From a virus (Duplodnaviria; Caudoviricetes), in the IMG/VR virus record IMGVR_UViG_3300031951_000193, positions 1-55,856 of that record: 55,856 nucleotides of DNA; one strand, written 5' to 3'. The notes beneath the pieces are model-generated. The model made no database searches. It saw only the letters and a list, made by a program, of their open reading frames with translations, and was not told the origin of the DNA. Both the position numbers and the translations under genes were made by a program. Of this stretch, positions 1 to 55,856 are shown one piece after another. The first letter of the stretch is position 1. Each line of letters opens with the position of its first letter.

Positions 1-76
1 CCAGCGTATCGCAGGTCTGCACTGGGTAGACATGGATTCGCTTGGGATCACTGAACTCTCTCGGGAGTGGTGACCC

Positions 77-286
77 ATGAGGTGCCTCTACTGTTCCAGC
101 CAAGTCCCCGCTATGCGGGTGAGGTTTCTGCGGGACAACGGCAGGCCGATGGTCTGCGTGGATTGCTCCCAGGAAACGCCACGGATGGTGTTGATGGAGT
201 ACGGGCACAAGACGGCTGGCTATGCCGTGATTGTGCCCCGTGGTGCCGAGCAGCGTGCGTTGCGTTGCTTCAAGCGTGCCCGGTAA
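77..286 (+). CDS. Small C4 zinc-finger protein, TraR/DksA-like
   Basis: CLYC...PAMRV...CVDC resembles the CxxC..P..R..CvxC finger; GGGAG SD upstream. Confidence 0.55.
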   Translation: MRCLYCSSQVPAMRVRFLRDNGRPMVCVDCSQETPRMVLMEYGHKTAGYAVIVPRGAEQRALRCFKRAR

Positions 287-338
287 GCCACTCGCGTCCT
301 CTGCCGATACGCCCTATTGGGTAGGGCGTCGGCCGAGA

Positions 339-356
339 CGGGTCGGCAAGTGCCGG
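339..356 (+). repeat. Intergenic 18-mer CGGGTCGGCAAGTGCCGG, copy 1
   Basis: Identical to 1853-1870; followed by a hairpin (362-393), a pyrimidine tract and an SD. Confidence 0.85.
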
Positions 357-427
357 GTGACGGGGCGACGGTGCCAGCGTGGCACTGTGCCCCATGGTTC
401 TTTCCTTGTTCCGGGAGGTTATTTGCG

Positions 428-787
428 ATGAGTGCTGATGACATGATGTCCCGCCTGATGGCTATGGCGGGTGACGATGCTGCGGTGGCCGAGAAGCCCG
501 AGCCCAAGGCGAAGGCCAAGGCCGAGCAGGCCGTGGCCCGTGCTGCCCGACCTGTTACCGCAGCGGTTGCCCAGCAGCCCGTTGCCGTGCCGTCTGGCAC
601 TGTGATCCCCGTCGTTGTGCTGGATGACGGGGCGACGTTCTCTGACCTGACTGGCTGCAAGGTGTGCTTCGTGCCACCTGACTGCGAGCAGGTCACCGCT
701 GATGACCTCGCCAGCGGCGTGGACATCAACGAACTGCTGACGCTGCGGGACGCCATCGAGACGATCCTGAAGATCGCTCGGCGGTAA
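428..787 (+). CDS. Hypothetical protein
   Basis: ORF 317..787 with start moved to ATG 428 after GGAGG; Ala/Lys linker then compact C-terminal domain. Confidence 0.7.
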   Translation: MSADDMMSRLMAMAGDDAAVAEKPEPKAKAKAEQAVARAARPVTAAVAQQPVAVPSGTVIPVVVLDDGATFSDLTGCKVCFVPPDCEQVTADDLASGVDINELLTLRDAIETILKIARR

Positions 788-814
788 CAGCCGCTGCATA
801 CCTGTTCATCGTGC

Positions 815-860
815 CGGCCGTAAGTACCTATCGGGAGGGTACTTACGGCCGTTCTCTTTC
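815..860 (+). terminator. Intergenic 14-bp hairpin with pyrimidine tail (terminator or processing site)
   Basis: CGGCCGTAAGTACC (815-828) pairs with GGTACTTACGGCCG (838-851), followed by TTCTCTTTC. Confidence 0.55.
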
Positions 861-914
861 CATCCCGCTCTTGACTCGTTCGTACCCTCAAAAGAAAGGC
901 AGGGAGTGATAGAC

Positions 915-1832
915 ATGGCCACAGTAGACATGCCCATGACCGCCAAGATGCTGGCTACCACCGGCAGCGTGGCGTTCTGGACGGCATACCGGGTTCTCCG
1001 TACCACCGTGATCGCTGCGTTGGCGAAGGTGGGGGAATCCCAGGTGCCGCCCGTTGACCACTACGATGCGCTGGTCGAAACCGGCAAGAACATCGTGGAC
1101 GCCGCGAATCTGCGGCAACGCAAGTGCCCCATCAAGTCCGACTCGCTGTCTCGCAGCGGCGTTGGCGTGGAGTTTTACCAGACGTTCAAGGGCGACAAGC
1201 AGAACCAGCGTGAGTCGCTGTTCAGCCTCGTCGTTGACAAGAACGGCGACAACGATGCAGTGGGCACGGTGCGGATCGTAGCGACGGGCACCAACCCCTC
1301 GCTGCAATCGTTCTTCGCCAAGCCCAACGTGCAGACCGTCCTCCAGACGCTGTACGAAAAGCATCTCCAGTACATGCCCAGCCGGGATGTCACGGATGCC
1401 CTGGTGGGTCTGGTCAATCGCAGCAAGGGTGTGCCCATGAAGGACACCGGCGGCGTGTACTTTATCCCCGACGTTTCCATCGCAAAGGTGGACACGGTGT
1501 TCCATGCCCTGAACGCTGCCGGGTGCCGCTGCACCCTGCTGATTCAGGACTTGGAGAACAACACCGAGTTGGTCAAGCAAGTCCTCGACGCAACCAACGA
1601 CAAGTTGCTCAAGGAAATCGGGGACATGACCGACGCCATGCAGGACATCCTCGACAACAACAAGTTGCCGAGGGGTAACGGCATGGCTACTCGCAAGAAG
1701 CAGTTGGCGGACTTCGCCAACTTGGCGGCGTACTACGAGCAGCAGTTCGGGGCGAACCTCGACGCTGCCCGTGAGGGTATGGCCAAGGCCCACGAACTTC
1801 TGGCCGAACTGGAACTGCGTAAGCAGTCCTAG
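915..1832 (+). CDS. Hypothetical protein (DUF6744/DUF3150-like partner of AAA-vWA modules)
   Basis: ~305 aa, helical C-terminus, GGVYFIP motif, sits directly upstream of the AAA + vWA pair; family from recall only. Confidence 0.6.
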   Translation: MATVDMPMTAKMLATTGSVAFWTAYRVLRTTVIAALAKVGESQVPPVDHYDALVETGKNIVDAANLRQRKCPIKSDSLSRSGVGVEFYQTFKGDKQNQRESLFSLVVDKNGDNDAVGTVRIVATGTNPSLQSFFAKPNVQTVLQTLYEKHLQYMPSRDVTDALVGLVNRSKGVPMKDTGGVYFIPDVSIAKVDTVFHALNAAGCRCTLLIQDLENNTELVKQVLDATNDKLLKEIGDMTDAMQDILDNNKLPRGNGMATRKKQLADFANLAAYYEQQFGANLDAAREGMAKAHELLAELELRKQS

Positions 1833-1852
1833 TAGGTGGGCCGCCGGCCCGG

Positions 1853-1870
1853 CGGGTCGGCAAGTGCCGG
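1853..1870 (+). repeat. Intergenic 18-mer CGGGTCGGCAAGTGCCGG, copy 2
   Basis: Identical to 339-356; followed by a hairpin (1877-1903), a long T/C tract and an SD. Confidence 0.85.
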
Positions 1871-1952
1871 TCGGACGGCGGGGCGGCGCGTTGCCGCCCT
1901 GCCTGCGTTCTCTGGTTTCGTTTCCTGTTTCTTTTCTCTAGGGGAGTGTGTC

Positions 1953-3053
1953 ATGGGTATTCTGAATCTGCCGTATTACGTTGCGGCTCAAGTGGGCATC
2001 CCGTCCATTGCGTGGGGCGGGACTGGCGTAGCAAAGACTGCATCCATCGAGGCTTGTGCCCGAGGCTGCGGTCGCACGTTTCATGCGTTCCTGCCAACGC
2101 ATCATCTGCCCGAAGAGATCGGCGGCATGCCCGCCATCTTCCGGGAAGAGCAGATCGTGCGGATGCTGCCGTTGGACTGGGTTCACGGCATGACCCAGCC
2201 CAGGTACTGGCTGCATCTGGACGAGTTCAACACCGGCTCGGCCATGATGCGTGCCTTCCTGCTGTCGGTCATCAACCCCAGCGAACGCCGCATCGGCACG
2301 CTGAAGTTGGCCGATGACCTGATCGTGACGAGTGCGGCTAACCCGCCGGACATCGCGCCGAACGCTGCCAGTCTGGAGGGATCGGTTGCCAACCGCTTCT
2401 TCCACTGGCGGTGGAAGACTCCGGTGCATGACTTCTACGTTGGCATCGAGACTGGCGTGTACCCCACGCCAACCGTGCCGGTGGTGAAGAACTCGGAGAT
2501 CGGTGAGAAGGCGTGGGGCCGCAAGATCCGGCTGTTCTTGGAGAGCAAGCCGGACTTCGTGGAAACCAAGGAGATCGAGCCCGACGCCCTGTCGTTCCCC
2601 AGTCTGCGGACATGGAGTTACGTCAAGCGTGGCTGTGCCGCCATGGAATCCGTTGGTGCTACCGCCAACGAGTTCGTGGAGTTCGTCACTGGCTGCGTTG
2701 GCCAGACGGCAGCGGCACTGTTCGTGCCGTTCGCCCAGGCCATGGACTTGTACTCCGCACGGGAAGTGATGGAGGGCAAGTCCACGGTGAACTTCAACGA
2801 CAAGTTGGACCGGCTCTTCCAACTGCCGTCTGCCCTGATCTTCCATGCCCAGCAGGCCATGGACGAGGGCACGCTGACGGATGACATGGTTGACCGTGCG
2901 TTCGTCGTGCTGCTGACGTTGGGCGAGAAGGGGTTGGTGGATGCGGTGAAGCAGCCCATCTCTGCCATCGCCCTGCTCAAGCCCGGTTACAAGCCGCCTC
3001 GCCAGTACAAGGACCGCTTCGGTGCCTTGCTGGCACAGATCATGAAGGTCTGA
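1953..3053 (+). CDS. MoxR-like AAA+ ATPase
   Basis: Walker A-like WGGTGVAKT, Walker B WLHLDEFN, sensor SAANP, NRF; ATG 1953 after GGGGAG. Confidence 0.85.
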   Translation: MGILNLPYYVAAQVGIPSIAWGGTGVAKTASIEACARGCGRTFHAFLPTHHLPEEIGGMPAIFREEQIVRMLPLDWVHGMTQPRYWLHLDEFNTGSAMMRAFLLSVINPSERRIGTLKLADDLIVTSAANPPDIAPNAASLEGSVANRFFHWRWKTPVHDFYVGIETGVYPTPTVPVVKNSEIGEKAWGRKIRLFLESKPDFVETKEIEPDALSFPSLRTWSYVKRGCAAMESVGATANEFVEFVTGCVGQTAAALFVPFAQAMDLYSAREVMEGKSTVNFNDKLDRLFQLPSALIFHAQQAMDEGTLTDDMVDRAFVVLLTLGEKGLVDAVKQPISAIALLKPGYKPPRQYKDRFGALLAQIMKV

Positions 3054-3067
3054 CCGTCCACTCCCGG

Positions 3068-3114
3068 CCATGGGGGCGTAGCCCGCAGCAATGCGGCTGC
3101 GCTCCCATGGTTTT
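3068..3114 (+). terminator. Long GCAA-capped intergenic hairpin
   Basis: CCATGGGGGCGTAGCCCGCA-GCAA-TGCGGCTGCGCTCCCATGG followed by TTTT. Confidence 0.5.
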
Positions 3115-3154
3115 GGAGTACCAACCCAACCCCCTCTTTCCCAGGAGTTTTCCC

Positions 3155-4513
3155 ATGACCCGTGTCAAGTTGCCGCCCCATGTCGTGGCGGTGTCCAAGG
3201 CAAAGGACGTTGCCATGCAGTGGATGAAGTACCTCGGCGGCTACCTCGCCGGCGTGCCCACTGTCTTCGATGATCGCGTTCCCACCATGGGCGTTGATTC
3301 TTCGGGGCGACTCTACGTCAACCCGGAGTGGTGCCAGAAGTGGACCGACGAGCAGAACGCCTACGTTCTGCTGCATGAGATGTGCCACAACCTGCTGGGC
3401 CACGCCGACCGGCGGCAAGCGTACCTGCCCAACGCCACTCCCGAGCAGTTGGAGTGCTGGAACGTGGCTGCTGACCTGTGCATCCAGCAGATTCTGGATG
3501 ACCATGACCAGCACCGGCCCCGGCCATCCGTGGAACTGGCCAACTACCGGCATGTCAAGGGCATGGTGCCGGGCCTGTCCACCGAGCGGTACTACGGGAT
3601 CCTGTGGAACAACGGCAGCCCTGTCCCGCCACCGCCGCCGCCCCCCGGCAAGCCAGGGGATGACGATGGCGAGGGTCCGGGTGGGCAAGGCCAGCCGTCC
3701 GACGAGCAGGGCGACGATGAGCCCGGCAAGTCTGGCGGCAACGGTCCGCCGAGCAAGGGCAAGGGCAAGCAGCCGCATACCCAGTCCGGCTCTGCTGCGG
3801 ATGGGGTCAAGCAGGACTACGAACTGGAGTCTGACCTGACCTCGGCTGCGGCAAACCTGTCCCGGCTGGAGGAAGTACGGCAGCAGATGGAATCCGATGG
3901 GTCCATCGGCAGGGGCAGCGGTGCCGGCCAGTTGCGGCAATCGCTCAACGTCAGGCTGCGTCGGCAGCCCGATCCGTTCGACCAACTCAAGGCCATCGTT
4001 GGCAAGGAAACGTCGAGCCCCATCGGGGTGGATGAGTTCACCTACCGCAGGCTGTCCCGGATGCAGCAGCACCCGGACTTCCCCATGCGTGGCGTTATCA
4101 AGATGACCCCGGAGTGCGTCATTGTGCTGGACACTTCTGGCTCAATGGGTGCGGGCGCCAAGGGCGAGCGAGTCTCCCGTGCCGTGACGGCTATCGCCCA
4201 TGGCGTGAAGCGGCTTCGCAATCCACGGGTTATCTCATGGGACGGCAGGCTGCGGGATGACGCACGGTGCGAATCCATCCGCAACTTCCAGTGGATCGGC
4301 GGTGGCGGAACGTCCATGGAGGAAGCCGTGGAGTACGCAGACCAGAAGTACAAGCCGGACTGCATCGTGCTTGTCACGGACTGCGGTACGGGATGGCCGA
4401 GCAAGCCCACCCGTGCCCGGCTCGTTGTCGCTGCCGTCGCCATGGATTGCAAGCCGCCGGCGTGGTGCCGTGTCGTTGACCTGACGAAGGAGGCGCCCGG
4501 CTATGTCGGATGA
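3155..4513 (+). CDS. DUF2201-like putative metallopeptidase with C-terminal vWA domain
   Basis: LLHEMCH (HExxH), WNVAADL, G/P-rich linker, MIDAS-like LDTSGSM, GGGT and VTD. Confidence 0.85.
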   Translation: MTRVKLPPHVVAVSKAKDVAMQWMKYLGGYLAGVPTVFDDRVPTMGVDSSGRLYVNPEWCQKWTDEQNAYVLLHEMCHNLLGHADRRQAYLPNATPEQLECWNVAADLCIQQILDDHDQHRPRPSVELANYRHVKGMVPGLSTERYYGILWNNGSPVPPPPPPPGKPGDDDGEGPGGQGQPSDEQGDDEPGKSGGNGPPSKGKGKQPHTQSGSAADGVKQDYELESDLTSAAANLSRLEEVRQQMESDGSIGRGSGAGQLRQSLNVRLRRQPDPFDQLKAIVGKETSSPIGVDEFTYRRLSRMQQHPDFPMRGVIKMTPECVIVLDTSGSMGAGAKGERVSRAVTAIAHGVKRLRNPRVISWDGRLRDDARCESIRNFQWIGGGGTSMEEAVEYADQKYKPDCIVLVTDCGTGWPSKPTRARLVVAAVAMDCKPPAWCRVVDLTKEAPGYVG

Positions 4514-4580
4514 CTTCATCGCACTGCTCATCGCCATCGTGACGGTGGGCTTCTTTCTCTCCGCAGGGGGCAACAAGTGA
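4503..4580 (+). CDS. 25-aa single-TM microprotein (not in the ORF track)
   Basis: MSDDFIALLIAIVTVGFFLSAGGNK; AAGGAGG SD at 4487-4493; stop overlaps the next GTG (GTGA). Confidence 0.6.
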   Translation: MSDDFIALLIAIVTVGFFLSAGGNK

Positions 4581-5002
4581 AGCGTGAACACATCATCATG
4601 CGGAACTACCTGCTGCACGTTCGCAAGAGCATCAGGTCTATCGTGGCTGATGCTTGTGCGGAAGCGAAGCAGTCCGCAACGCGGCGTGTCCTGCCGGACA
4701 AAACCTACACCCTGTTCGGGGAACTGGTTCGTCTGGCTACCGATCTGCTGGTTTCCCGTCTCCGGGAAGAGCAGATCCGCGTGGCACGCCGGCAGTCCAA
4801 CTACGAGCCGCTGTTCTCCATACCGCCGGCACGGCGGCAGCCAACGCCAGCCAGTAAGCCGCTGACGCTGGTGGAAAGCAGGGCTCTGGCTGCCAAGAGG
4901 AAGGTCATCGAGTGGCAGCGCAAGCAGAAACTTGCGGCCACGAAGGTCAAGCAATACCGCAAGAAGGTTTCCTACTACACGAAGAAGGGGGTGGTTCCAT
5001 GA
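4577..5002 (+). CDS. Basic hypothetical protein
   Basis: Coupled ORF with K/R-rich helical C-terminus. Confidence 0.7.
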   Translation: MKREHIIMRNYLLHVRKSIRSIVADACAEAKQSATRRVLPDKTYTLFGELVRLATDLLVSRLREEQIRVARRQSNYEPLFSIPPARRQPTPASKPLTLVESRALAAKRKVIEWQRKQKLAATKVKQYRKKVSYYTKKGVVP

Positions 5003-6087
5003 TTGGCGTTGCAGAGGTTCAGCCGCAGGGCTGTGTAACTGAAACCGTGCGAGGCAAGACGCACGGCAAGTGGGTAACGGTGAGCGAACTCCTTGACGCT
5101 TACGGCGTGAATCAGCGGAGCGAAGAGAAAGAGCAGGCTCTGCACCAGTGCCCGCCACTGGTGCGGGCTGCGATGGTCGGGCATATGCAACTGTGGTTTC
5201 TCGCTCGCAGTTACAGCCCCATCGTCCGCACGTTTGCCCATGCCGTGTCGGCAGCGACTAACCAGAAGCATGGCGTGCCCTCGCTGGGCATAACGTACAG
5301 CCAAGCAGGGGCCAGGGGTGTGCTTGTCACCGCTCGCCACATGAAGGCTGGACGAGATCGCCGGCTGCTGCCTTACCGGGTGCTGCACTATTTCGGCAAC
5401 TTCCTCGCCAAGGCTTCTGCGGCTGGGGCGAAGGCCGAGTTGATGGCACCTAACGAGTGGGTTGAGTCGGTGCGTTGCAACCCCAGCGTGCGTGCCACTC
5501 ACCGGGACAACGACACCGAGGTTGCCTACGGATCGGTAGCACGGATCAGCCAGGATTACTACGAAGAGGCGCTCCAGGCTGGCAGCATGGTGCGGTCTAA
5601 CGTAGGGCGGATGCAGGACTTCTGTGCGGCTGCCTCGATGGTCATGCAGCCGTTTCTTGGCGGCGAGATGTCGTTCATGCCGCACTGTACGGTTGCCCCG
5701 ATGACGTTCGTCAATCGCCCACGGTCCGACACTACGAAGACCATGATCCCCCGCTATCTGGCGTATGGCATGGAGCAGTTGGCCGAGGAACTTCCGCTTG
5801 CAGTGCGGTGGATCCAGAGCCGCACCGACTGCCTGCGTTATGTCACCCGCGAGGCACGGAAGTACGCCGAGACGCGGGAGGACGAGGCGCTGAAGGCCAT
5901 GGCGGCAAGGGACAACGTGTCGGACTGGCTGCATCAGTACGACACGGTGGCGGCACTGCACTGGTCTACACCAACAGTGGAGTCCCGTGAGGTTTCGATG
6001 CGTTATGCCAAGTTCAACGAGCCTGCGTTCAACCACATCCCGACGCTGGAAATCCCGGGGCTGTGCGTCAAGCGTTGGCAGGACTAA
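4999..6087 (+). CDS. Hypothetical protein
   Basis: ATGA-coupled start at 4999; 362 aa. Confidence 0.7.
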   Translation: MIGVAEVQPQGCVTETVRGKTHGKWVTVSELLDAYGVNQRSEEKEQALHQCPPLVRAAMVGHMQLWFLARSYSPIVRTFAHAVSAATNQKHGVPSLGITYSQAGARGVLVTARHMKAGRDRRLLPYRVLHYFGNFLAKASAAGAKAELMAPNEWVESVRCNPSVRATHRDNDTEVAYGSVARISQDYYEEALQAGSMVRSNVGRMQDFCAAASMVMQPFLGGEMSFMPHCTVAPMTFVNRPRSDTTKTMIPRYLAYGMEQLAEELPLAVRWIQSRTDCLRYVTREARKYAETREDEALKAMAARDNVSDWLHQYDTVAALHWSTPTVESREVSMRYAKFNEPAFNHIPTLEIPGLCVKRWQD

Positions 6088-6102
6088 CCAAGGAGACTAG
6101 CC

Positions 6103-7107
6103 GTGCAGTTCAACGACTACTTTACCCATTACCAACTCGCCAAAAGTTCCGCCCGCCAGGACAGGGTATTGCAGAACCTGTCGGCACAAGAGTTTGCGAG
6201 GGGGTACATCACGCAACTGGAGTCCATTTGTCGAGCCAGTTACGGCAAGCAACTGGTGCAGGTGGACCCGTTTACGCCAACCCTTATCCAGTTAGAGGCA
6301 GACTGGCATGACGCGGGACGGCCCTATTACAACCTCTGGCCCAGCATCATTACGTCGCTTACCAAACTGCGCATGGATGCGGACGCCTCGTTCTTCCGGC
6401 TGCCGCTGGATCAACTGCTGATCCGGTTCCCGAAGCAGGACAACCCCTTGGCGTGGACCGACAAGGGGCAAGAGTGGAGTGTCAGGGCTGTGCTGTGTAA
6501 CAACGCACAGTTACTTGAGGGTAAGCGTGCGATGCGTTGGATCGAGCCTCGCATTGCGGCAGACCTTCCTAGCAAAAGAGGCATCGCGTTTTGGATAGAT
6601 GTCAACGAGCCACTCGACCCTGATCTTGCATCGGGCCACCCTGGACGGTTGCACAGAATGATGTACAAACACATCGTCTGCGACGAGGGCAAGAGCATCG
6701 AGTGGTCGTTCGATAACATTCCTGCCCACGATTCCGCCGACATCGGCGTGCAGTACCCGGACCACATCGTTCGTGATGTTGCCCGTATCGTTTGCACGCT
6801 CTGCCTCATGGCCGAGGACAAAGAGATCGTGGAGCCGATTGTTCTCAAGGCAGACGAGGACAAGTTCGACCGCACTGGAGACTTGGCATTGGTGGCCAAG
6901 GCCATCCGGCGCGGCAACTACGGATTCAACGTCGGGCGATCCATCGAGGTGGTCCCGCATGTTCGCTCTGCCTGCCCTGCTGCCCTGTATTGGACGGGCG
7001 AGGGCAGGAAGATTCCCAAGATACGGTTCCGTCGTGGCACCGTTGTTCATCGCAAGCGGTTGGCGCAGGTGCCAACCGGGTTTCTCGACAAGGAGAAGAC
7101 TGAATGA
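6103..7107 (+). CDS. Hypothetical phage protein
   Basis: AAGGAG SD; C-terminal PHVR...YWTGEGR resembles the PHxRxxH...G tail of a common phage hypothetical family. Confidence 0.75.
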   Translation: MQFNDYFTHYQLAKSSARQDRVLQNLSAQEFARGYITQLESICRASYGKQLVQVDPFTPTLIQLEADWHDAGRPYYNLWPSIITSLTKLRMDADASFFRLPLDQLLIRFPKQDNPLAWTDKGQEWSVRAVLCNNAQLLEGKRAMRWIEPRIAADLPSKRGIAFWIDVNEPLDPDLASGHPGRLHRMMYKHIVCDEGKSIEWSFDNIPAHDSADIGVQYPDHIVRDVARIVCTLCLMAEDKEIVEPIVLKADEDKFDRTGDLALVAKAIRRGNYGFNVGRSIEVVPHVRSACPAALYWTGEGRKIPKIRFRRGTVVHRKRLAQVPTGFLDKEKTE

Positions 7108-7421
7108 TTCGGGCTATCGTGACCAAGGAAGTGACCGTGAATGACCGCAACGCCGCCGACATCCTGACCCTGATCCGGTCGGGGTTCAACGTGCGGTTCG
7201 TGGATAGCAGTGTCCACAAGATCGAGCCGGCGGTTCGTATCCGGCGGCGGCGGCGTGCCCCTAACTTGACCAAGGAGCAACTGACCGAGATGGTGGCTCT
7301 CCGCAAGAAGGGCTTGCCGACACGCTCGCTGGCACGGCGTTTCAAGTTGAGCGTCAGCGGCGTGCGTAACGCACTGGCTCGCGTTCAGAACGGCGTCGTG
7401 AAGAAGGGGGCCGCAACGTGA
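7104..7421 (+). CDS. HTH DNA-binding protein
   Basis: LRKKGLPTRSLARRFKLSVSGVRNAL helix-turn-helix pattern. Confidence 0.7.
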   Translation: MIRAIVTKEVTVNDRNAADILTLIRSGFNVRFVDSSVHKIEPAVRIRRRRRAPNLTKEQLTEMVALRKKGLPTRSLARRFKLSVSGVRNALARVQNGVVKKGAAT

Positions 7422-7675
7422 AGCCAGCACGCAGGCGGGTGTTGGGGCTGTGCCCTGACCTTACAGATCGAGAGTTGGCGCTGTTGTCCTACGCCGCTGG
7501 TGTCATCGACGCCAGCGGCGTGCAGCCCACCTACCGACAGTTCGTCAAGAAGTTGGGGTACAAGTCCACCAACTCCATCACGGCAATCATTCACAGCCTA
7601 CTTCTCAAGGGGGTGATATGGGAAACTTCTGGTCACGGCTTCGCATTCGACTGGAAGGCGTACCTCCAAGCCTGA
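7418..7675 (+). CDS. LexA-type winged-HTH DNA-binding domain protein (no peptidase domain)
   Basis: LTDRE..L......GVQPTYRQF...LGYKSTNSI...L..KG matches the LexA N-terminal domain. Confidence 0.7.
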   Translation: MKPARRRVLGLCPDLTDRELALLSYAAGVIDASGVQPTYRQFVKKLGYKSTNSITAIIHSLLLKGVIWETSGHGFAFDWKAYLQA

Positions 7676-7689
7676 AAGGGGACGATGGC

Positions 7690-8073
7690 ATGACCGGGGA
7701 CGAAAGAGAAACTCTGCAACTGCTGGTTGCAGTCGCTAACAAGGAAGTCTCCGGGAGAGTGACACTGACTCTCCGACAGTGCAAGGATTTGTACAGGCTG
7801 TACGAGGCCGAGCCTCTCTACGTCTTGTGGGACTACCCACTGGACTTGAAGGAGACTATGGGCCGATACGCCCGCCGTCGCAGGAACAGGCAGATGAACG
7901 CTCTGCTAATTACCTACCTGCTGCGGGCGGCGGAAGGGATGGTGCAGTTGCATGTTGGCAGGCGAATGGCGTTGGGGCTGCTCGCCATGTTAGATGCCGA
8001 TGTCAGGGCCGACGCCCTGGTACTCGCGGATCGGTGGAGAAAGCAACGCGAAAGAGGGGAGACTGATGGCTAA
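7690..8073 (+). CDS. Hypothetical protein
   Basis: In-operon ORF, ATG 7690. Confidence 0.55.
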   Translation: MTGDERETLQLLVAVANKEVSGRVTLTLRQCKDLYRLYEAEPLYVLWDYPLDLKETMGRYARRRRNRQMNALLITYLLRAAEGMVQLHVGRRMALGLLAMLDADVRADALVLADRWRKQRERGETDG

Positions 8074-8368
8074 ACTGACAGCGAAGAAGGCGAAGAAGAG
8101 GGTCGTGCGGGATGGCCGGCGGAAGATTCCCGCCGTGAACTACCTGCCCATACCGCCGACTCGGTTCTACGATCCTGCCGTAGACGCCGGGCTGGTGTTT
8201 CTTACTGGCAATCAGGCCAAGGCAACAGCCGAGTTGCTGGCGCAGGCGATCAAGTGGTGGAATTGGGCAGGGGATGGTTCGGACCAGCACGCCATGCGTG
8301 CGCTGGAAGGAACACTGGCCCGGCTGGAGGCCACGTTTGAATTGCCGACGTTTGGGAGGGAGTTCTAA
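8066..8368 (+). CDS. Hypothetical protein
   Basis: GGGGAG SD, ATG 8066, stop overlaps the next start (TAATG). Confidence 0.65.
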   Translation: MAKLTAKKAKKRVVRDGRRKIPAVNYLPIPPTRFYDPAVDAGLVFLTGNQAKATAELLAQAIKWWNWAGDGSDQHAMRALEGTLARLEATFELPTFGREF

Positions 8369-9141
8369 TGAGCCGTGCTTTTTTGTATGGGCGGCACTCC
8401 ACGGACAAGCAGGAGTTGACCGAGGACATCCAGAAGGATCGGTGCATGGATTTCTACACTCGCCACCTGAAGCCGGCGGGCGTGGATCTGGCCAAGCCTG
8501 GGTGGTTCTATGACGATGCCGAATCGTCTGCCGTGCTGTTCGGGGAGCGAACGCATGGCCGTGTAGTGCTGGCCAGTTTGCAGCCGGGCGACCATCTGGT
8601 GGTGGCCAAGATGAGCCGGACGTTCCGGTCGGTGCGGGATGGGGAGAACACCCTGCACCAACTGAAACTCCGCAACGTCATCGTGCATCCACTCGACCTG
8701 CAAGTGGACACAACCAAGGCCCACGGCAGGTTTGTCCGGCAGGTCTGGATGGCGGCGGACGAACTATGGCGGGAGGTCAGCCGGGAGGCGGCGCAGGAAA
8801 CGCTGGCATACCGGCGGGCCAAGGGCTTGCCCACCAGCAAGTCCATCCCGATTGGCTGGCGTAGCGTAGGTGAGAAGCCCCGTCGAACCTACCAGTTAGA
8901 CCAGCGCGAGCGGGTGCTGGCCGAGCATATCGCCAGCCTGTACGCAGGCGGCATGTCGCTCGACAACATCGCTCTGTGGGGGATGCGTCAGCAGGAGTTC
9001 CACAACAAGCGGCAGTTCACCCACCGGGATGCCGTGAAGTGGGTGCTGAACGCCCGGTCGCTGGGCTATCCCAAGATCGAGGGTTACAAGGCTGTGCGGA
9101 AGATCATCCGCGAACAGCGTCAGGCGTCAGGGCAGGTTTGA
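8368..9141 (+). CDS. Serine recombinase (resolvase/invertase family)
   Basis: YGRHSTDKQ catalytic Ser motif, GDHLVVAKMSRTFRS, PIGW C-terminal segment. Confidence 0.9.
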   Translation: MSRAFLYGRHSTDKQELTEDIQKDRCMDFYTRHLKPAGVDLAKPGWFYDDAESSAVLFGERTHGRVVLASLQPGDHLVVAKMSRTFRSVRDGENTLHQLKLRNVIVHPLDLQVDTTKAHGRFVRQVWMAADELWREVSREAAQETLAYRRAKGLPTSKSIPIGWRSVGEKPRRTYQLDQRERVLAEHIASLYAGGMSLDNIALWGMRQQEFHNKRQFTHRDAVKWVLNARSLGYPKIEGYKAVRKIIREQRQASGQV

Positions 9142-9645
9142 TTCTGCCTTCCGCAGCCGCTCGATGGCTTCTCTGACTCGCTTGGCGATGGTGCGGGGAT
9201 CGAGCCCCTGCTCTTCGCCCAACTGCTCCAACGTGACGGCTTCTATCAGCCGATCCTCCAGTAGCGTCCGGTCATAGGCGGACAGCATTCTGATTGCCTT
9301 GAGGGCACGCATCTCTTGTCGCGTGCGATGCCTCGGCGGTTCCGGGTCCAGTATCTTCTCGACCGTGACGTACCTGCCGTCCTGCTTGGCCTGCGTTAGA
9401 ACCTCCCGGTACAGGGCATGCCTGATGGCAGACCCGAAGTAGGTGGTCGGCAGGCTTTTCCTTGGATCGTAGGTGGTCGCCGCCATCACGACCGCGTGCA
9501 TAGCCACGCTCTCTAAATCCACCCGGCGGGCACTCGCCCGAAGGTCGGGGTTTCTCCGCATGAACGAGGCGATGGCCGGGTTGCAGAACCGCAGGCTATC
9601 TTCTGCGATCCGCTGCTGCGCGGCGGTCAGCCGGCGTTTCTTCAT
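9127..9645 (-). CDS. Phage RNA polymerase sigma factor (sigma70/ECF-like)
   Basis: Region 2-like DLESVA...TYDP....PTTY...IRHAL; region 4 HTH TLEQLG...LDPRTIAKRVREAIERLR. Confidence 0.8.
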   Translation of the reverse strand: MKKRRLTAAQQRIAEDSLRFCNPAIASFMRRNPDLRASARRVDLESVAMHAVVMAATTYDPRKSLPTTYFGSAIRHALYREVLTQAKQDGRYVTVEKILDPEPPRHRTRQEMRALKAIRMLSAYDRTLLEDRLIEAVTLEQLGEEQGLDPRTIAKRVREAIERLRKAESNLP

Positions 9646-9872
9646 CGCCCTTCTTGGACGCGAATTAGGGTGTCTAGTTTCTCCCCGATGTCCGACAGCC
9701 TGTCTGACTGCTTCTCATGGGCGTCGGAGATTTTGTCGAGAAACTGGAAGTGTGCGTCCAGTAGTGGCTGTATCAGGTCATTGCGTGCCCACCAAAGCAC
9801 GAACCCCAGGATCACAACCGGGATGCCGAACCTCTCGGCGGCTCGGTAGACGAACTCCCAGTGGGGGCTCAC
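9642..9872 (-). CDS. Small TM + coiled-coil protein (holin-like)
   Basis: GTG start overlapping the upstream stop; AERFGIPVVILGFVLWW TM segment followed by a coiled coil. Confidence 0.6.
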   Translation of the reverse strand: MSPHWEFVYRAAERFGIPVVILGFVLWWARNDLIQPLLDAHFQFLDKISDAHEKQSDRLSDIGEKLDTLIRVQEGR

Positions 9873-10075
9873 CGGGGGCGGGCCGGCGGCGTTTCCTGCG
9901 GCTGCGGCGGCTTGATCTGGCACGTTCCCGTGGTACACGGCGCTTCCACCACCTGCTTGGATGGCGAAGGAGGCGGACCCTTGGGTCTGTGGGATGCCGC
10001 AATGCCCGCGTGAACCGCCATCTCTATCTGCCATGCCAGCACCGCTAGTTGAAGGAACGTCGAGAGGGTCTTCAT
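9869..10075 (-). CDS. Small exported Pro-rich protein with CTTGTC motif
   Basis: ATG 10075 coupled to the protease stop; hydrophobic N-terminus. Confidence 0.55.
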   Translation of the reverse strand: MKTLSTFLQLAVLAWQIEMAVHAGIAASHRPKGPPPSPSKQVVEAPCTTGTCQIKPPQPQETPPARPR

Positions 10076-11070
10076 ATGATGTCGCCTAGCCCCCAGTCGG
10101 GAAGGTTGTTGGCTGGCCAGCCCTTGCTCGGGCCAATAGCGACCATGTACCTGTCCTTCAGGTCGGTCCACTTCGCCCAGAAAGAACCTTGGGGAATGCG
10201 GTACTTGGTGCCGTATATAACGTCCGGGCCGGACAGGTAACTGCTCGGCCAACTGTTTTGGATCAGGAGCAAGCCGCAGCCGAAGCGCTGCACTGTTTCA
10301 GACCTGTCATCAACAGCGATAGCCGCCATCGCGTGGGCCCAAGAGTCGCCATGGTTTCTCTTGCACACGCCAAACGCATCACGCTGCGACACGAACGCTT
10401 CCATGCCGCAGGTGGACAGGGCGTAGCCGTTGGCCAGCATGTCCCTGGCCTGCTCGTAGGTCTTGCAGACGGTGGCGTTAGAGCAGAGATGCTGGGCACA
10501 GGCTTTCCGCACGCTCTCTGGTGGAGCAGTGGCGCCCCACTTGCCCTCTACCTTGGGATCATACTCGGTGAGGTCGAGCCCCAGTTCCGTGTACTTCTGC
10601 CGCAGCAGCAGGCCGCACTGATTGATAAGAACCTGGGCTGCCGCAGAACATTGCCAGCCGTCCCCGCCGTGCCCGCGAAACCAATACACCCCGTCCGTAC
10701 TGGCAACGCCATTACGCATGGCGACGGGGCTCACCACCGGGAACGTGAACCGCTCTTCGTTCTTACCGTAGGCAATGTAAGAGCAGTAGGAAACGAGGGC
10801 CGCGTTGCGAGAACTCCACGCCACGCACGACCCACGCTTCTGGTAGCCGCCCGGCAGACAGTCCGGGTACTGCTGCAATGCCGCAAGGTACGGCAGCGAG
10901 AGTTTGCCGGCCCCGCTGTCACGCAGGTGGTAGTCATCAATGGCATCGCCGGCATCGGCGTAGCCACCGTGGTCATTCAGGAACGCTGACAGTTCAGCGT
11001 CCGCACGGGGGTCAGGGATGTATCCCTTGAGCCGCCCCGATTCATAATCCAGAAGGATCTCTGGCTTCAT
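10072..11070 (-). CDS. Papain-like (C1 family) cysteine peptidase
   Basis: QKRGSCVAWS (oxyanion Q and catalytic C), WAHAM (His), IQNSW (Asn), GSFW. Confidence 0.85.
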   Translation of the reverse strand: MKPEILLDYESGRLKGYIPDPRADAELSAFLNDHGGYADAGDAIDDYHLRDSGAGKLSLPYLAALQQYPDCLPGGYQKRGSCVAWSSRNAALVSYCSYIAYGKNEERFTFPVVSPVAMRNGVASTDGVYWFRGHGGDGWQCSAAAQVLINQCGLLLRQKYTELGLDLTEYDPKVEGKWGATAPPESVRKACAQHLCSNATVCKTYEQARDMLANGYALSTCGMEAFVSQRDAFGVCKRNHGDSWAHAMAAIAVDDRSETVQRFGCGLLLIQNSWPSSYLSGPDVIYGTKYRIPQGSFWAKWTDLKDRYMVAIGPSKGWPANNLPDWGLGDII

Positions 11071-11483
11071 TTGAGGGAGGCGCTCATGGAGAGGAAGGTC
11101 TGTGCAACTTCACGTTGCAGGGCTGGGTTCAGCGGAACATCCGCCGTGCCCAAACTCCGTTCGACCTCTCCCTCCAGCGCCTCCCGCAGGCCCGGGTACT
11201 TGCCCGGCTTGTTGTCGAATACGCCAGCCCACACCACCAGCAAGGCCGCTCGATGGGCTCTCCTGACGGCGGCGGTGTCCACGAATACTGGCTCTGTCTC
11301 TGGGTCCGCCTCGACCGCACGGCCGAGGACGGCGTAGGCATCCGACAGGCCGGACCGCTCGGCCGCTGTCATGCGGGCTGCCACGGCCGACAGGGCGTTG
11401 GTCGGCTTGGTGCCTTGTTCCGCCGGCTGCCGGAACAACAGGTATCCAAGGGCGAGAATAGCGCACAGGAGAAGGCGAATCAT
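11067..11483 (-). CDS. Membrane-anchored/exported hypothetical protein
   Basis: MIRLLLCAILALGYLLF hydrophobic N-terminus; coupled on both sides. Confidence 0.7.
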   Translation of the reverse strand: MIRLLLCAILALGYLLFRQPAEQGTKPTNALSAVAARMTAAERSGLSDAYAVLGRAVEADPETEPVFVDTAAVRRAHRAALLVVWAGVFDNKPGKYPGLREALEGEVERSLGTADVPLNPALQREVAQTFLSMSASLK

Positions 11484-11776
11484 GCCACCGGCCCCCCTCC
11501 CAGGATCTCCCATATCAACTGCTTGCACAGTTTCAGGGATGACTGCTGCTTGCCCTTGGACTCCAAGTCAGCCTGCAACTGCATGAGGGTCTGCACCCAC
11601 TTGTTCCGCCAGTTGGCGGCGGACTCTTCCTCCGAGGCTACCGCCGCCGCAGGACTGGAGGACATGAAAGTGTTCCAGCCTAGCACGGCCCAGTTGGCGA
11701 TCAGCGGGTACGCCACGACAGCGACCAACGCCACGGCCACCAGATAGTCAGCGGGCTGGAGACTCATGTCCGTCAC
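11480..11776 (-). CDS. Membrane protein
   Basis: TM segment YLVAVALVAVVAYPLIA. Confidence 0.7.
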   Translation of the reverse strand: MTDMSLQPADYLVAVALVAVVAYPLIANWAVLGWNTFMSSSPAAAVASEEESAANWRNKWVQTLMQLQADLESKGKQQSSLKLCKQLIWEILGGGPVA

Positions 11777-12066
11777 ACCTTCGGGTCGTGCAGTCGCACC
11801 GGCGGAACTTCGTTGAACACGTTGTTCAGGATGGTTGCCAGATAGTCTAGCAACTCACCCCCCGCTGGCGTCAGCAACACTGACCGGCAGTGGGCGAGCA
11901 ACTCGTTGTCCAGCCCGGTCGGAGTCTTGGTAGCGAGGAAGTCCAGCAGGTCGATGGCCCGGTAGACGCGATCCCTACCCGGGGGTGCCGACGAGATGGC
12001 GATCAGGTAATTGAGGGCTGGTGACCACTGGAGCAGGATTTTGATTTTGTCTGCAACTGATGGCAT
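11773..12066 (-). CDS. Hypothetical protein
   Basis: Coupled ORF, first gene downstream of the CCCATAAACAAGG motif. Confidence 0.7.
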   Translation of the reverse strand: MPSVADKIKILLQWSPALNYLIAISSAPPGRDRVYRAIDLLDFLATKTPTGLDNELLAHCRSVLLTPAGGELLDYLATILNNVFNEVPPVRLHDPKV

Positions 12067-12416
12067 GGGTACTTCCCAAATATGAGGCCGGGAGTCCCCT
12101 TGTTTATGGGGCGCTTGGCCCTCGATTCGGCATGTTGCAGAAGCCCCCGTTTTACGGCGTCCCGGTCCATATCCAGCCCCTCGCAGGCCGCAGAAAACGT
12201 GATGATTCCGGTCCCGTCATTGAGCCAACGCATGGCCGTCTGCTTCTGGCAGGCGTTTTGCTTGCGGTCGTGGTGCCCGACATGCAGAAGGTTTGCCGTG
12301 CGGAGCAGCATCATGGCGCAGAGCGAGCGCCAGATACCCTCCAGTTCCTCCCGGTTGAGAAACTCCAACTCCTCGTCAATGATCCGCTCGGCTGCCGGGT
12401 CCACGATCAACTCCAT
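12003..12416 (-). CDS. Hypothetical phage protein
   Basis: AMRWL...ITFSAACEGLDMD matches a common small phage family pattern (A..W.....F...C..L..D). Confidence 0.7.
   Translation of the reverse strand: MELIVDPAAERIIDEELEFLNREELEGIWRSLCAMMLLRTANLLHVGHHDRKQNACQKQTAMRWLNDGTGIITFSAACEGLDMDRDAVKRGLLQHAESRAKRPINKGTPGLIFGKYPCHQLQTKSKSCSSGHQPSIT
12098..12110 (-). promoter_or_regulatory. Putative late promoter motif (CCCATAAACAAGG)
   Basis: 11/13 match to the motif at 25162 and 54223; about 30 nt upstream of ATG 12066. Confidence 0.5.
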
Positions 12417-12702
12417 CCTTGGCGTCCTCCAGTGACTTGATGTGGTAGTCCAGATACCACCGGGCCTTCTTCAGGTCCGGCAGCGGATCTGTGGACTTCA
12501 GCCCTGCCCGCCAGACGTACTTGATGACGTTGCCAAGCACGAACCCAAACCCAGAGGTTACGGTGATTGCCTCGATGCCAGAGGGATGGCTGGTGTAGTG
12601 GGCGGGATGGTTGACTTGCTCTTCCTTCTTGACTTCGGGAGCCTTGTCATCTCCTTCGTGTCGGCGGAACTTCCACAGGGACGGCTGGGGGTCGAATGGC
12701 AC
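12376..12702 (-). CDS. DUF3310 family protein
   Basis: VNHPAHYT..GIEAI....F.LGNVIKYVWRAGLK....DLKKARWYL; GTG start inferred. Confidence 0.85.
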   Translation of the reverse strand: MPFDPQPSLWKFRRHEGDDKAPEVKKEEQVNHPAHYTSHPSGIEAITVTSGFGFVLGNVIKYVWRAGLKSTDPLPDLKKARWYLDYHIKSLEDAKDGVDRGPGSRADH

Positions 12703-12851
12703 AGGGTAAACTCCGGGCAGCGGCAGTGGGGGCAGGGGGCAGTTGGGTTGTAGGCGTGGCAGCGGTTGCACTGTCTGTTGAATCCGACAGGCACGCGGCG
12801 ACAATTTGTTTCTTCAGGTTCAAACAGCGGCAGCAGCAGTTGTCCTGGCAA
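12558..12851 (-). CDS. Possible small Zn-ribbon protein
   Basis: CNRC...CPHC and N-terminal QLLLPLF; TTG start uncertain; competing ORFs present. Confidence 0.35.
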   Translation of the reverse strand: MPGQLLLPLFEPEETNCRRVPVGFNRQCNRCHAYNPTAPCPHCRCPEFTLCHSTPSRPCGSSADTKEMTRLPKSRRKSKSTIPPTTPAIPLASRQSP

Positions 12852-12861
12852 ATACCTCCGC

Positions 12862-13164
12862 TCATTCGCCGCGATACTCCTTTGTAATCCTGGCGAGGAT
12901 CGACCAGAACACGGGGTCATGGGCGTCTTCCCCTTCGTAGGGAACCGGACATTCGTGCCGCAGAACGTGGGCCCATTCCTCCAGCAGAGTCTCGGCCATC
13001 ATGTGTTCCGATGTCTTGCTCAATCGGATGATGGCTCTCTCGTTGGTTACATGGCAGAGCCCGTACATCCCCGGCAGGTTTGGCACCACCCGTATCCTGA
13101 CCGGGGTCGTTGTTGGGAACTTGCGGCGAAGCCAGCGGGACACCTTGCGCAACGTCGAAGGCAT
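12862..13164 (-). CDS. SprT/zincin-like small protein with EExxH variant motif
   Basis: YGLC...IRL...TLLEEWAH...HDPVFW. Confidence 0.65.
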   Translation of the reverse strand: MPSTLRKVSRWLRRKFPTTTPVRIRVVPNLPGMYGLCHVTNERAIIRLSKTSEHMMAETLLEEWAHVLRHECPVPYEGEDAHDPVFWSILARITKEYRGE

Positions 13165-13480
13165 GGGCGAGTCTCGGTAGGTCAATGAGTCGGATAGTCA
13201 GTAGCCATCCAACCGGACTTCGGTTGGTGCGGTGCAGCAAGACGGGGGTCTTACGCCCAGCCTGCTCCACCGCCTTCTTCATGGTTTTTGGTACTGACAA
13301 CGCCTCAACACGCTTGACCTCAAACCAGAGTCCGGGAGTGTCTGAAACACGCAGGTCCGCAGAGTCTTGCGTTCCCGAGTGCTGTACGCTACGCCCGCAC
13401 TCCCACCCAAAAAGTTCCCGTAAAACCTGGGCTGCCTCTAATTCCCCGACCTTCCCCTTGCGACGGCTGTTCACGGCCAC
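12917..13480 (-). CDS. Holliday junction resolvase (PD-(D/E)xK, phage Hjc-like)
   Basis: NSRRKGKVGELE, DL, FEVKR, PVLLHR; non-conserved tail overlaps the next gene. Confidence 0.8.
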   Translation of the reverse strand: MAVNSRRKGKVGELEAAQVLRELFGWECGRSVQHSGTQDSADLRVSDTPGLWFEVKRVEALSVPKTMKKAVEQAGRKTPVLLHRTNRSPVGWLLTIRLIDLPRLAHAFDVAQGVPLASPQVPNNDPGQDTGGAKPAGDVRALPCNQRESHHPIEQDIGTHDGRDSAGGMGPRSAARMSGSLRRGRRP

Positions 13481-13857
13481 GGCTTGCCTCCATGTTGTCG
13501 CCTGTCCCGCAGGAACTTGTCTGGGATTGGCTCTTGCTCATAGGGCAGGGCCTTGCGGCGACGAAGGCTGGCCAACTTCTCCACGTTGACCGACCCGTCT
13601 ACCTCTTCCTTGGCTGTGAGGATCGCCCCCCGGGGGATCTCGCCGTAGTCCATCAACTTGTTGTGGACGGCGTGGTGACAACGGTTGCACAGGCTAATCC
13701 AGTTTTCTGGGATGTCCTTGCGTCCCGCGCCACCGACGATGTGGTGCAGTTCCATCCATCGTCCGCGACGGTCTGCCGGCCAGTGGCACACCGCGCAGAA
13801 CGGGTGCAGCATCATGTAGTCGCGGCGGGTGAACTGTTCGTCCGTGTCTTCAGACAT
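13471..13857 (-). CDS. HNH endonuclease
   Basis: CAVC...ELHHI......NWISLCNRCHHAVH. Confidence 0.85.
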   Translation of the reverse strand: MSEDTDEQFTRRDYMMLHPFCAVCHWPADRRGRWMELHHIVGGAGRKDIPENWISLCNRCHHAVHNKLMDYGEIPRGAILTAKEEVDGSVNVEKLASLRRRKALPYEQEPIPDKFLRDRRQHGGKPWP

Positions 13858-14290
13858 GCCGCTTGACCCACCCGTCATCCACTCGCTTGTAACGAACGAC
13901 CTGCTCGACTCCAGCCCAGGCTGCGATCTTCTCAAACTCGTCCGAGAACACGCCTACCTCGGTGGACTGCAACGGAACTGACTGCAACAGCACTGCCGTG
14001 CAGGCGGACGCCAGACGCTTCCTGCGATGCTCCGGGGCTACGAACCCTTCCAGGCACGGGATGCCGTCCCACAAGTGCAGGCTTACCCACGCCACGGGCG
14101 TCAGGTCGAACTCGTCATCCAGCATGCACACGGCAAAAACGAGATCATCTGGAACATCGTCCGGTCGGCGTCCTTCAGCGATGCCAGTAATCCACTTGCG
14201 GTGCAGGGAGTCCGGGTTCGTTAGCCCAGCCATGCCGTGGGCAAGGAACGGCGGCAGAGTGTCAGCACTCGTCGTTTGAATGTTCAGCAT
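13850..14290 (-). CDS. GNAT family acetyltransferase
   Basis: FVAPEHRRKRLAS acetyl-CoA-binding motif A. Confidence 0.75.
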   Translation of the reverse strand: MLNIQTTSADTLPPFLAHGMAGLTNPDSLHRKWITGIAEGRRPDDVPDDLVFAVCMLDDEFDLTPVAWVSLHLWDGIPCLEGFVAPEHRRKRLASACTAVLLQSVPLQSTEVGVFSDEFEKIAAWAGVEQVVRYKRVDDGWVKRHV

Positions 14291-14465
14291 GTTCGCCACA
14301 CCACTCCTCCTTTTTGACCACCGGCCATCCACCATTCAGGGCTCCAGGCTCTATGAATTGCGGGGGTCCACGCAGGCAGCGTCCGTATTCGCCGTCATAC
14401 CGCTCGGGTATCCAGTCAAAGAACAAGCAGGTCTGGCAGGACGGATGATCCGGTTTGGCAATCAC
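14262..14465 (-). CDS. Small Cys-rich phage protein
   Basis: CQTCLF...GRC.RGPP...WP.V....WCGEH; GGGAG SD. Confidence 0.75.
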   Translation of the reverse strand: MIAKPDHPSCQTCLFFDWIPERYDGEYGRCLRGPPQFIEPGALNGGWPVVKKEEWCGEHAEHSNDEC

Positions 14466-14483
14466 TGAACTCCCTTTCAGTAC

Positions 14484-14910
14484 CAGCCTACGGGGCTGTC
14501 AAGATCGGGTTGTCCAACACTTCCTCTTTGCAGATGTGTAAGACCAGATGCCCAATCGGTCGCAGATGCCATGTCCCCCCGACTCCCTGGCTGTGGCCGC
14601 CTTGACCAACACGGCACCCTTTGGTGAGGGCAGACCGACTCCCCGTTACCGGAGAGTCGTTTCTGACAGGCACCCTTCGGAGCCGGGCAAAACCGGGAAG
14701 TGTGTGTTGGTTTCGGGGTTCACTTCCTTGCATCCTTCGCCCCGTGCGGAGGGCCCCGTGGGCCTTTGAGTCCCGGCTGGAGTCGGCAGCGTGCCGGGCT
14801 AATTCCGCATGCCGCTGGATTTCCCTGTGCCCCAGGGTTGGTCAACAGCGGTGCTGTGCCCTCTTGTCGCACTCCATGCGGAGCCGGTTGGCGGGGCACC
14901 GATCTTCAGG
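14484..14910 (-). ncRNA. Candidate structured non-coding RNA (~410-430 nt) or structured origin
   Basis: No convincing ORF; 8-bp closing helix 14899-14906/14501-14508; nested helices; GUAA-capped 10-bp stem 14636-14659 whose single mismatch is G-U on the - strand. Confidence 0.55.
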
Positions 14911-14928
14911 CCAGTCGCCCAACGGGGG

Positions 14929-16512
14929 CTATTTGCTAAATCCCTTGTTCTTGCAGTGCTTCCTGCGTTCCATCTCGTCCGTGCATGCTTTTAGAACAGC
15001 GCGGTCACGGCAGTCGGATTTGTTGACCACCCACCACAGGTACGGGTGCGGGATCACGCTGAAACTCATTCGCTTGTAGCGGCCGAACGGCATCGCAGTG
15101 CAGACACGCACGCGCTCGGGCTGCTCGGCAGAGCGGTAGACATCGTGCTGGTAGTTGCCGTAGCGGGCCTGCACGACATGCCCCTGGCGACGGCTCCACT
15201 CAAGTTGATCGCGGGCGTGCTGCTCCCGGGCCTCGGCCTCCCGCTCGGCCTCTATTACAGGATCGAGCGTCCGGCCCGTTTGGGCCCCCGCGTTCTCCTG
15301 CTTCTTGCGGACCCGCCGCATAACCGTGGCGTCGAGGTCGGGGTACAAAACGTCGAGCGAGGTACACAGGTCGTTGTGCCTGGACGAGTCTGTAATATCG
15401 AACACTTCAAAGTACGGCTTGGCCGAGTTGGCAATGGCCACCTTCCGCTGCTCGGCAGACCCGTAGCCGTCAACTACGCCTGTCAGTGGCCGCGTCCCAC
15501 GGCCAAACATCTGGACGTACTTGGCCTTGCTTCTCGTCGGCTTGGCAACGAACAGTTTCCTTACCGGGGGCCAGTCCCAGCCAAGCGTTAGGCAGCCCAC
15601 GTTCAGAACAATGTTGACCACGCCTGTCTCAAAATCAGTCAGGTGCTGGCGGCGTTCGATGTCATCCATCTGCGAGTGAACGATGGAGGACTCGATACCC
15701 CGACGCTTGAGGTTGTCCCGCAGAGCCTCGGCCTGAAATATGCCCTGGCAGAACACTACGCTCGGGTCGCCCTCATGGTGCTGCTCCACCAGTGAGCCGA
15801 TCTCCTGCACGGTCTGTTCCTGTGCCATGACGCGGGCCAGTTCGTCAGCGTTGAAGTCGCCAAACTTCTGTGCCCGCATCCGTGCCGTGGACAGGTCAAG
15901 GCTTTCAAGGACCGATAGCCAAACCTTGGCTGGCACAAGCCAGCCATCCTCGGTGGCCTGACTAATCGGGTAGTAGAACCCGATGTTGCCGTAGTAGGCC
16001 GTGAGCGGATCTCCCTTGGATCGCTCGGGGCTGGCAGTCAGCCCGACCAACCTAACGCCACCCTGCGTCAGGTTGGTGAGCATCTCCAGTGCGCGCTTGG
16101 AGAAGTTCTGGTGAACCTCATCCACGATAATCAGGTCTACCGCGTTGATGTACCTTTCCCACCGCTTGCGTGAGAGCAGGGATTGGTAGCAAGCAACCGT
16201 GACCTTCTCGTCGGAACGTAGTCCTCCCTGTTCGACGCCGCACTCGATGCCCCGGCTTCGCAGCCGCTGGGCCGTCTGTCCAACCAGTTGAATCAGTGGG
16301 GCAATGAACAATGCCCCCTTGACGCACTCCCGAATCAGTTCCGCAGCGATCTCTGTTTTTCCGGTTCCCGTGGCAAGCACGCCCAGCGTCCTGCCGCTGG
16401 AGTTCAAGGCCATCCTGATCCCTGCCAGCGCGTCACGCTGGTATGGGCGCAGGCTGATTGGCTTGCAGTTATCAACTGGAAACAGGGTCTGCTGGCTCGT
16501 TATCTCGCTCAT
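14929..16512 (-). CDS. SF2 DEAD/DEAH-box helicase
   Basis: LRPYQ, ATGTGKT, DEVH, TAS, LTLGWD, QMFGRGTR; C-terminal MPFGRYK...YLWW (DUF3820-like). Confidence 0.93.
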   Translation of the reverse strand: MSEITSQQTLFPVDNCKPISLRPYQRDALAGIRMALNSSGRTLGVLATGTGKTEIAAELIRECVKGALFIAPLIQLVGQTAQRLRSRGIECGVEQGGLRSDEKVTVACYQSLLSRKRWERYINAVDLIIVDEVHQNFSKRALEMLTNLTQGGVRLVGLTASPERSKGDPLTAYYGNIGFYYPISQATEDGWLVPAKVWLSVLESLDLSTARMRAQKFGDFNADELARVMAQEQTVQEIGSLVEQHHEGDPSVVFCQGIFQAEALRDNLKRRGIESSIVHSQMDDIERRQHLTDFETGVVNIVLNVGCLTLGWDWPPVRKLFVAKPTRSKAKYVQMFGRGTRPLTGVVDGYGSAEQRKVAIANSAKPYFEVFDITDSSRHNDLCTSLDVLYPDLDATVMRRVRKKQENAGAQTGRTLDPVIEAEREAEAREQHARDQLEWSRRQGHVVQARYGNYQHDVYRSAEQPERVRVCTAMPFGRYKRMSFSVIPHPYLWWVVNKSDCRDRAVLKACTDEMERRKHCKNKGFSK

Positions 16513-16538
16513 GCTGCGACTCCCTTCGCCTTGTCCTG

Positions 16539-16799
16539 CTAGGCCAGTTGCCTACCCCGGGCTCCCACCCACCGACTCTGCCGTACTTCCGGCGTCCACC
16601 GCCGGCGCAGGGCTCTGGCCTCCTTTGCGATTTCTTCTGGGCTTGGATCTTTTGGCCCGTTCCCCATTAGCCCCGCCTGCTTGAACCTCGCCACCAAGTC
16701 CTGCGGCGTCAGCCCGAACCTCGCCGCCACTTCCCCCACCCGATGGTCCCTGCACAACTTCCACAGTTCCTCTATGGCCGGCATCAATACCTTGGGCAT
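16539..16799 (-). CDS. Small HTH-like protein
   Basis: VGEVAARFGLT HTH-like segment; DPSPEEI motif. Confidence 0.65.
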   Translation of the reverse strand: MPKVLMPAIEELWKLCRDHRVGEVAARFGLTPQDLVARFKQAGLMGNGPKDPSPEEIAKEARALRRRWTPEVRQSRWVGARGRQLA

Positions 16800-17031
16800 C
16801 ACTCGTACTCCCCGTTGGAAACAGTTCCGCACCACTGGCGGCGCGGAGCATGTCGATTTCTGCCAAGAGGGTTTGGATGTCCTCTCGGTTGCGTGTCAGT
16901 GCGTCGAAGACCAGCCCGTAGGTGGACTCGTCAAACCGCACCTTGTCCGGCGTGCGGACCACTAGGTCAGCAACGTCCGCCGTAAGCAGCAGCCTTTGCT
17001 TGAGCGCGAGGTAATCGCCTGGAGGGATCAC
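16552..17031 (-). CDS. Hypothetical protein
   Basis: GTG coupled to the ERF stop, GGAG SD; ordered ~75 aa then a low-complexity tail overlapping the next gene. Confidence 0.55.
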   Translation of the reverse strand: MIPPGDYLALKQRLLLTADVADLVVRTPDKVRFDESTYGLVFDALTRNREDIQTLLAEIDMLRAASGAELFPTGSTSDAQGIDAGHRGTVEVVQGPSGGGSGGEVRADAAGLGGEVQAGGANGERAKRSKPRRNRKGGQSPAPAVDAGSTAESVGGSPG

Positions 17032-26616: not shown

Positions 26617-27846
26617 CTAGAACGTCCCGCCGTCAATGTCCGACGAGGGCGAAAGATAATCGGTGCCGGCCACAGCGGCAGAATATGCCGACCCGTTGCC
26701 CTTCACCAATCCGTTTATAGCGCTAGTCAAGCCAGTCCCGCCGTAAGCCACGCCAATCGTGGTGGCCTGCCATGTGCCCGTCGTGACCGTACCCACCGTG
26801 ACGATTGTGTTTTGTCCGGCGTAGTTGGCAGGCACGCCCCCGCCAGAGAATTGCGCGAACGTCAGGGCGGTCGTGCCCACAGTAATCGGGTCGTTGGTGG
26901 ACAGCACCCATCCGGTGTCGGCCTGTGTCGTTCCCTCGGTAACGAAGGTGAACATTCCGGCATGCACTTCGGCGTCGGCGTCGGCGTCCGTGGCCCGAGC
27001 CCACGATCCGGCTGCCACCGCATAGATGCCGTTCTGCGACCCCGTAGTCTGGTTCTTGACCAGTACGCGGTCGCCGGCCACGACACTCACGCCGTCGATG
27101 GTTTGCGTGCCGGACAGTGTGATATTGGCGGTAGTGGCTACGCGGCACGACGCCTTGACATCGAGCCCGGCGCGGGCGGCGTCTACATACGCCTTCGTGG
27201 CGGCGTCGGTGTCGGCCGTTGGCGTGCCAAGATTGGTGATCTTGTTGCCGCCCATGCTGTAGTTGCCGGTGGCGGCGGCGTGCGTGTTGAGTGGGTTGGT
27301 TCGGACTTGCGTGTCGAAATCGGAAATCTTGGCTGCCGTCAGCGTGGGAATGTCTCCCGCCACTAGAGCGCGAAACGATGGCGTCCCGGCAGCCCCGCTT
27401 GGAGCGGCGAAAACAGTGCTGGCGGTTTGGCTTGCCAGGGACGCCGTGAGCGTGCCGCTCGATGTGACCGGGGAGCCGGTGACGGTGAAGATCGCTGGCA
27501 GGGACAACGCCACGCTAGTGACTGTGCCAGCGGCGTACCCCTGTGCCTTGACATACGCCGTGGTCGCCACGGTCGTGCTGTTGTCGCTAGTGGCCGGTGT
27601 CGTTGCAGACGCAGAAGATCCCAGCGCAACGGTGCCGCTGAAGGTCTTGTTGCCAGAGATGGTCTGCGTGCTGGTCAGCGTGCAAAACGCCCCCGTCCCG
27701 CCCATGGCGAGAACGGTTCCGCCCGTGATCCCGATGTACAGGATGTTGTCCACTTCCGAGTAGGCCGGCTCGCCAACCAGCAGGCTGGATGGGGCACCGG
27801 ACGCACCGCCGGTGGCACGCCGCTTGAGTCTGACTGTATTGGGCAT
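26617..27846 (-). CDS. Tail fibre-like protein
   Basis: Similar N-terminal module; DAATKAYVD, LSGTQTIDGV..GDRVLVKNQT..QNGIY; ends DIDGGTF. Confidence 0.8.
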   Translation of the reverse strand: MPNTVRLKRRATGGASGAPSSLLVGEPAYSEVDNILYIGITGGTVLAMGGTGAFCTLTSTQTISGNKTFSGTVALGSSASATTPATSDNSTTVATTAYVKAQGYAAGTVTSVALSLPAIFTVTGSPVTSSGTLTASLASQTASTVFAAPSGAAGTPSFRALVAGDIPTLTAAKISDFDTQVRTNPLNTHAAATGNYSMGGNKITNLGTPTADTDAATKAYVDAARAGLDVKASCRVATTANITLSGTQTIDGVSVVAGDRVLVKNQTTGSQNGIYAVAAGSWARATDADADAEVHAGMFTFVTEGTTQADTGWVLSTNDPITVGTTALTFAQFSGGGVPANYAGQNTIVTVGTVTTGTWQATTIGVAYGGTGLTSAINGLVKGNGSAYSAAVAGTDYLSPSSDIDGGTF

Positions 27847-27879
27847 CTGTAGTTCCTTCGGGGGCTACTGGGTTATGGG

Positions 27880-28170
27880 CTAAAAATTGCCCCCGTCTAC
27901 CAAATCAGCGTCGTTTCTCGGCCGCCACGCGCCCGACTGATAACTCAAAACCTCGTTTGCCGCCGGGGACGGGGCCGTCACATCGGACAGGCTGTCCAGG
28001 GACGCAACCCCGGCGCTGATGCCAGCGGCAACGATGTTGCGGACGGTAGACCGATACTGCGAGTAGGTCGTGACGCCGCCAACCGTGGCCGCTTCGATGA
28101 TGGGCACAGACCCGTTGTCCGGGCTCGGATTGGAATTGTTGGCGAGTTCACTGATTTTGCGGTCGGCCAT
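27880..28170 (-). CDS. Small fibre-associated protein
   Basis: MADRKISEL start, LDSLSDV repeat unit, ends DGGNF. Confidence 0.7.
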   Translation of the reverse strand: MADRKISELANNSNPSPDNGSVPIIEAATVGGVTTYSQYRSTVRNIVAAGISAGVASLDSLSDVTAPSPAANEVLSYQSGAWRPRNDADLVDGGNF

Positions 28171-28173
28171 CGG

Positions 28174-28314
28174 TCACTCCAGCATCAAATAGCCGGACCC
28201 GTCTTCTAAAAAGATGAACGCACTGTCCTCCCACAGCAGCCGGCCGCCGGCTGGGGCGGGGATGGCTTGGTCGAAGAACGAAGGCGGAAGCAGCAGGGCA
28301 TTAGCGAGAGTCAT
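28174..28314 (-). CDS. Small virion-associated protein
   Basis: ATG 28314 coupled; LLWED..FIFLEDGSGYLMLE. Confidence 0.6.
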   Translation of the reverse strand: MTLANALLLPPSFFDQAIPAPAGGRLLWEDSAFIFLEDGSGYLMLE

Positions 28315-28637
28315 GTCTTGGCCATCACGACGCCCGTGAACGCTGTTCCGGCCACGCCCCGGACAAACATGCACGCGAACAGTTCAGGAGGGGCGATATA
28401 GACCCGGCCGGCAACCACCGCTGTGGTGGCGTTGTTGCCGCTAGAGAGCGTGACCGGGTAATACGGGCCTTCGTCCCTGTGCGAGGCGTACCACTGAATC
28501 GTTGTCGAGGTAGTTTCGGCCGGCACAACCACGGCAAACGCCGCCGATGTGGATAGGCAGATGGTTTCGCTGGCAGCAACAGAGGTCGCAAACGCGACCT
28601 GTGAGGCAGGCGCTGACCGCTGTATCTGCGTGGGCAT
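28311..28637 (-). CDS. Small beta-rich virion protein (paralog of 28640-28984)
   Basis: MPTQIQR...P.ELFA.F..V pattern shared with its neighbour. Confidence 0.7.
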   Translation of the reverse strand: MPTQIQRSAPASQVAFATSVAASETICLSTSAAFAVVVPAETTSTTIQWYASHRDEGPYYPVTLSSGNNATTAVVAGRVYIAPPELFACMFVRGVAGTAFTGVVMAKT

Positions 28638-28639
28638 GG

Positions 28640-28984
28640 CTACCCCTTGGTGGCGTACCGCACCACGGCTGTGCCAGAACTGACCACCGGAAGGATGAAC
28701 CGTGCGGCAAACAGGCCGTCAGGCAGCGGGAATGCCTGCCCAGCGGCCGTCACGGTCTGCGTGATTGCCGCGCCAGAAGAGTCCACCAGTTGGTAGGTGT
28801 CGCTGAACCGCTCGTCGCCCTTCACATAGAAGGAGATCGTGATGGTGCCGGCGGCTGACTTGCTGTCCAGCAGCAGCATCCCGCCTGCCGCTATGTTGAG
28901 GCTAAATCCCGCCGTCGTGGCAACGCTGGCCGTCAGCGTGATCGGCTCGTACAGACTTCCCTGGCGGATGATTGCGGTGGGCAT
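28640..28984 (-). CDS. Small beta-rich virion protein
   Basis: AGGAG SD; MPTAIIR...LPDGLFAARF. Confidence 0.7.
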   Translation of the reverse strand: MPTAIIRQGSLYEPITLTASVATTAGFSLNIAAGGMLLLDSKSAAGTITISFYVKGDERFSDTYQLVDSSGAAITQTVTAAGQAFPLPDGLFAARFILPVVSSGTAVVRYATKG

Positions 28985-28998
28985 GGATGCTCCTGTTC

Positions 28999-30432
28999 TT
29001 ACTGCGGGGTGGCGGTCCTAGTTTTGACCATGGGCTCCGACAGCCCCTTGAGGGCTGCGTTGTATTCGTCCATCTCGTCCTCGGACTCACTAAACATGGC
29101 CTCTCCGATGGAGTCCTTCATTTTGCCGAGCGCACGGATGCCGTGGCCTCCTGTCGTAAAGTCTATGACGGCAAACGGTGCCACCCACCCAGCGGCGTTG
29201 GCGAGCCCAGCGCCGATGCCCGGCAGGTTGCGATACCAACCCGGCCGTGGATCTTTCTTGGTTGGGTTCATCCCAGCCCCCTCGATGAGCCGCGATACTA
29301 GCGACTTGGCCTGCGGGGGCTGCGGCCCCGTCCCCTGTGTTACAGCCCCGGCGCCTTGGCCGGTGGGCTGATACGGCTGATAGCCGGGCGGAAATGCCAT
29401 AGCGCCAACTGGTCCGCCCCCGCCGCCACCAGCCTGATACGGCTGATAGCCGGGCGGGAATGCCATGGCGCCAGCCGGCCCGGCGAGCCCAGCGACCGGG
29501 CTTGCCTGCGGCGTTGCTGGCGCGGCTACAGCGGGGGCGGGAGGAGCGGCTGGAGTTACCGCACCGTTGGCGGCTGCGTTCTGTGCAGCCTGGGCAGCCG
29601 CTGCCTGGGCTGCGGCTTTTCGGGCAGCCTTGGCCTGCGCTGCCGGCGATGGGCTGGCAGCGGGGGCAGCAGCCGGCGCGGGGGTGACCGCTGCCGCAGG
29701 GGCGGGGGCAGCCGCCACCGGCGCGGGAGAAGCGGCTGGAGCAGCGGGAGCCGCCGCAGGCTTGCCGATGACCGAATCAATGTACTCACGAAACTCCTTG
29801 GCGTTCGCAGCGCGCTTGAAGCGAATGCCAATAGTTGTTTCGTCAATTCCGGCAGCCAGAAGGGCATCCCGATTGTCTTCCAGTAACTGACGCTTTCCGG
29901 GCGCACCGGAACGCTTGCCTGCGGCGGCGGGCTTGCTGGCCGCAGGGGCGGGTGTCGCTGCGGCAGGAGGCGGCGGCAGAGCGTTGTCTGCCGAGGTCAC
30001 CGGGTCCGCGTCGGCCGGCATGTTGGTTGGCGGGGCTTCTGGGGCAGGCGTGCTTGTCACAGCCCCGTCTGCCTCAACAACACCCCACCGTTTCGTTTGC
30101 GGGTTGTAGCCGACAGGTGCGTTGCGACCTCGCAACTCCATGACCACGGTAGCCGGGTTTAGGCTGTAACGGCTCACCAAGGCGTCCAGCGCGGCTTGCA
30201 GCCGGTCCGCATATCCCGAACCGGGCCTGTTGAGTTGTTCGGCTACCGAGTCCAGACGGGCAGCAACGTCCGGCGTGATCTTGGAATCGCCGCCGCCACG
30301 CACCGTGCCGCCCGGCGCAGGCTTGGCTGGAGTAACTGCGCCAGGCTTCACCGGAGTCGCCGGTGTAGTACCGGGCTCTACGATGGGAATGTGAACTTCT
30401 GGGGTGGGTGGCCGGCGAGATCCGCGTCCCAT
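28999..30432 (-). CDS. Ala/Pro-rich putative internal virion protein with MGRGSRRPPTPEV leader
   Basis: 477 aa, low complexity; N-terminus shared with the neighbouring gene. Confidence 0.75.
   Translation of the reverse strand: MGRGSRRPPTPEVHIPIVEPGTTPATPVKPGAVTPAKPAPGGTVRGGGDSKITPDVAARLDSVAEQLNRPGSGYADRLQAALDALVSRYSLNPATVVMELRGRNAPVGYNPQTKRWGVVEADGAVTSTPAPEAPPTNMPADADPVTSADNALPPPPAAATPAPAASKPAAAGKRSGAPGKRQLLEDNRDALLAAGIDETTIGIRFKRAANAKEFREYIDSVIGKPAAAPAAPAASPAPVAAAPAPAAAVTPAPAAAPAASPSPAAQAKAARKAAAQAAAAQAAQNAAANGAVTPAAPPAPAVAAPATPQASPVAGLAGPAGAMAFPPGYQPYQAGGGGGGPVGAMAFPPGYQPYQPTGQGAGAVTQGTGPQPPQAKSLVSRLIEGAGMNPTKKDPRPGWYRNLPGIGAGLANAAGWVAPFAVIDFTTGGHGIRALGKMKDSIGEAMFSESEDEMDEYNAALKGLSEPMVKTRTATPQ
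29368..29473 (-). repeat. Intragenic duplication encoding GAMAFPPGYQPYQ twice
   Basis: Near-identical ~40-nt copies at 29368-29407 and 29434-29473. Confidence 0.85.
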
Positions 30433-30435
30433 GTT

Positions 30436-32445
30436 TCAACCTATGAGCGAGGCGAGGGGGTTCATTGTCTGCTGAAAGCGGGGGCCCGTCATGCCGAAAT
30501 CCAGAGCCCCGGGTCGCTTCAGCGGGTTGGGCCTGCTCTGTATTTCTGGCATCGGGAGCCCACGGGACTCATAGAAGTTCTGCACATCCTGCTTGTAGGC
30601 ATCGGATGGGTCGAACAGGACGGGAGGTCCGGCGGGGTCGCCGCCCTCCATGAAATCCAGCATTCTTCCGTGGGCCGGGAACCGCTGATAAATCTCCATG
30701 GACCGCCTGACGGCTGGCTCCAAAGAGGTCATTACGCGCGGGTCATCGAGCAGCAACTGCTGGGCAATCGTCTGCGATAACATTTCCGGGGGGAGTGGGC
30801 CTTCGTACCGCTTGGCGTCCACGGGGTCGAGGTAGCCACGGAACTCGGCCGGGAAGTAAGGCGACACGCTCTCCAGTGGCAGAATGCCGCCAGATGCGAT
30901 GGCGTTCTGCACCCAACTATCGTCGCGGTCTGCCTTGTTGATGAGTCCTTGCCGCAGCGAATCCACGGTTTCTTGCAGTTGTGCCGGCGACATGGACCCG
31001 ATCTGCTCGGATGTGAAGCCGGCGTCGAACAGCAACTTCTCTGGCGGCACCGCCATGACCTGGGCGGTCGATGGAATGAGCCGTTGGATGCCTCTTGGGG
31101 CCGTCCTGGCAGACCCTTCTAAAACAGAGAACACGCTGTCGCGGTGCTTTTTCAGTGGCGAGCGGCCCGCTCGCATGATCGCTCGCTCGGCAGACGCATA
31201 GGGGCTGGACGATGTGCCGTATCGCAGCATGACACGACCGCCAGTTGGCCCACCGGCAAGCAGTTCCCGGACTTGGTGTGGCAGGGTCTGCTCGTACTGC
31301 TTTTTGATGAGCAGAGCCCGGGGGTCAAAGAGCGACGAACCCTCCCCCAAGTCCATCGCGGCCGGATCTGGCTCGTAGGCCGGATTCATCTTGGTCTGCT
31401 GGTCGATCAGCGACAGGGCCTTCTGGACTTCCGGCTCTTGGCCGACATCGTATGCGTAAGAATCCCCCACGCTGCCTTCGGCAGACGGGGATCCGGCCCG
31501 CCCCTTGTTGAGTTTGCCGACCGTCGAGGATTCCGGCGGCAGAGCCGGGACGAAGTTTCCCCCAGACAATTCTGATAAAAGGCGGATGTTGTGGGCCGGC
31601 TTGATGAGCGGATAGAAAACCCGCTGCGCACCCGGGTCACGATCTTCAAAATAGAACTTCTTGGCCTCTGCCTTGCTGCCCATCAGGGCTTGCAGGCTAA
31701 CTGGGAAGTCCATCCGAGAGGCGCTTGCCGGCGAATCTACTGGCGCGGGGGCGTAGGCCGAGCCGGCGTCTACAAGGTCCGCAATCTGCGGGTTCTGCAT
31801 CTCCAGATTGGCAAGTTGCCGAATCAGGTTGCGGCCTGCCCGCGTGTCATCAAACACGGGCACTTCCTCGGCAAGCCCTGCCCTCTGCATGCCCTCAAGA
31901 TTCGGGGCAGCCTCCTGCGACATGGACAGTTGCCGACCCGTCTGGATGGTGCTGCTCAAGTCCTGTGCGTCTTGCAGGACTGCCGCGTCTTCGGGCGACA
32001 GGCTCTCCACCTTGGCTTGGAGTTTGGGGGAGTCAACGTCTTGGAACAGCGCCATCTCCACTTGCGGCGGCAAGTTGGCCGCGTGGAGTATGCCTTCCGC
32101 CTGCATGGGGTCTTTTTGCATCAGGCGCTGCATGGCCTGACGGTACGGCTCCAGTAAGTTCTCGCCGGGGGCCTTCTGATGCTCGATTGCAAGCCGCTGC
32201 AATGACTCCGCAAACTGCGCCATGGCGGGCCGTGGCTTGCCCTTGGCGTCCGGCGAAGTGTCCAGGCGGCTCATGTCCTCAAACAGAGCGCCGGCGACCG
32301 TCAGGTTCTTCTTGGCGTCTCGCCCCGCACGCACGGCCCCCCGAAACTCCTTGGGGTCAATGTCCAGAGAGCCGCTTTGCGTTCCGCCACCTGCCAGCGG
32401 TACGGTTACTTCGGGCGTCGGGGGCCTACGAGAACCTCGTCCCAT
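30436..32445 (-). CDS. Putative internal virion protein with MGRGSRRPPTPEV leader
   Basis: 669 aa ORF in the virion operon. Confidence 0.75.
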   Translation of the reverse strand: MGRGSRRPPTPEVTVPLAGGGTQSGSLDIDPKEFRGAVRAGRDAKKNLTVAGALFEDMSRLDTSPDAKGKPRPAMAQFAESLQRLAIEHQKAPGENLLEPYRQAMQRLMQKDPMQAEGILHAANLPPQVEMALFQDVDSPKLQAKVESLSPEDAAVLQDAQDLSSTIQTGRQLSMSQEAAPNLEGMQRAGLAEEVPVFDDTRAGRNLIRQLANLEMQNPQIADLVDAGSAYAPAPVDSPASASRMDFPVSLQALMGSKAEAKKFYFEDRDPGAQRVFYPLIKPAHNIRLLSELSGGNFVPALPPESSTVGKLNKGRAGSPSAEGSVGDSYAYDVGQEPEVQKALSLIDQQTKMNPAYEPDPAAMDLGEGSSLFDPRALLIKKQYEQTLPHQVRELLAGGPTGGRVMLRYGTSSSPYASAERAIMRAGRSPLKKHRDSVFSVLEGSARTAPRGIQRLIPSTAQVMAVPPEKLLFDAGFTSEQIGSMSPAQLQETVDSLRQGLINKADRDDSWVQNAIASGGILPLESVSPYFPAEFRGYLDPVDAKRYEGPLPPEMLSQTIAQQLLLDDPRVMTSLEPAVRRSMEIYQRFPAHGRMLDFMEGGDPAGPPVLFDPSDAYKQDVQNFYESRGLPMPEIQSRPNPLKRPGALDFGMTGPRFQQTMNPLASLIG

Positions 32446-32447
32446 GG

Positions 32448-32768
32448 TTACTTCTTCTTGGAGGCTTTCTTGGAGTAGGGCTGTGCCTTCTTGTAGATAG
32501 CCTTGGGCATGGCCAGCGAGGGTAGGTCAGCCGGCGTCACCTCGGGGGCATTGCCGGGTCGAGTGGCCTCAACAAGATCCGCACGGGCCTTGCGGTCATC
32601 TTCGGCGTACTTGTCATCCTCGTCCTCTTCGTCATCTTCCTTCTCTTCCCGGGCCTTCTTCCGCTTGTGCAGCGGCAGTTGGCGGACAGCCTCGTTGGAG
32701 GCAACGTCCTTCAGCATCCGGTCCATCGCGTCGGGCGTGAGAGTGGTGAAGGTGATGTGCAGTGCCAT
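32448..32768 (-). CDS. Highly charged small protein
   Basis: AGGAG SD; acidic tract and basic tail. Confidence 0.7.
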   Translation of the reverse strand: MALHITFTTLTPDAMDRMLKDVASNEAVRQLPLHKRKKAREEKEDDEEDEDDKYAEDDRKARADLVEATRPGNAPEVTPADLPSLAMPKAIYKKAQPYSKKASKKK

Positions 32769-32771
32769 GGG

Positions 32772-33257
32772 TCAACTCCTAAATAAACCAGCCAAGATTC
32801 CGCCAACTGAAGCCTCGCGCTTGAACCGAGCCGACTCGTTTTCGACACGACGCTTGTAGTCCGCTAGTCCCCGGGAGATGCGGTTTTCTCGCAGGTCGAG
32901 CGAGGCTCCCTGGTCAATCTGCCGCTGCTTGAGAAGCAGGTTGGCGATCCCGGCCTGCTCGTCCGCCACGTTGGTCTGGTAGCCCAGTTGGGCGTTAGCC
33001 AGCATGGTTTCGTAATCACCCATGGCCTGCTGCGCCTGGGCGTACCCCTTGGCGCGCTCAACGTCCGACGCGATGCCGCCCTGATGTCGCATCAGCCCGC
33101 TGCCAGCGCCCATTCCAAGCCGCATGGGGCGGAAAGCCCGCTCGTTCCCCGCATACTCTGCCTGGGACATGGCGGTGTTTCTGTTGCGGCGCAGCAGGTC
33201 GCCGGAAGCCGTGATCGGCCCGGAGTACGTCGGCGTAAAAGATGCGGCAGAGAACAT
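32772..33257 (-). CDS. Hypothetical protein (putative pilot/ejection protein)
   Basis: Q/A-rich helical protein ending in amphipathic GGILAGLF. Confidence 0.65.
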   Translation of the reverse strand: MFSAASFTPTYSGPITASGDLLRRNRNTAMSQAEYAGNERAFRPMRLGMGAGSGLMRHQGGIASDVERAKGYAQAQQAMGDYETMLANAQLGYQTNVADEQAGIANLLLKQRQIDQGASLDLRENRISRGLADYKRRVENESARFKREASVGGILAGLFRS

Positions 33258-33265
33258 CGTGTCGC

Positions 33266-33883
33266 TTACCGTAGGCCGGACAGGACCGGAGCCCCGCCAT
33301 ACAGGTCGTAATACGAAGGCGATCCGGCGGCTTCCATGCCCGCGTTAGCCGCGCCCCCACTAAACAGTGAGCCCAGTCCGCTGGCGCTGCTGGCAGCCTC
33401 GGCAGCACTCGCTATCGGGCGGGCGGCCGACCACGCCCTGTACATGCTGCTCGCAGTCGGCTGAACAAACATGCCGCCTTGGAGCAGCAAGTTCACCAAG
33501 TTGCTCATGCGGTTGAGTTTGTAGTCCTTGCGGGCACGGTCCATGTAGGCGGACAGGTCTGCGCGGGCGATGTCGCGGCGGTTGTCTTGCTGTCGCCGCG
33601 TGACCTCCCTTTCGCGGTCCATGCCATAGCGGGTGGTCTGCCGCTCCCGGGCAGCCTGAACGTCACGCGCACGGGCCTCTTCGGACTTCTGCCGAAACGC
33701 CCGGTTTTGCTCGTCAAACGTGTTGCGGATGTCCGTGCCGGTTTGGTCCGACAACGCACGGGCAAAAGCAGATCGGCTTTGGCTCGGCTCACGATGCACC
33801 TGCGGGGCCATCGAGGCCCGTCGCAGGAAGTTCTCCTTGAACGGAGCGTCGGTGCGGATCTGGCTTTGGAAAGCGTCGTACAT
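33266..33883 (-). CDS. Hypothetical protein (putative pilot/ejection protein)
   Basis: R/Q-rich coiled coil with G/A/S-rich tail. Confidence 0.65.
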   Translation of the reverse strand: MYDAFQSQIRTDAPFKENFLRRASMAPQVHREPSQSRSAFARALSDQTGTDIRNTFDEQNRAFRQKSEEARARDVQAARERQTTRYGMDREREVTRRQQDNRRDIARADLSAYMDRARKDYKLNRMSNLVNLLLQGGMFVQPTASSMYRAWSAARPIASAAEAASSASGLGSLFSGGAANAGMEAAGSPSYYDLYGGAPVLSGLR

Positions 33884-33925
33884 AGCAACCTGTTTTTGGG
33901 CCCTATCGCAGGCAAAACTGCACGA

Positions 33926-35071
33926 TCAACTCGCCGCTAAATACCCAACCGCAAACGAAACGTAGGCGGTAGCCGACAAATTGGCCTGCGTTATCAGGCC
34001 GATGGTTGTGGGCAGGTGGTAGCCCAGAACCAATACGCCGGGAGATCCGGCCGTAAGGATCTGGGCATAGCAGGTCTGCGGTCCTTGCGTAGTCCAGTTG
34101 AGCATGTAAGCCACGTTGCCGGCCCAAATAAACTGATTGGCCGTGCCGGCCATGGCGAGCGATGGCGGGATGTTCTGAATGCACAAAACCCCGTTTCCGC
34201 TCGACGCCATGCTGGCCAACTGAATCGCCCCGGTCAGGTAGACGAACTTGCCAATCTTGAAGTAGTGCCCGTACTGCGTGCTGTAGGTGACCGTAGGGTT
34301 CGTGGTCAGCGCGCCAATCTGCGGCGTCCATGTGCCTGAATAACTGTCTACGCCACCGAGAGCGGACAGAACGGCGTCCGCACTGGTCTTGGCCATCAGG
34401 TTTTGCTGGGCCCAAGTGGTGAACACCGTCGAGGAAGCAACGGCCGCGTCGGGCCACACCTTGGTGCCCACGCTGGTCCCGTCTGCCAGCACCACGGTCT
34501 TGTCGGCCAGTTGCCGCACAACGAGTTCGATGTCGTTGCTGTTGGTGTTCTCTGCGATCTCTGCCGTGACCAGACCCTGCGGGCTGGAAAACTGCATGGG
34601 CACGGCATCTACCGCCTTCGTGGCCGGATTGATGCGCAAATGCCTGCCGGCCTTGCTGCCAAACTTCATGCCCACGGTGGCTATGGGCGTATTGTCTTGG
34701 ACACTGTTGTCTACGCTGACGTAATCCCCGCCGCGAACGGACGGCTGCGACAGTGGCGGCACCGGCGCCACTGGCTGTGCGCCCTTGTAGGGGTGGTCGG
34801 CCGTGTTGGCGTTGAACCTGCCGGGATGGGCCTGAAGCCGATCTTGGTAGGGGTTTTCTGACGAGTAATCCAAGTTCGTTAGCAAATACTTGCGGGTGTC
34901 AGAGTCGATCATCCGCAGTTGGTCGCGCGGGGTAGCGTCCGAAACATCCCGCGACTGCGAAAACTGCGGGGTGGCTGCGTTGGCGATGGCGTTGGCAATG
35001 ACGCGGCTGGAGGCCGGATCGAGCCCGCCGTTGATGAGCGCCTGCACTAGAGCGTTGGAGTCAGTTGCCAT
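33926..35071 (-). CDS. Tail-associated protein with fibre-like C-terminus
   Basis: ATG 35071; GTWTP...G.YFKIGK.V C-terminal fibre module. Confidence 0.7.
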   Translation of the reverse strand: MATDSNALVQALINGGLDPASSRVIANAIANAATPQFSQSRDVSDATPRDQLRMIDSDTRKYLLTNLDYSSENPYQDRLQAHPGRFNANTADHPYKGAQPVAPVPPLSQPSVRGGDYVSVDNSVQDNTPIATVGMKFGSKAGRHLRINPATKAVDAVPMQFSSPQGLVTAEIAENTNSNDIELVVRQLADKTVVLADGTSVGTKVWPDAAVASSTVFTTWAQQNLMAKTSADAVLSALGGVDSYSGTWTPQIGALTTNPTVTYSTQYGHYFKIGKFVYLTGAIQLASMASSGNGVLCIQNIPPSLAMAGTANQFIWAGNVAYMLNWTTQGPQTCYAQILTAGSPGVLVLGYHLPTTIGLITQANLSATAYVSFAVGYLAAS

Positions 35072-38000
35072 CGCCCAGCACCCCCGCGACTTCCAGTGCG
35101 TAGATGGTCGGCCGCGAAGGCACGGGGTCGCTGGCGTTAGCGGACTGCCCGCCGCCGGCCAGTTCAACAGCCACATGCCTGTCGGCCCCGCCCATGTCGC
35201 TGTAGTTGCGGCCCGCGAACTGGGCGGTCGCCACCCCTGTGGCGGTGCCTAGCGACGAGCGGTCGGCAGCCATGTTCAGCGAGGTTTTTGCCCCTTGCGT
35301 GTCATGGACAAACCCCGTGCCTCGATCCCGTGGCATGACGTTGGCCCGAGGGGTCGAGGCGTTGTTGAAATACTCCCGCAAATACAGGTCGCTGTCGGTT
35401 TCGGTGGGGCGGTACACCACGGTCACGCTTCTGTTTATCAGGCGGTCCTTGGTCTGCGCGTTGGAGTCGTTGATGAGTTCCAGAGCCTTGGTCCGCACCG
35501 CATACTGCACCGTCCGCTGCGGGTACTCGTTGGCGTTGAGCAGCGGCGGCACGCAGGCTGCCGTCGCCGTAGCCGTAGTCCCGGACGGCGGCGGGCTGAT
35601 GGTCAGGCTGACGTTGGTCAGGAACGTGCTGCCCGAGTATTGGCCGTACCCAAACCCGGGCTCTTCGATCAGGATTTCCGTGACCGTTCCGTTGGCCATC
35701 AAGGCAGTGAAGCGAGCCCCGGCACCGCTTTGGCCAGCCGCCACTGCTACCGTTGGGGGCGTGGTGTAGCCGCTGCCGCCGTTAGTGACGGACACCGAGG
35801 CAATCGAGCGATAGCACTGGTCCCGGAGCCCGGCTGCCCGGTAGATGTCGCCGTCGATGCAGCCGTAAGCGGGCCGATTGGACTGACTGGCCAGCCGCCG
35901 GTAGTCCACGCCGCAGGTCAGGCTGTTGGGCCATGATTCAGTCCACCACGTTTTTTGCTCGATGTGGTAGCAGAGTGCCAAGTTAGGCGAGGTTGCCCCG
36001 GAACCCTGCGTAATAACGAACGCCCGCAGGATGCCGGCCTGCTTGTCCACTTTGACGAAGAACCTGTGCTTGTTGGTCAAGTCGAGTTCGCCGTTGTCGA
36101 ACAGGTTGCGGATTGGCTCTGACAGGCTCTGCACCGCCCCCGAGCGATCCATCACATACACGCCCCGCTCGTCCATGGCGTACAGACTGTCATCGAATAG
36201 GTCGTGGCATGTCTGCGACAGCATCCCCCGATTGGCGAGCAGATTGATGTTGGCGTCTACGCTGGGGTCGGTGTTGTAGGACAGGGCGTAGCAAAACGAG
36301 TTCTGCATCACCAGCAGGTACACCGAGAACGGCACCAATCCCGTAATGGAGTCCGTGGTTTTCTGGTTGTTCTGGATGGTCAGTTCGTTCTCGGCCGGGC
36401 ACGACTCAAACTCGTCATACTCCGAGAAAAATACGCTGTTGGGATACTGCCCGCTGGTGCTGGCGGCGTACCACAGCCTGTCCCCGTATGCCGCACACGA
36501 AGACATGTCTGCACGCGGCACCCCAAACCTGTAGGCATTGAGGTTGCCGTTGGGCAAAACCACGGGGACCGCCGCGTAGAACGGGCGATCAGGATTGAAC
36601 AGGTCTTCGTCCGTAAGCGTGTCAGTCCCCACGACAGAGATCGTGCCGTTGCTGACACGGGCGTATTGCTCCAGCCTGTAGAACACCAGCGACTGGTCGC
36701 CGCTTGTCCTGTAAAACTCCACGATAGTCGCGCGTCCCGGGGCCGTCAGCGTCGGGAGCGTCCACTGCATCTGCGTGGCATTCGGGCTGGCCGTGAACAG
36801 CGTCGTGTCAACGTCCGTTATGGGCGAGAAGTCTGAATAGAAGATCGGCTTGGTCATGTCCCGCACGGTGGAATTGACCGTTCCGGTGGCCGTGGCTTCT
36901 GCCGATAGTGTCAGTTGCAGCCCGTTGACCGACACCACCTTGGCCATGAACGGCACGTTGGCTGCGTCGATGACCATGCCGGGCTCTATTCCAGAGGCGC
37001 TTGCAACAGTGACCTGCTTGGAGCCAATCGTGGTCGTGATGCTGCGGGTGGCGATTTCAGTCATCGACCAGTCGGCGTAGCGGTACGCGCAGCGGTACGT
37101 TCCGCGCATCGCTGGACGCATGACAGGCAGCACGCGAGCGGTCTGCGAGACGGCCGTGATCGTGGGGCTGGCCGTAAAGTTGTCGCCGCCAGACACCACG
37201 TTGACGGCCGTGATGCCACCGTTGGACACGATAGCATCCATGGTCAGCCCGTAGCCGCCCCCGCCGCCCGTGTACTGGAGTTGCGGGACTCCGTAGTAGT
37301 TCGCGCCGCCGCTGGAGATGGTGACCGAGCCAATGCTTGTCGTTTGGCCGGGCTGCGTGATCTGCCGGGCCGTAAACGAGTAGGTCTGGCCGGCAGAAAA
37401 CGTGGCTGCCGATGTGAGGCTGGAACGCTGCCGCAGCGTGAACGACGCCCTGTCGTTAGTGACGTACCCCGTGCCGGGCACAAGCACGGTCGGGGTTCCA
37501 ACAACCGCCCCCGGCGGACCCTGCTGGCCAGCCGCCGCCTGGGCCGCCCAAAAGTAGAGTCGCTGCCGATAGAGCCCGAACGGCTTGGTCAGGGCGGCGC
37601 TGTTGGGGGTTTCCTGATACTCGTCGGAGAACTGGGGGAACACGGGCGTTTTGAAAAACCCGCCCCAGGTCATCGGATACGAAACGCTGTACCCTGGTCC
37701 CGGCCGATAGATGGAGCCGTCCGAGTACACCGACTGGCTATAGCCTGTCGATCCAAACACGATGTTGCCGGCGTTGATCTGGTCGAACTGGAGGGCGAAA
37801 AACGTCCCCTGTTCCATGCCGGCGCCTGCCCGGATGATCTGCACTGTCCCGAGGCCCAGCCCGGCCGCATCGTTGACGCCGGACCCCTGCCGGAAATCCA
37901 CGATGGGTCGGTACGCCGCGCCGTTCTCGGCCGCACCGGCACACCACCAACCCTTGTAGGAGGTCTGCGTATGGTCGCGCACGCCGCCCTGCACTCGCCG

Positions 38001-40070
38001 CCAGCCCACATTCAGGGTGTTGTCGAGGGCATGTACCCAGGAGTCGGGGCAATACTTCAGGTAAATGCGAATGATCGGGGTCTGATAACCGGAATACTGG
38101 GAGTAGGCAGTGCTGCCCGTCTTCTTGGCCGGTTGCAGTTCGACCTCGATGTACGGCTGCGTGCCGTGAACAACCGGCACCGTCACCCACACCCACTTGT
38201 CTTCCGTATCCGTAGCCGACTCTAGTTCCGCACGGCTTCCGGTGTAGTACCGCAAAGACACCTTGGCGTAGTCATAGGCGTAGAACTCGGTGTACCGGTC
38301 CTGCGCGGGGGTCGGGCCTGACCCCACCACCGCCGCCGAGCCGCGCGAAGAAATCCCGCGCCCATGAAACCGGATGCTGAAGTCCGGCACGAACGCCGCG
38401 AAGAAGTCCGCGTTGTTGCGAGGGAACTTGTACGCCTCGTAGTAATTGCCCCAGATGCTGGTGGCGTTGTTCGGATACAGGGCAGCATTGTCTGTGTCCA
38501 CCCAGTAATCGGGGGCGTAAAGACCGCTGCCTACGCCCTGCGTAGGCGACAGCAGCGTAGACCCGGAGGCTCCGTAGAACGCCCCCGTGGGCCGCACGGG
38601 CCAAGTCGAGTCTTGCGATCCGCCCAGTTGATGCGACAGCGAGTCCGCGATCATCCCGAACGTGACGCGGGCCGACGCCCCGGAACCCTTGGATGCTGCT
38701 CCGGTGCCGGAATTAGTTCCGTTGTTCAGGGGGATGACGGCAGAGTATTGAGCCAACGCGGGGTCGAATGAGGCGTTTGCTCCCTGCGTAAACGTCACTG
38801 ACCCCGTGGTGCCGGAAGTTGCTGATGGGGCGGCTGACAGGGTGACGGTCTTCGCCGCGACGTTGACCGCCGTAACGCTGGTAGTGTTGGCTATTCCTAG
38901 CGTCGTGTCCTGGCAACGAGCGCCGACCGCCACCCTGCTTACTTCGGCCACGTTATTGAGGACCGTAGTCCCTGAAGTGGTAGCCGCAGACAGGAAACTG
39001 TAGGCGATGGATGGCGCAGTCGTTTCGATAGAGAACCCGTGCGACAGAGAAGCATTGGTCGTGCCGCTCGTCGTGGACTCGTTGAGCGTCAGCATGGTGC
39101 CGATGGCCGACGCGGTGGCCGTGGCACTCATGGTGAAGCGCGAGTTGGCCGCGTCCACGCTCGACACCACAGCGCCCGCCGGCACCCCGGACGCCGCCTT
39201 GACGGTAGAGCCCACTCGGACAAGAGAGATATTGGAAACGTCGGTAACGGTGGCACTGGCAGAAGTCAGCGTGCCCAGCGTGGTCAGCACCGGCTCAAAG
39301 CCCTGAAGGCCGGGGTCAATGCCGATGACGCCGTACCCGAGAAATCCCACCCCCTTCACCGTGGAGTCATCAATCGTGAGTGTCGGTGGAGACGAATACC
39401 CAGACCCACCGTCAATGACATCGACCGCGACGATGGCACCGCCTTGAATGATGGTCTTGAGCCTTGCCGACCGCGCTGGCGACCCGCCCCCGGAGATGAG
39501 GATTGGGGGAGGGGCCCAGTACGATCCGCCGCCGTCGATGACATCGACCCGCTCGATGAAGTATCCGTTTCCTGTCGGCGTTACCGTGGGGGCTATCGTG
39601 GGGGCGGGAATACCAACGTCTACGGCCGTGCGGGTCGAGGGCGTAATGACCTTGGGCTGCACGCCGTAGCCCATGAACGCATAGATCCGGCCGTGACGGT
39701 CTTCAGAAAACGCCGGGCTCGCCCGCGAGGGCGTTGTTACCGTCGCCATGGTCTGCGATGACCAGCCAGTGGGGTCTGTCGAGTCGGATGGCTGGAGGTA
39801 GCGGATTTGGGTCTGCGTGTCGCTGGTTCTCACGCAGGAGATCAGGTCATCCAGGGCGTTGACGCCGTTGGACACCCGATACAGTCCGACAATCTCGCTG
39901 AAGTCGAGCGTCGAAAACACCGCGTCCATGCCGGGCCGAGGACGCAATTCGCCCGGACGCCAGACTTGCAGGTTGTTGTGCCGGACCGTGGCTCCGGGCG
40001 GCAAAACGTAGGGGCTGATTGCCGTGGCCAGACCAGCCCAGTTCTCGATCCTTACGCCAGCCATCGTCAC
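35061..40070 (-). CDS. Tail tubular B/nozzle-like protein with large insertions
   Basis: 1669 aa; propeller-like RLWY..., VFFSE, ITGL.P, LYAMDERGVY; repeated V..GGSGY..PP units; follows the adaptor gene. Confidence 0.65.
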   Translation of the reverse strand: MTMAGVRIENWAGLATAISPYVLPPGATVRHNNLQVWRPGELRPRPGMDAVFSTLDFSEIVGLYRVSNGVNALDDLISCVRTSDTQTQIRYLQPSDSTDPTGWSSQTMATVTTPSRASPAFSEDRHGRIYAFMGYGVQPKVITPSTRTAVDVGIPAPTIAPTVTPTGNGYFIERVDVIDGGGSYWAPPPILISGGGSPARSARLKTIIQGGAIVAVDVIDGGSGYSSPPTLTIDDSTVKGVGFLGYGVIGIDPGLQGFEPVLTTLGTLTSASATVTDVSNISLVRVGSTVKAASGVPAGAVVSSVDAANSRFTMSATATASAIGTMLTLNESTTSGTTNASLSHGFSIETTAPSIAYSFLSAATTSGTTVLNNVAEVSRVAVGARCQDTTLGIANTTSVTAVNVAAKTVTLSAAPSATSGTTGSVTFTQGANASFDPALAQYSAVIPLNNGTNSGTGAASKGSGASARVTFGMIADSLSHQLGGSQDSTWPVRPTGAFYGASGSTLLSPTQGVGSGLYAPDYWVDTDNAALYPNNATSIWGNYYEAYKFPRNNADFFAAFVPDFSIRFHGRGISSRGSAAVVGSGPTPAQDRYTEFYAYDYAKVSLRYYTGSRAELESATDTEDKWVWVTVPVVHGTQPYIEVELQPAKKTGSTAYSQYSGYQTPIIRIYLKYCPDSWVHALDNTLNVGWRRVQGGVRDHTQTSYKGWWCAGAAENGAAYRPIVDFRQGSGVNDAAGLGLGTVQIIRAGAGMEQGTFFALQFDQINAGNIVFGSTGYSQSVYSDGSIYRPGPGYSVSYPMTWGGFFKTPVFPQFSDEYQETPNSAALTKPFGLYRQRLYFWAAQAAAGQQGPPGAVVGTPTVLVPGTGYVTNDRASFTLRQRSSLTSAATFSAGQTYSFTARQITQPGQTTSIGSVTISSGGANYYGVPQLQYTGGGGGYGLTMDAIVSNGGITAVNVVSGGDNFTASPTITAVSQTARVLPVMRPAMRGTYRCAYRYADWSMTEIATRSITTTIGSKQVTVASASGIEPGMVIDAANVPFMAKVVSVNGLQLTLSAEATATGTVNSTVRDMTKPIFYSDFSPITDVDTTLFTASPNATQMQWTLPTLTAPGRATIVEFYRTSGDQSLVFYRLEQYARVSNGTISVVGTDTLTDEDLFNPDRPFYAAVPVVLPNGNLNAYRFGVPRADMSSCAAYGDRLWYAASTSGQYPNSVFFSEYDEFESCPAENELTIQNNQKTTDSITGLVPFSVYLLVMQNSFCYALSYNTDPSVDANINLLANRGMLSQTCHDLFDDSLYAMDERGVYVMDRSGAVQSLSEPIRNLFDNGELDLTNKHRFFVKVDKQAGILRAFVITQGSGATSPNLALCYHIEQKTWWTESWPNSLTCGVDYRRLASQSNRPAYGCIDGDIYRAAGLRDQCYRSIASVSVTNGGSGYTTPPTVAVAAGQSGAGARFTALMANGTVTEILIEEPGFGYGQYSGSTFLTNVSLTISPPPSGTTATATAACVPPLLNANEYPQRTVQYAVRTKALELINDSNAQTKDRLINRSVTVVYRPTETDSDLYLREYFNNASTPRANVMPRDRGTGFVHDTQGAKTSLNMAADRSSLGTATGVATAQFAGRNYSDMGGADRHVAVELAGGGQSANASDPVPSRPTIYALEVAGVLGDGN

Positions 40071-41206
40071 CCCACATCAGGCAGGATCGGTGAGTAGTAG
40101 CCCATCGTTCGCGGAGTCGGGTACTGGCGGCGGGTTCGTCCAGACTGCGGACTAATAACGTCGTTTTCCAGGGCCAGCCGCAGGTCGCGGTTGAACACCT
40201 GCGTGGCCTGCCCCGCATCCTTGCCTGCCAACCGGGCGTACCACATTTCCGACGCGGACAGCACAGCGGTGTACATGGTCTGGCTGGCGTCGATGGTGTT
40301 GGCGATGGCGTACTTCACGCCGGCCATGGCTGGCAGGGCCGAGTCCACCGTAAGGGTCGTGTCGCTGACCCGCGAGATGATTCGCCGCTCATGCACAAAC
40401 GGGGCCAGCGACCCAACGGGATCGGCTTCCGTTGTAGTCGTACCAAAACGGATCACTGCCCCAGTCAGGTCTGGCGGAAGCGTGTTGCCCGTGATCGTGA
40501 CGGTCGTGAGGTTGGGGGACGCCACCGTGGCCGTGCCGGCCCGGCACGACTGCTCGTACCCCATCAATCGCACGGGGGCGGGCGTGTATCGGTAGGTGTA
40601 GTACACCACCGTGCCATCGGTAGGGACGCCGACGAACCGAACCTGAAAGCGCTGCGGATCCGTGTCGGACCGCATGATCGTGTAGTAGTAGGGCTCGCCG
40701 GCCCCACGGGTGTTGATCTGGAGTTGCTGCCACTCCTGCGGGGAGATGTAGCAGTACAGCGTGCCTACCGTTTCGGTGATGAGGGAGTCCACATCCTTGA
40801 CGTTCAACGGCAGGTCATAGAACGTCTGCGGCATGACAGTCACCCCCGTACCGCTGCCTACGGCATTGCGGTCAAGGGTCACCGTGCTGTTGGCCACATT
40901 GACCGACACAACGCGGGGCGTGAGGCTGAAGTATCCGTTGCCGCCAAAAATCACGATCCGCCCAGGGGCGAAACCCGTGGTGCTGGCGACCGTAATAGTG
41001 GGACTGCCAGTCGTGATGGTGGCTGTGGTGCTGATCTGCTGGGTGGTAAACGTGCCCTCGGTCGTGTGCCAGAGCCAGTCCCTTGTCTGGAAAACCTCCC
41101 GGACACCGTGAACCACGGCGGATCGCACGGCTCGATGCTCGCCATCTTGGGCCCCGCCGCCGGTGGCCGTTAGTAGGTAGTCCACAACGTCCTGGGCGGT
41201 GTTCAT
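40067..41206 (-). CDS. Head-tail adaptor/tail tubular A-like protein
   Basis: Helical N-terminus ..RDWLW, YDLP..., GEPYYY, Y.YRY; position after the portal. Confidence 0.65.
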   Translation of the reverse strand: MNTAQDVVDYLLTATGGGAQDGEHRAVRSAVVHGVREVFQTRDWLWHTTEGTFTTQQISTTATITTGSPTITVASTTGFAPGRIVIFGGNGYFSLTPRVVSVNVANSTVTLDRNAVGSGTGVTVMPQTFYDLPLNVKDVDSLITETVGTLYCYISPQEWQQLQINTRGAGEPYYYTIMRSDTDPQRFQVRFVGVPTDGTVVYYTYRYTPAPVRLMGYEQSCRAGTATVASPNLTTVTITGNTLPPDLTGAVIRFGTTTTEADPVGSLAPFVHERRIISRVSDTTLTVDSALPAMAGVKYAIANTIDASQTMYTAVLSASEMWYARLAGKDAGQATQVFNRDLRLALENDVISPQSGRTRRQYPTPRTMGYYSPILPDVG

Positions 41207-41748
41207 CGACGCACCTTCCTGCCGTACTTCTCCTTGACCATCTCCTTCAAATCGCCGTCTTTGATCTTGGAGCCGGGGTTCTTGCGGCGCTCGTAGGCCA
41301 TCATCTCGCGGGTGAGTCTTGCGCTAAGCCGCTTCTGCTTGGGAGGATCGACGGGGGATCCCTTGTGTTCCACGATCCCCTGCACGGTCAGGTTCCGCTC
41401 GCGGGCCACCTGCTTGATGTCCGACACGGAGTCGATCCACGCGGCTGGGTCGCGGTGGCCTCGCTTGTCGGCCAGACCGCTCATATAGAACCGACCACTT
41501 ACGTTGATACCGGCGGCTTTCGCCTCCCGCAGCATTCTGTCGGCGTGATCCTTTGGCATTTCGTCCAGCCACTGGCCGTTGTACCGGCCCTGCATCACCG
41601 CCCGGTCGCTTCCCCGCACGCCCGGCGGCTGCTGGAGGGCACACATCTCCGCGAACTTGGGAGTCTGGCCTTCGGACAGCAAACGCAAGTACATATCCTT
41701 CACCGCGTGACCGGCTCTTTGGATGCTTGCTGGAACTTCGTCGCTCAT
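41203..41748 (-). CDS. Hypothetical phage protein
   Basis: Coupled ORF, 181 aa. Confidence 0.75.
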   Translation of the reverse strand: MSDEVPASIQRAGHAVKDMYLRLLSEGQTPKFAEMCALQQPPGVRGSDRAVMQGRYNGQWLDEMPKDHADRMLREAKAAGINVSGRFYMSGLADKRGHRDPAAWIDSVSDIKQVARERNLTVQGIVEHKGSPVDPPKQKRLSARLTREMMAYERRKNPGSKIKDGDLKEMVKEKYGRKVRR

Positions 41749-42004
41749 GGGCCTTCAAATACCTCACTACACGCATGACGCCGGCAAGGTTGTCACCGAA
41801 CCGAGCCAGGGCGGCGTTGCAACTGGTGCAGAGCAGCCCGCGTATGGTTTCCGTTTGGTGGCAGTGATCGACGCACATGCGACGGTCGCAGTTGCATATC
41901 TCACACTTCCCCTTGTTTCTGGACGCAATGCTGGCGAAGGCGGCTTCGCCAATCCGATAGCGAGTCCAGAGGTTCTGCCACCGCTTTCTCTGCTTGGGGT
42001 CCAC
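41324..42004 (-). CDS. Endonuclease VII domain protein (first ~87 aa; tail overlaps the next gene)
   Basis: RYRI...CEIC...VDHCH....IRGLLCTSCN..L..FGDN. Confidence 0.8.
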   Translation of the reverse strand: MDPKQRKRWQNLWTRYRIGEAAFASIASRNKGKCEICNCDRRMCVDHCHQTETIRGLLCTSCNAALARFGDNLAGVMRVVRYLKAHERRSSSKHPKSRSRGEGYVLAFAVRRPDSQVRGDVCPPAAAGRAGKRPGGDAGPVQRPVAGRNAKGSRRQNAAGGESRRYQRKWSVLYERSGRQARPPRPSRVDRLRVGHQAGGPRAEPDRAGDRGTQGIPRRSSQAEAA

Positions 42005-42008
42005 TGGG

Positions 42009-44003
42009 CTACGCCGGGGGCTGCGTGCCCTCCCCGCCAGCCGCTGCCTGCTCGTCCGGGGGAGGAACCGGGGGCGGCGCGGCGGGCGGGGGAGGGGGCG
42101 GAATCATGTACGGGGTGGCGTCGATGTCGAGGCTATTGGCCCAGTCGCGCATCAGGGCGTTGTAGGGTTCCACGATGCCGGCACCGACAAGCCCGGACAC
42201 GATGGGTCCGAGCGTCTGAACGCTCATCTGCATCTGCTCGACGCGCGTGGCCTTGTTGGGCTTGCGGGCACTTCCGGCCTCGACGCGATAGATGTAGTCC
42301 CTGGTCAGGCCCACCAAGTCAGCCTGCTGCACAGTCTTCTGCCAGCCGATGGCCCCCACCGGACCCAGCACCGGCAGAACGTCCTCTGGCTCCAAGAGCC
42401 AGCGTGCCGCCAACGCTTCGCGGCGGGCTAGGAGCGACATGGCGTCCTCCAACTGGTTCGCCATGTTGTCCGGGCGCACGCTCACGTTCTCTTGCTTGAT
42501 CGTGGCTTCGCTGGCACTCCTGAAGGAACTTCTGGTGTAGCCATAAACCAACTCGGAGAGGCCGGTGCGTTGGGCGAAAAGGTCCGCGACAGCGGTAATT
42601 ATTTCCCACAAGTCCCGCGTAACCTGCGGGAGTTGGAACACCGACATGATGTCGCCAACCCCTCGGCCAAGCAGTTCGCTCAACTCGATGATCTTGAACC
42701 CACCCTCCGAAGGCGCCAGGATCTGATCCTTGATCGTTTGGTCGGCTGCCTTCTGCACGGCGATCATCGTCTCGCACGACGTTGCGATCCGCGTGGCGGC
42801 GAACGACATTGCCCAATTCAAAAGCCGCAATTCCCCGATAGCCGGCCGGATGTGGCTGATGGGGTAGGCGTATCCGGGCTTCCAATGAAACCACAGCGGG
42901 GTGAAAGGCCAACCCTGCGGGTCGCAGTAAAACGGAATGGGCCACGCCACCTTGGCAAGAAGTTCCTGGGGCATCTGGGCCTCGGGGCCCTCGTTCAGGT
43001 ACTCCATGTCCGATGGCTTCATGTTGAGGGGGTAGTCCAGCCCCTCGCACACCACGATGTAGCAGTGCCGGCCCAACTGATCGAAGACACCGCGATGTTC
43101 TTTGGGGGCGTTCTTGAACCGATCCCCCATGCCACACTTCGACCAAATCTTGTAATAGGTGACAAGTTCGTTGGTGTTCTCGATCTTGTCCTTCTCTTTT
43201 TTGCCCCGTGGCTCCCGGTCGAGTTTGATGTCGCGGCCGGCTTGGTTGTGCTTTCGCAGTTCCTCTTCCGGGATGTCGAACTCCTCGGCTACCTGTTCCA
43301 GGGGCATGACGCACTTGCGGGCACACCACAAGATGTCATCCATGTTGTCCCAGTCAGGGTCCATCAAGAAGTTGTCGATGGTGTCATAGAAACTGCCCAC
43401 CATGCGAGTGGGCGGACGCGAGCCGTCGCCGGAAGTCTCCAGCGTCACCATCTCGGTCCACATGACCCCCATGCCCTTCATCAGGGCTTCGCGGACCCAC
43501 TTCTGCCCCTGCAACTTCAGGTTCAGTTCCTGCGGGGTCCAGTTCAGGTACTTCTCTAACAACAGGGCCGTACCGCGCCGCAGTTCCTTGTTGGCGTACT
43601 CCTGGGCCGCCATCTGCACGATCTGGAGTTGCTCCGGGGGCATCATGGACGGGTCCATGCCCGGCTGCATCTGGATGCCCAGCGTCTCGGGCGGCAGGTC
43701 GGGGTACTCCATCACGGAGACAGTCCGCGTTGGGTTGCGGTGGTACATGACTGCCCCATAGATGTCGAGCAGTTCAAAAACCTTGTTGACCTGCATCCTA
43801 AAATTGGGAGGCGCGATGCTGGCGTTGTAGCCCTTCTCGCCCCGGGCGTAGGAGTCACGCCACATCCAATTCGTTTCGCCATCAAAGAACATGGCGGCTT
43901 CCTTCGCGTCCTCCGCGAAAGACCGCTTGTACTTGACGGCTGCGTTCAACTTCTTGACCCAGGTCTGGGTCAACTGCCGAAGCAGGTCACTTACTGCTGA
44001 CAC
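42009..44003 (-). CDS. Portal protein
   Basis: 664 aa downstream of the terminase; helical; QRTGLSEL.YG, SA.EA, RVEAGS; Pro-rich tail. Confidence 0.8.
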   Translation of the reverse strand: MSAVSDLLRQLTQTWVKKLNAAVKYKRSFAEDAKEAAMFFDGETNWMWRDSYARGEKGYNASIAPPNFRMQVNKVFELLDIYGAVMYHRNPTRTVSVMEYPDLPPETLGIQMQPGMDPSMMPPEQLQIVQMAAQEYANKELRRGTALLLEKYLNWTPQELNLKLQGQKWVREALMKGMGVMWTEMVTLETSGDGSRPPTRMVGSFYDTIDNFLMDPDWDNMDDILWCARKCVMPLEQVAEEFDIPEEELRKHNQAGRDIKLDREPRGKKEKDKIENTNELVTYYKIWSKCGMGDRFKNAPKEHRGVFDQLGRHCYIVVCEGLDYPLNMKPSDMEYLNEGPEAQMPQELLAKVAWPIPFYCDPQGWPFTPLWFHWKPGYAYPISHIRPAIGELRLLNWAMSFAATRIATSCETMIAVQKAADQTIKDQILAPSEGGFKIIELSELLGRGVGDIMSVFQLPQVTRDLWEIITAVADLFAQRTGLSELVYGYTRSSFRSASEATIKQENVSVRPDNMANQLEDAMSLLARREALAARWLLEPEDVLPVLGPVGAIGWQKTVQQADLVGLTRDYIYRVEAGSARKPNKATRVEQMQMSVQTLGPIVSGLVGAGIVEPYNALMRDWANSLDIDATPYMIPPPPPPAAPPPVPPPDEQAAAGGEGTQPPA

Positions 44004-44319
44004 TGTTCAGCCGCTCCTTGGCGCTGGCGAACGAAGCCGCTGCCGCCGCCTTGTAGATGGCCTGCGTGAGAGGGGCGAAATCCCAGCACCCCAGTTCCGC
44101 CCAGCCGTGGTCCCCGTGAATGTCGGGGTCATCCTTGTGGTGGACTGACGGGCGATCCACCCACCCGGTTGGCGTGAACGTCAGGATGCGGACCGTTGAA
44201 TCGCCCGGTTCCTGAATAACGAACCCGACCGTGGGGCTGTTGAAGGTGTGGATGTCGGTGCTAAACAGAACGATGTCGCCCAGAGCCGGCCTGGGCATAC
44301 GCCATTTATCGGTTGTCAT
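43987..44319 (-). CDS. Hypothetical protein
   Basis: P.LGDIVLF...SVHH.DDP...GCW; GGAGG SD. Confidence 0.75.
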   Translation of the reverse strand: MTTDKWRMPRPALGDIVLFSTDIHTFNSPTVGFVIQEPGDSTVRILTFTPTGWVDRPSVHHKDDPDIHGDHGWAELGCWDFAPLTQAIYKAAAAASFASAKERLNSVSSK

Positions 44320-46003
44320 TGCTCCCTCCGAAGGATGGTCCCAAGTTTACGAATGAGCCCTGCTCTGCCCCAAGCCGCTTCTTGCGCTGCTCCAGCCACT
44401 TGACCCACCATGGCTCGGCCTCTGGGCGGGGCGGTGGCTTGTGGTACTTGGGCCGGTACGCACACAGGTACTCCATGCACTGAACCAGATGGCACTCGCC
44501 CCGTGTATTGGGAGCGTCTGTGACAACGGCTATACCGGAGACGTAGTTGACCTTCTTCCGGTATCGCTTGATCTCACGCTCCAAGTCCGGGCACGCCCCG
44601 CTCAAGACTCGGAGGAGCGGAGTCCCTGTCTTTGCCCTGATGTGCAGGCTGACGCGAGTGGCTTCTGACCGGGCCGGAATGTCATCGCAGCCCGCAAGAA
44701 AACTGGATCCCGTGATGGCCGACCGGATGTTCCGGCTCGCCATCTGCTCGGTGTACTGCTCGGAGGGCAGACGGCCGGATCCGATGTCCCGGATGCGGGC
44801 ACCGTGGGCATCAATGATGAAGGCGTGGAAGTGCAGGTCGCGGACCTTCTTCTCAAACTCCTCCCCAAACACCGAGGCGTTGCACTGCCGTAGGTAGAGT
44901 TGGTCATACAGCAGGATGGTGCTTTCGTCGGGCGGGACGGCCGCGAACAAGATGGCCGTCACCGAATGCCCGGGGTCGATGACCGCGTACCGAGTCCAGT
45001 CCTTCGGCACTTGCCCGTGTTCCAGGCTTTCCCGCGAGTAGCCGTGGACCGACATATCGAAGTTCGGGTACATCAGCACCGAGTCAACGATGAAGTCGCC
45101 CTCGGCTCGCTGCCGCAGAACGTCCGGCCCAACGGCCGCCCAGCGGGCAATGGACTTCTGCTTCTCTGCTTCCGGCAGGAACGGATTGTCCAAGAACCGC
45201 AGTTTGAACAGCCGGATCGTTGACTTCTCGCCGTGCAGGGCTTCTTGTTCTTCCGCCCGCTCCTTCAAGCCTATGAGAGCGTTATTGGTCGAGTGCGGCA
45301 TGGCCGACCATGTAAACACTCCACGCCGGTCAACAAGGCGAGCCTGGAGTTCCGGCACCCAATTCTCGTTGTTGATGTCCTCGTCAACGTGGCATCTGTC
45401 GGCGGAAAACCCTTGCACAGGGTCGCCTTCGCTAGAGAAGAAGTAGATCGTCCAGCCGGTGTGCAGCGTGCATTGCTGGATGTACTGGGCCGACTTCAGT
45501 ACCCAGGACACGCTTTTGATAAGCCGCTTGGGTATGAGGGCCGGGGCTGGCCGGGCCTCCCATCGCCTGTCCTCGTCGGTGGCGGGATTGAACGCTCTCC
45601 AATCGCCGGTCTTCAAATCCTTGATGATCTTGAAGGCGCCGGGGCGGAACAGGAGCGGATACACGACCAGACCGATGTGCTTCCAGTCCTTGCCGACGAT
45701 GACCAGCACGCCGTCTTTCTCGGGGTACTTCTTGTACGGGTCGCTGCCCGTAACGGCCCGAGCGTCCTCGACAAACGTCGAGAGGGATTTGCCAGAACGA
45801 TTGCCACCGATGACGAGGACTTCACTCGACCGGCACTTGTGGATCTCGTCCTGCTGGGGAGTCGGCTGATAGAGTTTCAGCCCCTCCAGTTGGCGTTCCC
45901 GCAGTTCCGACTGGAGTTCCTTGATCTTCTCCACCTGATGCTGCGTCAGGGTGGGGATCTTCGGAATCTTCGGGGGATTCGCCTTGGGGTGTCGGCTTGG
46001 CAT
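44306..46003 (-). CDS. terL: Terminase large subunit
   Basis: GGNRSGKS Walker A, HVDED Walker B, DNPFL, nuclease IDPG. Confidence 0.92.
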   Translation of the reverse strand: MPSRHPKANPPKIPKIPTLTQHQVEKIKELQSELRERQLEGLKLYQPTPQQDEIHKCRSSEVLVIGGNRSGKSLSTFVEDARAVTGSDPYKKYPEKDGVLVIVGKDWKHIGLVVYPLLFRPGAFKIIKDLKTGDWRAFNPATDEDRRWEARPAPALIPKRLIKSVSWVLKSAQYIQQCTLHTGWTIYFFSSEGDPVQGFSADRCHVDEDINNENWVPELQARLVDRRGVFTWSAMPHSTNNALIGLKERAEEQEALHGEKSTIRLFKLRFLDNPFLPEAEKQKSIARWAAVGPDVLRQRAEGDFIVDSVLMYPNFDMSVHGYSRESLEHGQVPKDWTRYAVIDPGHSVTAILFAAVPPDESTILLYDQLYLRQCNASVFGEEFEKKVRDLHFHAFIIDAHGARIRDIGSGRLPSEQYTEQMASRNIRSAITGSSFLAGCDDIPARSEATRVSLHIRAKTGTPLLRVLSGACPDLEREIKRYRKKVNYVSGIAVVTDAPNTRGECHLVQCMEYLCAYRPKYHKPPPRPEAEPWWVKWLEQRKKRLGAEQGSFVNLGPSFGGSNDNR

Positions 46004-46499
46004 CAATCAGCACCCGCTGGGACAAGACGGCCAGCCGGAAGCGTTCTTGCAGTTCCGCTTCCAGTTCGTCCTCGGTCCACAGTGTCAGCGGCTTTTTGGC
46101 TCCACCGCTATCCACATTGCTTTGGATGAGCCGGCAGATCGTCTCCAGCACCTTGTTTCTGGTACTGGTCCCTGGTTTTGCATCGTAATACTGCTTCACC
46201 ATGATGGCGGCGAAGCCCGACACGCCGCCAAAGTATTCGCAGACCTTCTCGACCAGTTCGGCCGAGTGCGGGATGTTGGATCCCCCAGCCTGGGCCAACT
46301 TGGCGTACAGGTCGATGCCAGAAGCCTCGATCTTCTTGAGGGCCTTGGCTCGCTTGGCCTTCTCGGCCTGCCGCTGGTGACGCCGCTGGGCCTTGTGGCA
46401 GGACAGGCACACGCTGGACAGCCCGTCGCTCTTGTGCCAGTAGAAATGCTCCCGGTCGTGCGGGTACTCCGTGGCACAGTGGATGCACAGTTGGGACAT
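45822..46499 (-). CDS. Zn-finger protein, probable terminase small subunit
   Basis: CIHC...CLSC N-terminus, WTEDELEAEL helix; immediately upstream of and overlapping terL. Confidence 0.55.
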   Translation of the reverse strand: MSQLCIHCATEYPHDREHFYWHKSDGLSSVCLSCHKAQRRHQRQAEKAKRAKALKKIEASGIDLYAKLAQAGGSNIPHSAELVEKVCEYFGGVSGFAAIMVKQYYDAKPGTSTRNKVLETICRLIQSNVDSGGAKKPLTLWTEDELEAELQERFRLAVLSQRVLIDAKPTPQGESPEDSEDPHPDAASGGEDQGTPVGTAGTPTGGAETLSADSPAGRDPQVPVE

Positions 46500-46504
46500 G
46501 CCTG

Positions 46505-46545
46505 AAATGATAGCAGCCCGCCGGGGCTGCCTCCCGGCGGGCTGC
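46505..46545 (-). terminator. Intrinsic terminator-like hairpin after the capsid genes
   Basis: 13-bp stem GCAGCCCGCCGGG/CCCGGCGGGCTGC followed by TATCATTT. Confidence 0.65.
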
Positions 46546-46579
46546 ATCGTGGCGAAGGAGAAGCGCTGGCCTTCGTGCT

Positions 46580-47197
46580 TCAGATCATGTCGCTGTGCAG
46601 GTTGACGCGAACCAACGCACCGGCCGTTGCACCGGCCGAGGCGCCCGCAATCTGCGAGGCGATGTGCTTGCCGGTCGCGCGGGTGGCGATCCGCCCCGCC
46701 GTGCCCGTGACCTCGATGGCCGCACCCGCCGCGACTGCCGTACCGCCCGACTGGATCGAGCAGGGGCCCTTCACGACAAGCCACACGATGTCGTTCTTGC
46801 GAACGGGCTCGGTCAGGTACTCGTCCAGCACACCGTAGTACCGCAGGTCCGTGTTCACGTTGGTCGCCGTAGCGACCGCCGAGAACTCTTCCAGCGGCCC
46901 GCCCGAAGCCTCGGTGCCCTTGGCCCCGGCGGCGGTGGAGAAGGCGAACACCTTGCCGGCGTCGGCCGTGGTCAGATCGCTGGCGCCCGTGTAGCGAGCC
47001 GCTACGCAGTACACCAGACGATTGCTGTACCGCTTGCCCGACGAGGGGTCAACATCTTGGAAGATTTTGACCTGCCCCACCAGTTCCTTGCCGGCGGTGG
47101 GGATGGAGTTCGTCGGAGCATCGTCGTACTCGACAACTTCACGGTTGAGCAGCGTGCTGCCGCGGCGCCAACCCGGATCGCTAAAAATCGTGGACAT
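46580..47197 (-). CDS. Capsid decoration/cement-like protein
   Basis: Directly after the major capsid gene; WLVVKGP and small-residue beta strands. Confidence 0.6.
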   Translation of the reverse strand: MSTIFSDPGWRRGSTLLNREVVEYDDAPTNSIPTAGKELVGQVKIFQDVDPSSGKRYSNRLVYCVAARYTGASDLTTADAGKVFAFSTAAGAKGTEASGGPLEEFSAVATATNVNTDLRYYGVLDEYLTEPVRKNDIVWLVVKGPCSIQSGGTAVAAGAAIEVTGTAGRIATRATGKHIASQIAGASAGATAGALVRVNLHSDMI

Positions 47198-47225
47198 GAT
47201 CTCTCCTGTGTCAGGAAGTGATGGG

Positions 47226-48398
47226 TCAGACCGTGGCCGCCGGCGCCGTCACCGGGGCGAGCAGGAAGAAGTTGCGAGGCGAACGGAAACGCATGTTGCC
47301 GAGGGTTGAACAGGCGTACCTGTACGATTGCGTTTCCTCGGAAAAATACGGTCCCTCGGCCATGAACAACTGATTCTCCAGGCACCGGAGTTCCATGTTG
47401 CCGATGGAGAGTCCGAAGCCAAGGCCGGACGGAACGGCCGCCTCATGGCAGATTTCGCAGCCGTCCTGCTCAAACACATCGGAGAAGCCGTAGGACCGCA
47501 GGCCGTTCTCACGGGTGACGATGGCCCGCTCCTTGCTCTCCAGACCGTTGAGGTACTGGATGAACAACTTGCGGTCCAGCACCACCATGTCGATCTGCGA
47601 CTCCTTTGTGTCATTGCGTTTGCATTGCACAATGCCTTCGCGCGTTGCCATCACGCAGTTGTCCTGCCAGTTGCGCTGGCCCTTGAACGACGAGGCGTTG
47701 TAGTTGACGATGATCGGGCTGTAGAAGTCGAACTCGGGATCGACCGCAACGTCGGGGAACGTGCCGGTCGAGGCGTTGTTCAGACGGCCACCGCCGTAGT
47801 ACCCGAGTTGCGTCGAGAGCCCGGCGTAGGTGTCGGACGGGTAGCCGAAGCGGTCGGCCGTGCCGCCCTTGTAGTTGCCGCTGGCGGTAACGTCGGCCGT
47901 AGCCACGCCGGCGTTGTCCTCGTCGATGGTGCCGTTGTAGCCCAGGAACGACAAAGCGCCGTGGAAGAAGTTCTCGTTGCCCGGGGCGTTACCATCGACG
48001 TAGGGCTGGTAGGAGAGGTACTGCTCAAGGCTCTCCTGAAGCCGCTGCGCCATCTGGGACGCGACGTTGACAAGGGCTTCCTTGCCACGGTTCTCCAGCA
48101 ACTCACGCCGGTAGATGGCATCCGTGGTCGTGAACCCACGCCACGGGAGTTCCGCCCGCTTCCACATGTTGATGCGGGAGAACGTCCTGGGAGTATCGCC
48201 CGTGTTGCCCGTTACGGGGGCGTTGCGGTAGCGAACATTCCAGTCGAAGCCTCTGCCGGACTGGTTCATCAGGATGTTGCCGCTGGCTTCCAGCATGGCG
48301 AAGACTTTGAAGCGCCGGAAGACGGCAATCTCTTCTTCCCGCGTGTGCTGCACGATGGTCGTGGCAATCGCGCGGGCCCAGTCGTTAGGAGAGGCCAT
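47226..48398 (-). CDS. Major capsid protein
   Basis: 390 aa between scaffold and decoration genes; GRGF.W.V.Y, AEL.WR, Y.DG...F.G, GF....DG, GN....PR.F. Confidence 0.8.
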   Translation of the reverse strand: MASPNDWARAIATTIVQHTREEEIAVFRRFKVFAMLEASGNILMNQSGRGFDWNVRYRNAPVTGNTGDTPRTFSRINMWKRAELPWRGFTTTDAIYRRELLENRGKEALVNVASQMAQRLQESLEQYLSYQPYVDGNAPGNENFFHGALSFLGYNGTIDEDNAGVATADVTASGNYKGGTADRFGYPSDTYAGLSTQLGYYGGGRLNNASTGTFPDVAVDPEFDFYSPIIVNYNASSFKGQRNWQDNCVMATREGIVQCKRNDTKESQIDMVVLDRKLFIQYLNGLESKERAIVTRENGLRSYGFSDVFEQDGCEICHEAAVPSGLGFGLSIGNMELRCLENQLFMAEGPYFSEETQSYRYACSTLGNMRFRSPRNFFLLAPVTAPAATV

Positions 48399-48418
48399 GG
48401 TACGTTAGCCCTTTCTTG

Positions 48419-49468
48419 TCATTCCATGCCTTGCAGATTGGAGTACATCCGATCTGCGAAAGACATTGGCTTTTGGGGTACTCGGGAGTCGGTCGTTGGG
48501 TTGGCCCGTCGCGCTGGCGCCCGTGAGGCTTGCTGCCTCAAGAACTCCATGTTGCGTTGGGCGGTGTCCTGCTGTGGTGCCGGCGGCGGGACGGCAGGGG
48601 CAGCGGGCTGCACCTGCGGGGCTGGCGGCTGCATGGCTGTCTGAAGGTTGGCCAGGGCCAGTTCCCTCTCGACCATTGCTGTCGCGTAGTCCCAACGAGC
48701 CTTGGCACCACTGATGCCAAGACCCCTTGCGTCCTCAATGTATTTCTGGACAAGCAGACCCTCCCGGGATACACGCCCCTGCTCGTCATAGAGCCAATCG
48801 CGGTTTTCGGCCTCGATTTGCTGAACGAGCGACTCTTCCTTGAGCCCGGAAATCTGGCTTTCAGCAATTTCCTGGGCCCGAGACGCCACGATCTTCTCGA
48901 TCATGGGGCCAAGCGTGGCTTGCGGATCGTCCAGAAACTTCCTGGCGAACTCTGCCTTGTACGCCTGATAGGCAGCGAGTTCGTGCTGGGCCTCTAGCGG
49001 AGCCCCGTCTGCGATAACCTCGCGGCCCTGCTGGTCGCGCGTGAGGTACTGGCGATAGATGTCCTTGACCTTCGGCGGATTCCACCACGCCGGCTCTTCC
49101 TGCTGCTGCGGCTGCTGGGCAGCCTGCGGCTGGCGTGACGAGGCTGCCTGGGACTGCTTCCACTGCTCGTACATCGGGCGGTTGGAGAGATACTCCGACG
49201 CGGCCGGGATAATGGACTGGTACTGCTGAAGGGCCCGGGACGCCTGCTGCTCCCGACGCATTGTTTCCTGAAGCCGCGAGGCGATCTCTTCGTCGGAAAC
49301 TCCCTGAAATTGCGGGAGTTGGCGAAACGAACCCCATACGTCCTGCTGCGTCTGGGCCTCCGGGGATTCGCTGGCCGTGGCCTGCGAATCGGGCTCGGCC
49401 TCTCCACCCGGATCCAGAACGTCGGGGAGTTCTTCGCTAACCGCTTCGGCGGAATCTTCTGGTGGCAT
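48419..49468 (-). CDS. Scaffolding-like protein
   Basis: Acidic N-terminus, Q/P-rich, helical; upstream of the capsid gene; AGGAGG SD. Confidence 0.7.
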   Translation of the reverse strand: MPPEDSAEAVSEELPDVLDPGGEAEPDSQATASESPEAQTQQDVWGSFRQLPQFQGVSDEEIASRLQETMRREQQASRALQQYQSIIPAASEYLSNRPMYEQWKQSQAASSRQPQAAQQPQQQEEPAWWNPPKVKDIYRQYLTRDQQGREVIADGAPLEAQHELAAYQAYKAEFARKFLDDPQATLGPMIEKIVASRAQEIAESQISGLKEESLVQQIEAENRDWLYDEQGRVSREGLLVQKYIEDARGLGISGAKARWDYATAMVERELALANLQTAMQPPAPQVQPAAPAVPPPAPQQDTAQRNMEFLRQQASRAPARRANPTTDSRVPQKPMSFADRMYSNLQGME

Positions 49469-49547
49469 GCGGCCCTCCTGTGGTTACCACTAGAGTCCGC
49501 CGTAAGCCCCGAGGGCATCAATCCAGATTGTGCCGCGACCCTCCCGG

Positions 49548-49868
49548 TCAGCCGTCCTGGGGCGGTTCTGGCGGCAGCAGCGCGACTGCCTCGCCCCAAG
49601 GAATCACCTCGACGGAGGACAACAGAATCGCCTTGTCTGCCGCTTCCCACATCCCCTGTAGCAGCCCGCCTTCGACCACCTCTGTCAGAACGTCCGCCGA
49701 CAGCATCAGCCTGCCGTCCATCAAGACGCGAGGCACAGGCACGCACTTGCTTGTGCCATGCTCTGCGTGGAGTTCCGCGAGCCGCTGGGCCAACTGCGGG
49801 GTGAAGACCAGCGCCAGTTCTTTGGCGTCGGCATAGGAGATCGGGAGTGTGATGTCGGAGAGGGTCAT
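49548..49868 (-). CDS. Hypothetical protein (possible fibre chaperone)
   Basis: Coupled to the LamG-like fibre gene; DGRLMLSADVLTE. Confidence 0.7.
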   Translation of the reverse strand: MTLSDITLPISYADAKELALVFTPQLAQRLAELHAEHGTSKCVPVPRVLMDGRLMLSADVLTEVVEGGLLQGMWEAADKAILLSSVEVIPWGEAVALLPPEPPQDG

Positions 49869-52096
49869 GGGATGGCGGCTCCGATGGCGGTCATCAGCGC
49901 GGAGACGCGGGCGTCAAGCAGGGCGAGGTCGATAGACTCTCCGAGCGAGTAAAACGACAGCCGTGCGTTTGAGTATTGCGTGTTGTTGTCTCTCGCAAAC
50001 ACGCGGATGTTCGCAGACGTTGGCAATGATGACGCAGACGAAAGCGACGAGGTAGTGCCGTTCTTTCTGGCAGACACGCTCGCCGCACTACTTCTGCTCA
50101 AGCCAAACAGCGTGCCGCTCGTTATCGCGCCGGTAAGAACGGCACCCGCTCCGTGCAGGGAGACATCCTGCGCCGTAAGACCTTCTATGCCGTATGTGTT
50201 GCCTGCGCGGAAATAACTTGTCGTACCAATAGTAGCCGTAGAGGCGACCCAGACGGCGATGTGCGCGTTGTCCTGGGGGTCGGCATTTTCCAGCCGGTTG
50301 GTGGTGATGCTCTTGGTTGATCCGTTTCCAACCAGCCCCGTCTTCCTGTTGTAGTCTCCGCTGACGAAGTTGTTATTCACATTCGTCGGCGCACTGCCAA
50401 CCAGCGGCGTCAGCGCCCCCGACAGCGTGCGAGCGCCTGCGAGGATGCAGGAGGCTTTGATGGCAGACCAGATGCCGTCAGCCTTGCAGCCGGTGATGAA
50501 CGTGTTGATGGCATCGCGGACGCCAGTTTCTAGCGTTACATACCCATCGGCGTATTCGACTGCCGTGATGTAGGCGTTCACATCGGCGTCGGCATAGGCC
50601 GGCGGGACATAGAGGGCCACGCCCCACTTGGCCGCGAGGTAGCGTTCGATCTGCGTCACCTGCGATGCCGTCAGGGTGTTGTTGTAAAACAGCGCCTCTA
50701 GCATTTGGCATGGGTAGGCTCTTGCCGGGTCGTATGGCTCCAAGCCAACAAAGTGCGCCCAGTTGGCGGCGTTCGATGAAGCGGTTTCAACGTACACCAG
50801 ATTGACCGCTGTGGTGTCCTGCGCCGCCCTAAAGCCGACCAGATAGTTGTTGGCGTCGGCGGTGGCGATGTTGGCGGCGTTATACCGCAGTGCGGTCGCT
50901 TTGTTGCTTGCGGTGTTGGCCGAGTAGTGTGTGAGGGAGTTGTACCATGTGATGCTTGCGGCATCAGATGACGAATACCCAGAGCCACCAAGCGTAGCGG
51001 CATTGATGGTCAGGTTGTTGGCCCCAATAGGCGAGGAGAAGTTTGCGGGCGTGCCGGTTCTGCGCCACACAACAAACATCCCTCGCCGCTGGTAGTTCGT
51101 CCGCTCCTGTCGCATCCACTGCGTTGTGCCGTTGAGGGCGATTGACCTTCGACTGCCCTGCGTCCCAACAGTCGGGCGAAGCGAGCCGGTTGGCTGGAGC
51201 ATGTGCCGCCCGCTGCCGCTCTTGTCGCGCCAGTACCCCACCGGATCGCTGGTCACCGTTGCCTGTGCGTGGACGGCAGGCACACCCCACTTGTCGGCCA
51301 GATATTTCTCCAGCCGCCGCAGGTCACTCGCGGACGGCACTGACGAGAACAGCAGCACCTCGCAGAGTTTGCCGTTGAGCGGAAGGCTAAAAACTCCGCT
51401 GATGTTGCGCGTCCCAAACCACGCGCCAAGGACGTTGTTGCCTGTTACGCTGGCGGTTCCTGTTTCCGCCGCACCGCGCACGCGAAGCGAGGTGGCAGAC
51501 CCGGAGAACGAAGACACTGCAAGCGATGGCGTGCCAGCAGACTGCGAGCCGCCGCTGGCGTTGTATCCGGTAGTCACGCTGAAAAAGCGTGTGGCGTATT
51601 CGCCTACAGACGTGTATTGAATCGACCCAATCAAGAAGGTTGCGCCGCTCCCCCTGCCAAACGCTACAAGCGCCTGTCCGACGTTCGTCACATCGCACAC
51701 ATGGACGCACAGCATGGCAGCAAAGACCGGCGGCTCCGATGTGGTGGACAGGTAATCGTCAGTGCCGTCGAAGTCGATGGCGTTCCTGCCGTTGACCGTC
51801 GCCACGCCCGGTTGCAGGCCAGAGGTCGCCTGCGAAACATGCAGGCCGCTGCCACTCTTGTCATTCCACTGGCTCACCAGCCCGCCAGACTGCGTGATGG
51901 TGCCAGTGTCGCTGGCATCCCACCAGCCCACGCACCCGCCCACATCCAACGGCGAATCGACCGCCGTCACCGGCCCAGCGTCGGTGGTGTAGAGCGACGA
52001 GGCGTCAGCCGCGTCCAGCCAGAGGGCGAGGCCAGAGATGGCCTTCGGATCGAAGCCCGTCGCACGCGGACAGAGAAGGCGAGGGTCGATGCCCAT
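49865..52096 (-). CDS. LamG/concanavalin-like fibre or head-spike protein
   Basis: LALWLDAAD, W.DKSG.G.H..Q, E.YLA.KWG modules, each present twice. Confidence 0.75.
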   Translation of the reverse strand: MGIDPRLLCPRATGFDPKAISGLALWLDAADASSLYTTDAGPVTAVDSPLDVGGCVGWWDASDTGTITQSGGLVSQWNDKSGSGLHVSQATSGLQPGVATVNGRNAIDFDGTDDYLSTTSEPPVFAAMLCVHVCDVTNVGQALVAFGRGSGATFLIGSIQYTSVGEYATRFFSVTTGYNASGGSQSAGTPSLAVSSFSGSATSLRVRGAAETGTASVTGNNVLGAWFGTRNISGVFSLPLNGKLCEVLLFSSVPSASDLRRLEKYLADKWGVPAVHAQATVTSDPVGYWRDKSGSGRHMLQPTGSLRPTVGTQGSRRSIALNGTTQWMRQERTNYQRRGMFVVWRRTGTPANFSSPIGANNLTINAATLGGSGYSSSDAASITWYNSLTHYSANTASNKATALRYNAANIATADANNYLVGFRAAQDTTAVNLVYVETASSNAANWAHFVGLEPYDPARAYPCQMLEALFYNNTLTASQVTQIERYLAAKWGVALYVPPAYADADVNAYITAVEYADGYVTLETGVRDAINTFITGCKADGIWSAIKASCILAGARTLSGALTPLVGSAPTNVNNNFVSGDYNRKTGLVGNGSTKSITTNRLENADPQDNAHIAVWVASTATIGTTSYFRAGNTYGIEGLTAQDVSLHGAGAVLTGAITSGTLFGLSRSSAASVSARKNGTTSSLSSASSLPTSANIRVFARDNNTQYSNARLSFYSLGESIDLALLDARVSALMTAIGAAIP

Positions 52097-52098
52097 GA

Positions 52099-53811
52099 CT
52101 ACAGTTCCCCTCGGCTGTTGGAGGCGCTCGGGCTGTAGTATTTTTTGTGGTACTCGATGATGTCCTCAAGCAGTTTTTGCTGGCCCTCTCTCCAGCGTTC
52201 GTAGTGCTTCGGATAGTCGGGCGAGTTCGGGTCCGCCATGACGCGCTGGCCGTCATCGGTGAACTCCGAGGGGAACACCGGGACCACGCCCTGCACCTGC
52301 GGGTCCATGGCCTCAAACAGTTTCTGCGGCTCGGTGCTGTACGGCGGATTCGCCGCATACAGGGCGGCGCTGAAGGGCTGCTCGGTGGTGACCTGATCGC
52401 GGCCGAAGTCCCCGGCCAAGCCCGCCAGCAGGCTCCGCACGCCACCCCTGGCGATAGCCCAAGGCGCCATCACGCCGGCGGTCGCAATCGTGGGAACGTC
52501 GATCCAGTTCTTTGGAGCCATGGCCACGCTCTCGTTGGCCGGGGACGGCAGGGAATACTCCCTGACGCGAGCCCAGTCCCCCAGTTGGCCTACCGAATCG
52601 TTCCAGTTCCGCTGGTACAGGGGGTATTCAGCAACGTATTTCTGCTGCTCCCCGCGCAACCACCGCTCCAATTTCTCGGAAATCTCCTCCACTTCCTCCG
52701 TGGTAGCCCCTTCTGGCACTAGCGGAGCGGCCCTATGGAGGTCGCCAATAACGTCCTGAATGGCCTGTCCTTGCCCCCCGGCGAGGCTGTTTACGCCAGA
52801 AAAAGCGAGGTTTTTGAGGTTCTCGGCGTAGGTCAGGTAGTTGGCAGCGTCCTTATCGCCCTCATTGGCCATGCCCTGCGTGGTCATCCACGATTCGCTG
52901 GGGCCAAATCCACCAAACGAACCGCTGCGGTACTGGTTGCGTGCGTTTCGTTCGTCCGCCATCCGGTCCCAGTAGGTTGCTTCGGCCATGCGGGCCTCGG
53001 CGGGGTTTGCGGCGGACAACAAGTTCCGCAAATACCCCAGGTGCAGGGCACCACGGGCCCAGTTGTTGGTCGAATACTCGTCTTCTGGCGTGACCTGGGC
53101 GTCCGTGATGGCGTGGCGGGCGGTTTCCTTGAGTCCAGCCAGGGCAGCAGCAGGCAGGGCTATGAGGGAAGAGCCTGTGGTAGACCAGTCTGGCCGGTAG
53201 TACGGATCTTCTTGCAGGGCCGACAGCACATTGAGCGTGCGTTGCGTGTCGAGGTTAGCCCGCAGCCCGGGGCTCATCATGTACCGGGTTTCTTGCCCAG
53301 AAGGGGCCTTGGCTACGTCCCGTTCGCTGCGGGTCCAGCCTGGAAACCTCGCTTCCTTGCCGCCGGGAGACTGTTCCCGCAGTTGCCCCAGCAGTTTCTT
53401 GGAATACGCCTCAAACTTCGGCTCTTTGGCCGTGCCGCTGGTCAAATAGTCGAACACGCCCTCTTGGATGTACGGAACTTCCAGGGCATCTTCGTTGTTG
53501 GCCTCAACTTGACGGGCGACCCACTCGTTCGGGGTCATGGTTTTGCCAGACTCGTCCCGCAGAGATGGGCTGGCGAAGTATTGGTACTCGGCCCGGTTGC
53601 GAAAATCCTTCTGCACGGCCGGCGATGCGGAGCCCACGAAGGTGGACACTGGCTTGACCAGGGGCTCCGGGGCACCCGGATCGGACTTTGGGTCCACCAG
53701 CCCGGTCTGGGGGCCGAAAAACTGCTCCTGCAACGGACGCGGAAGGTACGGCTGCGTCCAAACCGGGGGTCGCAGCCATGAATCGCGGAGCCCAGAGACG
53801 GGGCTGCTCAT
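52099..53811 (-). CDS. Hypothetical protein
   Basis: 570 aa, coupled; GGAGG SD. Confidence 0.75.
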   Translation of the reverse strand: MSSPVSGLRDSWLRPPVWTQPYLPRPLQEQFFGPQTGLVDPKSDPGAPEPLVKPVSTFVGSASPAVQKDFRNRAEYQYFASPSLRDESGKTMTPNEWVARQVEANNEDALEVPYIQEGVFDYLTSGTAKEPKFEAYSKKLLGQLREQSPGGKEARFPGWTRSERDVAKAPSGQETRYMMSPGLRANLDTQRTLNVLSALQEDPYYRPDWSTTGSSLIALPAAALAGLKETARHAITDAQVTPEDEYSTNNWARGALHLGYLRNLLSAANPAEARMAEATYWDRMADERNARNQYRSGSFGGFGPSESWMTTQGMANEGDKDAANYLTYAENLKNLAFSGVNSLAGGQGQAIQDVIGDLHRAAPLVPEGATTEEVEEISEKLERWLRGEQQKYVAEYPLYQRNWNDSVGQLGDWARVREYSLPSPANESVAMAPKNWIDVPTIATAGVMAPWAIARGGVRSLLAGLAGDFGRDQVTTEQPFSAALYAANPPYSTEPQKLFEAMDPQVQGVVPVFPSEFTDDGQRVMADPNSPDYPKHYERWREGQQKLLEDIIEYHKKYYSPSASNSRGEL

Positions 53812-54197
53812 CAGGCTGCCCCTCCCTCACGCCACTGCTTCTGCCACTGAAGCATGGCCACGCGATTGTCCTTCTTCTCGCGCCACCACTGGAGGATCAA
53901 CTTGATGATCTCCCAGATCAGGGCCTGCAAGATGATCGTCCAGATGAATCCGAACTCCTTCTCGCCGTAGGCCAGATGGAGATGCCGTTTGACGCTCTGC
54001 ATCAGCCCCCGGACCACGATGCCTTCGGCCTTGCGGTCAGCGGCGTCGGACTGGGCGAACTGATCGTCGGGCCACTCCTGCACAAGAATGGCTAGACAAT
54101 CGTTGACGCGCTCCCGCCCAGCCAAGAGTTTGCGGAGCGGGAGCGCGTCCCACACCTGCTGCTGAAACTTCGCGTAGGTAGCGTCTTCTTTGACCAT
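53811..54197 (-). CDS. Hypothetical protein with hydrophobic helix
   Basis: FGFIWTIILQALIWEIIKLILQWW; first gene after the promoter-like motif. Confidence 0.75.
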   Translation of the reverse strand: MVKEDATYAKFQQQVWDALPLRKLLAGRERVNDCLAILVQEWPDDQFAQSDAADRKAEGIVVRGLMQSVKRHLHLAYGEKEFGFIWTIILQALIWEIIKLILQWWREKKDNRVAMLQWQKQWREGGAA

Positions 54198-54222
54198 AAC
54201 TGGGCGAATCTCTGGGACTCAC

Positions 54223-54235
54223 CCTGATTTATGGG
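54223..54235 (-). promoter_or_regulatory. Putative late promoter motif CCCATAAATCAGG
   Basis: Intergenic at the head of the structural arm; identical to 25162-25174. Confidence 0.6.
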
Positions 54236-54244
54236 CACGAAGCC

Positions 54245-55856: not shown

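What the first reader, a model, noticed from the sequence alone, without database searches (positions are those of the whole stretch)
14484..14910. Candidate large, pseudoknotted ncRNA directly downstream of the SF2 helicase
Seen in sequence: this ~460-nt gap is the longest in an otherwise tightly coupled genome. On the - strand it can fold as one closed domain. AAGATCGG (14906-14899) pairs with CCGATCTT (14508-14501). TCCGCATG/CATGCGGA (14882-14875/14811-14804) encloses CCGCTG/CAGCGG. The hairpin 14800-14769 shows CCGACTCC in its loop, complementary to GGAGTCGG at 14586-14579, which would be a pseudoknot. There is also a GUAA-capped 10-bp stem (14659-14636) and alternative GGAAGTG/CACTTCC/CCAACAC pairings (14727-14696 vs 14524-14514 and 14612-14606). 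The G-U pair and GNRA loop favour a - strand RNA co-transcribed with the helicase. I do not recognise an Rfam family. Inference: no primase, polymerase or initiator is visible in the window, so this may be a helicase-associated RNA or an RNA primer/origin, i.e. an undescribed helicase-ncRNA module.
Basis: partly seen in the sequence, partly recalled or inferred. Interest (0 to 1): 0.85.

Follow-up and report, generated by a model that had tools for sequence, protein, structure and literature searches.

The report
New folded phage RNA before nuclease genes
The gap after the helicase gene encodes a real, previously uncatalogued folded RNA of about 320 bases with two pseudoknots. It is shared by dozens of uncultured phages and travels with a small DNA-cutting enzyme gene rather than with the helicase; its job is still unknown.

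Summary
The finding is real but needs redrawing. A conserved RNA of about 319 nt lies on the minus strand at 14931-14613. The last ~145 nt of the gap are not conserved.

- **Spread:** homologues occur in 73 of 287 fetched loci, 47 distinct, once per genome here.
- **Structure:** covariation is strong: 94.6% paired against 80.5% in shuffles, 0 of 500 as high, 12 pairs changed on both sides. An independent set gave 90% against 72.5%.
- **Rfam:** no match.
- **Coding:** no conserved reading frame.
three hold: the CCGACUCC-loop hairpin, the GUAA-capped stem and GGAAGUG/CACUUCC. The closing helix and UCCGCAUG/CAUGCGGA do not.
- **Helicase:** it is the immediate neighbour only in the window's own clade.
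- **HNH gene:** the constant neighbour is an HNH nuclease gene downstream, in 19 of 21 loci. In relatives that gene is preceded by a second, unrelated structured RNA.

My best guess, at about 0.4, is a co-transcribed conformational-switch leader for the nuclease genes. Rivals are a nuclease RNA partner or stand-alone ornate RNA, a ribozyme, and an origin RNA. Two first-reader notes on other genomes flagged similar elements.

The parts
14613..14931 (-). Conserved RNA core, about 319 nt. It runs from the helicase stop codon to the end of the second copy of the repeated segment.
   Evidence: DNA similarity to 4 relatives continues past the helicase stop codon to about 14612-14617. Alignments A1, A4 and A5. 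nhmmer and covariance-model matches.
14917..14929 (-). 5' hairpin H0 (GCCC/GGGC here, GGCA/UGCC in other lineages), starting at the stop codon of the upstream gene.
   Evidence: Seen by eye in A5. The crude swap test did not separate it from controls, so support is weak.
14899..14912 (-). Conserved single-stranded motif GGCCUGAAGAUCGG.
   Evidence: Conserved in most sequences of A5 and replaced in L032, L164, L103 and L158. No conserved pairing partner found.
14856..14899 (-). Helix H1 (14899-14894 with 14861-14856) enclosing hairpin H2 (14883-14880 with 14875-14872) and the conserved CGCC and ACAAGAG junction strands.
   Evidence: 5 of 6 H1 pairs and 2 of 4 H2 pairs changed on both sides. Seven stem variants were seen.
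14812..14851 (-). Variable hairpin H5 (CCGCUG/CAGCGG with an inner CCCUG/CAGGG stem). It is absent in several relatives.
   Evidence: A5 shows deletion of this segment in L032, L164, L124 and L103.
14745..14809 (-). Three-way junction. H6 (14809-14804 with 14750-14745) encloses H3 (14798-14793 with 14777-14772, loop with invariant CGACUCC at 14785-14779) and hairpin H7 (14764-14761 with 14755-14752).
   Evidence: Swap tests: 0 of 5000 permutations reached the observed value for H6, 0 of 5000 for H3, 2 of 5000 for H7. H3 also.
14696..14744 (-). H-type pseudoknot. S1 is CGGGG/CCCCG (14744-14740 with 14718-14714). S2 is GGAAGUG/CACUUCC (14727-14721 with 14702-14696). An A-rich third loop lies at 14713-14703.
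   Evidence: S2: 6 of 7 pairs changed on both sides; 0 of 5000 permutations. S1 is invariant in the first sequence type but takes two other complementary forms in the second type.
14669..14684 (-). First repeat unit: GGCUCC (14684-14679) followed by X1, AAGGGUGCC (14677-14669).
   Evidence: Exact copy found at 14669-14677. The repeat is found in every lineage but with a different sequence in each.
14636..14659 (-). Hairpin H4 (CGACUCUCC, loop GGUAAC, GGGGAGUCG). Its 3' arm GGAGUCG is invariant and is also complementary to the H3 loop.
   Evidence: the upper stem covaries; the base next to GACUCC and the base next to GGAGUC are C-G in 38 rows and U-A in 4.
14613..14630 (-). Second repeat unit: C-rich CCCUCACC followed by X2, AAGGGUGCC (14621-14613). 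This is the 3' end of the conserved region.
   Evidence: The two copies lie 52-63 nt apart in most lineages.
14466..14612 (-). Non-conserved tail of the gap. It is not part of the RNA family. In relatives it partly codes for an N-terminal extension of the next small protein.
   Evidence: Poor conservation in A1. The ORFs of L002 and L003 start further upstream than the window's.
14929..16512 (-). Context: SF2 helicase gene. It is the upstream neighbour in this clade only.
   Evidence: Pfam ResIII, Helicase_C and DEAD. Synteny.
13471..13935 (-). Context: conserved HNH endonuclease gene, the constant downstream neighbour of the RNA. It is followed by a RusA-like resolvase gene (12917..13480).
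   Evidence: Pfam HNH, PHROG RusA, tblastn synteny in 19 of 21 loci.

Best explanation
**What it is (near certain).** Window 14931-14613, minus strand, encodes one member of an uncatalogued family of structured RNAs of about 300-320 nt in uncultured phages of about 55-62 kb. The RNA has:
- a 5' domain (H0, H1 and H2);
- a three-way junction (H6, H3 and H7);
- an H-type pseudoknot with an A-rich loop;
- a 3' platform.

**How it most likely works (inferred, about 0.4).** No promoter or terminator is detectable around it, so it is probably co-transcribed with the upstream early gene. It would act in cis as a conformational switch at the head of the nuclease gene block (inserted endonuclease genes, the HNH gene, RusA).
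- The invariant GGAGUCG can pair either with the 5' arm of its own hairpin (H4) or with the invariant CGACUCC loop of H3.
- Two copies of a lineage-specific 6-13-nt segment, X1 and X2, flank this hairpin.
- X2 often lies a few bases before the ribosome-binding site of the next gene.
- Which pairing forms would set how far the downstream message is translated or processed.

The trigger, whether ligand, protein or folding kinetics, is unknown.
For: **Shown: the RNA is real.**
- Conservation runs about 315 nt past the stop codon in 4 relatives.
- 35 of 204 loci matched strongly after pattern scans, giving 21 distinct sequences. In the end 73 of 287 loci held it, 47 distinct.
- Covariation: 94.6% paired against 80.5% in shuffles, 0 of 500 as high; slid controls 35-48%.
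- Covariation, on 18 distinct sequences reached through the HNH protein: 90% against 72.5%, 0 of 500; 10 of 13 pairs changed on both sides.
- Swap tests: 0 of 5000 permutations for H3, H6 and S2.
- Both pseudoknot stems change in step across sequence types.
- All three sense frames carry stops in 21 of 21 sequences.
- One copy in this genome.

**Bearing on a cis-acting switch.**
- Same strand as the flanking genes, starting at the upstream stop codon. No sigma-70-type promoter or terminator in 13800-15300.
- GGAGUCG has two mutually exclusive partners. The H4 upper stem covaries. The base 5' of GACUCC and the base 3' of GGAGUC are C-G in 38 rows and U-A in 4.
- X1 equals X2 in every lineage although the sequence differs between lineages.
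- X2 ends about 3-14 nt before the ribosome-binding site or start codon of the next gene in L035, L031, L250, L217, L216 and L244.
- The RNA stays at the head of the nuclease block while the upstream gene changes.
Against: - The distance from X2 to the next start codon varies. It is 147 nt in the window and about 40-130 nt in several lineages.
- In some lineages a TAYACT box lies 7 nt before the HNH start codon (L124, L217, L216), or before the endonuclease VII leader. The downstream genes may therefore have their own promoter.
- A common pairing partner for X1 and X2 was not demonstrated. For X1, 72 of 5000 permutations reached the observed value; for X2, 4354 of 5000 did.
- The U-A variant supporting the H3-loop pairing occurs in one clade only, so it is a single event.
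- About 320 nt is large for a cis regulator.
- Folding energy is not unusual (z = -1.13).
- No expression data: a metatranscriptome held contigs on neighbouring genes but none on the RNA, which proves nothing.
Confidence: 0.4

Rival explanations
1. A stable trans-acting RNA, cut from the early transcript, that works as part of a ribonucleoprotein. One version is a stand-alone ornate RNA like other large phage RNAs of unknown function. The other is a cofactor of the conserved small HNH nuclease.
For: - It has a complex fold, with many invariant bases in loops and junctions.
- The HNH gene lies 13-815 nt downstream in 19 of 21 loci found through the RNA.
- Of 80 loci found through the HNH protein, 37 carry this RNA upstream (plus L005). 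A second conserved element sits upstream in 19 more and a third in 5.
- The second element also folds with covariation: 19 of 47 pairs show compensatory changes.
- The upstream gene varies while the RNA-HNH order is kept.
Against: - Other genes, some with a promoter-like box of their own, are inserted between the RNA and the HNH gene in most lineages.
- The HNH protein shows nothing beyond a generic HNH domain. Against the Protein Data Bank its best match is McrA (E = 0.002), with no IscB or Cas9. Fold search gave 0 matches at E <= 0.001.
- Conserved gene order in related phages could explain the linkage without any function.
Confidence: 0.25
2. A self-processing ribozyme that cuts the polycistronic transcript just ahead of the nuclease genes. 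The two identical X segments would mark the processing sites.
For: - It has two pseudoknots, a three-way junction and invariant junction bases, as ribozymes often do.
- It sits directly upstream of endonuclease genes.
- Identical short segments flank a unit of about 56 nt.
Against: - No match to any ribozyme family in Rfam, even at E <= 10.
- No catalytic motif recognised.
- Nothing here tests cleavage.
Confidence: 0.1
3. One reading: an origin transcript or primer RNA for a phage in which no primase, polymerase or initiator is recognised. X1 and X2 would act as iteron-like sites.
For: - It lies inside the replication and recombination gene block: exonuclease, ERF, helicase, RusA.
- It has lineage-specific direct repeats flanking an inverted repeat.
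- Related phages carry other non-coding elements at the same place.
Against: - The constraints seen are on RNA pairing on one strand, with G-U pairs. They are not on duplex DNA sites.
- There are only two repeat copies.
- The helicase is not the constant neighbour.
- No test of replication was possible.
Confidence: 0.08
4. Not an RNA at all: a conserved protein-coding frame, or chance complementarity in GC-rich DNA.
For: - The MFE z-score is only -1.13.
- One antisense frame is open in 8 of 21 sequences.
Against: - Sense frames are open in 0 of 21 sequences. The three antisense frames are open in 8, 1 and 2 of 21.
- Indels of 1 and 2 nt occur inside the conserved blocks.
- Compensatory changes are found in 12 of 30 tested pairs, and slid controls collapse.
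Confidence: 0.02

Closest known systems
GOLLD (RF01998) and ROOL (RF03087): large ornate RNAs of phages and prophages with no assigned function
   Same: A large, intricately folded non-coding RNA carried by phages. It was found by conservation and covariation, and its function is unknown.
   Different: - No covariance-model match.
- Smaller, about 320 nt.
- It sits inside an operon at a fixed place before nuclease genes. My recollection, not checked here, is that GOLLD and ROOL lie near tRNA genes.
HEARO / omega RNA of IscB, and the HNH-only IshB proteins of OMEGA systems (passages of PMC11610941 read)
   Same: A structured RNA of a few hundred nucleotides lying upstream of, and on the same strand as, a small gene with an HNH domain.
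   Different: - No match to the HEARO model.
- The HNH protein scores 18-20 bits against the IscB model, whose cut-off is 175.
- It does not retrieve IscB or Cas9 from the Protein Data Bank by profile.
- No Y1 transposase in the genome.
- Other genes often separate the RNA from the HNH gene.
Leader RNAs and riboswitch-type switches with mutually exclusive pairings, including the structured leaders that earlier notes of this scan report before phage homing-endonuclease genes
   Same: - It is intercistronic and on the same strand as the genes it precedes.
- A conserved 5' fold is joined to a 3' part with competing pairings.
- Nuclease genes lie downstream.
   Different: - Three to four times larger than those leaders.
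- One copy per genome at a fixed locus, rather than one per nuclease cassette.
- No ligand or RBS-masking pairing has been shown.
Lariat-capping ribozyme GIR1 (RF01807), upstream of homing-endonuclease genes in twin-ribozyme introns
   Same: A doubly pseudoknotted RNA directly upstream of an endonuclease gene, with alternative pairings at its 3' end. The GIR1 architecture is recalled, not tested here.
   Different: - No Rfam match.
- Not inside an intron.
- GIR1 is known only from eukaryotes.
- Catalysis is untested here.

Membership tests
Any Rfam 15 family | Covariance-model match at or above the family's gathering score | tested here: not met
   - 0 matches in the whole window at gathering scores.
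- In 14200-15200 at E <= 10, only a 15-bit match to P36, whose cut-off is 36 bits.
- 0 matches on the RNA in 7 homologous loci.
HEARO / omega RNA with IscB or IshB (OMEGA) | RNA matches the HEARO model RF02033 | tested here: not met
   No match, even at E <= 10.
HEARO / omega RNA with IscB or IshB (OMEGA) | The adjacent protein is an IscB-family nuclease | tested here: not met
   - NCBIfam guided_IscB gives 18-20 bits against a cut-off of 175, over the HNH core only.
- A profile of 14 family members against the Protein Data Bank gives McrA as best match (E = 0.002) and no IscB or Cas9.
- Fold search gave 0 matches at E <= 0.001; the best was a Cas9 HNH domain at E = 0.075.
HEARO / omega RNA with IscB or IshB (OMEGA) | IS200/IS605 context (Y1 transposase) | tested here: not met
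   PF01797 gave no match in the window genome, while the control genomes responded. Transposon ends were not examined.
Group I intron | Match to RF00028, P3-P7 core topology, and interrupted host-gene exons | tested here: not met
   - No Rfam match.
- The hairpin carrying the candidate P7-like strand closes directly around it, leaving no room for P4-P6 (sequence).
- The flanking genes are complete and differ between lineages.
Riboswitch | Conserved ligand-binding fold coupled to alternative pairings that control the downstream gene | tested here: inconclusive
   Both the conserved fold and the competing partners for GGAGUCG are seen. However, the distance to the next gene varies, and a shared partner for X1 and X2 was not shown.
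Riboswitch | Binding of a specific ligand | not testable with these tools
   Needs in-line probing or binding assays.
Retron or DGR template RNA | An adjacent reverse transcriptase | tested here: not met
   PF00078 gave no match in the window genome.
ColE1-type primer RNA / origin transcript | A persistent RNA-DNA hybrid at an origin, processed to prime DNA synthesis | not testable with these tools
   No computation available here addresses origin activity.

The most novel reading that the evidence does not exclude
The small HNH nuclease family of these phages may be an RNA-dependent enzyme. It is preceded by one of at least two sequence-unrelated large structured RNAs in at least 56 of 80 loci (61 with a third, unprobed element). 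In this reading the RNA would be its cofactor. The lineage-specific duplicated X segments would be its specificity determinants. That would make it a minimal RNA-directed nuclease outside the Cas9/IscB lineage.
Probability: 0.06. Interest if true: 0.95.

Novelty: new member of a known kind. Interest (0 to 1): 0.62.

Why it matters
Large RNAs with complex folds are rare. Each class whose function has been worked out so far turned out to be a ribozyme, a riboswitch, a guide RNA or a scaffold.

This one has about 47 distinct natural variants already in hand, two pseudoknots supported by covariation, and an unusual pair of identical segments that change together between lineages. It also has a fixed genetic partner, a small HNH nuclease gene, which in sister phages sits behind a different structured RNA.

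That makes it a well-defined target for structure probing, cleavage and binding assays. It may show how these phages control, or arm, their nucleases.

Tried and rejected
**Folding and databases**
- **Folding energy:** z = -1.13 (minus strand) and -0.36 (plus strand). This is not evidence either way.
- **INPHARED phages:** blastn with the region found no match.

**Expression**
- 20 runs hold the DNA.
- One metatranscriptome (X20) has contigs at 11000-12043, 16015-16258 and 16966-17727, but none on 14466-14931.
- Two other RNA runs gave nothing.
- These are contigs at low depth, so no verdict is possible.

- No conserved partner for the 5' motif in 15 lineages.

**Partner for X1 and X2**
- No exact complement of X elsewhere in the window.
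- None within about 3 kb in 19 loci.
- The swap test was not significant: 72 of 5000 permutations for X1, 4354 of 5000 for X2.
- RNAfold of the platform suggests that each repeat is the 3' arm of a small hairpin in some lineages (window, L217, L216) but not in all.
- The identity of X1 and X2 therefore remains unexplained.

**Swap tests that failed**
- Crude swap tests did not separate H0, H10 or the upper part of H4 from controls.

**Host**
- One match lies on a 1452-nt contig binned to a Pirellulaceae MAG.
- Model R1 found only that genome strongly among 151 genomes of its family. Three others gave weak matches at E = 7e-5 to 8e-4, which I take as noise.
- The host is not established.

**HNH protein**
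- Sequence and fold searches show only a generic HNH domain.

**Mobile-element genes**
- No reverse transcriptase or Y1 transposase in the genome.

**Literature**
- Three answered searches listed nothing that describes this RNA.
- I read only the listings, plus passages of PMC11610941.
- Supplements were not consulted.

**Upstream ORF in consensus-type sequences**
- A short upstream ORF starts at an AUG five bases after GGAGUCG. Its stop overlaps the next start codon in L124 and L169.
- It is present in only about 10 of 21 sequences, so it is not a family feature.

Full report
**The locus**

The window is a nearly complete virus record of 55,856 bases. The SF2 helicase ORF (14929..16512, minus strand; Pfam ResIII, Helicase_C, DEAD) ends in a TAG at 14931-14929. 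The next plausible start is the GTG at 14465.

- Rfam gives nothing at gathering scores in the whole window.
- At E <= 10, the region 14200-15200 gives only a 15-bit match to a Pseudomonas sRNA.
- The minimum free energy is ordinary for the composition: z = -1.13 on the minus strand, -0.36 on the plus strand.
- On this sequence alone, the refuting condition 'energy no better than shuffles' would be met.

**Conservation**

Four IMG/VR contigs encode a helicase 73-76% identical to this one. In all four, DNA similarity continues past the stop codon at the same level as in the gene, to window 14612-14617, and then collapses.

The conserved stretch contains invariant blocks, indels of 1 and 2 nt, and visible compensatory changes.

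A pattern built from two invariant blocks recovered 9 further viral loci. The same pattern was run on the genome and metagenome collections (70 and 94 stretches, mostly chance). Filtering with an nhmmer profile left 35 strongly matching loci of the 204 then held. These gave 21 distinct sequences.

After a later search through the HNH protein, 73 of 287 loci held the element, 47 distinct by a 160-nt key. A few of these are truncated copies.

The window genome has one copy.

**Structure**

- **Five helices on a 12-sequence alignment.** 94.6% of cells pair, against 80.5% after shuffling (0 of 500 shuffles as high). Twelve of 30 pairs change on both sides. Sliding the partners by 1-3 columns drops pairing to 35-48%.
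- **Independent set.** This used 18 distinct sequences reached through the HNH protein and aligned to model R1. The H3 hairpin and the second pseudoknot stem pair in 90% of cells, against 72.5% (0 of 500). Ten of 13 pairs change on both sides. An alignment fitted to a model leans towards its structure.
- **Helices that MAFFT mis-registers.** I swapped the 3' strands among 13 lineage representatives. The observed complementarity was reached by 0 of 5000 permutations for H3, H6 and S2, by 2 of 5000 for H7, and by 40 of 5000 for H1.
- **The pseudoknot.** S1 is invariant (CGGGG/CCCCG) in the first sequence type, but reads AUCGCAG/CUGCGAU or AGCGCCGU/ACGGCGUU in the second. S2 takes at least seven complementary forms.
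- **Strand.** G-U pairs lie on the minus strand. For example, U-G occurs in 8 of 12 sequences at one H4 pair.
- **Coding.** Every sense frame has stops in 21 of 21 sequences. The three antisense frames are open in 8, 1 and 2 of 21.

This is a structured RNA, read in the direction of the helicase gene.

Right:
- the strand;
- the hairpin with CCGACUCC in its loop;
- the GUAA-capped stem;
- GGAAGUG/CACUUCC;
- the pseudoknotted character;
- the absence from Rfam.

Wrong:
- The closing helix AAGATCGG/CCGATCTT has no conserved counterpart, and its 3' arm lies outside the conserved core.
- UCCGCAUG/CAUGCGGA is a coincidence of the window clade. UGCGGA pairs with UCCGCA at 14750-14745 instead.
- The pseudoknot partner is the invariant GGAGUCG at 14642-14636, not the copy at 14586-14579.

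The RNA is about 319 nt long, not 460.

**The 3' platform**

GGAGUCG is invariant. It forms the 3' arm of hairpin H4, whose upper stem covaries. It is also fully complementary to the invariant loop of H3.

When H4's 5' arm mutates, GGAGUCG does not follow. In one clade of four sequences, however, the base beside it changes G to A. There, both the H3 loop and the H4 5' arm change C to U (C-G in 38 rows, U-A in 4; the remaining rows are chance matches at other distances).

The hairpin is flanked by two copies of a segment X, exact or nearly exact, 52-63 nt apart in most lineages. The sequence of X differs between lineages, with at least ten versions.

One close relative (L005) carries the same base change in both copies.

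I could not show a common partner for X, so the repeat remains unexplained.

**Neighbours**

- **Upstream gene.** It is the helicase in the window clade, a 208-aa protein of unknown family in others, and phrog_18407 in others still.
- **Downstream.** One family of HNH proteins, 132-155 aa, lies 13-815 nt away in 19 of 21 loci. In one of the other two the contig ends; in the other, 1.1 kb shows no HNH. A RusA-like gene follows.
- **Genes inserted between RNA and HNH.** Endonuclease VII-like genes, a 208-aa protein, or two small genes as in the window.

Starting from the HNH family (101 clusters; 80 viral loci):
- model R1 finds the core upstream, on the same strand, in 21 of 80 loci;
- nhmmer finds at least the 5' domain in 36 of 79.

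The extra loci are a second sequence type. It has the same 5' domain, H3 loop and 3' platform, but a different pseudoknot sequence.

Among the remaining loci, 19 share another conserved element poor in ORFs upstream of the HNH gene (14 with matches of 120 nt or more, 5 with about 50 nt). Five share a third element.

The second element folds with compensatory changes in 19 of 47 predicted pairs. It also has no Rfam match.

So the HNH gene family is preceded by one of two sequence-unrelated structured RNAs in at least 56 of 80 loci. A third conserved element of untested structure brings this to 61.

**The HNH protein**

- It carries only a generic HNH domain.
- It scores 18-20 bits against the IscB model, whose cut-off is 175.
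- A profile search of the Protein Data Bank gives McrA as best match (E = 0.002) and no IscB or Cas9.
- A confident model (pLDDT 85.7) has no fold match at E <= 0.001.
- The genome has no reverse transcriptase and no Y1 transposase.

Membership of the OMEGA/HEARO kind is therefore not supported, although the layout resembles it (passages of PMC11610941 read).

**Reading**

The identity, a new structured RNA family, is secure. The function is inferred.

I favour a cis-acting switch at about 0.4 because:
- the RNA is intercistronic;
- it has no promoter or terminator signal of its own;
- it has two competing pairings under selection;
- it ends close to the next gene's start region in at least six lineages.

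Against this:
- the distance to the next gene varies;
- a TAYACT box 7 nt before the HNH start codon in some lineages hints at a separate promoter.

The close two-way linkage with the HNH family keeps an RNA-protein partnership alive, at about 0.25 including the stand-alone version. A ribozyme (0.1) and an origin transcript (0.08) cannot be excluded with these tools.

**Other limits**

- No expression evidence could be obtained.
- The host is not established.
- Three answered literature searches listed nothing on this RNA. Supplements were not seen.
- Two first-reader notes on other genomes describe look-alike elements after the helicase.

Noticed in passing
L265:2259-2529, L227:2261-2532, L268:2715-2983 and 16 further loci: A second conserved element of about 270 nt occupies the same place, upstream of the same HNH gene family, in phages that lack the RNA studied here. 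It is unrelated in sequence and has no Rfam match. RNAalifold finds compensatory changes in 19 of 47 pairs. A third element is shared by L257, L258, L262, L263 and L252.
   Followed up: partly
L124 (about 7 nt before the HNH start codon), L217:2985-3001, L216; also before the endonuclease VII genes in L034, L037, L158, L223, L232, L257, L265 and L227: A conserved GTAYACT box. Before the HNH gene it ends 7 nt from the ATG, as a -10 element of a leaderless message would. Before endonuclease VII-like genes it is followed by a small hairpin, a GAAGGAG ribosome-binding site and a GTG start.
   Followed up: no
L182:2836-2919 (minus strand): Match to Rfam DUF3800-VIII RNA at 46.5 bits, above the gathering score of 40.2, in a relative's contig.
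   Followed up: no
window 14466-14540: In relatives L002, L003 and L005 the small Cys-rich protein after the RNA starts about 20 codons further upstream (MARLGS...). In the window that extension is cut by a TAG and a frame change, so the gene starts at the GTG at 14465.
   Followed up: partly
   Followed up: yes
window 14886: A DNA run of a near-identical phage reads A for G on the plus strand here, which is C to U in the RNA, in the junction before hairpin H2. The same base is U in L005 and L030.
   Followed up: no
L124, L169 (3' platform): In about 10 of 21 sequences GGAGUCG is followed after 5 nt by an AUG that opens a short ORF. In L124 and L169 its UGA stop overlaps the start codon of the next gene, which suggests translational coupling in that subgroup.
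   Followed up: partly
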